A DNA stretch of 63,233 nucleotides, the filler included, from Atractiella rhizophila (lineage: Eukaryota), in the NCBI GenBank assembly GCA_021432655.1. It is 4 parts of 3 records of this genome, joined end to end, with 100 filler letters (N's around TTAATTAATTAA, not from the genome) between each part and the next. Parts side by side here need not be neighbours in the genome. Positions count along the whole stretch, not along the records: positions 12,655 to 37,059 come from MU271605.1; 3 more parts are not named here. One strand, 5' to 3'. Positions 1 through 63,233 of this stretch are shown in pieces; positions within the stretch are counted from its first letter, which is position 1; each line of letters begins with the position of its first letter. Under the pieces are notes generated by a model. The model ran no database searches. It had not been told where the DNA came from and saw only the letters and a program-made list of their open reading frames with translations. The position numbers and the translations under genes are program-made.

Positions 1-342
1 CAGAACGGACGAGCACACGCACGGCTAATTGCGGCTTTCCGTCATTCTCTAATCCATTCGTCGGACGGCCGGATTTCGACGCAAAGGGAATGTTTGCATC
101 GAACTCTAACCTAATCTCGGTCAACGACCAAAAGAGCAAAGTTCGACCAATGTTGATCTCAATGGTCTTGCCTTGGGCTGATATGGTGCTCATTGAGGAC
201 AAAGGGAAAGCAGTGAAGAGTTCGTGGTTTGAGGTTATATAAACCAGACTGAGAACTGTCGCGACTGTCGCTCTTGCGCGTCGAAGAAGATTTCAGCTAG
301 TGTGAATTGTGAGCGTGCGAGTGATTGTGGAAGATTCGAAAG

Positions 343-1873
343 ATGAGCACGACGCACCGTCACGCTAGCGATTTGTCGCCTGAAGAAAGGAAGAGGAAGA
401 GAGCTGCGAAGACCAATGTTTTGAAGCAGGAGAACCAGGCGTTTCTGGAGCGCAAGAAATACCTCTATTCGGTTCGCTTTACCCTTCCCTCCCAGAGTTC
501 AAATTTATGAGAACGGATCGATAGGAGTGTCAGAATGCCGTGAAGGCGATCATCAACCTCGACACCTTGCTAGAGCCTGTCTTCGAAGACGATGATCCGT
601 CATCTTGCAACGGTGGAAGTAAGACGAATGGACATGTAGATTTCAAGAAAGTTCTTCCCACCCGTCGCGCCATCGTTCCACTCTCTCCAACGCCGTTGAT
701 CTACCAAAAAGATCTCATGTTCCTCCTCGTGATCGAGAAGGAGATCAAGGTCCCAAACCTACCTCAATCTCCCTACGTAGAAGACGACGAGTACCCGGTG
801 TTCGAAGGTCTGGGGGAGGACGGAAAGGGTCTGAACGGCGTTTCGAAGGATGGGAAGAGGGCGATGGTTGCGGTCCATCGGAGCATATTCTTCGAAAGAG
901 TTAGCGATGTGCCTTGCTGGTTAGGAGAGTGGGAGGGAGAGGAAGTGGATGGGGAGGAGGGAGAGGAGATTCTAAGACTCAGGCCTGTCTGGCGAGTCTT
1001 TCTGCTTCTGTTTTCGTCTTTCGTTATGACTTTATCTGATATGATGGAACAACCAGGGACCCAATAACGAGGCTCGGGTGCGTTCTAGCATCTACACTCC
1101 TTGCTTACCGGTTTACAATCGAGTTCTTAGCTCCTATCCCATCTTCCCTTATCCTGTTCCGTCCCTCAGCGCCTTCCTTTACATCCTCCACTTCATCTAC
1201 ACAGACACCTTCCACATCCTAGCGCAACAACTCCTTCCCGAACGTCCAGAATTCGTGCCTCGTCCAGGTGAGCAATTGAGGAGCTTGCACGATGGAACGG
1301 AGAGCAGGAGCTCCACTTCTTCTTCTGGCGTTGGCCAAGAGGGTGAGAGTCAGTTTTGGAATATGTTTGACACGATAGATAAAGACGTTAGTCCCTTCTC
1401 CTCATGTTTCATCCACCTCAAGAAACATGACTGACTTTCTCCATTTATGTTTTTGCATTTGTGCTGGGTGGGATAGGTCCGACATCACTATGCTTCAGTG
1501 GTCAAAGAGTTCCTGTGGACAGCTAGGTTCTTAACCATTCGGTCCAACAAACTCTGGACCACACTCACCCTCGCCTGGAAGCTCCTTGCGTCTGTGCTTC
1601 CCTCCTATTCTCTCTCCCCAATAACTGATCTTGCGGCCATCGTGTAGACACAACCTCGACGAAGAGGATTTCCAGAATGAGTTCTGGCGGTCTCCCCCTT
1701 CGATGGGCAGGACTTCTTCCTCGGGAAGAGGATATGAGCTCGACGGTTGGTTGGTCGATTTAGAGAGGAGGGTAGATGTGCTCACTCTCGAGAAGAAGAG
1801 AGGCAAGGCGGAGTATCTGAAATCTCAAGTTGCCTCCCAAAAAGCAGGAACAGGGAACAGGAGGGCCAATTGA
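343..1873 (+). CDS. Hypothetical multi-exon protein
   Basis: Successive + strand ORF pieces (MSTTHRH...YLYS; AIINLDTLL...; SYPIFPYPVPSLSAFLYILHF...; NLDEEDFQNEFW...RRAN*) separated by short GT..AG segments. No family recognised. Confidence 0.55.
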
Positions 1874-1971
1874 ATGATTTCCTTCGCTTGAAAGAACAGG
1901 TTTATTTGAATTGCAGCTCAAAAGGCATATAATCAATACGAATTGTAATTTTTCTTCATTCCCCAATCACC

Positions 1972-4162
1972 TCATGACGAAACACGACGGTTACGCATCA
2001 CCCATAGGCAGTCCCTCTTCCCTATCCGTACCGGCCACGGATTCTCCTCGCTGCTCCCAAACTGCAATCCATCAAAACAATCCACCCGCTCCACAATGTC
2101 AAAAGAAGCCTTGTGGAAGGCAGGTGTAGAAGTGATCAAATAATCGAACTTCTCAAATTCCTTTGCGTCCGACAAATCCTCCGATCTATCAAACTCCCAG
2201 CCCTGAGAACCTTGAGAACTGTTGAAACGTTGGTACGACGGAATGGATAGTGGAAGTTCGAGAGGAGACGAAGTCGGCATGTAGATCCACCGTACGGGTT
2301 CGGAGAGAACGAATAAGGAGGCACCGGTTTGGGTGGCGTAGGAATCGAGGTGTACGGATTTAGGCTGGCTGGTCAATGTTGCTGGAGGGGACGGCAGCGT
2401 GTGGAGCAGCTGGACTGCGACTCCGCCAGGGTAGTTAGAAAGAGATGAGGAGAGTGAGAGCGTCGTGGCCGCTAGTGTGGAGAGGAGGAGGAGGGGGTAT
2501 ATAGTCCGACGGAGCGTGGGAGAGAGCTTCGAAAGCGCGTAGCTGGAGCAGAGGTTAGTTGGTACGACGGAATGGATAGTGGAAGGTCGAGAGGAGACGA
2601 AGTCGGCATGTAGATCCACCGTACGGGTTCGGAGAGAACGAATAAGGAGGCACCGGTTTGGGTGGCGTAGGAATCGAGATGTACGGATTTAGGCTTGCTG
2701 GTCAATGTTGCTGGAGGGGACGGCAGCGTGTGGAGCAGCTGGACTGCGACTCCGCCAGGGTAGTTAGAAAGAGATGAGGAGAGTGAGAGCGTCGTGGCCG
2801 CTAGTGTGGAGAGGAGGAGGAGGGGGTATATAGTCCGACGGAGCGTGGGAGAGAGCTTCGAAAGCGCGTAGCTGGAGCAGAGGTTGAAAGTTGGGATACC
2901 TGGTAAACATGGATCAAACTCCTGAGAATGAGGGAGGGATGAGGACGAACAGTAGATTATGAATCTCCATTCTTTGTGTTGCAACGAAGACAATAATGCG
3001 ATGGAGGCGAAGAGGGGGAACACAAGCTTTTTGCTTCTACTGTAGATGGTGGAGAGTACGAGGAAGGGATAGGAAGTTGTAAGCAATTTCGGGAGGGAGT
3101 TCGTAAAGTAATAATGCCATGGTGAGACCTGTGCCTGCTCCATCAGATGGGCTAGAAAGGAAATCAATGTTGCTTACACCCCAAGCGATGCTCTTTCCCT
3201 CTACAATGTTGAAATAAGCAGCCTGGAACTCCGGCCACACGGGCGTGTTCCAAAAGTACGAATCGGCGAAGAAGCTCAGAACTATGCCTGCGTCAGGGAT
3301 CCATGCCATTCAAACAGATGTCACACACCAGCACCAGCGATACCAGCAGGAACGACAGCAGCCAGAACCTCCAAGAGGTTGAGGTGCTCATATGCGAGAA
3401 AGTAGAGGGACAGAGGCGCAATGAGCGTCACGAGTTCCAATCGAAGGACAGCAGCGATGAAAGCGAGAATCATTAGTGCAGCTTCAATTTTTGCTTTCCC
3501 TTTCTTTGTCGTTGGGTTGCTCCTAAGCGGCAAAGCGAGGGCGATTTGTACTGTCCCCAGTCGACCGTCAAGTCAAAGAGTTGTGCGGGGAGAAAATGTA
3601 CCAGGTGCAAATGCTAGCATGTTTGGAAGCGTTCTGCCGGCGTAGAAGGGGAGATGAAATTGTACGATGGTTAGACCTAGAGCCATGGAAGAGGCGGATC
3701 TCCCAAAGATGCGTCTAGCGGAACGGTAGAGGAAGATGGTTGAGAGTCCGTTGGCGACTGCGAGTACACTCCTCACTTCAAAAAGTCCTTTGGTCAATGC
3801 TACTGTGTTGATGGCGGAAAGGGACCAACCAAGGATCTGGAGTTCAAAATGACTCTCCAACACCCGGTTAAGCTTGGCGACGAGGATGAGTGGAGAAGTG
3901 ATGAACGCAAGTGCGAGTGAACCGATGAAGGATCTTGGTACGACACCAGGGAAAGTGTGATGATCATACTATGCCATTCTTCATCAGAACACTGAGAATC
4001 AGTCGCAATCACAAGACAAACCTGAGAACGCCCCGCATAGATGCCATAGGTGAGAATGTCGTGTGTTGCGTGCAAATTGAAGGACTCTTCGACTTTTGTG
4101 AACGGGCAAACGACGACGTGTCCAACCAGGACGGCCAGGAGCAGAAGTTCTAACGCTTTCAT
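1972..4162 (-). CDS. ALG12: Dol-P-Man alpha-1,6-mannosyltransferase (GT22, ALG12), multi-exon; 3' part disrupted by a 328-bp tandem duplication
   Basis: Motifs [36 protein letters not shown]...[44 protein letters not shown]; many hydrophobic segments. Confidence 0.9.
2229..2885. repeat. 328-bp near-identical tandem duplication (2229-2556 / 2558-2885) with a single A spacer
   Basis: Both copies run gttggtacgacgg...ggagcagaggtt; three substitutions seen; period 329 causes a frameshift in ALG12. Confidence 0.95.
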
Positions 4163-4416
4163 GCTAGCTTTGATGACCCAAGTCAAGACGAGAAAAATAA
4201 AAATTTAGCCCCAAAGAACACGAAGCATGCAGGTGGTGGAAGCTGGGCCGGGAAGGGGACGCGGCAACCTGGGGTCGGCTTCGCGCCCAACAAATGATAT
4301 TCAGGCCAACACTTCCACTTCCAACAATTAATATTTCGAGCAGAGCAGTTTCCTCGCTCCAGAGTGCTAGATAGCTCATAGCAGCATAGCGAATAGCTGT
4401 CTGTTAGGTCTTTACA

Positions 4417-6510
4417 ATGGCGGAAATGCGGCGGCGACGAATATCAGTCGACAACACTGGTTCTCACAATATCCATTCTAGAACGACGGTGTCTGAGGAA
4501 GACTCTCCCGTGAACTTAGCACTCGCTTACCTTAGAAAGAAGCTGCCTGCTATCACTAGCTTGGTCATTGGGGTTTGCGTGGGACTTTTCTTTGCTTCTG
4601 CCTTCTCAGGAGGTTCAAATAGCGTACGTCCTTTCATCGGCATTCTGGAAGCAAGGGTCTAAGAGCCGCTTCTTCTCTTAAATTTGACTTTGTGACAATG
4701 TGCAGGATGATGCCTCACGGTGGTCTTCTTCCTTCTCTTCGACCTCGAACTGGGTCTCCCCTGCCACCTTCCGAGGCTCCTCAAACGCACACCATCGCTT
4801 TACCCCCACTCCTCCGACGCTGGACCAGCGTTTTCGCGTCTTCGAGATTCTCGCCACTCTCACTGGATACCACACCCGCCAGTGCACTCGTTTTGCTCAA
4901 AAACCGTATCGTCGACAGGTGTACGAGCGCTACGAACCTCTGGTTGGGTATGAGAGGAAGAGGCATCGGAAGGGACTGAGTGGTTACCTTCACCTGCCGA
5001 ATTTGGGGAAGCGTGGCTTCTTCGGTAGCTCGTATGGCGAAGAAGAAAGGCACGAACAAGAGGTGGAGAGAATATTTTTCTCTTCGGATAGAGATAGGAA
5101 CGATCGGAATCGAGCCCTAGCGAGGAAGGGCGGTTATGAAGATCACAAGTATTTTTTCGCCATAAATCTTTACAACTCCTTCGACATCATCCCCGATCTC
5201 TTCTCCAATATGTTCAAAGTTTCGTCTATCCTTGGATTATATTTTTTCGCCATAAATCTTTACAACTCCTTCGACATCATCCCCGATCTCTTCTCCAATA
5301 TGTTCAAAGTTTCGTCTATCCTTGGATTTCAAAATGTCTTCGTCTCCGTCTACGAGAATGGTTCGACGGACCAAACGAAGGCATTGCTAAGGCTATTCGA
5401 CGCGCTGGCGCGTTCTGTTGGTCTTAGGGTGGTCATTCGCACCTCTTTGAGGACCAGAGGCGCTTTCCATCATCGAATTGAGTATCTTGCCGAAGTCAGG
5501 AACGCTGCTTTGGCACCATTGCATGAGCTGCGAGAGGCGGAAGGAGAGGTCTTCGACTCCGTCATCTTCATGAACGACGTCCTGCCCTGCGTGGACGATC
5601 TCCTCGAACTTGTTTGGCAGAGCAGGAGGCAGAATGCAGGCATTACTTGTGGTAGTGATTACATCTTCCATGAGGAAATGGGCCAACCAGTGTTCTATGA
5701 TAACGTACGTCCCTCCTTTTTACTCTCCCCTCACGGAAAGAGAAGGCTAAGAAAGGATATCACAGTGGGTAGCCCGCGACATGAATGGGACAGCGCTTGA
5801 GAATGCTCCGTTCGAGTCTGTATTCAGGGATCAAGGCTCATCTCACCGCTTCCAGCGCCATTTACCTATCCAAGTCCAATCTTGCTGGAACGGAATTGCT
5901 GTCCTCGATTCGGCTCCCATTTATGCCCATCCTCACGTCAAGTTCCGAATGGCCAAATTGAGCGAAGGCGAATGTTCTGCATCGGAATGTTCTCTCATTT
6001 GTAATGACTATTGGCAAGCCGGATATGGGAGGATCATCATGATTAGTCGCGTCAAACTCGCATACGATAAAGTAAGCCCCCTCATTCCTTCGTCAGCCGA
6101 ATGAATACTCTTGCTCATGGGTAGGGGCACAATAGCAAGTATACGACATCATCCATCCGGAACGACGAAACCTTACCCTCGTGCGCGGTTATCAACGCTT
6201 AGGAGGCCATCCAGACGACCCAAATTCAGATCCGCAAGACCGCTCTTGGTTCGGACCTCACGACAGGCTCTTCAGACAGGAGGAGAGTGAGGAACTGGAG
6301 TGGCAAGGCCAGCCGTCTCATGTTTGGTGTTGGGGTTGGGATGGTGCGGGTGATATCGAAGGTACGTACCATTTTCACGTTTTACTTGTGGATTATGATG
6401 TTGTGTGATGCTAAACAGGCCCGGACGTTGAGCCCATCTGGGAACCGTTCCCCAATGCTACAATGGATCCGTTGGCAGTTCGTCATGAGCGCAGCTTCGA
6501 CTTCCTCTGA
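4417..6510 (+). CDS. CAP59: CAP59/CMT1-like alpha-1,3-mannosyltransferase (GT69), type II membrane protein, multi-exon
   Basis: N-terminal TM segment; YFFAINLYNS, FVSVYENGSTDQTK, RIEYLAEVRNAAL, VIFMNDV, QVQSCWNG, CSASECSLICNDY motifs; ends RHERSFDFL*. Confidence 0.85.
5150..5328. repeat. Exact 89-bp tandem duplication with a single A spacer (in-frame 30-aa repeat)
   Basis: 5150-5238 equals 5240-5328; YFFAINLYNSFDIIPDLFSNMFKVSSILG is encoded twice. Confidence 0.95.
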
Positions 6511-7146
6511 TTTTATCAACATTCCTCATGCGACAGCATCCGGCGTCGCCTCTGGTCGGGAATATTGACTCGATAATTGATGATTTAGGAACCAAAAGAG
6601 AACGTTCGTTCTCGCCCTAAATATCTATTGCGAAATTTGTTACCTCGTTCTTTCAGAAGCTGTGGTCCTCATTGGTTATTCAGCTCATTAATGTTGTGTT
6701 AAAGTCGCTTTATTCTTCGACATCTTTCCAGCTTTCAGCATGATAGAAGGCAGTAATCGTTCTTTGTCTTTCGTTCTTCATCTATGCTGGAGTCTAGATC
6801 GCAAATGGGTGTGTTGAGGTGAAATGGGATAAATGCTGAACGCACAGATTCTGACTAGTTTCACTATTTCAGTAACGCACGCAGAGTCGAATCGTAATTG
6901 AATTGCTCCAATTGCTCCCAGCTAGCAATGTTTTGTTCATTGGTCCATCAGACTCTTGCACCAAAGAAAAAGCGTATAAAAAAGGTTAGCTCATTGTTCG
7001 GTTCCGTCGGCAAGAGTAACAACCAAGATCAACACGTCTACTTTGCTTCCCCATATCTACCTATAATTCCAATATACTTACCCCTTGTGAGTCCACGGAG
7101 TGTGTGCCCTAGCCTCTAGTTCTGACTTTATTTTACTTGCAGAAAC

Positions 7147-8503
7147 ATGATGGTCCGCCCTTCACTTGCACGCACTTTCAGCACTACCCACCGCATCCTT
7201 CGTCCCCATTCCATTCCGCCCTTCGTACCCCCAACCCCCTTTCCACGGGACCTCCTCACCCTCGCGGACCTCACCGTACCACAAATCCAGTCGCTTATTG
7301 TCACCGCAGTCAACTACAAGAAGAAGTTTGGAGCTGGAACCCACGTTTCCACGTCACTCTTGGGACCCACTCAGGACAAGGCGTTGGATGGGAAAACAAT
7401 CAGTTTGCTCTTTTCCAAGAGGAGTACAAGGACGAGGGTGGCCAGTGAGAGCGCTACTGCACTGCTTGGTAAGTTCTTCCTTCCTAACCCACTCCCACTT
7501 TCCCAAACCTTGAACCAATTGTGTTGCGAACATCGGCTGATTTCATGCGGCGAACTTGTAACAGGAGGACACGCCATGTTTCTTGGAGCGTCTGACATCC
7601 AGCTAGGCGAGAACGAGACGCTCCCCGACACCTCCGTCGTCATATCCAGCATGACAGACGGGATCATGGCTCGCGTAGGCGACCACAGCGAAATTTTGAC
7701 GATTTCAAAACACTCATCGAAGCCAGTGGTCAACGCCCTCTCCTCTCTCTACCACCCGACCCAAATACTCGCCGACCTTCAAACGCTCCTCGAGACTCTC
7801 GGTCCCTTCTCACCATACCTCGCTAGTCTTAGTGGAAGGACGGTAGCGTGGATCGGAGATGCCAATAACATTTTGAACGAGATGCTCGTCACTCTCCCTC
7901 GGTTAGGTATCAACTTGAATGTGGCGACGCCGAAGGGGTATGAGGTTGATGGACAGGTTATTGGGACGATGGAGCATGGAATGACGGAGGACGGCGCAGG
8001 CAAGGGGAACGTCCTGTTTACACATTCGCCTGAGCAGGCAGTCAGAGGTGCCGATGTCGTCGTTACTGATACCTGGTACGCCCTCCCCCTGTTGAATCGA
8101 ATTAATCCTGACGCTTCATGTTGAGGATTTCGATGGGCCAAGAGACGGAAAAAGAACAACGACTCAAAGACTTCGCTGGGTACCAGGTGACTGAAGAACT
8201 TTGTCAGGCTGGCGGAGCCAAACACGACTGGAAGGTCAGTTTCTCCCCTCGTGTCCTAGCCGCCTTTCTTAACTTCTTCTAACAGTTCATGCATTGCCTC
8301 CCCCGAAAACCAAATGAGGTTGATGACGCCGTTTTTTATGGCAAGCGGAGTTTGGTGTTCCAGGAAGCTGAGAACAGGAAATGGACGATCATGGTCTGTC
8401 TCCTCTCCCTTTTCTCTCTCCCACCTTTCCCAAAGGACGACCTAACTCGAGTTGCTGTGTACGACAGAGCGTATTCCGTCACTTCTTCGGTGCACGAGAG
8501 TAA
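7147..8503 (+). CDS. ARG3: Ornithine carbamoyltransferase with mitochondrial-type presequence, multi-exon
   Basis: FSKRSTRTR carbamoyl-phosphate motif, [38 protein letters not shown]. Confidence 0.95.
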
Positions 8504-8978
8504 ATGCGCTCATTGAAGTCAAAAGTATTCGTGCGTTCTTACTCACCCGTTTCATTTCCTCATGCTCAAAAAGACTGCAGGTCTAGCATATTAAGGGCAC
8601 ATAATTCGACAAAGTATCCGTTCCACATGCTCCATTTATTACTTCATCTCAAGCTGCTTAAAAGTAGCCCGCTCGTTGCTTAGCAATTTATCTCTTTGTT
8701 GGAGAGTCACCCGAGCCAGAGCTGCAGCAATCAATACTAAAGGCAAATTGAGACAATTTCGAGCATAAATGCTTGGTAATTTGATTTCATGACAACTTGG
8801 ATTCATGGAACCTATGTGAGTGAAGAGGTCCCATCAAACTAGAAGAGAATTTGAAGAGGAAAGAAAGAAGTGGATGTGGTTGCGGTTTGCGAATTGAAGC
8901 TTCGGGGACTGACGAAAAGAAAGCAAAGCTACATCAAGAAAAAAGGTGAATCGTGCATCCAAGAAGATGCTTTTGGAA

Positions 8979-11038
8979 CTACGCTTCCGTCGTCCCTCTT
9001 CCTCCTCTGTAACCTATTCCTCAAACATCAAATCTGTTCCTACTCGAGATTGGAAAATGAGACGTACCCCTTCCTCCTCTCCCGCCCCTGAACTCTCCGC
9101 GTCCTCCAAAGTCTCCGCTTCCCCTGCGAAAGCCTCTGTCGTATCCCCCTCTCCCCCTTCCTCCTCTGAATTCACCATCAAACCCGCCTTCACCGTCCGC
9201 TCTCCCCCTTCCTCGTCCACGTCCGTCACCTCTTCCCCTCCACTCACCCCTTCCCCTTCCCTCTCCTGGTCCTCCCCTCCATCCGCCACCCCTAGATCCA
9301 CGGTATCCCGCCCTTCCGCCACGTCCCTGGGCCTGCTGGAATCCGTCCTCATCCACATTCGAAGCCGCTTTTGGCTGGCTCCCATCCAATCCTCCAAGGT
9401 CTGGCAGACCAGCCTCCGCATCCTGACTCCAGCTCAAATTATCCACGTTCGCTGCACCAGGAGCGCCCCACCCATTCGTAGCCGGCGAAGCAGTCTCAGG
9501 TTCATCTCCCCACCCACTGGGCGAAGCAGTGCCTTCTGTGGCGGCGGGAGGGACGGGAGAGTCGGACCATGCGCTCTCCGCCTCTTGAGCTTGAATCGCT
9601 GGCTCTGCGGCTGCGACTTGTGCGGAGGCGGAGGCGGAGGAGTCGGGGAAGAGGGAAGAGGAATCTGGGATGCCTGGAGTCTCGTTCGTCCATGCAGTCG
9701 CGACGGCGGTAGAATCGGCAGGTGCCTCAAGCTCGGATGCTTGCATAAATGAGAGCCCAGTAGGAGCGTCACTGCCCTCGGCGGCGGCGGGTTGCTCCTC
9801 GTCTTCGGTATCGGGATCTGGTCGTAGTTGAGCGCCAGCACCGCTGTCCGCCACGTCAGCCTCATCTTCGACTGGAGGCGACATCATGAGAACAATCATT
9901 TCCTTCATTCGCGCGTCTTTTAACCCAAATCAATTAACCTTTGCGACAACAGCAGCATATATGGAAGGAGACGTACAAGTAACATTTTCGGTGACATCGA
10001 CGTCGCTTCCACTTTGTAGAAGGGAGACTTTGGAAATAGCGGCGTCGTCAGCGCCGGTGAGTGGCCCATTGACAAAGGTATCGTGAAGTGCTTCAACCGC
10101 AGCCTTTTCGTCACCGGTGGCTTTGAGGACAACAGGAGGGACAACGGAGGCGTCGGATTGTTGGTGGAAAAGGGCGTGAAGGTGAAGGAATTGGAGAAGA
10201 AGAGAAAGGTCGGCGTTGGCGGATTTCTATGATCAGAATCAACACGCTCCCTCATGTAAGGAATCAAAAAGCACCTTGGTAGCTTCGACAGCTGCTTTTA
10301 CACGGGCTTGTACTCGAACCTCTTCTTCCTCCTTGATCTGCCTTATCCGTTCCTCCTCCTCCTCTTCCTCTTTCTGCAGGTACAATATGTCAACAAGTTG
10401 TTCATTAGACAGACAAAGTCAACGTACCTCTAGAACACCCAGTAGCTCTTGAAGTTCCTTCATAGTAGCTTCCAGGGCAGGCTTGGTGGTGATCGCTTTC
10501 TTTTGGTCGGCATTAAGAGGTTCTGTGGAGGCTTCGTAACCGGTAATTCGTTGCTATCAGGCGTGGTCAATCAGCATCAACGTTTGAAAGACAGTAGTAG
10601 AGAATACTGCTGGTCAAAGCACCAACACAGACGCCGCATGCAATGACCCACGGAAGCGGAAGACGAACTCACAATTTTCTTCGTCAGCGCCTTGATTCGC
10701 TTGTTCACAGTATTGACAGCGCTCGTTTTCTTCGCTCCGGCATCCTTTTCCTCCGCCTTGTCCTGAGTAGTCGTTTCCTTGTGACTTTCTTTTCCATTAG
10801 CCAATCCCAGTCCCAATCCTGCAGTTTCCTCCTCCTTCGCGGCACCATTCACCTTGTCCCCTCCATCTAAAGACTCGATGGATTCACCAGGGGCGAGGAT
10901 TACGGAGTCACGGAGACCGGTACCCTTCTTTTTGCTTCGAGTTCTGGCTGACTTGGAGGGCACCGCTTTCTGTGCAGCTCCAGGGATTATTCGTGGGGCG
11001 GCGGGGGCAGGAGCAGCGGTGGTAGGCGCGGTAGACAT
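8979..11038 (-). CDS. Coiled-coil protein with acidic linker and C-terminal RGG/RG-rich tail (caprin-like organisation), multi-exon
   Basis: VNKRIKALTKKI and LNADQKKAI..KPALEATMKEL helical segment; long GRGGRAGYRGSRGG...RGGRGG tail; last exon GYRGGRGTTEA*. Confidence 0.65.
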
Positions 11039-11946
11039 ACTGATTGTTTGTGGGGTGTTCTGGGGGATGACGCGTTATGAGGATAATTTGGAGTTTTGTG
11101 GTGGTTATGTGGCTTTGAGAATCCTTCAACAAATTTTTCTGACGATCCAGACACTAAGGTTCGCATTTCATCTTTCATCCTTCTCTTCTGCGCGTGCCGA
11201 GGAGAAGTTAGGCTATCCAGCCAAGTTCCCACTCGAGGGAGAGCTAGGAGAGTCGGATTTTTCATGGAAGAATCATTATCGCACCCACAAAAATAGCTGG
11301 GCTCGAGCGAGCCCGCATTCAGTTTGGCAGGGGAACAGCGGCTCCGCTTTTCGTGCACGATATAAAGCCTGTCGCGGGTTCGCTAGCTTGCTTCAAGTTG
11401 TTTCTTTCTTCGAGCTCAGGCTCTCGACGTTCAACTTTCTCAACCACCATGTTTTTGCCTAATTTTGACGGTTTGTTGGGGAGCGTTGTGTCAGGCAGAA
11501 ATCTGTGCGTCCGGTTCTGCTGTAGGAGAAGTGGTGGAAGTGCAGCTTCTTCGAATATTGAGCTGCATTACATGATGTCTCGCTTCCTTTTTTTGGAAGC
11601 CAGAAACTTGGTACATATTAGGAGATGACACTCCTGCGAGTAAATGACTGTGGATTCACATGATACTTTACTTCTACGGGCAAGTTTCAGGGATGTTCAC
11701 AGGCCAGCGAAGACTTCCCATTCGTATGAGACTTGTCTCCTTCTCCTTCGAAATTAACAGGAGAAACAAGAGCGCATACCACCTTTGTCCCTCCAAAATA
11801 GCAAGGCGGTGTGAAAGCTTGTGTCTCGTAAAGTATTGGGCTCATCGAAGAAATATATTGATAATATCATAATACACCTTCGGATGGCAGAAGGCTTTTG
11901 ATTCTTTATGATGCGGCAAAGTAGACTGCCTAACTCGGCTGTGCTA

Positions 11947-12554
11947 ATGTGTCCATCCAGGGCAATACTTTCAGCCCTTACGTTTGCTGTATACCTCCTC
12001 CTCAGACTCGGTATTGTGATTCGTATACGCTTTTCAAGCTTGAATGGAATTCTTGGTCCACCTTCCGCCGACTGGATCTGGGGCAACATGCGCGAGATCG
12101 TTAGTTCGCCGCCAGGGTCAGCCCATGTCAAGGTATGCCCTTCACTACTCTCCCTCTTTTTTCTATCTCACTGTGCTGCTTGAAGTGGGGAAATAAATAC
12201 GGAAACGTTGTTCGGTTCCATGGCTTATTCGGCGTAGGTTCCTCTTTCCATAGCACACTGACTGGTGTCTATAATTCTCGAATACTTTTATGTAGTCAAC
12301 GAGGCTCCTCATCATGGATCCAGTTGCTTTGCATTACATTCTCGTATCTAACTGCTACGACTATCCGAAGCCCGCCGACTTGAGGGGAAACTTGAAGAGC
12401 ATTCTGGGGAACGGCATCCTCTTTGCAGAGGGTATGTTTCGTTTCATTGGCGTTTCAGGGTAGTTTAGCTTACTAAAAAGGCGACAGGTGAGGATCATAA
12501 AAGGCAGAGAAGGATCATGACACCTGCGTTCAATGCTGACTACGTGAAAGAGCT
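11947..12554 (+). CDS. Cytochrome P450, 5' fragment truncated by contig gap
   Basis: TM anchor then GPPSADWIWGNMREI, W..KYG.V.RFHG, MDPVALHYIL, YPKP, GILFAEG, HKRQRRIMTPAF; intron positions match the P450 at 20675. Start codon uncertain. Confidence 0.85.
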
Positions 12555-12654
12555 NNNNNNNNNNNNNNNNNNNNNNNNNNNNNNNNNNNNNNNNNNNNTT
12601 AATTAATTAANNNNNNNNNNNNNNNNNNNNNNNNNNNNNNNNNNNNNNNNNNNN
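12555..12654. other. Artificial contig spacer (44N-TTAATTAATTAA-44N)
   Basis: Stop codons in all six frames; genes on both sides are cut mid-CDS. Confidence 0.97.
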
Positions 12655-13971
12655 GACGTTATCAAAACTCGTCTCCAGACTCAACATGTTGCTGAACCGC
12701 TCTTTTCCCCTTCATCGCATCTGCGTACCATTCCCTCTGAGCCATCGACGTCAAAAGTCACGCTCAGCACTACCTTGCAACCTGCTGCCGTCTCCGCGAC
12801 TTCGAATCCGACATGTTGTCGCACCACATTCTTTTCCACAAACCTCAACTCTAACTCCTTAATATGCAAATTCGATCCACGGATAATTCCGCCTGCTTCT
12901 TCGCCCGCGTTCAACATCGCAGGAACCGCAAGCTCAGCCCTCTCTAAAATCGCTACGAAGCCTGTCCCAGTCCCTCCAGTTGCACCGTCACTTCCTGTTT
13001 CCGTACCTACCAACGCTTGTGTCTTCCCCAATCCCGAAACTGCAGAGCTTGTTCTCATGCACGAGAGCCCGCCTCGACTTTCTGGACTGGGGCACGCATT
13101 CTCCACTATCCTGAAGACCGAAGGACTCGGGACGTTGTGGAGAGGTGTTGGAACAGCCTTGGCGATTAGTGTACCCAGTCAAGCGATCTACATGGTCGGG
13201 TACGATTGGCTACGGTATCGACTCCTACATGAATGGCGACCGTCATGGTCGATCAATCAAAAGGGAGGAACAAAGAAGGGCTATGAGACCCTTTCCGTCC
13301 TTTTCGCAGGATCGTTCACTAGAAGTGCTATCGTGACCCTCTTCTCCCCTCTAGAATTGATACGGACAAGGTTACAGTATCAACCTCATGAGAATACTTG
13401 GGGTGAGATTATTCGGACTGCGCTGAGAGATCAAGCGAACGGTGGCAGGATGAGTGTGTGGAGTTTATGGAGAGGCTTACCGCCGACACTATGGAGGGAT
13501 GTACCTTTCAGCGCGATATATTGGGTCGGGTACGAGACGTTGAAGAAGAGTTTGACAGGGAAGGGAATGGGAGAGGGGTGGAAGGACGAGGAGATGGGAA
13601 AGTCAAGCACTCTGAACGGGTTTGGGGTCGCGTTCGTTTGTGGCGGTGCGGCAGGAATGGTGCGCGTTTCCTGTTTGTTTGGTTCGTTCGGACGCGCTAA
13701 CACTGGTTGACAGTTTGCTGCTACCTTGACGAATGCCTTTGATGTCGTGAAAACTCGTCGACAGGCGCTGTCTCACTCCGTTGTCCCCAGTAATGGTATG
13801 AAGGCGGACACCACCACCTTTGGCATCATCCGCGAGATCTTCAGGACTGAAGGCATTGCTGGATTACAGCGAGGTCTCAGTCCAAGACTGGCGAGGGTCG
13901 GACCGGCCTGTGCTATCATGATTGGGAGCTATGAGGGATTGGGAGGATGGTTAGAGGAAAGATTCAAGTAA
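12655..13971 (+). CDS. MTM1: Mitochondrial carrier, MTM1/SLC25A39-40 type; 5' end missing
   Basis: Carrier signatures DVIKTRLQ, PLELIRTRLQ, FDVVKTRRQ; EG..TLWRG, LWRDVPFSAIYW, PACAIMIGSYE. Confidence 0.85.
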
Positions 13972-14566
13972 GATCTGTCAATACAGATTCACCATACCTA
14001 GACACTGCTCAATTATCATGTTCCTCATTTATCCCCTCGGCATCGAAAGCATCCCTTGCTCTTTCCTCCTTCCTACCGTAAAGCCTATCAGATATTTTCG
14101 TTGTTGGAGTTTTGAGATGTTCAAGGTCACTGATGCTGTGCTTCTGTCATTCTATTTCTGTGGATCCTCCTCATGCACACTGTATACCGTATGCTGGCTT
14201 CTACGAGATTCTTTCGCTGAAACCAGAAAGAACCAGGAAAGGGGAGCATGAAATCAACAAGACCCTAACCCTAGGGACAACTGCAGATCAAGGTCCGCCA
14301 TTGGTTCGCCACCAAGCCTGTTTGGTATCGCAACAAAGGTCTACTAGATTTCGCTCAGGAAGTGACAAAACGGAGGTGTTATAAGAGAAGGGTGTGTTCG
14401 ACCTTGCAGTTTCGGTGGCGAATTCTAGGTGTCATTGCGGGCTTCAATCGTACCATCTGGCTAATCTTGGTGAGTAAACAATTCATTTCCTCCGACAAAG
14501 TCAAACGGGTTCCCTTTCCTCAGATTTCGAGTAATATCCTCGTTTCTACGCTTCCTATCACTCGCC

Positions 14567-16745
14567 ATGAAGTCACTCAACCTTCGTCGTTCCCTGAACA
14601 AGGACAAAATCTCTTCCCCGTCTAATTTCCAGTCGACATCTCCGGTCTATTCCTCCGCCGCTGCCCCTTCCCTCATGTCCCTTCCAAGTGGTACCCCAGC
14701 TTCTCCTCCCGCAGTCGGCCCCTATACACCAGCAGGCGTCTTAAACGGAATGATGGGGAAACCAAACGCGAATCCAAAACGTGTGATTAAGGCAATGAGG
14801 AACTATCAGGCGCGATCACCTCGGGAACTCAACTTTTCAATTGGAGACTTTTTCCACGTCGTGGCGGAGGTACCAGGGAATGGCCCTGATGGTCAAGGAT
14901 GGTTCGACGCCTCGAATCCCTTGTCCGGTGCACGGGGTCTAGTTCCAATGAGCTATTTCCAAATTTTGGGTAGGAATCTGAAGGAGAATGAGATGATGGC
15001 GCAGAAGATGAACAGTGCAGGTGGCGGAATGGGCCAGACAGTGCCTCCTCTCGCTTCCCCTCCGCCCCAAGCCCAATCTTTCAACTCGCTGCCTCCTCCT
15101 ACAAACAACAAATCTCAGTTCCCTCCCTATACGAGCACATCGGCTCCTTCTATCCCTGCTAAAGCGTCGGGTCCTCAACATCAACCGCTCTACGGAATTG
15201 TTCAGTATGACTTTGTAGCCGAACGTGCGGACGAGCTGGACGCGCGAAAAGGGGAACCACTGATCATCATTGCCCAATCTAACCACGAATGGTTCGTTGC
15301 CAAGCCTATCGGTCGACTAGGTGGGCCTGGCCTGATTCCTGTCGCCTTCGTCGAAATTAGAGATAGCGTAACGGGACGAAAGATTGAGCGTCAGGATGTG
15401 GAAGAGCTGATGAGGAGTGGAGGTGTGTTACCTAAGGTGGAGGATTGGAAGAAGAAAGCGGCGGAGTATAGGAGCAGGAGTATTCCTCTCGGGAAGTTTG
15501 AGTTTGAAGGAACTACTCCCGTTAGTGTGGGAGGAGTTAGTGGGGCAACGCCTATTCCCACCGCTTCACCTCTTCAGACGCAATCCTCGGTCGGACCTTC
15601 TCCAGCCCAAATGTACCAGCAGAACGGTGGTGCGTTTTCTATCTTTGTCCTTCCGCATGGCTTAGGAAATCGTGATAGCTTCGGCTAGCACCTCACGAAC
15701 AAGTTACACCAGTCAGCATTCTCCAGTGACTACGTCATTCTCTCAGACCTCCGTCGCTTCCTCAAGCGGTGGTGCACCTCCTCCTTTCCCACTGCTCGCC
15801 AGTGCGACTGTAGACTCCTTCCACCAAGAAGAGGGTTCCTTCTGGTTCCACGTTCGTGCCAAATTCGAAGATGGTCGCAACTTTTTGCTCTACCGCTTGT
15901 ATGAAGATTTCTACGACTTCCAAATCGCTCTGATCGATCGCTTCCCTTACGAAGCTGGAAACGGCGAAGATATCATTGACGGTAAGGTGTACAAGAGTCA
16001 GAGGATCATTCCTAGGATGCCTGGCCCCGTCGAAAATGTGGATGAAGAAGTATGCTCGCAGCGAGCTCAAGATCTCGAGTTTTACTTGAATGAACTGGTG
16101 AAGCTACCTGATCATGTCAAGAAGGATATAGTATTTGAAGAGTTTTTGGATCTTCGCGAAGGTGATGTGGAGATGGACCAAGGACCGAGTTTGAGGAAGT
16201 CGCCAGAAGATGAGGGGGATGGGCTTATGAACTTTTTGGAAGAGATGGTTAATGGCAAGAAGTCGGATAAGGAGGAAAGCATCAGGTCTCTGGAGAGTGG
16301 GGTGCAAAGCATGGGCCTTTCCTCTACGGACGATCACTATGACGACAACTCGCGATCCCAACCCATGTCTCCTCAAAGTTCGGCAGCTCTGCTAGCCTCC
16401 CCACCTACAAACAATGGCAGAACTTCGTCTTGGAATTCTACTTCTACTTCAGGAGCCCCAACCAACTCCAATGCCAGCAATCCCAACATTCAGCAAGGGT
16501 ATATGAAGATCAAGATCCTTCATCGCAATACTGATGATCTCATCGCCATTCGAGTACCTTCCAATGTCACCTTTCCAGAGTTGTTGGCCAAAGCAAAGGA
16601 GAGGTTAGGGAACGAAGTTACAAAGCTTTCTTTCAAAGAAAATGAGGGAGTGTCGGCGAACGGAAGATTCATCCCTCTAACGAATGACAGGGACTTGGCA
16701 TCGTGGGCGAACCGAGCAGCAAAAATGATCCTTTATGCGGATTGA
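14567..16745 (+). CDS. BEM1: Polarity scaffold Bem1/Scd2 (SH3-SH3-PX-PB1)
   Basis: SH3-1 (ELNFSIGDFFHV...GLVPMSYF), SH3-2 (YDFVAERADEL...EWFVAKPIGRLGGPGLIP), PX (YRLYEDFYDFQIAL), PB1 (KIKI...DDLIAIRVP); one intron near 15630-15680. Confidence 0.93.
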
Positions 16746-17726
16746 GGTGAGGGCAGCACGAGTACTTTCGGTTGTTCAGCTGTATGTCCTGTTCTGATAT
16801 TTAAACGTTTGGTGGAGAACTGATACTAATTGGTTTTACAGGTTGTGATTTCATGCTTGATTATAGTCACCTGGCTAACAGGTTGTGTTTCCTTCCTCAT
16901 TCTTATCTTTCGAGCTATGGTTTAGCGGCGCAATATCACCGTTCTGGTTGTACTTCCGTCCGAACGATCCAGCTCCTTCGCACATATTCACACAAAGCTT
17001 GTTCGGTTTTGGTCGCTCAAAATACCTGGTCTTCATGCTCAAGCGGCCTCTTTTAAGCCGTCCCTCATTCCGTTGAAAATTATAGACTTACATTGTGTCG
17101 TTTCAATCTTTCGCCCTCGAACCTGTCCAGCTGATTTGATATTCTATTGCAGATCTTTCGACTTTCATTGTTTGAAGTTCTCACCTAGGTTCTGACTTTC
17201 TTTTCACGATTCCGTTCTTCTCTTCTCTCGATTCGATCGCATGACTATATATCGACATTTTATTCTTCTTTGTTCCTTGAAAGGCGCCCGAAAGCGCCCT
17301 TGTGATTTTCGAACAGACGTTGAAACCTGCAGTATTCCAACCAGTCGAAGCTCCACACGCTCGTTTCCAGCTTCTTCTCGAATTCTTCTCTGTTCGCCTA
17401 TAGCCTGTATTGCTGCCTTGTCTCACTTCCGTCTGGGAACTACTACCTTGTTAGCTTTAATGTACAATCATCATTTACAGCAATGGTCTAGCTAGTTACA
17501 ATACTGCTGGTATATCGCGAAGCCCTTAAATAGGTCCCAAAATATGAATATGAGGCATTGTGAAGGTACCCAGCGCGACTATGAATGATGAGAGCGATGG
17601 AGCAATAAATGATATGTGCAACGAATGGTCCGTCATCTATGACTATACCAGTTCTATTCTGACTTGCACCATCTCTATGAGCAAGTAAGAGTGTACCAGT
17701 TCCACCCTGAGCGGCATGGGTTCTAT

Positions 17727-19639
17727 CTATGAGCAAGTAAAGAAGTCGAGAGCCTGGTTGGCCGCAGCGGTTTGAGGATAGAACCAGACGGCGAGAGCGA
17801 TGAGGGTGTAGATGGCGAGAAGGCACCAGCCGGAGAGGAAGGTGGTTCGTCCTGCCTGAATCACTTGGGTGGTGACGAGGACTCCGAGGAAGAGGGAGAG
17901 GGCTTCGAAGGGATCGAATAGGAGGGAGAGCGGTTTACCGATGACCCAGCCTATGACGACTCTATTTCACAGACGAATGTTAGTAATGTTCAAGTTTTGA
18001 GGATATGGGGGAATACGAACAGGAGAGGGATGACGAAAACGCTAATTTGAATGCCGGATCCAATAGCGATTCCCATGCTCAAATCCATCCTTCCCTTCCA
18101 CGAGGCCGTGATTGCGCTCCAATGTTCAGCGGCATTCCCGACGATGGGCAGCATGATGAGGCCCACAAACTCCTGTGAGATGCCTCCCTTCTCGGCGAAT
18201 CCATTGATCGAATCGACCAAGAACTCGCTCGTGAGTCCCACGAGACCGGCGACGGAGGTGAGGAGGAGGGCGATGAAGAGTTTATTGAGTTGCGGCTGCT
18301 CCTCTTCCTCCTCATCCACCTTCACCACCTCATCGCTCCTCTTGGCCTCCCGATTGATCTGATCGATGTTACTCGCCACGCTCCTCATCAGGTAAATGTT
18401 CTTGAACATCTTGACCTTGTATCCCTCCTCTGGAGGACGGAAGGATTCACCGGGACGCTCTTCGTCGTACAGGAACTTGTGCGTCTTCAGTTGAGAGAGC
18501 AGGTAACCAAAGTAGATGAGGATTAGGATTATAGACGTCCCCCTCGAGATCTTCAGCAGGTCAGGCTTCTCGGTCTCGTCCATTATGGACGCATCAAAGG
18601 CGGCGTGGAATCCGAACGGGATGAGCACGGCTATCAACTCCGTGAGTGGACGGGTTCTGAAGGTGAGAGTGATGATGGACATACACGTTACGGCCATGAA
18701 TAATATTGTTCCGTTCAACTGGGCAGCTCCAACTTTAAAGTACAGCTCGCTGAATCGTGCTCCGCCAAGGAACAGGCAGCAACCGAGGACGAGGAGAATG
18801 TTTGAAAGGATGGAGCCGAGGAGTGAGGACTGGACGATGCGGAGTTCACATTTCACAAGGGCGAGAATGGCGACAATGAGCTCGACAACGTTTCCTATTA
18901 CCATCCACCGATAGGTATATCAGCTCATTACACAGTAGAGCCGGGAATAAAGGACGAACCAAGCGTAGCATTCACTAAACCTCCGATGGTAGGACCGACG
19001 CGCATTGTGAGCTCCTCAGTCCCGAACCCGAGGAGGGAAGCGAGAGGAATAATCCCGAAGAAGCTCGTCACTTTCAATCCACCACCACAGCCCTTCAGCA
19101 CCCGGATCTTTCACAACGTAAACAAAAAAGAAGGACTCACAGAAAACCGCAGTATCTCCAACTTTAGCGAAATGCAATGCCCACGAGATGGGGACAAAGA
19201 TGATTAAAACGTTCAAATAATTGCTCTTGAGGATAGCCATCGCGCTCTCCTTATTCGACGGTTCCTTCCACTCCCTCTTCCCGTGACCACCTCCACCTCC
19301 ATCCCCATTCTCTCCTCCATCTCCATCTCCCACACCTCCTGGACCCGTCGGAGTGACGGGAGAGAATTCGGTGGGCAATTTGAAGCTCGTCCCGCTCGGA
19401 CTGACGGGCGTGAGGATGAGTTCTGGAGTGGGAGCCTCCCACATCGTTTTGTCGGACGTGGAAGCTGCGGAAGAAGTGGCGGAGATGGAGGAGGCGGAGG
19501 ATGGTGAGCGGTAGTGGCCAGGGGAAGGGATGTAGAGCGGTCCGAGACGGGTTGTGGAGGGCGGCGGGACTTTGAGTAAGGTGCCATTGGACGAAGTTGG
19601 CGGACTGTTGGTGCTGGGATCGTTGGAGGTGGTAACCAT
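17727..19639 (-). CDS. VCX1: Vacuolar Ca2+/H+ exchanger (CAX family), multi-exon
   Basis: GNVVELIVAI, SSLLGSILSNILLVLG, acidic EEEEE loop, LPIVGNAAEH, GSGIQIS. Confidence 0.9.
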
Positions 19640-20674
19640 GGCTCGTCGTAAGTTAGCTGAACAATCGTGAATAAATCAAGAGTCAAATAATAAGTCGAGA
19701 GGAACTAATGCTCACTTTGAGCTGGGCTTGTGCTTTTTTCTCGACAAGGGTTGTGTTTTTAAAGGACAGGGCAGTGGCGGGACTCCGGCCGGCAGTGAAG
19801 CGGTGGGATGAAACGAATGCAAATACGCAGAACGTAGACGGCGTCGTTGGCGTAATGGCTGCGAATGGTCTATTGCAGCTACGCGCCTAACACCTGACAC
19901 GTCTAGCCTGCGAGTCGACTCTGCAGTGTGAAATGTTTGTGTGTGGAAGTTGGACGACTGTTGAAGACTGGGGATTAAGGTTGTGGCGTTTTGAAATCCA
20001 ATGTTCGCCACGGAACCTAATAATATCTGCTTCCTGAACACTAAACATGTTTTCATGCGCTGACATACACCGAAGCAAGCTAACACTAGCGTGGTCAATG
20101 CCAATGTCACTGTTATTATTATCCCAGGAAATGTACATGTAACTGCCAGCTTGCCACTCAGCCCTGTACTCGAACTGAAGTCACACATCCGATTATCCTG
20201 CCAACGCGCCAGCCGACGGCTCGCGGTCCTGCGCGATCACGGAGGCTACACGCACGCCTGAGGCCTCATTTAAACCCACCCAATCCCTCAAACGGGGCAT
20301 CAACTTCTGAAGAAGAAGTATTACTAGTATGGATGTTGCTCAGAATTTCTTGCACACGAGGAGTGCGTTGTGGGTGAAGCTCCTGTGAGTTTCGGTTCCT
20401 ATAAAGAACAGTGAGGCCATCCAATCAGAGGAGACACGTTTCAAGGCGTAGTTCTCGTGAAAGCAATACTTGATACATTATCTTTTGCAAAGACAGAAGA
20501 GATCGATGCTGCATCAAAGCGAAGGTCTCAAAGGCCAGAGATGGGCATTAAGCCTGTTAAGCAACACAATATTAGTCGAAGGAGCTACATATTACATGAA
20601 CTTCCATCATATATGTGGTTTAGAGGTGATATAATGCGACGTCTAAAACAAGACGTGGTCTCTTCGGAGGTTCC

Positions 20675-23226
20675 ATGTCGCACTCAATTCTGCATTATCC
20701 TCTCTCCCCCATGCGTGCCTTCCCAAGAGATCAGATCTCTAACTTCGATGTCAGCGCCGTCCCAGTAACGCTCTACCTCTTCCTCCGCGTCTTCGTCGCC
20801 CTCCGCTGGCGCCTCGCATCTCTCCGCACCCTCCCAGGCCCTCCATCGTCCTCCTTGATTTGGGGAAACCTCAAGGAGATCCTCGCTGAAAGCCCTGGAG
20901 CGCCACATCTCCGTGTACGTCTTCTTATAATGTTCTCCCCCTCCTCCTTTTCGCCGTTCGTCCTTGACAATTCTGTGGACTGTTTGCGTGTTACATTGGA
21001 TGAGAGGCTGATGGTTTTGAATGGGTCATAGTGGGGGAAACAGTACGGGAAGGTGCTCAGGTATCATGGGATGTTGGGCGTACGTTTCTTTTTTCCGAAA
21101 AAAAATGCAAATAGAAGAACTGAACGGCCCATTACGGTTGTAGGATTCCAGACTTCTCGTCATGGACCCCGTGTCTCTCCATCACATCTTGACATCGAAG
21201 GGATACGAATACCCGAAGCCGAATGAAATGAGAGGGGATCTCAAGAGGATGTTCGGGGACGGAATCTTATTTGCAGAAGGTGCGATCTTTCCTTCATTCC
21301 ACTCGATTAATCCGTTGACGACCTGGATGAATCGCAGGCGACGATCATCGCCGTCAGAGGAAGATTATGAACCCTGCCTTCTCGGCAGGACACCTCAAAC
21401 AACTCGTACCTACCTTTTTCGACAAGACGATGAAGGTCCGTCCGTCCCCTCAATTCTTATCAATCCTTCGGATTGACGTATAAACGCTCCGTACAGTTGA
21501 GAGATCAATGGTTCGACCTTCTCGCCGCCGGGAAACACGATGATGCCCAGCCGTTCCCGAAGGGAATGGACGCTGAAGGAGAAGTAGAGAAGGATGGAGT
21601 CGTGATCGATATTTTGAAGTCTCTCAACAAGGTCACCCTCGACATCATTGGCGTTAGTACGTCCATACCTCCTTTCTCGGGTTAATTCGATTCGCTGAAA
21701 TGCTGAATGGATAGCTGGTTTTGGGTACGAGTTCGACGCGTTGGAGAATGACGATTCGCCTTTGTATCACGCGTTCAGGACGATGTTGTGCGTTTATCCG
21801 TCTCTTCTTCACGAATGTGTCGTAACGACTTGTCTTCCCTTCCCACAGCCCAATGACTCGTCCCGCCTCACCATCCCGCTTCATGCTCTTCATCATGGTC
21901 CTACGAATGTACGCTCCATTCCTGCTCCGCATGTTCCCCACAGAGGTTGGGAGACAAATGAACGCGGCGACGGAGTCGTTGAAAGTGCAGGGGATGAAAT
22001 TGATTGAGGAAAGAAAGGAGGAGGTGTTGCAGGAGAAGGGAGGGAGAGATTTAATTAGCTTGCTCAGTTCGTCTCCTGCGATCTGATTAGTGGAGTAAAT
22101 CAATGATTCTTGGGATGTACAGTTAGGGCGAATGTGGAAGCGAAGAAGAAGGGGGATAAGAAGGCTTTCATAACGGACGCTGTAAGCTGTATTCTGCTTC
22201 TTCTCGCTTTTGCGGTTCTCATGACGATTGTAGGAATTGTTGGGACAAGTGATGGTAAGCTTCACTCATAATCCCATCAATCATTGCTCAAGTTGAATGA
22301 TAGACTTTCCTTCTGGGTACGTCGACATTCGTACACATCCGACATGATACCGATGATCTGTGCAGCCGGTCACGAGACGACGTCAACCACAGCGACCTTT
22401 ATGCTGCACTACCTCTCTCTACATCCCGCAGTGCAAAGCAAGCTACGAGCTGAAATCCTCGCTTCGCGCTCCAGCATCACACCAGATTCCGATCCTGAGA
22501 TCCTCAACGCGCTTCCCTATTTGGACGCTTGCTGTCGCGAGGTCTTGCGTCTGCGTTCACCCGTTTCAACGACTTTCCGATCAGCAGCACACGACGATGT
22601 TGTTCCGATGTCGGATGGGTCGAGCTTCAGGATTACGAAAGGAAGACAGATCGTCATCGGCATCGATGGTTTCAATAGGGCCGAAAGGGTTTGGGGAAGT
22701 GATGCCGAAGTTTTTAGGCCTGAGAGGTGGTTGGAAGGCGAAGCAGGAAAGAGTGATGGTGTGACTACAGGTGTTTTTGCTGGTTTGTTAACGTTTTTGG
22801 AGGGTGAGCCCGAACGAGCCTTTCTCCACTGGACTACTCTAACGCACGTATAGGTCCAAGGTAAGCCCGAGCGATTCGCCTTGCGTGCTGATTGAGCCAA
22901 CGTTTCTTCATCATCAGGTCATGCATCGGTAAGGCTCCTTCTATTACGCAAAGCTATCGCTCAACCAAGAGTCCAGGGTATCGCTTCGCCATATGGGAAT
23001 TGAAGGCCATCATCTTCAACTTGATCGCGGAATTTGAATTCAGCCCCCGTTCCAAGGACACGGAAGTCGAGGCCAGAAGCATGCTTGTTACTCGCCCTAG
23101 GTAGGCTCCATTCACTGAAAATCCAAAGCACAGGCTGCATATTTATCTGACCTTTTAAACAGGATCGTCGGAGAGCCAGAATTAGGGACCAGATTACCAT
23201 TGCGTGTCAGGAAGTATGTTGGTTAA
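20675..23226 (+). CDS. Cytochrome P450, many introns including micro-exons
   Basis: PGPP, I-helix AGHETT, K-helix EVLR, FRPERW; heme motif FLEGPRSCIG assembled from micro-exons. Confidence 0.92.
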
Positions 23227-23721
23227 CACTCACACGTTGCGCTCCATGATATGGCCTGTCAGAATGCAATAATGGCTCAATTTCTTCGCATAACACCTGC
23301 GAAAACAGGGGAGAGCATTCGGTGCATGAATAGTACACTGTCAACAATGCATTTGCTATAGATTGGCGGGGCTGAGCGGACCTAACGGTGCTACATTTGA
23401 CTGAGTTCATGCAAATGTATCAGTATCAGGAAGTGAATTCTATATGTTAATATAGCTTACAGCGGTGGCAACCAGAAATTCGTAGAACATTCAAGAAAGG
23501 TAAGGAGTTTTCCAAACCGAATGGCACAAATCGAAATTGAAAACCCAACAACATTCCCCAAACCTAGGGAGTAGTCGACACTTTTGCGTACTAGTAGATG
23601 CGTGACTACCATGAACTACCGACATATCTGTGCGTTCCACATAGATATAGTAAGCGAACGCCACCTTTGCTGCTGCTCTCCTATAGTCTCTTCCTCATCT
23701 CCCGACACAGATCGGACAACT

Positions 23722-25719
23722 TCAGTTCGTCGGTGTCGTGAAGCTCACAACCTTCGAATCGAAATGTTTGCATAGAGTTGATGGCCTTTCTGTAGCATTC
23801 TTCTCCCTACTCGAAAGCTTGGGGGTACTGGAGCAGTATCCGATATGAGCTGCGACGGCTTTAAGCCATAGGTCAAACTCTGTCCAAGGATAAATTTCTT
23901 CTTCGGTCTGTTGTAGCTGTAGCCAAACACGAGGGCATCCTTCGGTGAGGGAGAAAGTAAGATATGTATCGTTCCCTTGTAGTCGCTGATAATCCTGTAA
24001 CGTAACCGCAAACGGTCGCTGGGTGGATCTGCGGACAGCCCCATAGAGCGGCTGCCGTTCATGATCGATCGTGAAACGTAGAACGGTATTCCTCTCTCTA
24101 TGCGCTTTCACGAACCTGACGGTAGACAAAGCCAAAAGGATGTCCTGGGCCTGAGGAACAGATTGGACTGACGGTGTGTGCTAGAATAAAACGACAGTTA
24201 GGCCTGTCCAAGCTAACCGAAAATAAAATCGTGCCTTCACGCTGTTAAGCATGTCCGAAAGGATCTTCCCATTCTGTATTCCGCTTCTATCTTTGTTGAA
24301 TTGTATCGGCAACCCGACTGCATTGGAAGATTCCGGCAAGTTGGCCATGCTGCTTCTAGTCACTTCTGTGGCCGTCGTAGCTGCGGATGTATTAAACGGT
24401 AGATTGAATCCTGACGTGGTCGAAGAACTTGACTCGGCTTGGTGAGGGAAGTGGCCTGGGCTCATGGTATTGTACGTGTTATAAGGATTGGTTCGGATTT
24501 CGTCAGGGAGAGGCATGGCATCTGATTGATCCGAGAAATACAAGCACAGTACTAGTCGGAGTTCAATTAGCAGGTAGGTGATGGAGGACAGTGATTACTT
24601 TTCCCCCCGTCTTCTTGGTGGAGGTGGTATTGGTTCCTGACGAGCAAAGCAATTGCTTGTTCCTGGGTCCAGTCGTCCGGTATAAAATTCCAATGCGCCT
24701 ATGGGTTAAATGAAGTTGAACTTGGTAAGAAAGATAAGAAAAACATACAGCTGCACACAAGGAGCTCAAATCATCGTCGGAGGCAATAACGAATTCAACA
24801 AGGTTTTGCACCGGAGTTGAGCGGGACCGAAGGAGAATATCGACATAAACCGTCATCATCGCCTTCAAAAGTATGTCAAGGGCATCATGTATGTTTCCTG
24901 TCAAATCTTCGGCCTTAACCAGATCTGCTTTGCGTGCCTTGATTCGACTCAGAAACAACGTGTATTCTCCAAAGGTGAACTCAGGTGAGTGTATGCCTAG
25001 AACTCTATTACTGTTCGATCGATAAATGTTGAAAACATACTTGTTTGCTTCGGTCCAACTTGGGCCCTCGCTCCCTTGACATTGACTACGCAACCGTCAC
25101 TATTGAGGTCGACTGATTGGTGGCTCTGGGTAAAGACGGCTGCCGAATACTCGAGGGCTTTAACTATGCCAGTAACCAAGCAAATCCCGTCTTCTGCTTT
25201 CTGCGACGACAGAACAAAGCGCTTGAAGTGTTCCATAGCGGATGATCTATCCTGGACCTGAAGGCGTGTGGCACCGGAATTGGTGACAAGAAAAGCTGCC
25301 TGTTCAGATTGATTTTCGAACTTGGTCGTCCCAGAACTGAACATGAAATGTTGCTTAGTACTTCCAAAGTCAAAAGATCAGATAAGAACTGACACAGGGA
25401 GAGGCGGAAGATTGATTCCCTCACGACCTCTTACACAGCCATCACTACCATTGACCACCATGCTCTTGACCCGAATTTTCCCTGCAAACTTGGGCACTCC
25501 AGCCTTTAAGACCGACGCTTCGATTCTCCAGTCCAATCTATCGTTGTACTCTTCAAGTAGTTGAGTTGCTGTAAATGTCCCGTTGGTGCAGTAGCCGATA
25601 TCCCCGATTTTGCACTCCCTGTAATACTGACCATACAGAGTCATTGGGTTCGACAATGGAAAGTGGTCTGAAGAACAATACATATACGTTTGATAGACGG
25701 TGGATGGCGTCGATGACAT
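23722..25719 (-). CDS. Putative fungal gasdermin-like protein, copy 1 (N-terminal domain, S/T linker, unknown C-terminal domain)
   Basis: FPLSNP..KIGDIGY..NGTF; AAFLVTNSGATR; ICLVTGIVKA..YSAAVF; YTLFLSRIK; DALDILL..FVIASDDD. Spliced; family call is by motif recognition only. Confidence 0.55.
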
Positions 25720-27968
25720 GTTGCCTGCAAATGCGAAGTTGCGTCGAAGGGCATGGCCTTCGACGGTGAGAGGTACTTAATATAAGGCAGCACCGCTCAA
25801 ATACGCGTTTAACGACGATTCGTACAGCACAAGAAAGACGAAAAACATGTCTGTCGCGAGAGGTACGAACAGGCCAAACCAATGCATTGGGGTATGGATC
25901 CCAGCTTCTGTCCAAACACTCTAATTAAATACAACTGATACCATGCAGGTCAGAGTTTAGGAACAAGTTCAATTGTGACGGAAAGCTGGAACGGGTTAAT
26001 GGGAAAGCAAATCTGGGAAGTGCAATCTTAATACCGAAGAAGACAGAAGACACTCTTCTGCACTGTGCCATTTAATGCTTTAAGGATCTGCGTGATTGGA
26101 TATTTTTAAATATCAACTTAGTGTTCAACCTGCTCCGTCTACAGCAACACAATGGGGGTCGCAGTGGTTCCAAGTGATGGCAAAGTAATAGGGTTGAAAC
26201 AAATGTCCTGGGGTGGTTACAGTGAGTCCAACAAGTATGGCCGCACTTGACAAATGAAGTTTCATTTCACGAGTGGAGCATGCATTTGTCATAGTGAAGA
26301 TGGCACTGGATATCAACCAAAGTTGGTGAGGTGTTCTGGTGGACTGTGACTGTGATCAAGACGTGATGATCAGATGTTTCTGAAGACGTCGCTGAATCCA
26401 ATTTTGCAGCTGCCAAACTCCACCACAATATCACAGGATAACTTTAAAATTGGGTTAAAGAGGAAACTTTGTTTGGCGGGTTTCAGAGTAAGATTTTGTA
26501 TGTCTGATGATTGCGTTCCTTGTAGGTCCCGCAGATCTTGGGCTAGAATAGCTAAGCTAAACTGCAATTTGCTGCCGTCTTTCGATGGTACAATTGGAGT
26601 TCGAGCTCTCAAGTCTTCTGAACAGTAAGTACAGCTTTATCAGAATTGACTAGACAACATGGAGGAGCTACGTCGGTCAGATGTTGTTGAATAGTGGACG
26701 CTAAGTGGCTTAACAAGTGTCAACGACGCTTTGTATCCCTATGCTTTAAGATTTCGATGGAGGTCAATGGGAGGCTGTCAAAGGTTCACGCTGTCCCAAC
26801 AATTCATGCCGCAAAAATAGGTAGAGTCAGCAATGACGTGGTTGGTGGCTGGCAAACAAGCGGCTGTTAGCGAGAGAGGTAAGACCAAGTAACATTAGAA
26901 TCTGTTTATTGGTTTATTACCTTCGTACAATATTCGACGGAGCTCATCGACGATACACCAATAGGGAGGGAAGGGGGATGTGAGAGCATTTAGAAAGCTT
27001 CGTGTTACGGGAAGCATTGAGTTCAAGAATCGAGGAAGACTCACACTTCGAGTGCTTGTGACTATTAAGTACTACATTGCCCTTCCAAGCAGTCCGAAAG
27101 TGGACGTGAACATTATTTCCTACTAACTGCCTCAAGGGAAGTTTGCATTCAAACACATTGAATGAGTTATGACAAGAGGGAATGGATGTGACAGGGAAAA
27201 ATATAAGACGGACAAGCACCCCTTCCACGGCTGAACCAGACAGAAGAAAAAAACGCACCTTTGAAATTGATTGCGTTTAACCATGTTTGATCCTGCCGTA
27301 CAAGAATCCTACCAAACCTGCCATCAAACCAACGATCATTTCATTTCACTCCACTGCCAGCCTTTCACTTCGTCATGACGCGTTCTCGGACTGAACCATG
27401 ATACATTCGACGAGACGCGGAGCGATTCCAGGGGCGATTCGAGTTTCCTCTAGTTGGTCGTCTTGGGTGTCTGCAGGTTGGTCAGGACCTTAGTGCTAGT
27501 CGGAACCCGCCTTCGCGCTGGTGATATGATCGTGGCCTGGGCAGATGTCTCACGTGCTGTCCAAACTATCGTTCACTCACAGCATGTCTGGTTCGAGACT
27601 ACGTTTGTGTCCTACCTATAGAACATTTCCTGTCTTGCAGGCATAATTTCATGTGTTCCTTCCACGACCAGTGAGGACAAGGCAGTGCTGATTGGTAAAT
27701 GGAGGGTATCGGTATCGACGAAATTGCCCAACGCAACAGTGTCATTCCTTAGATATGCATCGTTATTTGAGGTGCAGGGTAAAAATCATGCGAAGTTGGG
27801 CAACAAGGAGTGATCATGTTTTGTGCATCAAACCACAGTTACACGCGTGTACAATCTTAATAATACCATCCTAATACAATAAGCAACTATTACTTTTGCG
27901 ATAGCCTGATGGCGTTCATGAGACCACAATCAGTGTCAATCGTTGTTGCGTCTCCGACTAGGACAAAA

Positions 27969-30063
27969 TCAGGATTTCGGGGGGCAAACAGAGCGAAAGA
28001 CGCACAGAGCCGCGCACATGTCTGTCAAATTCAGACCTTCAATTCGATGACGAAAACATCGCTCGAAGTGCTGGCAAATGGTTCCTGGTTTTTCCATCAC
28101 GTTCCGACATGAAGTGTAGCTAGGCGCAACGTTGCAGTATCCAAAGGATGCGGCAATACCTTTCAGCCACAGATCCCACTGGGTCCACGGAAACACTTCT
28201 TCTGGACAGGGTGAATTGCCGGAGGACGACCATACACGGGGGCATTCGTCCGTGAGCGCGAACGTAAGAAAGTCGCAGCTCGATTGTAAGCCCAAGAAAT
28301 TATGCTCGTCTACCGGAAACACTGTCTTATTAGGTTTGTAAATAGCGCCGTAGAGGGTTGGCAGTCCACTTTGGATGGCAGTGCGGAGAATGGTGTCCTT
28401 TTTTTCGAACGCTTTCACCACCACCTCTCGCGGTCTCTGAGAGGAGAGCATTGTTGCCCAGGCAGCCTGGATCGCAGGGGAAACGAAAGGCTGCGTGGAT
28501 GGGGTATGCTATAGAACAATTGTCAAAGTCAGTTTGGTCCATGGTAAAAGACTAAAATCGTGCCATCATGTTGAAAAACATGTCTGAGGAGAAAGTGCTA
28601 TCACGCATGTCAGCTTGCAACAGCAACCCGACCTCTTTGGAGGTCTCAGGCAGACTGTTCCTGCTGCTTCCAGCTACTGCTGTTGTTGTGGTAGTTGTCG
28701 ATGCGTTAAGAGATCGTCCATATGGTGATGTGGGACGAGGTTGACTCCAAGGATTCCCGTAGATTTCTTGAGGCGGAGGCCGATCGCATGCTTCTAGGGA
28801 GAAAGTAGAAAATGGGTTCAAAGGACCCGTCTGGGGTTTGTTGATGACATCCCCCGTGTCCTCGAATTGCAAGTAGAGCACTAGCTGAGCTTCAGTTGGG
28901 GAATAGGTGAAGGAAGATTGAACTACTCTTCTCGTCGACTTGCAAGTGAACTATGTTCCGGGAAAGCAGAGCGATTGCCTGTTCCTCTGTCCAGTCTTCC
29001 GTTGTGAAGTTCCAACGTGCCTATCGGTTAAATGAAGCTGAAATGTGCTTGAGGAGAAGAAACATACAACTGCACACAAAGAACTCAAATCATCGTCGGA
29101 GGCCACAACGAATTTAACTTCATCTTGCATCAGAGTTAGGTGAGAGAGCCAGACCATCAACATCGCCTTCTGGAGCACATCGACAGCATCGGTCATGTTT
29201 ACTGACGGATCTTCAGCCTTCTCTAGATCTGCTCTGCTTCGCACCTTGATTCGACTCAGATATAAAGTGTGGCTGCCAATGGGTAGCTCAGGTGTTGAGT
29301 ATATACCGTCTCATAGACATCTGTTACTCTTCCTCAGGAGATACATGCTGAAAACATACCTCGTCCCTCCTGTCCACCATGGACAGTCGCCCCGTTATCG
29401 TTCCAGGAATCACCACCGAAGTAGGATCCAGTTGATTCAAATCCGTGGTGGAGGTCGAGTGATTGGTTCGGCTCTGTGAAGGTGCCCGCCAACCAATCGT
29501 GGGCTTTGACCATTCCAGTAATCATGCAAATTCCGGTGATCAAGCAGATTCCGTCCTTCCCCTCCTCGGCAGACTGAATAAAGCGCTTGAAGTGTTCATA
29601 GCAAATGATTTATTCTGGACCTGAAGGCGGATGGCGCCGAAGTTTGTGAGGAGAAAAGCTGCTTTTTCTGATAGACTTTCGAACTCAGTCGTCAAAGAAC
29701 TGAGCACCAAATTGTTTTCGTACGTCCAAAGTCAAAAAGATCAGATAGAACTGACGTAGAGAGTGGAGGTAGATTGACGCCCACGCTGGGATTAACTCCC
29801 ATGCTCTTGACACGAAGCTTCCCTGCAAACTTGGGTATTCCAGCTTCTAGAGCGAATCCAGCAACCGTCCAGGCAAATGCATCGCTGTATTCTTCGACTG
29901 GTCGAGTTGTCACAAATGTACCGTCCTGGCAGTAACCGATATCCCCGATTCTGCTCTCCCTGTAATGCTCATCACCCTGCGCCCCTGGGTTCTGGAGGAG
30001 AAAGTGGTTCTGTTTAGAGCAATACATGAGAGTTTGATAGATAGTGCATGGTTTAGAAGACAT
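27969..30063 (-). pseudogene. Paralogue of 23722-25719 (gasdermin-like copy 2) with a 1-bp frameshift near 29597
   Basis: Collinear peptides (RIGDIGYCQDGTF; AGIPKFAGKLRVKSM; ICMITGMVKA; FVVASDDDLSSLCA; LTFALTDECPRVW; FPWTQWDLWLKGIAASFGYC) and the same intron positions; gct atg aa cac versus gct atg gaa cac in copy 1. Confidence 0.7.
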
Positions 30064-31912
30064 GTTGCTGAGTTGTATGGTTGTGCTTGTGGATGTGAAG
30101 GCCCTTTGAGAGATATGCTCGTAGACATGGGCGGTGGTTGATATATTGTGAGTTCTAGCGGAACACGCTTCTAACAGTGCGTGCTTCACGAAAAAGACGA
30201 GAAGCATGCCGTTCTCGTGCAGTACGAACAGACCTATGCATCAATATGAATATATACCTAGCTTACGACGACTTCTCTCCAAACATCCCTAAACGAACCC
30301 CAAGATCTAAAGCATCCAAATTGGGAGCTAAAGGGCATCACGGTAGAATTGCTTGAGCCACATCCAATTGAGTCAGCGAATTCGCGTGTCGTTTTTACCG
30401 CAAAGGGCAAAGAATGAAGGTCGAAGGTTGAAATTTTCTGAGCCAGGGAAGGGCCCGCGTACGATGGACGTTCTGAATGCGGAAGAAGGTCCTCGTTTAC
30501 ACTATGTAATTGATTGTCTGAGGAATTTGAAAGCAGCACAAGAAATAAATTTTAGAATAATATCAGCATACGAAGAGACTTCGGAACAGCTTCCATTCTG
30601 TTCAACGGAAGGTCAATCAGTAACATGATGAACGCTGCAGACGTTCCAAGCGATAACAACATTGTATGCTCCAAAAAATGTCGGTCGGCGTTTTGGAATA
30701 ATTGACGCTGTCGACAAGTATCGGCACCCATCTCTCCAGGAGAATATTTAGTTGTGCGTTTCTAAAGGTGTGCCATTCATAAGGTATCGTCAGCAAAGCC
30801 CAGAACAAAACCGAAGAATTCGTTCCTGCAGTAAACTTTATCCTAGTATCACATTCTCCAGAATGCGAACTGCGGATAATCCAGGTAAAATCGGTCGAGA
30901 GGGGGAAAGAAGGCCTCAAAGTAAGTGGCAGCACGGGATCATTAACGTTCCTCGAGCCGCAAGACGAGGCAGAGCTGGAACTGCAAGTTTCCGAGAATTA
31001 TTTAATATGAGTGAAATCGGAGTCTCTCACGGCGTAAACAACGAGGACGGCTTCATTCGAATTGGAATGGGAGAACATTGACAAGTTACATCATCGCTGG
31101 GTGGCCGAACGTCTGTCCAATTCCGATGTCACGATCCCCTAAGATTTCTAGGTAGCTGAAACGCAGTTGAAGCATCACGCCGTTAAAACAGTTTATGTCG
31201 AGTCGAGTACGCAGTCATGCAGTTGACAGGAGGAAACTACCTTTCATAAGAATATAAGATAGGTTTCGGCGAAACTGCTTTAATGTAAATCGGTATAAGT
31301 TCATCTCAAGCGGACGCGGGCAGTTTATCCGTACGAAAGCATTGACTTTGAGAATCAAGAAAGACACACTTGTCGAGTGCTCATGGTGACGACAGGTTGA
31401 GAGGTCTCCAAGTGATCAGTTCGTTTCTGCGTAAATGCGGTAAATAGATTGAAATGTATTGACTGGCCCTTCAGAAGGAAGAAACCTGCGGCCTCAGGCT
31501 GGGTAGAAAAAGATCAGAGACAGAGATAAGATGATGTCGACCCAATTAGTCGATTGCTCAGTCGTACGAACGTCCAGCTTGTCTAGCAAGGAAAACTTCA
31601 GCGAAGACGGAGGGAACGCGGACAATAATGAAGCTACACCCAACCTGAGTTCTCAAAACAGTAGACTGTACCTGTAAATCTGTCCATGCCTTTTCGTACA
31701 TTGGCGGTGCTTGCTTGTGCCTAGCATGGCTGCCTATCATCATCCATTTCATCCATCGCCATTCTGTCAGCACAAGACGCATTCCCAGCCGGGAACAATG
31801 CTGACGTGGTCAAAGGACACGGGACTCGGAGTATTATGCGTTCGCTTCGTTCGGATTCCTTCACGGCTGACGCGCTGACGCTGATCAGTGCGGATGGTCG
31901 TTTGGAACAGAG

Positions 31913-32022
31913 GAAGATGTTCTGGAAGTCGATGGAATTTGTGAAGACAGTGTGACAACTTCATGAACATCTATTGAAAGCACCGCGAAAGACTTAACGC
32001 CAAACTTCTGGAAAAAATTGAA
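31913..32022 (+). promoter_or_regulatory. Possible heat-shock elements upstream of YDJ1
   Basis: TTCtgGAA at 31920-31927 and 32006-32013 with neighbouring GAA units, about 100-190 bp before the ATG. Confidence 0.35.
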
Positions 32023-32106
32023 GCCTGAACGAACCCTTTCAAAACGACGGTCCTCTCCAGTTCCCTTCCCTTTGACTCTCATAGAATCGATTAGGATAAA
32101 CTAACA

Positions 32107-33580
32107 ATGGTGGCGAGCACGAAATTTTACGATTTATTAGGCGTCTCCCCTTCTGCCAGCGAAGACGAGCTCAAGAAAGCTTACCGCAAGTTGGGTACGT
32201 CCCTTTCCAAATCCCTTTCCTTTTTGCTATGTTGGAAGGCAATGGGTTGACAAATGTATTTGGAAATGGCGAACAGCATTGAAATATCATCCTGACAAGA
32301 ACAAGACACCTGAGGCGGCTGACAAGTTCAAGGAGATTACTCATGGTTCGTCTTTCTTCTCCCTTAGCGCGGGGTAAGAGTAATTTCTTAACGTTCTCTT
32401 CTGTATCAAATAGCATATGAAATTCTTGGAGATCCCCAAAAGCGCGATGCGTACGATCGTTACGGTGAAGAAGGGATCGGGAATGAAGGCATGGGGATGA
32501 ACGCTGAGGATCTCTTCTCGCAACTCTTCGGTGGTGGCGGCGGGTTCTTTGGTGGCGGTGGCCGTAGGAATGCTGGACCACGGAAGGGAAAGGATTTGGT
32601 TCATCGAATCAACGTCACTTTGGAGGAGTTGTATAAGGGGAAGATGACGAAGCTCGCTCTTCAGAAGCAAGTCCTTTGTTCGAAGTGTAACGGAAAAGGA
32701 GGGAAGGAAGGAGCAGTCAAGCAGTGCGGAACTTGCCGAGGCTCTGGTATTCGTATGGTCGTTCGTCAACTTGGTCCGATGGTGCAGCAGATTCAGCAAC
32801 CCTGCTCGGATTGTAACGGAGAGGGACAAATCATCAATCCCAAGGATCGATGCAAACAGTGTAACGGGAAGAAGACTCAGCAGGAGAAGAAGATTCTTGA
32901 GGTCAACATCGATAAAGGGATGAAGGATGGACAGACCGTCACTTTCAACGGAGAAGCGGATCAGGCACCAAATATTCTGCCCGGAGACGTTGTCATCGTC
33001 ATCGATGAGAAAAAACACCCGCGATTCCAACGACGCGGAAACGACCTTCTTTACGAGACAGAAATCGATTTACAGGCATGTTTGGGCGCGGGAGGTCAAT
33101 TCACGATTGAACATCTCGACGACCGGGTCTTGCTCGTCAACATCCCAGCAGATGGCAAGATCATCAAACCAGGTTTGCATCTCCCTTTCTTCTTACTCTC
33201 CTCCTCCTGAAAAATTATGATTAGGGTCCATCCAAGTTATTCCCGGTCAAGGAATGCCTTCTTACCGTCATCACGAACCCGGAGATATGATTGTCACCCT
33301 GAACGTCAGATTTCCGGAAAGCCTCCCGCTTGAGGTTCTCCCTGTTATCGAGACTGCACTTCCGGCACGTACGCCGGTGAAGCAGTACGATCAGAAGAAG
33401 TTCCTGACTGAGGAGGTGGAGCTGGAGGAGCTTACGGAGGCGCAGGCGAGGAGGAAGGAGCAGGAGAATGGGATGGATGAGGATGAGGATGGTGGACCCC
33501 AGGTCCAATGTGCTAACGTAAGCGTTTTCTTCTGTCCTCCTTTCTGGAAGCACTGTCCTGATTTTAATGGATAGCAATGA
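32107..33580 (+). CDS. YDJ1: Type I DnaJ/Hsp40 (Ydj1/Mas5), multi-exon
   Basis: J domain (FYDLLGVS..ELKKAYRK..YHPDK), G/F region, four CxxCxGxG-type zinc motifs, C-terminal CaaX box CANQ* split by an intron. Confidence 0.95.
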
Positions 33581-33992
33581 GCACAATGATTCGGTCTTTC
33601 GATTTAGTAGCCTTGCAGCTGATCGCTCGTTCTTTGATGGCTGTTGCCTCCTGTGTACAAGTTGTTCTTTCTACGCAGTAATAGATTCTTCTATACCATC
33701 TAGATATAGTGTACACATTCCTCATCCTGTCTCAAGCAGTAGTAAGTTGTAAGGAAGCGACATTGAGGAACAGCCTCCAGTAAGCCGCGCTTCCGCTCGA
33801 CGACCACCTTCTCATCGACGTGCACATCGCAACCACTATAAAAGCATCCAAGCTTCTCCGAGGTGCAAAGGTCCTTCTATTTACATCCTTTCATCACTCA
33901 AGCCGCGAGCGGCAAATCCATACGCGCTCACCGCTCCATCGATTTCCACGAATCAAACGACGAACGTCCAGGATAATCAAGGATAACAAACG

Positions 33993-35633
33993 ATGGCCTT
34001 CATTCCAAAGAAGAAAGCTCCACGCGGACCCCGACTAGCTCTCCCTGCTGTATCTCCTCCCGCTGCGCCTCAGCCTACTCAACCTGGTGAATCGTCCGCG
34101 ACTGGAGACTCTCGTATCGGACTCTCAGCGAATTATCAAAATGTTGCTGGCACAACCACTTCTTATGGAGGGTATGAAGATGGAGATGAACCTGGAGAGT
34201 TTAAGTACAATCCTGGAGATCAGGATAGGATGTTAAAAGAGATCCAAGATGCCATGGGCAAGGTTGAACTTGAGCGAGATCTCAGTGGTCAGCATGCTTT
34301 GAATGAAGAGGATTTGGAGGGAACGAAGAGCTTGGGCGTGCCCGGAGCTGCTGCTGAAGGCGGAACACCAAAAGCGAGAAGCAGAGCGAGCAGTGTGATC
34401 AATGTTACTGTGGAAGAAAAGGAGGAAGGAAAGGATGCCAAGAATGTCGAGATTTCACTTAATCCCGGTGATATGGAGGATTTGGGGAGATTGGGAGAGG
34501 GTGCTGGCGGAGAGGTGAGGAAGAGCAGACACAAGCCTACAGGACTCGTGATGGCAAAGAAGGTGCGCTTATGTTTTTGAAGTCATTGATCAAGGGGTTC
34601 ATGAGTTTGCACTTCTTTCTTTGTAGACCATTCCTGCTTCTCCGAACCCAGCCATCCATAGACAAATCCTCAGAGAATTGTCTTTCAATCGAGAATGTAA
34701 CAACGCCTACATCTGTCGATACTATGGTGCTTTCTTGGAAGAGGTGCGCATTTATCTCGCTTTGATCGCTGGTGGATACCTGGGTCCTGATGGGTACGAT
34801 GTGGTAGAACGACACGCAGATTGCCATTTTTATGGAGTTCTGCGAGGGCGGCTCTTTCGATGCTATCTCGAATCGGATCAAGGCTATGGGTGCACGAGCT
34901 GGTGAGAAAGTATTGGGCAAGGTCGCGGAGGCTGTGCGTTTGCCCGTCCCTACCACTCCATCTATTAATGCGCTTCGTTATCAAGGTATTGGGTGGTCTC
35001 GTCTACCTTCACAGCCGGAAGATTATCCACCGCGATATCAAGCCTTCGAACATTCTGGTCACAAGGAAAGGAGAAATGAAGCTCGCAGACTTTGGTGTAT
35101 CTGGAGAACTAGTCAACTCCCTCGCTGGAACCTTTACCGGGACGTCTTACTACATGGCCGTTCGTGCAATTCCCTTCCATTGTCCAAACTGTCTGACTGT
35201 GTGGAATTGTGAACAGCCGGAACGTATTCGAGGAGCCAAATATACCATCAATAGCGACGTTTGGTCCCTCGGTCTAACTCTGCTCGAACTAGCAATGAAC
35301 CGCTTCCCCTTCCCTCCAGAGGGAGAACCGCCACTTGGTCCTATTGAACTGCTCACCTATATTGTTAAGATGGAAGTTCCCAAGTTGGAAGACAACGAAG
35401 CGGAAGGAGTGAAGTGGACGAAGTATATCAGGGACTTCATCAATGTTTGGTGCGCCTTTTGTTCCCTTTCACATGCTGAGTCAATCACTGAATGTGGATG
35501 AAGCCTTGAGAAGGATCCAGCGAACCGGCCAACCCCTCAGAGGTTGCTGACCCACCCTTGGATTAAGAGGAGCGAGGCGAAACCAAACGACTTCCTTGAA
35601 GGATGGTTGAAGAGTATTTGGGGATGGGAGTGA
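33993..35633 (+). CDS. MKK1: MAP kinase kinase, Mkk1/2-Pek1 type (cell-wall integrity), multi-exon
   Basis: [69 protein letters not shown]. Confidence 0.88.
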
Positions 35634-35865
35634 TGGGAGTGAGTGTATCATTACAGATGAGAAGAATAGTTGTGCTTGTCATCGTGTTTGGAATCAATTA
35701 CATGTTGTGCCTCGCCTCCCCGTACTCTCTTCTCTCGATGCTTGACGGTTTAAACCTCTGCCAGTCATGATCTATGCTAATATCTCAACCTAGAGCACCG
35801 TATCACGAGCAGCGACAAATGGCAACGTGTCACATGACGACAGGCCTGTAGGGTCAGGGTCGCCA

Positions 35866-35880
35866 ACTTCTCGAAATTTT
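35866..35880 (+). promoter_or_regulatory. Possible imperfect heat-shock element upstream of SSC1
   Basis: cTTCtcGAAatTTt about 110 bp upstream of the ATG. Confidence 0.35.
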
Positions 35881-35985
35881 TTCTCCCCAAAACGGCCACG
35901 CCATAAAAGAGTCTACTTCTCTTCCACGTCCCTATCTAATATTTTTGCTTCTTTTCTCTAAATCCCACCCAACTTTACTTTCAAC

Positions 35986-37059
35986 ATGCTCAGATCATTT
36001 TCTCGTCAACCCGTTCTCAGGGCTTCTCGTTCTCCCCTCATCCGACAAAATGTCGCTTCTCTCGTAAGTCTCTTCAGGTGGCGAAGGAATTGCGTTCTGA
36101 ATGGCTTCTGCCTGTCATCTAGGCGCGATACCAGTCAACCGACAGTAAAGTCAGTGGACCCGTCATCGGTATCGACTTGGGAACAACAAATTCTTGCGTT
36201 TCCATAATGGAAGGTAAGACCCCTCGAGTTATCGAGAACTCGGAAGGAGGTCGTACGACTCCCTCCGTCGTCGCCTTCACTAAGGATGGGGAACGATTGG
36301 TCGGTCTACCTGCGAAACGTCAAGCCGTTGTCAACTACGAGAACACCTTTTTCGCCACGAAGCGACTCATTGGAAGGAAGTACACCGACGATGCAGTTCA
36401 GAAGGATCTTAACAACGTTCCTTACAAGATTGTGAAGCACACCAACGGAGATGCTTGGCTCGAGGCTAGGGGAAAGCAGTATTCGCCGTCTCAGATTGGT
36501 GCTTTCGTTGTTGGAAAAATGAGGGATACGGCTGAGGGCTATCTCGGAAAGAGCGTCAAACATGCTGGTGAGTTTTTTCTGCGGTGATATCTCCAGGGCC
36601 TGTGGGAAGATTTTTTTCAAGGCCCGATTTTTTTTGCCGGGTTGTGTGCTGACGCGGCCCTTTTCTTTCAGTTGTCACCGTCCCTGCCTATTTCAATGAC
36701 TCTCAGCGTCAAGCCACTAAGGATGCTGGTACGATCGCCGGTCTTGATGTCCTTCGTGTCATCAACGAGCCTACTGCCGCCGCTCTTGCTTATGGAGCTG
36801 AGAGGGAGGACTCGAAGCAGATCGCTGTCTACGATCTCGGAGGAGGAACTTTCGACGTTTCCATTCTTGAGATGCAGAAGGGAGTTTTCGAGGTCAAGTC
36901 GACGAACGGAGACACTCACCTCGGAGGAGAAGATTTCGATATTGCCCTCGTCAATCACATCCTTGAGGACTTCAAGAAAGATGCTGGTATCGATCTCAGC
37001 AAGGATCGAATGGCTATCCAACGTATCCGTGAGGCTGCTGAGAAGGCCAAGATTGAACT
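35986..37059 (+). CDS. SSC1: Mitochondrial Hsp70, 3' truncated by contig gap
   Basis: Arg/Ser-rich presequence; [85 protein letters not shown]. Confidence 0.96.
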
Positions 37060-37159
37060 NNNNNNNNNNNNNNNNNNNNNNNNNNNNNNNNNNNNNNNNN
37101 NNNTTAATTAATTAANNNNNNNNNNNNNNNNNNNNNNNNNNNNNNNNNNNNNNNNNNNN
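37060..37159. other. Artificial contig spacer (44N-TTAATTAATTAA-44N)
   Basis: Same layout as the other two spacers. Confidence 0.97.
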
Positions 37160-38443
37160 CAGCTAATGATGGGAAAACCCATTCTTGGATGCTAGAGGGT
37201 CGGGCAAAGCTTAGGAAGAAGGGACAAGGAAGAGGAATTCATCGATCAGATTTTCTCTGTTCGACATTCGGTCATCTTGCAGATGCGGGTGTACAGATTG
37301 AATATGGGAAGAACCATGATGGATTTTGGACCGGAGAACTAATGTTAGATCAGGTCACCTCTCCTTCTCTACTCTGCTATCACTGCGAGATTAACAATGT
37401 CGGTGAAACAGGTTAAAACCAAGTTGATTCCGCTCTTTGAACAGCTGCATCCTGGCCAACAGATGTTGTTATTACTTGACAATTCTCAAGGGCATAGCTT
37501 TTTTGCCAAAGATGCTCTGAGAGCAACTGAGATGAATCTCAACCCAGGCATGTATTTTCAGTTAAAATACATCGGAATAATAGCTTATTCAATTAAAGGA
37601 GGAGTTCAAGCAAGACTTCGGCCGGGCTGGTATGAGAAAGACGGTTTGAGGATTATACAGCCTATGGTTGATGTCAATGGCACTCCGAAAGGAATTAAAA
37701 CGATACTAAAGGAACGTGGGCTTTGGATTGATGGCCTGAGAGGTTGCTGCAAGAAAATAGCAGAGCATCATGATGACAACAAGTGTTGTGCCCGTAAATA
37801 ATCTCAATCTTTCCTTCTTTTTGTGCATTGCTAACTGGACAATAGAGCGGTGGATGGCAGCTCAACCAGATTTTCAAGCCCAAAAAAGTGCTGTAATTGA
37901 AGCAGTAGAAGCCGCCGGTCATTATGCCATCATGCTTCCAAAATTTCATTGCGAGATCAATTATATTGAGTTTTTTTGGGGTCGAATAAAGTACTATTGC
38001 CGTGGTAAGCCTTCCGCCATTTGAGCAGCTGTTACTAAATGATTTGTTGTTAGAGAACTGTGATTATACCTTTGAAGGACTGAAGAGGACCATCCCTGCG
38101 ACATTGAAGTCTGTCAAGCTGTCTACAATACGGAAGTTTGAACAAAGGACCCTAAGATGGGTGCAAGCATACTCGGAGGGGAAGAATGTGGTTGATGCAT
38201 CTTATCAGGTTAAAAAGTACTCTTCTCATCGTAGGGTTCCCGAAAAGGCAGCAAGTAGGGATGATTATTATTTTGCAGATTAATTGGAATAATGATTTGT
38301 AACAATGCATGATGAAAGACTTGCAGCACATTTGACCTGTCATCCTCACTTTTCTTGACTCAAAATTCACAAAATTTGATTCCAAAAAAAAAATTTGGCA
38401 AAAAAATTTCGGACCTCCGCAGCACTATGAGTCATGCTGCGTA
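37160..38443 (+). mobile_element. 3' part of a DNA transposon with an intron-containing IS630/Tc1-superfamily DDE transposase
   Basis: GRGIHRSDF, GKNHDGFWTG, LLLDNSQGH, PKGIKTILKERGLW, LPKFHCEINYIEFFWG, YSSHRRV (stop 38283); candidate terminus ...tgagtcatgctgcgTA near 38443; left end lost in the gap. Confidence 0.8.
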
Positions 38444-39274
38444 TTTTAGGTTGGGACTAGGTGTCCTGCACCATACTCCTCTACATACCTCGCTGGGTGA
38501 ATCCCTAGTCACACTGTTGAACATAGGTCTAGGCGAGGCGCCGGTCTGTTCCTCAACGGACAGATCGGCGACCGGTTTGTTGGTGAGTCACTCACGCCAG
38601 TTCCGCAAAACGGTTGCTTATTGCACGAAAACAACACCGGTCAAATCCCAAAAAATCCCTCAATTGCGAGGTACACAACGCCCCCTTTCATCTCACGCCC
38701 TGTTCTGGTTTTGATGTTTATGGTTTATGGTGTTCTATTTTTTGCTTTTATCCTTTTGTTTCCCACTTTTGTTCGCTCGACAACACACTATCCCACAAGG
38801 AAACAGACCGGCGATGAACATGCAAACCGCCGACATGTTATACTGCGCGTTGTGTCCACGAACGCGTGGCCCAGGCCTATTTGGTTGCGAGCTCCATAAT
38901 AAGCTTGGGTAGCTAGTGGGAGGAACGCCTGAGGGTCCTCCCCTAGACAGGGGAGTGTGAGTCCCGCATCACTCACTTTGCCATTGATCTCCCCACTCAC
39001 CACAATGCCTTGTGCCACCACAACATGATTTACACTTGTCGCCGCCCGGCAATTCGCCGCTAATACGGAGTCACAAAACATACATTTCAAAGCTCAAAAT
39101 CGCCGCTCCGAATAGATTCCTCACTATCACTACTGCTCGAAACAGAATCAGAATACACATCGAAATTGGAATTATCATAAGCCTCCTGAGCCAACGAAGG
39201 TTTCAAGTCGCCGAGTCGGAACTCGATTTCGCCGATACGACGACTTTTGTACAGCTGGCGACGAGTTAGGTGCC

Positions 39275-40792
39275 CTACGATGCCTAAACAAACATCTGGA
39301 GAATCAGACGGATCGCCGAAAAAACAGATGAACTCACCCTACCAGTCACATCCGCTACCACACCTTCCAGCACAGAACCCTCACTAGCCCCATCCTCCGC
39401 AACACGCTCATCCTGCCTCCTTTTAAACAATTCCATTTGCAACTCGGCGGCCTTAAGAGCATCCGCCGCCGCTTGCGCATTTAACCTGGCGGCCTCGAGC
39501 ATCGTGCGTGCGAAATCCATGCTGAAAGCTTCGGAGTACAACCGGGCGGCGCTCAGCATAGAATGCGAGGGAGAGTCCTCGTCGGCGTCCGACACATTCT
39601 CATAATTGCTCTCGGCGAAAGCTGACGGACGTTTTCTCCCGTCGCCGATACGTTTAGGATGGAAGGTAGTCGACATCACGACCAGCATAGAGAGTTCCCG
39701 CAAATAACCCAAAGGCAAGACCTCACACCTCTTTCGCGAACTGTGACAACGCGAACAAACCCGACCGAACGCGGTTGCAACATACCCAGCGGAGAAGTCA
39801 CACATTTGAGATTCGTTGTCGGCCTTAGCCTTCTTTTTCGCCGCTTTGACAGGCGCCGCTCGAATTTTTCCGGTACAATTACTACATCGCTGCGTTCCGA
39901 ATGCTCGTTAACGTGGGGAGGATGCGCGGGTTCGCCCGAGGAGTCATGATAACCAATTCGAGTTCCAATTCACCCAGATTGATGTTCGCCGCAGCATGAG
40001 AATAAGCCTCACGGGTACCTGGCCAGAAGTAACGATATTTCGCCGCATCCAATTCCTTGTCGCCGATTCGCACTTTTCCGTCCCACACCACGAATTCGGC
40101 GACCGGCGCACCGGCGAACGGATTTCGATCCCCCAACGCTGCAGGCAGAACAAAGGTTGTCGCAGTAACCAGATGGTCAGATAGAGTCCTCACAACCCCG
40201 ACCTCGGGTCCTTTCACCGCCGAAATCGACCTTTGAGCACGCAAATTTTCTTCCGCCGCTCGTCGTTTATTTTCAAGCGCCACCCGTTTGCGTTCCTCTT
40301 CTTCCTTCGCCAAGCGTTTTTTCGTGTCGGACAAGAAAAGCTCTCGTTCTTTCCTCCGCAAAACAGGGTCGCCATTCGCCGACTCGGAGGGCTGAAACCC
40401 GAGTCTCACCGCTTCCTCCTCCACGAGCGCCGCTTGTTCGGCCCAAAGACGAAGTTCATCACGCAACGCCTGCAGACCTTCCACAGGCATATGCAAAGGA
40501 AATGACAAAACCCGTCCATCACCGAAACCTTTGGCAGCCTCATAAGCCATTCGCACCTTCCCATCGCCGACGAGTTACCACACAAAATATACGAGACAAG
40601 AAAACTCACCTCTGCCTGCACCTCATCACAAAATTTGACATACAGAGGGTAGCACCTTTTCCCCCACTCCAACACATCGGCGAAACGCCCGAAGTTCACC
40701 TCCTTCGCTTTCTCCACGTCCCAGAAAATGGTGCTCTCCTTCCTATCCTTGTTAGCCAGAACAAAGTCGAAGAGTTGCGCATCGGTAGACAT
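39275..40792 (-). pseudogene. Spliced gene antisense to an LTR element's 3' internal region; coiled coil plus Cys cluster; one frameshift near 39905
   Basis: ATG 40792; GTGAGT donors near 40609 and 39338; charged helix KKRLAKEEEERKR; CSNC...C...CSRCHSSRKRC; lies just inside the PPT/LTR at 40905-41405. Confidence 0.55.
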
Positions 40793-40915
40793 TTTTGCAA
40801 GAGTAGACGGAGGGTGATGGTGGTAGAACTGGAAAATTTTTCGCCCAAGCTAGCCGCAAACCTTAACTTTAAAATTCCGTGACTCACGTACACGAGTCAG
40901 AAATTTGGGGGGTGT

Positions 40916-41405
40916 TGTCAGGCTTGCCCCTACGCATTACCGAAATGCACCATCTGAAGTCACGTGACCCACTTTACCATGCCATAGGACCACGCGCCTG
41001 CCCATCGCCGCTTTGCTCACGTTCTCGCTGATCGCCGCCTTCCCCTGTCTCACACGAATCGCCGCTCAGCAAACCTTATACATTTCGCCGGTCTGCACCG
41101 TCTCCATTATTGCTTTATTGTCCTTTCTCACTTGTACTGCTCAGTATGTCTTATTTCCGAGTTTTCCTTTTATTGCTTTCCTGATCTAGCTATCTTACAT
41201 GTTTCAAGAAACTTATGATACAGTTTATGGCAGTGCTTTTACATATGTATATATACATCGAGATGTAGTGGTGGTGACCTCAGAGTATTCTCTTAGGTTT
41301 ACCTCCACTACAGGTTAGTCTTCTCATGCCATATTATTCCCTTAGGTTTACCTCCACTACAGACGCATCGCCTATCGGCGACCGCACATAGTGTTAGCCC
41401 TAACA
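40916..41405 (+). mobile_element. LTR (~490 bp), probable 3' LTR preceded by a purine-rich tract
   Basis: Starts TGTCAGG, ends CCCTAACA (imperfect inverted termini); agaaatttggggggtgt immediately upstream; 3' half homologous to 47195-47618 and 47863-48349. Confidence 0.85.
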
Positions 41406-42488
41406 CGGTGTTGCCTCTGTGGAGCATGTGCTTGCTGCTGCTGCCGAATCTCACGGGTCAAATGTTGAGGAGGTGTAGGTTGTGTAAGCTGAAAGCACTG
41501 AGGTAACCCTGCAGCATGCCTCTCTGAATGCCGGGGAGGATCAATGGGGCTGTCTTCTCGCCTCCGCTGCTGGGCATGAATTCGTGTCTCAGCACCTTTT
41601 TTTGCTTGGGACGGGGCATAATGAGTCTACTTGGCCATCAGAAGCACGTAAGCGGCGATATTTCACTTACATATCAGTCCTTTCCTTCCCTGGCGGAATT
41701 TGGTTTATTGTGGGGCTGCTGCGGCAGAATTGCAGGGACAGTGGTGGCTATTTCCCTGCTTTCAAGGGTTCGAGTCCAGTACAAAATGCATTTTTTCAAC
41801 CCTTTCAGAATAAAATTTCCTTGCAGGTTCAGAAAGGGGCAAGCATATGGGTTATGATGGTATAATTCATTTCATTCTATTGTGCTTGGTGTGGGAGGTG
41901 TGAGGGCTCAAAAGTGCGTCTTATGACTCACGCCAAGAAACCCAACGCTCTTAGAAGAATAGAAGAAACACAGAGGTGTCTTGATGACCGCCGATGATGA
42001 TGACTAACAAACGTGACAGATCTCGGTAGGCATGTGCTGGATGCTGAGGAGAGACGAGTAAGAAATGGTACAGAGTGCATTAGAAAAATAGAAGGGCAAT
42101 TTTTACTATCTCCCATTGAAGGGGTAAGCCTCTCATCATATCGAAAAGAAAAGAGGTTGGAGGACTATTTTGTGCCTTTTGCATCTCAGTCAAAAAGTTT
42201 GCTTGCAGTGTTCAAGTTATATGCAAGAGGTCAACTTGAAACCTGGCGGCCTGAAGCTTGAAGAGCCATGAGGCAAACTTGTCAAGCAGGTTTGATGTTT
42301 GGCCCAACTCCTACTGGTGTTAATGCCCTTCAGCTTCAAATGCTGCAGCCTTCATAAAGGCTAACAAGCTTGATTAGAAATCCAACTTGATGTTGTCCAT
42401 AATGGTGTCTTCACTATTTTTCCTGAGTGGATATTCAGGTTTGGGTCCTCAAATATTCACAAGTTAACTGCTCCATTTGGGATACTAT

Positions 42489-42557
42489 TGTCAGGCTTGG
42501 TTCCATATACTACCGAAAATGCGCTTGCCTAGGTCATGTGACCTACTTTCCTACTTT
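42489..42557 (+). mobile_element. 5' fragment of the same LTR family
   Basis: tgtcaggcttgg...taccgaaaatgc...gtcatgtgacctacttt resembles the LTR start at 40916. Confidence 0.55.
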
Positions 42558-42857
42558 GCAGATTGCTGCCCTTACTAATTGCCTGTCAGGGTGGACATAA
42601 AGATGTGTGTGAATGTGATGTGTCAGATAGCATACCGTAAGGACAATGCTTAGCAGAAATCCTGACTACCTGAACTGTTGGAGATTAATGATACAATGAA
42701 GGGGAGAAAAGGAGATATATGTGCTGATGCCAATCTCAATTGTTTGTTTTGCGTTCCGGATGCCGGCCAAACTTGTGCACTTCAGCGCTAGCCTGGACTT
42801 ATAAACGTGACTCTTGATTTTGCTTTCTGTTTTCCCTAATCAAATATCGTTACTTTA

Positions 42858-42981
42858 GACTGGTGCGTTTTGAAATGAAAATAGTAGCTCCGTATCTTTG
42901 CTCACAATGTCTAATGTTCCCCAATCACATATAAGCAAATGTGAGTCGGAGCTACTATTTTCATTTCAAAACGCACCAGTC
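42858..42981. mobile_element. 124-bp MITE with perfect 35-bp TIRs and TA target-site duplication (Tc1/mariner type)
   Basis: gactggtgcgttttgaaatgaaaatagtagctccg at 42858-42892 and its exact reverse complement at 42947-42981; TA on both sides. Confidence 0.92.
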
Positions 42982-43160
42982 TAGTCATATGACCTACTTT
43001 CCTACTTCACAGGTCCATGCTCTTGCCAATCGCCGCCTTGCATATGCCTGCACTCTGCCCCACTCAGTATTGCGGTTTGCATAAAACATGCGACTCTGCG
43101 AAGTTGTAAGAACAAAGAAAGTAGCGTGAACCTTAAGCTCCACTGCGGAGTTTCGTCCAA

Positions 43161-44350
43161 ATGAGTCATGCTCTAAACATCTTCTCGCTTCTTCCTTGCT
43201 TGTGTTTGTTCGTTTCGCCCATTCTCCTTGTGCATTCTTTCCGCTCACCTTGTCCAATCGCTACGTCCTATTTCAAGCGTCACCCTCTTTCAGAAGACCT
43301 CAAGAAGCGGATTGGGGTTTGGGTTCAAGACCAAGGAAAGCCTGTCCTTCAGGCAGCAGAAGTTGCTGGTTGTGATAGAAGCACGGTTTATCGCATCCTC
43401 AAGAACTTCAGGCTTTATGGCAGCATGGACTGCCCTTCCCCTCACACTTCTGCCCGCCCACGTCTCCTCAATACTCCAGATATCAACTTCCTCATGTCTG
43501 TTATTCGTACAGATCCATCCCTTTACCTTGATGAGCTCCAAGACTGCCTTGAAGATCAACGGTGTGTCTATGCCTCGCTCTCCACCATCCACCGTACAAT
43601 CCATCATCTTGGCCTCACCCACAAACAGCTATCGTCGAGCCATCCAACGGAATGAGGTTTTACGGGATAATCACATCCTGGAGATGATGATGTACGCGAG
43701 GGAGCTGTTTGTCTGGTTGGATGAGTCGGGTTTTGATGATAACGATAGTAGGAGGGATTGGGGTTATGGTGCTCAAGGTCAGAGAGCTTCTTATAAGGAT
43801 TATTGGGGCCGAGGGGAGCGACTGGGCATCTGGCCGGCAATGGATTGTGGGGGTGTCTTCATTCACAAGATCTTCAAGGGACCATTGATATGGATAACTT
43901 TTCGGAGTTCCTGGTTGACTTGGTAAGTACTCTGCTATGTCTCCAACTATGTTATCCCCCATGGCTTATTGTCATTACCAATCCACACCTCAATCCGTAC
44001 CCACAAGCACGAAGCATAATCGTTTTGGACAATGCAGCTATTCATCATCATGACTTAATCTATCGACTTCTGGTTGAGTACAAAGGTAGTGCCTTCAATA
44101 TCCTCTCTACCCTTTGTAAGTATTTGCTGACCTGATTCTGGATTCAGGGTGTAAGCTCATTTACCTACCTCCCCATTCATCCGACCTCAATCCCATCAAA
44201 GAACTCTTTGCCTGTATCAAGAAATGGTTGAAGCGCTGGCATAGGGACACGCTCAACCTTGTGGATAAGGAGGATATCATTATGGATGCATGTGATGCTG
44301 TCAATGCAGAGTTGGTTGGAGGTTGGATAACAGATTCATTTTACTCATAA
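43161..44350 (+). pseudogene. Degenerate Tc1/IS630-like transposase (HTH plus DDE domain)
   Basis: HTH AAEVAGCDRSTVYRI, PSLYLDELQ..L, SLSTIHR, VWLDESG, IIVLDNAAIHH, YLPPHSSDLNPIKE (canonical NPIE changed); frameshifts near 43630 and 43885. Confidence 0.85.
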
Positions 44351-44703
44351 TCCGTGCGTATGCTCTACTTGCCTATCCCTCCGAGGTTCGATATTTTAGT
44401 CCTAAAATGCTGTTTGTTCCACATGAGGTGGGTAGCACTGCTTCCGAGGCTGAAGTATTGAAGTTGAAGCCACAAGCTGGCTTGTCTCTTGAATTCTAAG
44501 CCGTGTCACCAGGTTTCACTTCCTTCTGCTGTGACAACATGTTGCACCTATGAGAAGATGCAGGGAATGTTTGAATATGATCAATGGGTTTGCTTGACAA
44601 GTGGTCACCTCCTTTGAACATCAGTTCTCTGTTTGATCTCCCTATGGGATGATCACGCCTCCAAGCAACACAGGCAGTTGCTTGTCATGTTGCTGCCACT
44701 TGT

Positions 44704-46774
44704 TTGCATGCTATAAAGGCTCTGCTACAGTCATGTCAAAGCCCAAAAACGGCTCACAAATCTGACCAGTTTAACTCGGAAAATCCAAATCATCAGGCCC
44801 AGATAGCTCGCATTCCTGAACAGGTCAGGCAGGCGGTGTTGGAAGCCTGGATGAGTTTGGGAAGAGCTCCAACGAATATGGAGGTTTCTTGCCTTGGTCA
44901 TAACAGTAGTGACCATGAACAAAATTTTGTATATGCTAATCCTTTCAAGGAAACAATGGGTCTTGCCGATAGTGAGTTTAATGTCTATTTCACTGATTTG
45001 GCATATTATCTTACAAGTTATGGTTTCAGTTGCAACAGATCCAACTTATCTGGCAACGGGAATGACACCTGGTGCTGTTCTAGTTCTTTCACATCACAAT
45101 CAACCGATTAACTCGTATTTAACAGTTATGTATAATTGGCATCGAGCCATGAATCCACAGACAACACTTATGGATGCTCCACCTCCTTCATATGGTGTTA
45201 TTGATAAAGGGAAAGGCAAGTCTTTATCTGAGACAGTCACGGGAAGATTCACAGACTGTTGGATTAGATGAATTGACTTTAGAGTGGGTGACAATGGTCC
45301 AAGCTTCGGCATCAGGTCCGCCCGCACGTGTACCTGTTCCGAAGCCAAGGACTGAGAGTCGTCCATGGCTAATCAATGTCGCTGCATATGGATATTTGAG
45401 CTTTTTAGAAGCTCTGCTTGCAAAGCTTAACATAGGAGACCAGTTTGCCACTTTGACGGAGGAGAATTGGTATGTTTTCAAGTGGCATACTAGTGTTAGG
45501 TTTGTAGACTTTACTTTGCATAGACTTTGATCAGGGCTAATCTATGAAACAGAAGACTAGGCCCAAGACCTGTACTACGGAAGAAGACTTTGGTATCTTT
45601 CAACGAGATGTCTTCCTGAATCCAAAGAAATGTGTCGTCATACTCCACCGTGCAGATTTGGAGGCCTTGGAACAGCCTACACCGGTTTGTTTTTGTCTTT
45701 TCTACATGGGTAACCTTTGACTTGCCACCTTTCACTAGACCCCCACACCCATCGCTGGAGTAGCTGCTGTGGGTATATTTCCTTCCGATGTCTACATTTT
45801 GACGTCTTGATAGGGGGATATGATTAGAGGAGGAAGAGATCCACTTGCGACTGAAATGCTTCCCGGAGGTGCATTAACGTGAGTAAGTGATGCTTATGCT
45901 TTCTAATGTACTTCAAGTTATTGATGCCATCTTTCAGGTTCCTAACGGTGAGGATGTTCCTCCGAGGGGAATTGCACGAGCTGAGGCTGTTATTGTGGCG
46001 AAGAAACACTTTGCTTGCCAGGAACATGGCAACTGGTGCTTTGTTGATGGGGATGGGAGACATCATCCTCTGTCAGAGAATGATGTTCGTTTGTTTAGTA
46101 TTCATAAGGTGTGTTCCTCCTTTGTCTGTAAGGTCATACGGTTTGTTGAATATGAATTGGAAAGGTGGACCGTGGCACCTTTACTGAGCTGCCCCCCGGA
46201 CTTTTAGGAGATCGTCTTCTAGATCGACATGCTCAAGGAGGCAGGCCAAAGGCAAGAGGAAGAACAGGACCAGGTCGCGCTCCACCTGAAAGTGCTGCCG
46301 ACATTGTGAAAGCTATTATCGATACTGCCGGCCTTGCTGACTATTCAACGGCCCCTGTCCACGCATGCTGAGCAAACAAATGTCATGCAGCTGGCCTCCC
46401 CTCCAAGAACACCTTCCAACATCAAACAAGCTTGCAGTCCTACGCTGGCCCTTTCCCCATCTACGGTGCAGCCTCGACTTCTTGATCTTCTGCACCTCCT
46501 CCGAGCTTTTGACCAGACACAACCTCAGTCCTCAGCTCAAGCAGCAAGTGGTGGCCGTTACACGAGCTTGTTCGAGGTGATAAGAGAGAGAGGGGTGATG
46601 TTTGAGGGATTGATCTAGCTAGGAAATGGAGATGATGGGCTGCTCGACACCTTGAGAGATTTGGGGTTTAATTGGGCAGAACTCAGCTTAATTGCGGAGT
46701 TTTCAGTGTCTTGCTGGGAATCTAAGAGAAGACAGAGGATGTGCAGTGGTTCAAAGAGGGCTCGAACGGAATAG
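44704..46774 (+). pseudogene. Degenerate multi-exon gene with a Cys/His motif, probably transposon-associated
   Basis: Spliced pieces including HFACQEHGNWCFVDGDGRHHPLSENDVRLF..GTFTELPP; in-frame TAG at 46616-46618 followed by continued open frame to 46774. 5' boundary uncertain. Confidence 0.45.
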
Positions 46775-47194
46775 GAGGATGGGGGATTTAGTCAGGTCTT
46801 GCAACATTGGCTTCACTTTGGGGCACTTTGTAGAGTGCTAATAATCAGCATATTATGATCATTGCTGTTCCGTATTAGTTGGCACAACGGATAGGACAGG
46901 CTGTGGATTGAAGTGATGATGAACATTGTTCGACACTCTGCGAGAGGAATGCGGAGGAAACTGTGGAGGAAGTTCCTCCAAAATGCAGAAAAAACTCTGA
47001 GGAATATGGAAACAGCGGCGGGCCGAGCATCCAGCGCTAGCACCAACTCTTTGAAAGTTGCATGTTTTATGCAAACGGCAATATATCCCATTCATTTCAC
47101 TGGTCTACACCGTTACCGTTTTCATCTTGACATCCTTTTGTATTGCTCTTCTCATCATTCTTACTTCTGATTATTTCCTCTGTTGCCTTCCCGA

Positions 47195-47618
47195 TGTCAG
47201 GTTTGCACAAATCAGCACCTGTTCGCCGGATTGTGTCTCCTATTGCCCATTTGCGTTTCCCGCAAATCAATGCCCGGTCGCCCGTTTGCCTTCTACGCAA
47301 ATCGGCACCCAGTCGTCACTCTGCGCTCACATCACTACTTAGTCCAATGTGTCTATTCTCCTCTTATTAAACCTGCATAATCCTATTGTCACTTTCCTCT
47401 TTTGGTTCTCGTACATGTTTCGTCTGCTCTCCTCTACATTTTGTAGCAGTGTGATTACTGCTTGTATATAGATCAAAGAGTAGTGGAGGTGACCTTAGAG
47501 TATTCTCCTAGATTTATCTCCACAACAGGTTAGTCTTCTCATGCCTATCATGCACTTAGGTTTATCTCCATACAGACGCATCGCCCATCGACAACTGTAC
47601 ATAGTGTCAGCCCTAACA
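47195..47618 (+). mobile_element. Solo LTR with 5-bp TSD (cccga/tccga)
   Basis: TGTCAGG...CCCTAACA; shares gacc.tagagtattctc, caggttagtcttctcatgcc and cagacgcatcgcc blocks with 40916-41405. Confidence 0.88.
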
Positions 47619-47632
47619 TCCGATTCAGTTAT

Positions 47633-47832
47633 CCTACATGTTTCATACAACCTACTTTACAGATTATGGTACTGCCCCAACACATATATATAAATTAAGA
47701 TGTAGTGGTGATGACCCTAGAGTATTCTCTCTCCACTACAGGTTGATCACTTCATGTCATGATATTCTCTTGGGTTTATCTCCATCACAGGTACACCACC
47801 GATTGGCGACTGTAGATAGTGTCTGCTCTAAT
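47633..47832 (+). mobile_element. Degenerate 3' half of the same LTR family
   Basis: acatgtttca...atatatata...gatgtagtggtgatgaccctagagtattctc...atagtgtctgctctaata. Confidence 0.7.
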
Positions 47833-47862
47833 AACTATTTGTTTTATTCAGAACCGATGTCT

Positions 47863-48349
47863 TGTTAGGGCTGACAATATGTATGGTCATTAACTGGTAT
47901 GTGTCTGTACTGGAGATGAACCTAAGAGCATAACATGATATGTGAAGACTAACCTGTAGTAGAGATGAACCTAAGAGAACACTCTGTAATCACCTTCACT
48001 GCTATCCAATCTATATACAAGCGGAATAACACTGCTACAACGTTAGAGGAGAGTGTATGAAACATGTAGAGAATCAAAAGGGAAAGTAACAGTGGAATTA
48101 TGTGGATCGATAAGAGGAGAGAAAATAAAATTGCACCAAGTAGTGATGGGAGCTACAAACCAGCGATGGGAGTGCAAATAGGCGAATGAGTGCCGACCTA
48201 CACAGAACACAAATGGGTGATGGGAGATGCAAAGTGGGGATGGGAGTGCACACGGATGAATTGACGACAATTCACATAGAATCTGAATGGGCAATGGGAG
48301 ATGCAAATCGGTAAACAGGTGCCAATTTACATGAGATGTAATCCTGACA
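47863..48349 (-). mobile_element. Solo LTR of the same family, inverted
   Basis: tgttagggctgaca at 47863 and cctgaca ending 48349 are the reverse complements of the family termini; no TSD match seen. Confidence 0.8.
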
Positions 48350-48562
48350 AGAAAGTAGTGTATGATAGCAATACTCCTCTACTGTCCGTGGCATATAGGG
48401 TGAAACATAAATGCATTATACACAGAGTTTTAATCAAAAGATTCCTTTTCCCTTATGTTGGACTTGTTTCGTTTGCCTGAAGCTTTACCCCTACAGAAGG
48501 TCAGTTTGTATAGAGACTGTCAGGTGAAATGTACTGAAACAAGCGAGTAATACCTTGCAATT

Positions 48563-51500
48563 TCAAAACCTTTTTGTAGCAGGTTCTTGTGTAACACCTG
48601 CTACTTTTTCTGCCTGTCCAATTCTATCCAGCAAATTGTCACAGTCTTCAATGTCTGAAGCTGCACAGCATTCTGTGTAAAGCTGACAAGCTTTCACAAT
48701 TTCCTCCCTCGCTTCAGCATAATTTGACAATAGGAAGAGTTGTTGTGCCATTCTCTCTCTGCTGAATGCCTCCAAGTAGCCACCCACTGTCTGACTCACA
48801 ATGATTGCTTGCTTATAAAACTCAATCGCCTTCATGAACTGAGAGTCCTGAATGAGAGCAGAAGCAGTGCTGTAGAGACAATTGAGTTGACCTCCCACAT
48901 CTTCAAGGGCTAAATAGAGCTGCTTTGCCTCCTCAAACAGTTTCAGTGCTTCCTCAATCTTCCCGCGACGCTGCTTGATCTCCCCCATGCTGCGAATGCA
49001 GTGGGCCAGGCCTTGCCGATCTTCCACCACCAGATACAGCTGCTTTGCCTCCTCAAACTGTTTCAGTGCTTCCTCAATCTTCCCACGACGCTGCTCGATC
49101 TCCCCCATGCTGCGAATGCAGTGGGCCAGGCCTCGCCGATCTTCCACCACCAGATACAGCTGCTTTGCCTCCTCAAACTGTTTCAGTGCTTCCTCATTCT
49201 TCCCACGATGCTGCTCGATCTCCCCCATGCTGCGAATGCAGTGGGCCAGGCCTTGCCCATCTTCCACCACCAGATACAGCTGCTTTGCCTCCTCAAACTG
49301 TTTCAGTGCTTCCTCATTCTTCCCACGACGCTGCTCGATCTCCCCCATGCTGAGAATGCAGTGGGCCAGGCCTCGCCGATCTTCCACCACCAGATACAGC
49401 TGCTTTGCCTCCTCAAACTGTTTCAGTGCTTCCTCATTCTTCCCACGACGCTGCTCGATCTCCCCCATGCTGAGAATGCAGTGGGCCAGGCCTCGCCGAT
49501 CTTCCACCACCAGATACAGCTGCTTTGCCTCCTCAAACTGTTTCAGTGCTTCCTCATTCTTCCCACGACCCTGCTCGATCTCCCCCATGCTGCGAATACA
49601 GTGGGCCAGGCCTCGCCGATCTTCCACCACCAGATACAGCTGCTTTGCCTCCTCAAACTGTTTCAGTGCTTCCTCATTCTTCCCACAACCCTGCTCGATC
49701 GCCCCCATGCTGCGAATACAGTGGGCCAGGCCTCGCCGATCTTCCACCACCAGATACAGCTGCTTTGCCTCCTCAAACTGTTTCAGTGCTTCCTCATTCT
49801 TCCCACGACGCTGCTCGATCTCCCCCATGCTGCGAATGCAGTGGGCCAGGCCTTGCCGATCTTCCCACGACCGTGCTCGATCGCCCCCATGCTGCGAATA
49901 CAGTGGGCCAGGCCTTGCCAATCTTCCAACACCAGATACAGCTGCTTTGCCTCCTCAAACTGTTTCAGCGCCTGTTGTAGGTTGCCCTTCTGTCGAAAAC
50001 ATAATCCAAGAGCCCTCTTCAATTTTGCTGTGGCTGCTGGGGGTGATGTAACCTTCTTGCAAGACAAAGCACACTGAATCAATGCCACTGAGAGGAGGCT
50101 TTGAAGATGCAGAAAGTTCCATATTTCTACAATGAAATTGAATCCTGTTGTCGGATCTTTGAGATGTTTGAAAGAAGCTAGCAATATGCGTTCAAGGTTT
50201 GGAAAATCGTTGCGAAAAGTCAACAGTCCGATCCGTTCAGCATCATCTTCGAAACGTCGAAAATTTTTACGAGCCTTCTCAATCAGACCTTCAGTTAACG
50301 GTTCGAGCGATAAAGTGGTGACTTTGAAAGGAGGAAGAGGACCCAACACCCAAACGGTTGATATATTCACGAATCGGGGCCAGCATGCGCAATCGTGATG
50401 TGTGTGTAAGAATATCATCAACATTTTCAGCAAGTCCGACCTTTAAGATTGAGGTGACGAGCACAGCAGAATCCTCTGAATGGGGAAGGCTGGAGTTATT
50501 GCCAAAGGCGATAATGTCGTCAGCCAGAAGACCATCAGGGGTCCACGATAGAAGGGCAAGGATAAAAGCACTGAGGTCCTCATTCTTCTTGACCAGAGGC
50601 GAATCGAACGAGAAGGAGATCGAAGTTGCCAGAGTGTGCGTCTCTTCGCTGTCTTCGTTCCAGAGTACGTTCGTTTTCTTTACCTCCCATTCACCCACCA
50701 AAACCCTTAGCTCCTTGGTGGATTCTTCATTCGCACGAAGAATGAAGAGCTTGATAGACAAGGCATGACGATCCAGCTTGGCGACGATGTCTTCGACTAA
50801 CTGGTCATCACCCTGGCGATATCCTTTTCTGCCCACGTACATATATTCAAACATACCAAGCGCGCCGACGTCGCTCAAGCCTCCAATCACTAGTTCTTGA
50901 AATCTCACACCTTTCGAGTTCACACGCTCAACTTGATGGCCTCGATGTACTACAACGAGAATAGAACCAGAAGGGCATTGTCTGGAAAAGAAAGCCTGGA
51001 AGAATGGCTGTAGGTTATTCTTGTCAGCCCGTGCAGGGGTCTCAAAGTTATCGAGGATAAGGAGACACTTGTGAGTGTTGAAATAGCGTGTGATAGCAGT
51101 AAGCTCATCCTCGCCAGGCGGAGGAGCTAATCCAAAAACTTCCTTGCAAAGGTTGATCGAGAGCGAGGAGAAGTCGGAGAAAGCGTCGCACCGTGCCCAA
51201 AAGCGAAAGTCTGCTTCCTTGCCATCCGTGGCGGTCCTGAATGCGTTTTTGATTTTGTCTGCATGTAGGACTTCCAGTGCAACGGTAGATTTGCCATTCC
51301 CTGCACCACCAATGATAGCAAGGTGCTTCTTGTCGGTAAGGATGAATTCTATCGCTTTCTCAACCTCCTCTTCTCTTCCGTAACAAGCTGCTAGAGGAGG
51401 TAAAGCAATCTTCCTGTGCACTGCGACACGATCTTTATGGTCTACAGAGCAGAACGTTAGCATACAATCACCAGCGACGAAGAATATACCTTTCGCCAGC

Positions 51501-53121
51501 GATTGAGCAACGCTCATCACTTCATGCTTCATCGCTTCCATGTAGGCCTTCGTACCGCCTACCGCATCATTCTTTCGCCACCACTCCTGCCACTTGAATT
51601 CTCCAAACGTATCGACCGAGAAACGATGGTAACAATGCCCCGTCCTCCGCTCTTGCATCATCACCTTCACCTCGTTCGAAACCCTTGAGCAATCCATGAC
51701 TATTGCCTCCAATGCTCGCTCAACATCATCTCGAGTGTGGCCCAACTTGATGGCAGGCGTAATGCCAGAACCGAGGGACACAAGACAGGCGATCTCAATA
51801 CTGGATCCCCAAATTCGCTTCGCTTCTTCAACAGCTATCGCTGTAGGATTGTCGCGACCTACGTTAACGTAACCAGTGGAATCCATGTTGATGGGAGGAA
51901 AGAAGGGAGGACGGGCAGCGGTCGCTCTTGCAGCTTCCCAGACCTTGTACGTGGGAGCAGGGAAAAATGGAGATGATGAAGCACCAGGAATATTGTAGGT
52001 GCGCATCTCCGTGGAAACGGTGACATTGGCCTCGTAGGTAGAAACGACAAAAGTCTTGCATCTGACTTGCACAGAATCATCTTTCATGGATAGCGATTTC
52101 GCAGAATCCTGAGAAGAGTTCATATGCCGCTGGATGATAGTGATGAAAGTTTCTTCAAGCTTTTCCGCTGAGTAAGCGTACTCGCCATTTGAGAGGGAGT
52201 CCTTTTCTAGAAAAACTTTCAGGGTGATCTCTTCATATGCCGCAATGCATTGGCGAACGGTCATTCCGAGCCTCCCAAGCATAAGTGCGATCCATCCCCC
52301 AGTGGAAGTTCCACAAATGAGATCAAATATATCGCAAGGACGAAGGTCCTCGCCTTCCGGCACATCGAGAAGTTGTGCAGCTTGAAGCATGATCTGTTCC
52401 AGCATGTATGGAGCGGAAAAGGAACGGATGCCTCCATTGTCGATGCAAAGGATCCGCAATCCCTTAGGATTCGCTTTCTTGATGTTCTCGGCAACCGCAA
52501 AGATCTTGACAGGATGATCCGCAGACATGTAGGTGAAAGCAGGATTGGATGGTAACGGCACAAGTTAGAAGGGCAGGGTTGGGCCCGATTGTGGAAAATT
52601 GAGGAAAGTGTGAGGTTTAAGTCAGTTCTAGCACCAATCCCATCAGGCTGGCTCCTGAGCGTTACGCGGATAAATGAAGCAAAAAGGACAGATATATCGG
52701 TATCCTTTGATCCCTTGTCATCGCATTCAAGGGTTACGATCAATGATGTGGGGAACACAGACGCAACTTGCAAGCTCGACAATCAATTTGTTTTCCCCCG
52801 TGGTTCTTGTTCTGATGGATCTTCCCCTTTCGCGGGCGTCCGTGTCAGAAATACGTATATCGCAGCAAATAAACTGAAGAACGCTAAAAGGTGGCTACTT
52901 TTCTGGTATGGAGACAAGTTCAACATCAGGTAGATATTTCACCCTTCTCTATGAAAGAAAATGCGACAGGGCAACATCTCGATACCCAATACTCAAATGA
53001 TGATTCAACTCACAAGGATGTCTTTGACTGTCTCGCTGGACGTTAAGCTGCGCTGTGATAAGACAGGTTCCTGCTCTTGGATTCCCAACCGTCCGCCTTC
53101 CGATTGGCTGTATTTGGTCAT
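48563..53121 (-). CDS. NLR-like protein: patatin-like phospholipase, STAND P-loop NTPase (NB-ARC-like), TPR array; frameshifted at ~49860 as assembled
   Basis: LRILCIDNGGIR, FDLICGTSTGG, WEAARATAA; Walker A GGAGNGKST, Walker B LLILDNFET, MLAPIREY; 40-aa TPR repeats. Introns near 51443-51490 and 50291-50349; first exon from 53121 is tentative. Confidence 0.88.
48918..49968 (-). repeat. Tandem array of ~8.5 near-identical 120-bp units encoding 40-aa TPR repeats
   Basis: Full units begin at 49021, 49141, 49261, 49381, 49501, 49621 and 49741; consensus GLAHCIRSMGEIEQRRGKNEEALKQFEEAKQLYLVVEDRR. Confidence 0.97.
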
Positions 53122-54343
53122 TAGTAGGGTCAGTGTTGGATCAATGTCTGTCTGGAGCCTGATTTGAGCGCCCGAGCGCTCAAGCTTGCACAAAAATGGA
53201 GAAAGGATTATCTGGCCTACTACGAAAGAAGGTGTCCAAGTCAGCAATCGTTGAATTTCAAGCCCAAATCGAAGTCGTGGCCATTGGTCTGAGGTTTGTG
53301 AACAGTTATTCACTTTCTGGTGTCATTTCTCTCCCTGACAAATCCTAGAGAGCAGCTCATCTGGTCGACAGCTTTCTCCTCACCCTTGAGATGATACCAT
53401 CCATCTCCACAATCATAGATAAACACTATGATCGAAAATTATTCTTTTTCCACGATCTTGTAACGGAGCAAACATTTCTGTTTAACCTGCCGCTACTTCT
53501 CGAGGAAATAGGCACAGCAGCGAGTACACGAGACAGGATTTACGTCAATGTATCATCAGCGACTCCCACACTGGTTAGTGTTGACTGTTGCATATCAAGT
53601 TGGAGAACCCACGGCTGCACACCAGATAGAAACTCCAGCTTTCCTCTTGACAACCCTCGCCAACCTCCACGAACTACTAAAGGAAGTACCAACCTCACAA
53701 TCCTATGTCATCGTCACTTCCACCTGGCAAAATGATGCCATGTTGTTCTCCCCAGTTTCGAGTATTTCTCCATCCGCACTCGTCTACGGCGACGACGGTG
53801 TGAAAGGAGTCTACCCACTGCGACGTGCCTGGCCGTCCCTAGCCGGCTGGCTGCTCTCCTACTTAGTCATCTACGTCCAACTGCCCAATTCAACATTGGG
53901 AGATCCGACGGGTAAATTTGTTCGGAATGAAGAGGAAGAAGGTAACTGCCTTGGCACAGAGGAGCTGTGGCTTGTGCGAGGCGAATGGCGGTCTGTCCCT
54001 TCTCACTTCGTGGCTTCCTTGCATTAGATGGGTGGGATTGTTGACAAAATTGCAGCGGGACACAATTCCTCTCTTTCTCTGTGCCTGCTCGATTGATTCC
54101 TCGTTCGAAAGTGCTCGAGATTGCACACCACCTAACGTTGAGGTTCAAGTCTAGGTTGCTAGAGAGAGATGAAGAGGGTGATGGAAGCCTCAGGGTATGG
54201 GTTCAGGATGAAGTAGCGGTGCTGGATCGTGTTGCTTTGTAAATAGTGACTTAAAACGAAACTGCGTTGAATTACTCGAAGACGTAGGAATGAATAGATA
54301 GATGAGATCGTCCTTCCTACATTGCCAATGCCAACAAACAAAT

Positions 54344-55686
54344 TCAGAATGTCGAGATACTATTCCAAATTGTCAGCAAATTCTCATCGTTCGATAAGAA
54401 ACGAAAGTAGGGAGAGACCCACTAATCACCAATCCTGTCCCTCGCATCCTGAGCGATACACTCTGCGATCCACCCAATACTCCTAATCTCCTGCTCCTTT
54501 AATTTGAAGAAGCTGTAAAAGACGCCATATTGGAATTGCTGGAGGAAGCTGAGTTTGTTCAGGTGAACTTCATATTTGAAGAACTCCGTCTCGAGCTTCT
54601 CTGCCTCCTGCGAATATTCCCCTTCATGCCCGCCTCCAGAACTGGAACTCAAAAACTCCCTATACTCAGGAATATTATCCAACACCTGTTTCACCTGTTC
54701 CAGGTCCTCCGCTCTCGCCAGGGCATTGTTCCCTTCAGGATAAAGGCGTCCAAAATCCGGAAACAAGTTGGCGCGCTGTTCCTTGCTCAAACCAGTCCCG
54801 AAAGAGTTGATGGTGATGTTGATAGACCTCCGGTCGGCTTCGAATTGGAGGATTTGAGACATGACGTCGGGGGTGGGAGAAGGGAGAGTTTGGCAATAGG
54901 AGTGAAAGTCGGAAAGGTATGCACTGTAGAGGGTCGAGCGAATGATCTCGATGTTCAGGTCGTCCAAATCGGTGGCTGAAAAACACTCTTGGAAATAGGG
55001 TGCTACGTGACCTCGAATCATTTCTGCAGTCCAAACAGCAACAGTGAGAGTGCGAACCTAAAGGCGTTTCAACTAGCACAGTGTTGTACAGCTCTTCCAC
55101 GTTAGTGGCCACGCAGAGAGCTGGCATGGAATCGAACATCCCCAGCGGGTGGCACCGCTCCAAGAGCTCATGAGTGTCCCGCTCGTGAAGGGTGCCTGTG
55201 ATGAGGAGGATGACCTGAACGAAGATCAGATTCTGCGCCTTCCAATGGACAGAGGAATCCGCACGTTGTCAATCATGTATGCGTAGCTGCTCGGCAAGCT
55301 CAGCTCTTGGTCCCAAATCCACAAAAGAGAAGAACGCACGTAATATACTCCAAGAACTTGGAGAGCGGCTCCACAGCATTACTCTTAATGTAATTGAACT
55401 CATCCACCATCTTCTGTGTCGCCTTCTCCGAAATGGTCGCGGTGGAAATGGGAGGGGGTTCATTAGCTAAGAAGTTCCCATAGTCTCTATTCACCACAGA
55501 CACCGCGTCACCATCACCAATAAAGGAGCGAAAGACGAACGTGGCGGATAACTGCATCTTGAAGTCCTCAATAGTCTCACATTGGCAGAGGTTCGAGTAC
55601 TGCCCCTGTGTCAACAACCCTGCTTTATAGCCTCGCACTATAGCCTCGAGGTAGCCCGACGAAGTGTTGAAGAAAAGCCCCTCCAT
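54344..55686 (-). CDS. VMA6: V-ATPase V0 subunit d, multi-exon
   Basis: MEGLFFNTSSGYLEAIVRGYK, ERCHPLG, DLDDLNIEIIR, FEADRRSINITINS, KLKEQEIRSIGWIAECIAQ. Confidence 0.96.
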
Positions 55687-56014
55687 CCTTGTTCCCTAGA
55701 TATGGTCAACTCAGACGAGGTATGGTGCTTGGTTCCTGCCACCTTTGGTTGTGGAATCGTGATTGGTCGTGGTTTGTTACTACTTCCGACCGCCCACAAC
55801 TCCACAATGTACAACTTTGTTGTTTCCAATCACTTCACTTTCACCTGATTAACCTCGCTGTTTTCATCAGTGGGAATAATCTGAAGCTAAGGGGGATACC
55901 CATAAAGTAGGAAATATCTTCAGGTTGTTTACTGGAACGCGAAATTGCCTATGACACAACTAGACAGAATGATATTGAAAACCGAATTACTGAGGGCACA
56001 TAAATACTTCCCAC

Positions 56015-59000
56015 TTATTCTACAGTTATCATTGAAGAATCGAGCCCCAAAGAATTCAATAAAATGTTGACATTGCGCTGTGAGCCCACGTGAGAGGGAA
56101 GTCAACAACTGAGGCAATGGACGCACGAGTTTCAGAGCTTTCTCTTCCTCAGTCCCGGCCCATCCCCTATTAACGGCATTGACATTCTCAAGAACCTTGT
56201 CCTTCACCTCGGTAACAAGAATTTGTTGTTGATCCGCATCTGCACAAACAGCACAGGCGGCCAAAAATTGCCAAACAGGTTCATCTTCCAATTCGATGTC
56301 TGGCCGTATTGGGTGACTCTGGAAGGCGCCGGTAAGGTAATAAGAAGACCCGAAAGGGAGATTTGCTGCTGCACGACAGGATGGGAACAGTGCGAGAAAG
56401 TTGGAATGCAACGAGCGGAACAACAGGTCGAAGGTCCGTTGCCTATTCAATGTTAGAATATGTGACAGTGTCGTAGAAAGGACCAACCATTGCTCGATAT
56501 CGCTATCCTCCGGTGGAGGCTGCGATTGCTTCAGAGTTTCCGCCTTGCTGACGAAGGAGATGAGGAACGCCAATCCGGGCTGTAGATGAAAAAAGGGGAC
56601 ATGAGTTGCGCAAGCAGTGGGGGAAAGCTGCGTACTCTGGTCGTCGCAATCCTCACAATGTCATTCCTTTGCATCATCAGGTGCAACAATCCAGTCACGA
56701 GCCGTAAGCTAGTTACTCTGTCCACAACCCCTATTACCAGAGGAACTATTGTGCTTTGGAACACATCTGTTTCCGCCTCCACTTCCGCGACCCTGTTGGC
56801 TGGCGCAATGAGCGGATCCGTGATGTCCAATATCGGAGCGTCGCGCACAACGTCCAAGCTCTGGAAGTTGCCAACGAGGAGAGATAGCATGGCCATCGTT
56901 TGTTCCTCGGAGAGGTGGCGAACGGCACGAACCAAAAGCCTCTTTCCCTTTGAAACAGAGAGCAAGGAGATGAAGGGATGAGGATTGCTGGTGGCCCATT
57001 AACCCCGCCATTACCAATCCAGAGGCACGCACCTTGTGTCCAGGGGATCTAAAATCCGCAGATCTGTCCACAGTGCCTGAACCAGTTCGGTGTACTTAAG
57101 CTGCCTGTGAACAGCACTCAGCACATTCTGCAGGTGAGCAGAAAGCACGCACCATTCATTCAATTCCTTCTCCTCTTGCTCAGTCAACTTCTCGCCTGTT
57201 TCCTCGGCTTGCCTGCGTTTCGCCATCATATTTGTCCGTATGAGCTGTTCCAAATCAAGCACAATATCCCAAAGCTTTTCGAGAGCTACGAGAACTTGAC
57301 GCCGAGTCAGCGCTGGTTTCTGGCCTTCGGTTTGCGGTTGTAGGGGAGCAGCAGCAGCAGCTGGAGCCTTCTCCTCCTTAGAAGTTGATGGACCGCCAGA
57401 AACCTGCAGTAGCTGCCTGGGTTGACTTGCTGTGCGCAGCGCAATCTTCCCTAAAGCGCCTTCAAGAGACACTGGCAAGTCGTCAACAAAAATTACTGAT
57501 GATCTATCAAACTAAGGCGTACGCTCGGTTCCTCGAGGTTTCTTCTTTGCTTCATTGACCAGCCGTTGGACTTGCTGAGCCATTTTAGCCATAGCATTCT
57601 CTCGGCGCGTGAGGCGACGATTTGCAGCGTTACTCTGGCTTCTCCCACGCCGACCGATTTCATGAGAGTCTTTTGTTGGACTGTTAGAACCGGCTGGCCC
57701 ACCAGCCGCCTGAGCTTGCTGAAGCTTGATGCCCTTGAGAACGTGAAAGTAGAAGTCATCAATGTAAGGGTCTTCAGATACGAGTTGCGAAATTTGGATG
57801 CGGGTGATAAAGTCTTTGTCCGACTGGGTCATGAGATTGTTGTATTTTGCCTGCAAAAGGGATCAAATCAGCCATCAGCGCAAGGGGAGTACCGACAGTT
57901 TCAGCAATCTTCTGTGCTTTCCTCCGTCGTTTCTCCTCCATTTGTTCGTGTTGCTCGATGGTAGCTTGTGCGTTCCGAATCACCTCGTCCTTCTCCCTCT
58001 TCCTGTCCTTCCCATCAGCGCCATTATTTCGCATACTATCCCGCTCCAGAGCAGCTTGCATGTTCCTCTGGATTTGAGCGTTCGCTAGCATCTGGAGTTG
58101 ATACTGATTTTGCAACTGTTGTTGCCGGAGATGCATTTGGAACTGAGCTGGACTAAGACCCATCTGCTGAAGTTGCTGCATCTGTTGCATTTGAAGCGGA
58201 TGAGGGAACGAGCTTTGACGATGCTGATCCCCAGATGATGTCCTGGAATGACCGCCGTCGACCATGGCCTGCTCTGTCTCATAGAACGTTCGATCAAGAG
58301 GTCTCTGTATGGGAGAGCCCTGCACGACGGGGCGACCAAACTGATCCAGCTGGATGGACGCAATACCTGGACTCCCACCCTGACGCTGACGTTCGCGATA
58401 CCGCAGATATTGCTGTTGCTGTTGGCGAGCGATGTCATAGGCGTTCATTCCGTCTGGTGTCATGATCCTTTGAACGTCGCCTGGGTAGAGAGGTTGGGAT
58501 GATCCGCCACCGAAAGGAGAGATATGCTGGAGCGAAGACATTCGAGAGTGGCCCATGGATTGTGCAGGCAAACGAGGAGGAATCGTATTGCCAGAGGCAT
58601 GAGGCAAATGATCACCTAGATTCGGTGGAGCGCCCTGTTTCTGCGCCGCTTTCGCTAGCATCTCTGCCTCCACCTCAGCAAGAGTTAAAGCCCTCGCCCC
58701 GCCGGTAGTCCCGGAAGCAGCAAGATTGTGCTTTCCAGCTCCCGCCATGAGCTCCGCTTCTATCTCTTCGACTGTTCGTATCTGAGGTTTCTTGAACGGA
58801 GTGTCCAAGGGAGAAAAGGATTGTTGTGCATTTTGGGACCAGGTTGGGCTATCGAAAGTTGACAATGCGGAAGGGAAACTTTCGCGGGAAACTTTAGCTT
58901 TACCCTTCATCCTCCTACTCGACAACAACGGATCTTCGTCATCATCGAACCCAAGGAGGGGATCCGCTGTTCCCCAATCCTTCGCTAGCTTGCGCGTGGT

Positions 59001-59480
59001 GGGTTCCGGCAGCCGTGTAGAATGAGCAGTAGCGGAAGAATTCCGAGGGCTTGAAAGAGACTCGACAGCATTTTGGCTAGAAGGCTTTCCAAGAAAACGA
59101 GATGTGGAGCCAGCAAAATCAAAGTCCTGACCTGGGTAAATAATATTGTTAACAGCTGAACTATATAACGTAGTACAATGGCCGGGTCATGGGTCGTAAT
59201 GGGTAGATATTGTTATTCGAACGGAACAAGCACAAGCTTCCCTCATCGCGATGGACAAATTCGAAGAAAAGCTCTCACCAAATGTCCCCTGGTCCAATTC
59301 CAGCGCATCACCGCCAAACGTCTCATCGTTCAAATCATTGACTGCCCCTTCATCAAGTTCCAGTGAGTCCCCGAACTCATAAATGGTGAGGTCCTGCCCT
59401 GAAACTCCCTTCAGAGAGTTGATGCGATCGTCTAACGTAAGGTCGGCAGGTAGAGTGGTATCAAAGCCGAAAAACGACAT
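56015..59480 (-). CDS. PAT1: mRNA decay factor Pat1, multi-exon
   Basis: MSFFGFDTTLP, LNDETFG, Q-rich middle, KYNNLMTQSDKDFITRIQISQL..DPYIDDFYF, SLEGALGK, SVSKGKRL, NVN..L..LGLD. Confidence 0.93.
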
Positions 59481-59711
59481 TTGTATATGCCAGATACACG
59501 CATCCGCTATAACAAACGCGGTCTCTTCGTATCTCTTGATGGAGGCGCTTCACTGTTAGCAATTCTCTCTCGCCGCAAAATTTGTCGCTTTGGTTGTTTG
59601 TGCTAGGTTAGGGTTCCCGGCAATCTGAAGGCATCACTGTAAAACAATGACCAAGCACAAGATGCTAACATGCTCCTTGTGAGGTAATGAAATACTAGAT
59701 TGCATCATATT

Positions 59712-60596
59712 TTATTCCTCTGGCTCGCTTTCAGGATCAGACTCAATTTTTCTCTTCTTTCGACCCCTCGTTGTCTTTTTTGCACCTCCGTTTGCCGTAG
59801 ACGTCTTTCCCGCTCCCACCGCGGCTTCTTCAGATTCGCCTTGATCACTTTTCTTCCTTTTGTTGGTCTTGGCTACCTTCTTAGCCTTCTTCTCCTTGAT
59901 TTTCTCTTCTTCCAGCCAGTCTTCCCAACCACCTTTGATCCCAAGGAGCTTCACGGCCTCGTATACGATAGGCTCGACGGGTTGGACTGACAAACGTCCT
60001 CTTTTGATCAGCGTCATGTCTTTTATTCCCGAGAGCATCGAGTCGCTCAAGTATGAGAGGGGTTCAGGAAGCGCAGAGAGTGCTGCGATGCTTTGAAGGA
60101 GTTTGAGGGATACTAGATGCGGCAAGCGCTCTTGGAATGCAACGTCCACCTAGAAATGGTTAGTGATTCACTGAAAGGGAGTGAATCAGGTACCATGAAC
60201 CACTTCGGGTTATCCTTGTCCGATTTCGCATCGTAGTATGGATGAGTCTCGTCGAACGCAGTGTGATCCACGTAGCCTTCCTTCGCAACCTCAGCCAGTG
60301 CCGCGACCCCTTCGAGAATAATATCAATATCCATTTCTAGCAGTCATCAAACCATCAAAATGCTTACCGGGTTCCTTGCAATTGCTGTGATAGAAGAGTA
60401 TGCCGTCGCCAACTTTCATGTCATTCTTCATGAAGTTTTTCGCTTGAGCATTGCGAACGCCATCCCAAGGCGAGACACCAAGCGTTTCAAAATGATCGAC
60501 CGAGAAGGCGACGTCCTTGCCCTTTACTATTCTAGACTCCGGTTCTGCTTTCATGAGCCAATAACGGCGAGCTGGTGTTGTGTCAGAGTCTGCCAT
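59712..60596 (-). CDS. EVE-domain (thymocyte nuclear protein 1-like) protein
   Basis: YWLMKAEP, WDGVRNAQAKN, FYHSNCKEPG, HPYYDAKS...PKWFM, RGRLSVQPV; basic C-terminal tail. Confidence 0.9.
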
Positions 60597-60842
60597 TTTC
60601 GCGGTAGCCGAAAGATGCTGCTGGAAACATCGTCAGTCATTGAAACTTGACATCTGTTGCTTTGGTCGTGTAGGTAGTTAGAGAGAGAGTGAAAGCCGAG
60701 ATGACAAGGGAAAGACAATGGCGAGAACAAACAAATCCTTGTACAAAGAGAAAATTCATTGAGTAAACATCATATCCTTCCCAACAGTGATTTTCACCTA
60801 GCAACAGTGACAGCATAAAAGCTGCACAATCTAGGGTAATTC

Positions 60843-60866
60843 CAATCTCAATCTCAATCTCAATCT
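60843..60866. repeat. (CAATCT)4 microsatellite
   Basis: Four exact hexamers just upstream of the ATG at 60895. Confidence 0.9.
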
Positions 60867-60894
60867 TCGTCTTCTAGAAAGCACGATATCAATC

Positions 60895-62041
60895 ATGGAC
60901 GGAAACTCTCTCGGCACGTTTCAAGGTGAACTAAGCGACTCGTTCATGGGCAAGAATATTATCTCTGGCAGAGATAGAGACGGAGGAAGGGAAGGAACTT
61001 TTATAGCGAAGGAAGACGAAAATTCCAGACACTTCGACATAAAGACTGGAACGCCCCTGTGTGGCTTTTCGTTGGAAGAAGCTGAAGGTGAAATGAAGAT
61101 GAGTGACTTCACGGAATGTCGTGACAGAGATATGGAAAAGCGCGTCGCCGAAACAACTCAACAACCCAGGCAATTGTGAATCCTTTTCATCTGGCTGAAT
61201 ATCTATGTTAATGCTGAACGACCAGGCCACTTCTCGAGAAGACCCATGCACAACTCAACGCGGCCACACCTATGTCAAAAACAAGGCTGTGAGTTCTTTC
61301 CGTGATGTAGACCCGCACCTTTGACGCTAGGCAACCAGGGAAGCGCTTGTGAGGACTTATGCACAACTCGACGCGGCTAAACCTGTGACACAAAGGCCGT
61401 GAGTGGTTTCAGTCCATCAGTCTGAGCTCGCAACTGACGCTGGGCGGCCAGAGCACCACTCGTGAGGACTTATGCACAACTCAACTTGGGTCCTCGGGCC
61501 TGAAAGGGGAGACGCAGGAACTCCTGGTCCTCCAGCTGATAACAGCGCTCGCTACAGGTCCGCAAGCTACTGTTCCACACCCTCTGTGTTACGTTATAAA
61601 TGTTTAAATAAAGAATGACTAAGGAGTACTCCAACTTGCACATGTCCTTGATGCTTGACTCAGACCACAAGCATTGCGCAAGTGTTGGGATCCGTTGAGT
61701 TGCAGGATTTCCCCGTCGCAGGCATGAAAACAAGAAACTTCCACACGAGGCACAGTTAAACAAATGGGTAGAATCTTGCCCCACTGAGCTATTGATATTA
61801 CGATGAGACTACGTAGAACAATACCACTAGAAGCATTGGCAAAGGCAGATGAAATATTGGGCACTATAATATATTTAGGCAGCTATGAGATCTTCACGCC
61901 TCATGGAACGCGTTTGCAAACGCTTCCCGTCAAAGAAAAGGGGAAAGATATTGAGGGGAAAGATGCTCTGTGCTCAACTAAAGACGTCGAGCAAATTGAC
62001 GAACTTGGATACATGAGGACTCTAAATGCCCTTGCAAAGAA
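60895..62041 (+). CDS. Hypothetical multi-exon gene, 3' truncated by gap
   Basis: ORF pieces with GT..AG boundaries and repeated mini-exons at 61240-61490; no family recognised. Confidence 0.4.
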
Positions 62042-62141
62042 NNNNNNNNNNNNNNNNNNNNNNNNNNNNNNNNNNNNNNNNNNNNTTAATTAATTAANNN
62101 NNNNNNNNNNNNNNNNNNNNNNNNNNNNNNNNNNNNNNNNN
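62042..62141. other. Artificial contig spacer (44N-TTAATTAATTAA-44N)
   Basis: Same layout as the other two spacers. Confidence 0.97.
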
Positions 62142-62196
62142 ATTGATACTCTTTTACAACCTAATGTACACGCTGACAGAATGGGTAGACCAGTTC

Positions 62197-63233
62197 ATGC
62201 TTCGCGCCGTCTCCCAAATCTCGTGGTCACGAACAGCGCCTTCTTTTTGGCAAAAACTTGAACAGCGTACTCCCTCCACGATTCGGCATGATCGAAAAGG
62301 CTTTACGCCTTGTCAGACTCGGCTTCTCCACTTACCCTACTCCGTCTTACAGCCTCCACGTCCTCCTCCACGTCCTCTTCCCCTAACGCCATCCGATGCC
62401 ATTCGCTCCTACCTCAATGCAAGAGCATCGCCTGAATTCCAACTTTGTCTCCATGACATTCAGCCGATTGTGCAGGCAGTCATAGCCAACAGAGAAAGAG
62501 CAATATTGTCGATGTTGCAGGATGACGCGGACAAACTATCACTGTTGCAGAGCTATTCAACCTCAGCACAAGCTTGGGGAAGCATTCTGCATTCTGTTTC
62601 CCTGCACAGTCCAAAGGAGCTGCTTAGCAGCAAAATTAAAGCATCGGAAGTAATTTTGATGTGGTCCAAAGTAGTAACCTATGCTTCCGCTGCCGAAGAT
62701 TACGATCCCTCTTCTCCAAACGACCTGTCTTCCGCGAGCGAAGAACGACTCTCGCCTCAAGCTGCACTTTTGGTTTTACAGTCAATCAATACGATCGGTT
62801 TGGAAGAAGTTCAAAGAAGCGTTCAGGTTAACATAAACCGCCTCCTTTGGGCAGTGCGCGCATTGACTAGGCCGATCATCGAAGACCCTTCCGCCCTCGA
62901 CTTTCACATCAAGAGCGTTCAGCTTCTCCACCTTATACTTCATCTTGCACAGTGGTCTTATCCTCCGTCATCTTTTCCCAAAGAAATCCTGTCTGCTACA
63001 TTCGAAATCTATAACTCAATCATTTCCAAATCCATTGTTTCTACAACCTCCTCGATTGCCGGATCCAATCTTTCGTTAGGTGTGCAAGAGGTCACCAGTA
63101 TAACCCCTGATGAGCGATTTGCCTTTTTCCGCTTGATTATCCTTCGTACCATAGCACGAGAACTGGCCGACCGTCAAGAGTGGCACCTGTGTTTTACTGC
63201 GTTTAAGGGCCTCGCCGTGCAGAACTTGACATG
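62197..63233 (+). CDS. Long ORF open to the window end, with possible mitochondrial presequence
   Basis: MLRAVSQISWSRTAPSFWQK... reads about 345 codons with no stop; absent from the ORF track because it is unterminated. Confidence 0.7.
   Translation, partial: MLRAVSQISWSRTAPSFWQKLEQRTPSTIRHDRKGFTPCQTRLLHLPYSVLQPPRPPPRPLPLTPSDAIRSYLNARASPEFQLCLHDIQPIVQAVIANRERAILSMLQDDADKLSLLQSYSTSAQAWGSILHSVSLHSPKELLSSKIKASEVILMWSKVVTYASAAEDYDPSSPNDLSSASEERLSPQAALLVLQSINTIGLEEVQRSVQVNINRLLWAVRALTRPIIEDPSALDFHIKSVQLLHLILHLAQWSYPPSSFPKEILSATFEIYNSIISKSIVSTTSSIAGSNLSLGVQEVTSITPDERFAFFRLIILRTIARELADRQEWHLCFTAFKGLAVQNLT

Follow-up and report, generated by a model that had tools for sequence, protein, structure and literature searches.

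A damaged tandem gene pair in Atractiella rhizophila with a candidate gasdermin-like N-terminal domain and an orphan Cys/His-rich C-terminal domain

Does a tandem gene pair in the root-associated fungus Atractiella rhizophila encode a gasdermin-like cell-death module, and is that module intact? The pair lies in the window analysed here (the whole stretch of DNA, 63,233 nucleotides) and was described in an initial annotation as two spliced paralogues about 4.35 kb apart with shared intron positions, a structure borne out by our gene models: both genes are on the minus strand, their ATGs are 4,344 bp apart (30063 and 25719) and five introns occupy homologous positions. The upstream paralogue, copy A (27936..30269), was modelled with seven exons (29756-30063, 29360-29699, 29068-29309, 28927-29020, 28564-28880, 28006-28508 and 27936-27957), and the downstream paralogue, copy B (23722..25719), with six (25394-25719, 25041-25336, 24749-24996, 24599-24698, 24235-24551 and 23722-24180) that form an open frame of 581 aa. 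Shared introns 1-5 are at 29700-29755, 29310-29359, 29021-29067, 28881-28926 and 28509-28563 in A, and at 25337-25393, 24997-25040, 24699-24748, 24552-24598 and 24181-24234 in B, with intron 5 of the GC-AG type in both copies; A has an additional intron 6 (27958-28005). The two proteins are ~48% identical. Exon by exon, amino-acid identity (33-68%) is far above chance and dN/dS is 0.15-0.45, values that indicate purifying selection on both copies for most of their divergence.

Eight of the 11 introns (seven of the ten shared by A and B) were backed by RNA. A spliced X3 RNA contig joins A introns 2-6 and A intron 1 comes from an X5 loose end, while in B it is X3 record 9, starting at ~24699-24704, that joins introns 4-5, and introns 1-3 are placed by homology alone. 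The single spliced RNA contig on B covers exons 4-6 at a depth of 115, with a depth of 14 on A, contig depth being a poor measure of expression; over B exons 1-3 (24720-25840) the X3, X4 and X5 contigs leave only a trace (depth 0.31), a gap that is no evidence of silence. Similar upstream sequence had also been noted, and is present as a shared minus-strand decamer, CTGTTCGTAC, at 30222-30231 in A (~160 nt upstream of the ATG) and 25863-25872 in B, within a ~60-nt conserved 5' leader block. RNA contigs extend to 30269 (X3 record 12), so the leader block of A is transcribed. One X3 contig (side 30, depth 6.5) carries a joint at 29719-29773 over A with GT..AG on the plus strand, which could reflect antisense transcription or be artefactual.

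Splicing the two models confirmed their paralogous structure and also revealed damage to both copies that the initial annotation had missed. In exon 2 of A, alignment to B places a 1-nt deletion (one G fewer) within 29589..29602 on the minus strand; the frame is lost after codon 137 and translation from the ATG stops after 155 aa. Downstream, an in-frame 18-nt tandem duplication (ICLITG/ICMITG; 29514..29549, minus strand), evident from alignment and translation, supplies the start Met of a 447-aa ORF beginning MITGMVKA, which is the public model P0003. Products of A would be limited to the 155-aa stub or to this 447-aa form lacking the first ~165 residues. In B, alignment and translation place a 5-nt tandem duplication (TTCGA twice) at 23754..23763 (minus strand), which shifts the frame, puts 12 unrelated residues in place of the final ~25 conserved ones before the frame ends at 23722, and costs the C-terminal domain its last three invariant Cys/His residues. 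The C.HFE.C motif and stop at 23681 that had been assigned to B can be read only by a frame jump over this duplication: they belong to a tail in the ancestral frame (23681..23758, minus strand) that is out of frame, open for 25 codons, alignable to A, P0002 and P0004, and carries the invariant Cys, His and Cys. For B, the public model is P0001, a 246-aa protein that starts in exon 5. The complete ancestral protein is encoded by neither copy.

A full HMMER scan of 1,835,955,588 representatives with the C-terminal domain of B returned eight matches at E<=0.001, of which four were real (P0001, P0002, P0003 and P0004, all from Atractiella rhizophila); the remaining four were rejected as repeat noise. 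P0002 (611 aa) is an unlinked paralogue in which the ancestral protein is intact, and it is the only public model with a complete N-terminal domain, while the C-terminal domain occurs in all four members. For the N-terminal domain, word-index protein searches with B exon 1, P0002 and an N-domain profile gave only P0002 and P0009, an ORF call of 171 aa lying on A exon 1; this kind of search also missed known relatives and its silence says little. Of the 595 and 597 pattern stretches picked up in two metagenome scans, none was confirmed as a relative. A and B are two old tandem duplicates in a family of very narrow distribution. Judged from P0002, the ancestral protein would have begun with a beta-rich domain of ~330 aa, continued through a disordered S/T-rich linker of ~130 aa and ended in a domain of ~140 aa that holds two His and five Cys, all invariant.

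The N-terminal motifs, S/T-rich linker and conserved C-terminal domain listed earlier for the pair are all present in the translations. Aligned to P0002, the ~330-aa beta-rich N-terminal region corresponds to B exons 1-3 (24749..25719, minus strand) together with exon 4, and to 28927-30063 in A. In ESM Atlas features, all 30 best matches were unnamed Basidiomycota clusters (0.96), and the nearest named clusters were PF26164 Bact_GSDM (0.86; 152 of 256 features) and PF04598 pejvakin (0.82), scores that are below 0.9, with a count of 152 that falls short of the 170 features usually shared by true members of a family. Among nine Atlas structure rows, gasdermin families (GSDMD, pejvakin, bGSDM) account for four of the six that name a family, with TM by query of 0.37-0.39, below 0.5; rows also include TamB, an unnamed 261-aa Bacteroidota cluster (TM 0.53/0.67 over 226 residues) and an 801-aa Basidiomycota WD40 protein aligned outside its WD40 part (TM 0.68), whose predicted arrangement suggests an effector-domain/sensor fusion. 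The Atlas's own model of the domain is of low confidence (pLDDT 0.44), and the tool calls such rows often chance.

By sequence and profile, the domain does not place within the gasdermin superfamily in any search that we ran, and none of them reproduced the likeness, proposed in the initial annotation from the order of motifs, to a basidiomycete family related to the fungal gasdermins HET-Q1/RCD-1. No gasdermin was matched in Pfam at E<=1 with P0001-P0004 and seven exon translations (in a local set without PF26164), in the PADLOC gasdermin models at E<=10, or, at E<=10, by phmmer of P0002 and the N-domain profile against 177,635 distinct PDB sequences, a set in which the gasdermins solved from fungi, bacteria and animals should be present. 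Across 401 Bacteroidota genomes, the N-domain profile gave six chance-level matches (four with internal stop codons) and PF04598 gave 15, also at chance level and none above the cut-off; four candidate ORFs had no PADLOC match. In the same genomes, CHAT (PF12770) was matched in 219 of the 401. Structure prediction added little: the AF2 model of P0002, built on an 8-row alignment, had a mean pLDDT of 37 over the N-terminal domain and values below 50 across residues 1-469, and Foldseek with this low-confidence model returned noise only (best E 0.41).

It is a substantial possibility that the N-terminal domain is no gasdermin at all, and is instead a lineage-restricted beta-rich domain in fast-evolving orphan genes subject to duplication and loss. 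The profile-level silence, the lack of a confident AF2 fold, the presence of TamB among the structure rows and the size of the Atlas gasdermin scores, which the tool itself describes as leads that are often chance, all favour it, and the Atlas likeness would then stem from a poor model showing features common to beta-sheets in general. Yet animal and bacterial gasdermins both recur among the rows that name a family, a coherence lacking in the control list for the C-terminal domain (mixed chance-level Atlas rows, 0.80-0.84), and a similar N-terminal region precedes the WD40 repeats in the basidiomycete cluster, a typical position for a death-effector domain. Counting against the gasdermin reading are the length of the domain, which at ~330 aa exceeds that of typical microbial gasdermins, and the pattern of retention, as three of the four members are without an intact N-terminal domain in their public models and all four keep the linker and C-terminal domain. 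On balance, we consider a gasdermin-like fold somewhat probable from these models, and treat it as a lead only; the likeness proposed earlier stands to the extent of the Atlas leads, and not as a match to any gasdermin model or solved chain.

The same retention pattern raises the question of whether the C-terminal half is the part that matters. The S/T/N-rich linker (B exon 5, 24235..24551, minus strand; A counterpart 28564-28880) is the least conserved exon, at 33% identity, and has AF2 pLDDT of ~24-30 in P0002. The C-terminal domain (A exon 6, 28006..28508, minus strand; B counterpart 23722-24180) has seven residues invariant across the four paralogues (C89, C125, C145, H147, C151, H154 and C165 in A exon 6 numbering), and its best AF2 model is beta-rich, with pLDDT 75.2 and pTM 0.68, the other four of five models having pLDDT of 48-54. 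It was rightly called unrecognised, with no above-noise match in Pfam, PDB sequences, Foldseek or VIA-align; novelty of fold does not follow from the lack of above-noise fold matches. A fungal immunomodulatory protein fold was considered and rejected as noise (best Foldseek PDB E 0.034, TM 0.15-0.23, rmsd ~15). The predicted complex of P0002 residues 1-345 with 455-605 scored 0.00, which counts neither for nor against an interaction.

An account in which the functional unit is the linker with the Cys/His domain, for example as a metal-binding interaction module, and the N-terminal domain an optional accessory being lost, strikes us as unlikely, and we are just as reserved about its corollary that the relevant products are the short forms P0001 (from B) and P0003 (from A), resembling P0004. 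In keeping with it, the C-terminal domain is kept in four of four members and a complete N-terminal domain is modelled in P0002 only, the seven Cys/His are invariant, and B contributes both a sole spliced RNA contig on exons 4-6 and a public model starting in exon 5. Against it, the C-terminal domain of B is itself short of three of the seven invariant residues, from the 5-nt duplication; B exons 1-3 still read openly through 288 codons and their dN/dS relative to A is 0.33-0.45, which suggests that the N-terminal domain was under selection until recently; and RNA contig depth is a poor guide to expression.

Both lesions are present in DNA and RNA contigs. X1 and X3 contigs span both sites with 0 gaps: X3 record 11 covers 29360-29719 and keeps the frameshift form of A, where X1 (depth ~157) lists no indel row, and the duplication form of B occurs in X1 record 1 and X3 record 9. 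Seven variant sites at about half depth are found in X1 within 29486-29566. That both lesions should instead be assembly errors, with A and B intact and full-length, is very improbable: single-nucleotide errors in a run such as GG are frequent, and X4 record 20 has one net extra letter somewhere within 29392-29652 that might restore the frame of A in another strain, but X3 departs from the window sequence elsewhere and so represents a separate assembly, public model P0003 begins past the frameshift, and a 5-nt tandem duplication is atypical as a sequencing error. There is equally little to recommend the alternative raised in the initial annotation, that A and B are a working two-component pair like the antagonistic RCD-1 alleles, causing death on co-expression, since, for all that they are diverged paralogues lying side by side and both at least partly transcribed, the frame of A breaks after codon 137 in DNA and RNA contigs alike and B is without the conserved end of its C-terminal domain, so that in place of two intact antagonistic forms both copies are damaged, and the two share one haplotype, whereas RCD-1 alleles meet only after cell fusion in the account given by PMC12881547.

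The neighbourhood offers no activating partner, as had been noted: none of the 81 ORFs of at least 90 aa outside the pair between 13 and 41 kb along the window encodes a protease domain (none within about 10 kb), in a scan that could miss a protease split into exons of <90 aa, and the adjoining cognate protease gene characteristic of microbial gasdermins is absent here. A Patatin-NACHT-TPR receptor gene lies 18 kb from the pair.

Gene structures, lesions, purifying selection, the restricted distribution of the C-terminal domain and the missing protease neighbour are observed features of the locus. The reading of them that we favour, with slightly less than even confidence, is of a decaying birth-and-death family that joins a gasdermin-like N-terminal domain to a regulatory C-terminal domain. 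Under this reading, the N-terminal domain would probably be a membrane-attacking execution domain, and the C-terminal domain probably a metal-binding regulatory or sensor module that replaces the short inhibitory tail and protease of microbial gasdermins; by analogy, a built-in inhibitor or sensor is plausible. Taken jointly, a cell-death function and a regulatory role of the C-terminal domain are possible but doubtful. The locus itself would be in decay, with A frameshifted and B holding an open 581-aa frame without the last three invariant Cys/His; gene decay is usual in fungal cell-death and immune families. A bolder version, which we regard as quite improbable, is that of a basidiomycete gasdermin-like executioner held by a long disordered tether under a built-in orphan Cys/His-rich domain that senses metal or redox state, with no protease involved, while stand-alone C-terminal-domain paralogues (the short B product and P0004) would serve as trans-acting antidotes or decoys, making a self-contained toxin-regulator family whose evolution proceeds through tandem duplication and decay.

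If the N-terminal domain is gasdermin-like, the architecture would be new in joining it to an orphan Cys/His domain, would extend the family into basidiomycetes (a Pucciniomycotina root fungus) beyond the reach of sequence searches, would offer a protease-independent mode of control, and would give gasdermins with a large regulatory C-terminus a second, independent example next to those of animals. Should that lead fail, the locus would be a species-restricted gene whose duplicates are decaying in the ordinary way. With four genes in a single species and seven Cys/His that do not vary, the C-terminal domain is also a clear-cut orphan.

Among known systems, fungal gasdermins are, by published accounts, abundant in Ascomycota and have short inhibitory tails and, in ~80%, an adjoining activating protease (PMC8851545, PMC10197012, PMC12881547). 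HET-Q1 of Podospora anserina sheds only a ~5-kDa tail, and among its 1,884 homologues, described as ubiquitous in Ascomycota, 80% lie within 10 kb of a protease gene, as given in PMC8851545. Our pair is like HET-Q1/HET-Q2 in its candidate pore-forming N-terminal domain, in a C-terminal part that could hold that domain in check, and in being fungal genes of a birth-and-death type family; in contrast, ~280 residues follow the N-terminal domain, there is no protease within about 10 kb, no sequence similarity was detected, and the host is a basidiomycete. Like RCD-1-1 and RCD-1-2, A and B are two diverged, protease-free forms of one candidate gasdermin-like gene. To our knowledge, RCD-1 has no large C-terminal domain, and the N-domain profile matched no gasdermin PDB chain at E<=10. 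RCD-1 of Neurospora crassa is a cleavage-independent fungal gasdermin (PDB 8JYY/8JYZ) in the description of PMC12881547, and its forms are allelic, unlike the tandem paralogues seen here in one haplotype, of which A is frameshifted.

Bacterial gasdermins (PF26164) form the nearest named Atlas cluster (0.86), with TM of 0.37-0.38 by query and 0.44-0.47 by row. They are ~260 aa long, with a short tail and an adjoining protease, and no PADLOC match to them was obtained at E<=10; a bacterial gasdermin structure is given in PMC12881547 as PDB 8SL0. Animal gasdermins (GSDMD, pejvakin; Atlas TM 0.37-0.39) share with the Atractiella proteins a layout of two domains, a long linker and a sizeable C-terminal domain, which here, in contrast, is beta-rich with Cys/His, with no match to PF17708 (Gasdermin_C) or PF04598. 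Where fungal sensors that fuse an N-terminal death-effector domain to WD40, TPR or ANK repeats differ is in the partner, in this case a small Cys/His domain with no repeat array, NACHT or NB-ARC; the likeness of the N-terminal domain to the 801-aa Basidiomycota WD40 cluster (TM 0.68) nonetheless suggests, from predicted structure, its use as an N-terminal effector.

Copies A (27936-30269, upstream) and B (23722-25719, downstream) both lie on the minus strand, with start codons at 30063 and 25719, respectively, 4,344 bp apart. Splice models were built from homology plus GT/GC..AG rules, and nucleotide alignment of both loci traced homology from ~170 nt 5' of each ATG down to the stop codons, with the decamer CTGTTCGTAC common to both leaders (30222-30231 in A, 25863-25872 in B). 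Five intron places are homologous, and a sixth intron was found in A (27958-28005). The borders of intron 5 are GC-AG in A (28509-28563) as well as in B (24181-24234), as spliced contigs confirm, and its donor context GCACGATTTTA is kept in both. The spacing of about 4.35 kb, common intron positions and similar upstream sequence described in the initial annotation are thereby borne out. Public contigs over 23600-30300 support 8 of the 11 introns: one spliced contig of the RNA-derived run X3 joins exons 2 to 7 of A, another joins exons 4 to 6 of B, and a contig of run X5 reaches the 3' end of A exon 1 and continues with ten letters from the start of exon 2. Protein identity between the copies is 33-68% per exon (~48% overall), with dN/dS of 0.15-0.45 in the six exon pieces with computable dS; judged from this sequence comparison, the pair is old, genuine and long maintained by purifying selection.

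The tandem pair is therefore real, but its first account was incomplete, having overlooked lesions in both copies. Alignment of A with B, and translation, revealed one G missing from A exon 2, inside 29589-29602; translated from its own ATG, A yields 155 residues before a stop. Further on, a long ORF of 447 aa is identical to the public model of A, P0003; it begins at a Met that owes its existence to a tandem duplication of 18 nt, in frame, at 29514-29549. Copy B carries a 5-nt tandem duplication at 23754-23763 and its true reading frame terminates at 23722. The stop at 23681, previously taken as the start coordinate, belongs to a different frame, as does the conserved C-terminal tail quoted for B; of the seven Cys/His residues invariant in the family, three fall in this tail. 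Both lesion sites are covered without a gap by contigs of the DNA run X1 and of X3. Because X3 departs from the window at other sites, it represents a separate assembly, and the damaged forms of A and B thus occur beyond the window's own assembly. One contig of run X4 has one net extra letter somewhere within 29392-29652, and the frameshift of A may not be fixed in every strain. Around the 18-nt duplication, seven variant sites fall within 81 nt of A exon 2 (29486-29566), at about half depth in X1 and full depth in X3, a pattern suggestive of either a pair of haplotypes or exchange among the repeat units.

Using the C-terminal domain of B as query, a full HMMER scan of 1,835,955,588 representative proteins (E<=0.001) returned eight matches, four of them genuine and all four named Atractiella rhizophila: P0001 (246 aa, a gene model for exons 5-6 of B), P0003, the full-length P0002 (611 aa) and P0004 (389 aa), an unlinked paralogue from outside the window. 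The other four were repeat proteins and not relatives. P0004 has ~30 family-like first residues, a linker, the C-terminal domain and then a ~150-aa unrelated tail; the core of the N-terminal domain is absent, reflecting either an internal deletion or an exon-skipping gene model. Across the four paralogues, the C-terminal domain alignment has 32 invariant positions, and the invariant Cys/His residues are C89, C125, C145, H147, C151, H154 and C165 (numbered in A exon 6). One of five AlphaFold2 models of this domain was confident (pLDDT 75.2, pTM 0.68; the remaining four 48-54), with a beta-rich core followed by helices bearing a C-x-H-x3-C-x2-H motif. The Cys/His pattern suggests that the domain binds metal.

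On whether the N-terminal domain is gasdermin-like, as initially proposed from a putative motif match to HET-Q1/RCD-1, the evidence is divided. No gasdermin signal was found in Pfam (E<=1), in PADLOC and NCBIfam (E<=10) or among all PDB chain sequences (phmmer and profile, E<=10), and a profile of the domain gave six matches in 401 Bacteroidota genomes, all at chance level. AlphaFold2 with a shallow alignment yielded no usable fold (mean pLDDT 37). A word-index search and two metagenome scans recovered no relatives of the domain past the window's own products and P0002, a null result of little weight. The sole positive evidence comes from the ESM Atlas, which itself grades all rows for this domain as leads and whose own model of it is of low confidence (pLDDT 0.44). 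There, the nearest named feature clusters are Bact_GSDM (0.86, 152/256 features) and pejvakin (0.82), and unnamed Basidiomycota clusters are suggested as look-alikes at 0.96. Four of the nine structure rows listed are gasdermin families (GSDMD, pejvakin and two bGSDM clusters; TM 0.37-0.39 by query); others are an unnamed 261-aa Bacteroidota cluster (TM 0.53/0.67) and a Basidiomycota WD40 protein of 801 aa, matched outside the WD40 portion (TM 0.68). In contrast, the Atlas list for the C-terminal domain was incoherent, showing what a non-answer looks like. On these predictions we lean slightly towards a gasdermin-like fold, and the reading of the pair as gasdermin-like cell-death genes is a reasonable lead, short of a result. 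Copies A and B are best read as tandem duplicates in decay, from a species-restricted gene family that is probably of cell-death type and whose intact member sits elsewhere in the genome.

Neighbours of the pair include P450, DnaJ, kinase and Hsp70 genes. A fungal NLR-type Patatin-NACHT-TPR receptor gene (48563-52564, minus strand) lies ~18 kb away along the joined stretch, its Patatin and NACHT ORF (50291-52564) adjoining a TPR repeat ORF (48563-49954), both on the minus strand. ORFs at 36306-37111 (minus strand), antisense to the Hsp70 gene, match Pfam PF10712 (NAD-GH), a known spurious family arising from opposite-strand reading of Hsp70; they are no real gene here. Between the paralogues, a stretch at ~26870-27531 is transcribed, with an X3 contig at 27249-27531 (depth 23) plus X4 contigs containing two small joints, one from 26902 to 26969 and another, with minus-strand GT..AG ends, from 26997 to 27047; the longest ORF there, of 110 aa on the minus strand (26944-27276), drew no Pfam match. 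In a single X3 contig, 29719 is linked to 29773 with plus-strand GT..AG ends, antisense to A across the exon 1/intron 1 border; this joint could reflect antisense transcription or be artefactual.

According to PMC8851545, a protease gene lies no more than 10 kb away from 80% of 1,884 het-Q1 homologues, whereas none of the 81 ORFs of at least 90 aa outside the A/B pair, over 13 to 41 kb of the window, carries a protease domain, in line with the initial annotation, which saw no neighbouring protease. Inhibitory tails of microbial gasdermins are described as short in PMC10197012 and PMC12881547, and the passages and abstracts covered from the gasdermin and basidiomycete literature describe neither a basidiomycete gasdermin nor one from any fungus that carries a large Cys/His domain at its C terminus. 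Should the gasdermin fold prove correct, the architecture of this family would be a new variation on a known type, in which a gasdermin-like domain is joined to a large orphan C-terminal domain and has no protease neighbour.

Follow-up and report, generated by a model that had tools for sequence, protein, structure and literature searches.

Introduction

Fungal NLRs are numerous, yet outside a handful of ascomycetes nearly none is known to have been studied (Dyrka et al. 2014; Wojciechowski et al.). By domain order, the closest described systems are PLP-1 of Neurospora crassa, HET-Z1/PaPLP1 of Podospora anserina, Vic2 of Cryphonectria and Bcvic1 of Botrytis, in which a patatin domain is followed by a STAND NTPase of the NB-ARC fold and by TPR repeats. 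The death that PLP-1 triggers is reported to require an active patatin domain (PMC12881547, PMC10197012), and the PLP-1/SEC-9 system is said to have arisen repeatedly in fungi (PMC12881547). Highly conserved internal repeats (HIC) characterize Podospora HET-E/D/R and the NWD family as well as a class of TPR arrays. Dyrka et al. (2014) take repeats with >85% identity over at least 100 aa as their criterion, and report high internal conservation with variation in few codons for 21.2% of fungal-NLR TPR arrays (PMC4986451). Patatins also act in CBASS, where the bacterial effectors CapV and CapE respond to cyclic nucleotides and, by the titles of their structure entries, become active as oligomers or filaments. 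Finally, AfsR, MalT and PH0952 are bacterial or archaeal proteins that combine a STAND domain with TPR, being transcription regulators or proteins of unknown role.

Here we analyse a gene with the same patatin, STAND and TPR order in a window (the whole stretch of 63,233 nucleotides, filler included) from the root endophyte Atractiella rhizophila. Its host is a Pucciniomycotina basidiomycete, unlike those of the PLP-1 group. We consider it rather likely that the gene is a degenerate copy, either a frameshifted allele or a young pseudogene, within a lineage-specific A. rhizophila NLR family of fast turnover, and that it is not an orthologue of PLP-1.

Results and discussion

An earlier note on this DNA had read the locus as a single receptor gene of effector-NOD-sensor architecture. 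Patatin, NACHT and TPR_12 were all found by Pfam scan on the minus strand, inside the coordinates given in the note and well above chance, and the order of the three domains was thus as proposed (Table 1). The unity of the gene stood only in part. ORF reading distributes the gene over three frames (50291-52564, 49783-50442 and 48563-49954) that are not joined in one translatable frame, as two frameshifts interrupt the gene in the window, so that patatin-NOD and TPR do not form one protein as assembled. In part, this is the outcome that the note itself had named as refuting its reading. The tblastn alignment of the Atractiella homologue P0005 stays colinear through the two changes of frame, where its gaps amount to no more than ~5 residues, and the changes are consequently frameshifts and not introns. 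Two candidate introns were rejected. A 49-nt GT..AG intron at the first change (50322-50370) would take out REYINRL..PPF, a conserved block where tblastn and the homologues indicate colinear coding, and a 41-nt GT..AG intron at the second would destroy the repeat register and, as far as contigs can show, has no RNA joint there. Because the homology is colinear, the ancestor would have been a single protein of ~1,300 residues, running from a patatin-like domain through an NB-ARC-like STAND NTPase and a helical linker to an array of 40-residue TPR units. We infer frame continuity only for this ancestor and for a variant present in public runs.

Table 1. Features of the NLR-like gene and its 3' neighbourhood, in window positions.
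Feature	Position	Strand	Basis or detail
Upstream non-coding exon, end	53014..53121	-	uORF ATG 53121; donor GTGAGT starts 53013
5' leader intron, 386 nt, GT..AG	52628..53013	-	RNA joint 53014|52627, X3
Exon 2, leader part	52529..52627	-	in-frame stops tga 52622-52624, taa 52565-52567
Whole coding span, NLR-like gene	48563..52528	-	ATG 52528 to stop 48563-48565, read through two frame breaks; ORF frames, colinear tblastn (P0005, P0010), Pfam
Patatin-like domain (Pfam match)	51866..52450	-	GTSTGG elbow kept, DGGG changed to DNGG, Asp column = Asn222
In-frame intron, 48 nt, GTATAT...CTAAC...TAG	51442..51489	-	joint 51441|51490 in X3 (depth 68) and X4 (side 78)
STAND NTPase (NBD-HD1-WHD), NB-ARC-like	50351..51439	-	P-loop GGAGNGKST at 51287-51313; Walker B LLILDN
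Frame break 1	50349..50351	-	GGG run, one G extra; frame A stops at TGA 50291-50293
Helical linker and ~1.5 degenerate TPR units	49866..50334	-	frame B only; TPR_12 E 3.7e-6
Frame break 2	49858..49885	-	58-nt deletion, junction ~49862; frame B stops at TGA 49783-49785
Eight TPR units, 120 nt (40 aa) each	48905..49864	-	pairwise nt identity 87-100%, mean 95%
Diverged C-terminal TPR-like cap and stop codon	48563..48904	-	ORF and repeat reading
Transposon remains at 3' side of gene	41250..48022	.	inverted repeats, MITE-like pair, transposase
Inverted repeats flanking transposase	41250-41368, 47899-48017	.	sequence
Degraded Tc1/mariner-type transposase	43137-44347	.	HTH_23, HTH_32, DDE_3
MITE-like pair	47460-47542, 47940-48022	.	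sequence

Transcription and splicing are seen for this locus or for a copy identical to it. Contigs of the RNA run X3 agree with the window without a mismatch over 51755-52139, and the 48-nt intron is removed in X3 and X4. Being in frame and stop-free, it is concealed in the long ORF, and its 16 residues are missing from the homologues. The 5' leader intron has a weak joint, present in two X3 contigs with a shorter side of 27 letters, and an alternative 187-nt form was sighted once. The suggestion that 5' exons from 53121 encode an N-terminal extension had to be abandoned. Once spliced, the uORF from ATG 53121 comprises 37 codons (36, then aac tga), its stop lying one codon into the next exon, and a second stop precedes the patatin ATG. 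The base at 52567 is missing in all covering contigs of X1-X3, which removes this taa and leaves the stop near the exon start in place. Judged by its frames, the exon that starts the uORF at 53121 belongs to a leader that does not code for the receptor. The N-terminal extensions of two paralogs (P0001 residues 1-82 and P0003 residues 1-224) had no match in the window.

Frame break 1 disappears when the extra G is left out, the sequence then reading INRLVLGPLPPF and matching both P0005 and P0010. In contigs of public runs this base is absent at 50349 in 439/1062 of the depth in X1, 239/601 in X2 and 10.2/14.3 in X3. The form without it may be another allele, a paralog or the real sequence of the locus. 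Frame break 2 reads in the window sequence as a deletion between a pair of GGAAGAT microhomologies that belong to the repeat unit, and the tblastn frame change falls between 49885 and 49858. A contig joint at which 49862 goes back 100, together with loose ends at 49846-49865, lies in the periodic array and is neutral on this break. Both breaks sum to -57 nt, and the frame after the second is the starting one. As assembled, the extra G that follows the winged-helix domain, together with the deletion at the head of the array, would end the product after 729 codons, leaving a patatin-NOD protein that lacks the sensor.

Since the assembly is a draft of short contigs, here joined by artificial linkers, both breaks could be mimicked by a miscounted homopolymer and a wrongly assembled repeat. 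The gene could then be intact in the organism and encode a working receptor of ~1,320 residues, a possibility to which we give real but clearly lesser weight. It would account for a first break made by one extra base in a G run, with the G-less form found in two DNA runs and in the majority of the RNA-run depth, for a second break bordering a tandem array of 97% identity, and for the return to the starting frame. The contig is moreover short, and several other indels set the window apart from all covering contigs in X1-X3. However, the extra-G form also occurs in DNA-run contigs that were built independently (~622/1062 of the depth in X1, ~362/601 in X2), and repeat collapse normally drops whole 120-nt units, while here 58 nt are lost with a 7-nt microhomology. 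The runs also contain other copies with additional 1-nt indels (51706) and with a 205-nt gap, which argues that broken copies are common in the family. We thus return to the degenerate copy as the preferred reading, and think that the copy in this window is probably defective.

The paralogs fit a family of this kind. At least 17 named A. rhizophila proteins, fragments included, share 39-80% identity with the gene, in a search that spanned lengths up to 1,325 residues, and none of the 17 is a complete patatin-NOD-TPR protein. P0012 is devoid of the NOD, and P0008 (731 aa) ends where the window copy ends. Contig depth summed over the gene is 4-9x that of the flank in X1, a depth that is not to be read as a copy number. 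We read the family as one that evolves rapidly by birth and death, and the gene as an ordinary member of it. In the literature we found no account of this A. rhizophila family, nor of a patatin NLR without the dyad.

The N-terminal domain matches Patatin PF01734 with 56.8 bits (E 4.4e-15, cut-off 27.7) and is modelled as a patatin fold (pLDDT 87.2), with TM 0.68-0.74 to CapV, CapE, iPLA2-beta and Pat17. The best structural matches are the CBASS proteins CapV and CapE and potato Pat17 (TM 0.70-0.74, ~350 columns). The GxSxG nucleophile is present, its elbow GTSTGG being retained across the paralog clade, and 218/256 homologues have Ser at this column (hmmalign). The catalytic Asp, found in 177/256 homologues (hmmalign), is replaced: Asn222, in YVNVG, stands opposite the D of YVDGG of a solved CBASS patatin in the HMMER alignment, and MAFFT agrees, CapV, CapE and Pat17 being compared by fold only. 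Among the closest paralogs covering the site, 13/14 have lost this Asp and P0012 is ambiguous, so that the Asp of the Ser-Asp dyad appears to be lost throughout the paralog clade. Another acidic residue could take its place. In the oxyanion motif, DGGGxR/K has become DNGGIR, with Asn for the first Gly and an unchanged Arg. The paralog clade shares the change of DGGG to DNGG, and in paralogs Cys, Ala or His takes the place of the Arg. Loss of the dyad Asp and alteration of DGGG together point to an effector that would be either a non-canonical hydrolase or non-catalytic.

The central domain had been proposed as a STAND NTPase, and its P-loop, Walker B motif and predicted NBD-HD1-WHD fold bear this out. 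Its Pfam label is a marginal one. NACHT PF05729 gives 31.5-33.4 bits against a cut-off of 26.7, which only this copy passes (P0010 reaches 23.5 bits and P0126 has no match). The model (pLDDT 89.6) has the NRC1 NB-ARC as its best Foldseek match (TM 0.71/0.74), together with NRC2 and Apaf-1. By VIA-align, Z is 24.4 for NRC2, 23.3 for Apaf-1, 20.0 for PH0952 and 19.4 for MalT, and on the NACHT side 15.7 for NLRP9 and 14.6 for NLRP3, the range over NLRP9, NLRP3, NLRP1 and NOD2 being 13.5-15.7. A family profile matches AfsR over 690 profile positions covering NOD and TPR (E 5.7e-30), ZAR1 (E 9.5e-12) and NRC2a. Searched alone against PDB sequences, the NOD returned P-loop noise only (best E 0.013, ABC transporters). 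According to modelled fold and family profile, the NOD is NB-ARC-like and outside the NACHT clade. AfsR, MalT and PH0952 have no patatin effector, unlike the Atractiella gene.

The sensor is an array of near-identical TPR units. The 120-nt tandem repeat extends over 48914-49865 (7.9 copies, 97% matches, zero indels) and is matched by TPR_12 with E 1.8e-45 (Pfam). In the first 7 units, 9/120 nucleotides vary, in 8 codons, and the variation alters the amino acid in 7 of these. As in HET-E/D/R, the NWD family and the HIC TPR class, the repeats are >85% identical over 320 residues, with few variable codons that are nearly all non-synonymous. The difference from HIC-repeat NLRs lies in the unit of 40 residues and in a within-array recombination that made an out-of-frame deletion of 58 nt.

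The nearest relatives of the NOD outside Atractiella, matched at 40-80 bits, are TPR NLRs of basidiomycetes, of a bacterial MAG and of metagenomes: agaricomycete proteins annotated as nSTAND1, NB-ARC or NACHT (Mycena, Dendrothele, Gymnopus) and metagenomic or bacterial-MAG kinase- or SIR2-NOD-TPR proteins, with 24-30% identity over the full NOD length and the motifs GxGGxGKT, LLILDNFE, PLAI and LAPIREY in common. Unlike the Atractiella gene, none of the 56 NOD relatives outside Atractiella contains patatin, which suggests that patatin was joined independently to this NOD-TPR chassis. The locus was probably assembled from a NOD-TPR module other than that of PLP-1.

The likeness to PLP-1 put forward in the earlier note holds for the architecture and probably does not extend to descent. 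We regard it as very improbable that Atractiella has here its counterpart of PLP-1, HET-Z1 and Vic2, an allorecognition receptor watching SEC-9 and killing by phospholipase activity. The matching domain order, the NB-ARC-type fold, repeats of the fast-diversifying kind and the repeated origin claimed for the PLP-1/SEC-9 system would all agree with such a counterpart. However, among 23 patatin plus NB-ARC proteins, PLP-1 itself not being one of them, the NOD matched a single one by phmmer (P0055, weak, 18 bits), against the far higher scores of the patatin-less TPR NLRs. Besides, the gene is frame-broken, has DNGG for DGGG and misses the catalytic Asp, while death by PLP-1 reportedly needs patatin activity. 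As previously noted, SEC-9 is not in the window: a SNARE domain was found in 0/139 ORFs of at least 70 aa on the contig and its neighbours, a scan that covered linked ORFs of this length.

Programmed recoding, by which one mRNA would give a sensor-less effector-NOD protein and a full receptor, deserves almost no credence, even if break 1 falls exactly at the NOD/sensor boundary and two shifts restore the original frame, since P0005 and P0010 continue through the same site unshifted, the unshifted form is present in public runs, break 2 is plainly a deletion inside a repeat, and the first shift required would be +1 at UUG GGU, which is not known as a +1 signal.

If PLP-1 and further NLRs are a guide, an intact member of the family could work as follows. 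The TPR array would bind either a ligand or a host protein that it guards, binding would free the ADP-locked NOD, which would then oligomerise, and the clustered patatin-like domains would act on membranes to kill or to signal. It is tempting to propose, although we find it doubtful, that in the paralog family of this early-diverging basidiomycete the dyad-less patatin is the best-conserved part and signals or kills without canonical lipase chemistry, patatin having been grafted on a NOD-TPR chassis different from that of PLP-1, independently of the PLP-1 lineage of ascomycetes. Such a domain might bind membranes on oligomerisation, or serve as a bait for a factor targeting patatin lipases.

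The locus extends the patatin, NB-ARC-type and TPR design to Pucciniomycotina. An expanded family with the patatin fold and no Ser-Asp dyad offers a natural test of the need for lipase activity in NLR-triggered death. For annotation, it cautions that a marginal Pfam NACHT label can mislead, and that in-frame introns and frameshifts can hide in the long ORFs of such genes. Neither this copy, which is probably defective, nor the details of the locus overturn current views.

The surroundings of the gene were largely as described before. A degraded Tc1/mariner transposase with its inverted repeats adjoins the gene, in agreement with a position at the edge of a transposon island. VMA6 and PAT1 are indeed its neighbours on the contig, and the VMA6 exon, identical at 194/194 positions to that of Atractiella rhizophila, confirms the basidiomycete host.

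Gene structure and frame breaks

The minus-strand locus is a genuine gene of NLR type. Its architecture is a known one and its fungal lineage has been little studied; the copy in the window is probably defective. Pfam matches for patatin (56.8 bits, cut-off 27.7, E 4.4e-15) and NACHT (31.5 bits against a cut-off of 26.7) and a 120-nt tandem repeat occupy three successive frames. The order of effector, central NTPase (NOD) and sensor read in the earlier note is thus real and far above chance. What the analysis usefully adds is a corrected gene model, an NB-ARC-like NOD, evidence against PLP-1 orthology and a clade-wide loss of the catalytic Asp.

The frame breaks were mapped by tblastn with P0005, a 1,235-aa A. 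rhizophila homologue, which aligned in three pieces. These pieces are colinear and the gaps amount to a few residues, which rules out introns at the frame changes. Break 1 is one surplus G in the run 50349-50351. Its two-G version reads INRLVLGPLPPFKVTTLSLEPLT, in agreement with INRLVRDSSPPF... in the homologue P0010 and LNSLVSLSRPPF... in P0005, while the three-G version runs for 729 codons and then meets TGA 50291-50293. Break 2 is a 58-nt deletion with its junction at about 49862, flanked by two GGAAGAT microhomologies that differ in their codon phase within the repeat unit. The net change of both breaks is -57 nt, so that the last frame equals the first; between the breaks, the starting frame holds stops.

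Assembled contigs of four public sequencing runs (X1-X4) were aligned to the gene region. X3 and X4 are of RNA type, as the VMA6 introns are missing from them; X1 and X2 keep these introns, which is DNA-like behaviour. The share of the depth in contigs that are one base short at 50349 is 439/1062 in X1, 239/601 in X2 and 10.2/14.3 in X3. As both forms occur in the run contigs, both are real molecules in near-identical material (X1 diverges from the window by about 0.4% in VMA6). They may be alleles, paralogs or an assembly error of the locus, among which the contigs do not discriminate. Joints and loose ends at 49846-49865 are uninterpretable within the periodic array and silent on break 2.

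DNA and RNA contigs of X1-X3 also hold a form that skips 205 nt between 52019 and 52225, in the patatin region; its GT..GG ends rule out an intron. Another form in X1-X3 is one base short at 51706. The NLR family therefore has additional broken copies or alleles.

The repeat array consists of eight 40-residue units (starts 49864, 49744 ... 49024), with pairwise nucleotide identities of 87-100% (mean 95%). Among units 1-7, 9 of the 120 nt are variable and fall in 8 codons, seven of which alter the amino acid (positions 3, 4, 11, 15, 19, 20 and 23). The 58-nt out-of-frame deletion plausibly came from this recombination-prone structure. The pattern is the known 'high internal conservation' type of fungal NLR sensors, for which a passage of Dyrka et al. 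2014 (PMC4986451) gives a share of 21.2% of TPR arrays.

Coordinates of the NLR-like gene, its transcript features and its surroundings
Feature	Position	Strand	Details
Contig with NLR gene	37160-62041
Linkers	12555-12654, 37060-37159, 62042-62141		each 44 N, TTAATTAATTAA, 44 N
Stop-to-stop frame 1	50291-52564	-	757 aa; Patatin + NACHT
Stop-to-stop frame 2	49783-50442	-	219 aa; weak TPR_12
Stop-to-stop frame 3	48563-49954	-	463 aa; TPR_12, E 1.8e-45
P0005 residues 1-470	51838-50351	-	tblastn, frame -2
P0005 residues 476-627	50334-49885	-	tblastn, frame -3
P0005 residues 656-992	49858-48848	-	tblastn, frame -2
NOD	50351-51439	-	NACHT 33.4, NB-ARC 17.8, nSTAND1 17.7 bits
Tandem repeat	48914-49865		120-nt unit, 7.9 copies, 97% matches, zero indels (Tandem Repeats Finder)
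Internal intron	51442-51489	-	48 nt; GTATAT...CTAAC...TAG; joint 51441|51490 (X3 depth 68; X4 shorter side 78)
Leader joint	53014 -> 52627	-	X3; weak (2 contigs, shorter side 27 letters)
uORF in spliced leader	53014-53121	-	37 codons
Divergent gene	53170-54360	+	GT..AG introns 53291-53347, 53573-53624, 53990-54054, spliced in X3 RNA contigs
Tc1/mariner-type element, degraded	41250-48022		HTH_23, HTH_32, DDE_3 over three frames at 43137-44347
MITE-like pair	47460-48022		563 bp; ends ~540 bp from NLR stop codon

Transcript and leader

The internal intron is in frame and stop-free, and is thus invisible in an ORF map; it is real and accounts for 16 residues missing from the homologues. In the patatin frame the first ATG is 52528 (MSADHPVK...), and the paralog P0012 starts at a comparable distance ahead of the conserved KGLRIL block.

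The earlier note had placed a possible N-terminal extension upstream, from 53121, and this has to be abandoned. From ATG 53121, 36 codons lead to the donor of the leader intron (a perfect GTGAGT), after which the spliced leader reads 'aac tga'. A second in-frame stop, taa 52565-52567, lies between the uORF and the patatin ATG; all covering X1-X3 contigs lack one base at 52567, which removes the taa and leaves a stop near the exon start. By tblastn, nothing upstream of the gene matched the N-terminal extensions of the paralogs P0001 and P0003. Given these stops and this lack of upstream homology, the upstream exon is leader sequence that bears a uORF and adds no coding part to the protein. This uORF may restrain translation of the main reading frame.

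Head-to-head with the leader lies an unannotated plus-strand gene with three introns, whose exons gave zero Pfam matches.

The central NTPase and the relation to PLP-1

As had been proposed, a STAND NTPase forms the central domain, and it is of NB-ARC-like type; its Pfam NACHT label is marginal, and the paralog NODs fall below every cut-off. A 39-sequence family alignment contains GxGGxGKT, LLILDNFE, a sensor Arg, PLAI and LAPIREY, the last two of which correspond to the GxP-like and MHD-like NB-ARC motifs. Against solved structures, the family profile matched AfsR (E 5.7e-30, covering NOD and TPR), ZAR1 (9.5e-12) and NRC2a, with no NACHT NLR among the best 60 matches. An AlphaFold model of the NOD (pLDDT 89.6) gave the NB-ARC of NRC1 as the first Foldseek match (TM 0.71/0.74), followed by NRC2 and Apaf-1. 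VIA-align placed NRC2 (Z 24.4, 320 aligned, rmsd 3.4), Apaf-1 (23.3), PH0952 (20.0) and MalT (19.4) ahead of NLRP9 (15.7), NLRP3 (14.6) and NOD2 (13.5). Judged by this predicted fold, the gene conforms to the patatin/NB-ARC/TPR pairing. Passages of two surveys describe patatin as nearly always paired with NB-ARC, which itself prefers TPR (Dyrka et al. 2014, PMC4986451), and NB-ARC/TPR as the standard pairing in Sordariales (PMC12258605).

The likeness to Neurospora PLP-1 drawn in the earlier note holds for the domain order and the NB-ARC-like fold; the nearest relatives of the NOD and the replaced dyad Asp speak against orthology. In a NOD-restricted search, 60 of 8,000 scored candidates reached E <= 0.001. 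Four belong to A. rhizophila itself. Among the remaining 56 are TPR NLRs of agaricomycetes such as Mycena, Dendrothele and Gymnopus, annotated as nSTAND1, NB-ARC or NACHT, together with metagenomic proteins, of which some bear a kinase or SIR2 domain at the N-terminus (one SIR2 form is a Bacteroidota MAG protein); none of these 56 carries a patatin. In a phmmer search of 314 proteins, the NOD matched these patatin-less relatives along its whole length, at 40-80 bits. The NOD matched one of 23 patatin + NB-ARC proteins, a set of nearly all ascomycete PLP-1-type architectures in which PLP-1 itself is not included: P0055 from Phenoliferia, its sole Pucciniomycotina member, at 18 bits. Another compared protein, P0196, was matched at 36 bits. 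Since the matches lie mostly outside the patatin + NB-ARC set, patatin would seem to have been joined to a NOD-TPR chassis independently of the ascomycete lineage, as far as a comparison set without PLP-1 indicates.

The patatin domain

Residues 1-346, modelled at pLDDT 87.2, match CapV, CapE, iPLA2-beta and Pat17 at TM 0.68-0.74, and the patatin fold is therefore intact. GTSTGG is kept and DGGGxRG has become DNGGIRS. The dyad Asp is essential in patatins; MAFFT, HMMER and hmmalign alike put Asn222 in its column, which holds Asp in 177 of 256 homologues (hmmalign). In the HMMER alignment a solved CBASS patatin has YVDGG opposite yvNVG of the window protein. Thirteen of the 14 closest paralogs covering the site have Ala, Thr, Leu or Ser there, P0012 being ambiguous, and the Arg of the DGGGxRG motif is Cys, Ala or His in paralogs. 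Nevertheless, no part of the protein is better conserved among the paralogs than patatin (52-60% identity, versus 36-46% for the NOD), which suggests that this domain is still under constraint.

Gene family and surroundings

The basidiomycete host is confirmed by a VMA6 exon identical to that of A. rhizophila at 194/194 positions. None of 17 named A. rhizophila relatives (39-80% identity) is a complete patatin-NOD-TPR protein, and no protein of 416-1,325 aa reached at least 90% identity to that of the locus. P0008 (731 aa) ends right after the NOD, as the window copy does, P0012 has patatin fused directly to TPR without a NOD, and P0005 retains only the tail of patatin and bears a C-terminal BAG domain. 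Each of these three reflects either a gene rearrangement or an error in the gene model; the family is either turning over rapidly or poorly modelled.

The N44-TTAATTAATTAA-N44 blocks are artificial all-frame stop linkers. The window thus consists of at least four contigs end to end, and genes across a linker are not genomic neighbours. On the contig of the NLR gene, the transposon island of the earlier note was found as remains downstream of the gene, where 119-nt inverted repeats (78% complementary) flank the Tc1/mariner-type element. Among 139 scanned ORFs none has a SNARE domain, in line with the earlier note, which saw no SEC-9 in the window. VMA6 and PAT1 are neighbours as described, on the side opposite the transposon and beyond the divergent gene. 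Past PAT1, on the same contig, lie two exons of an EVE-domain protein (60116-60632, minus strand; Pfam E 3e-20 and 2.5e-9).
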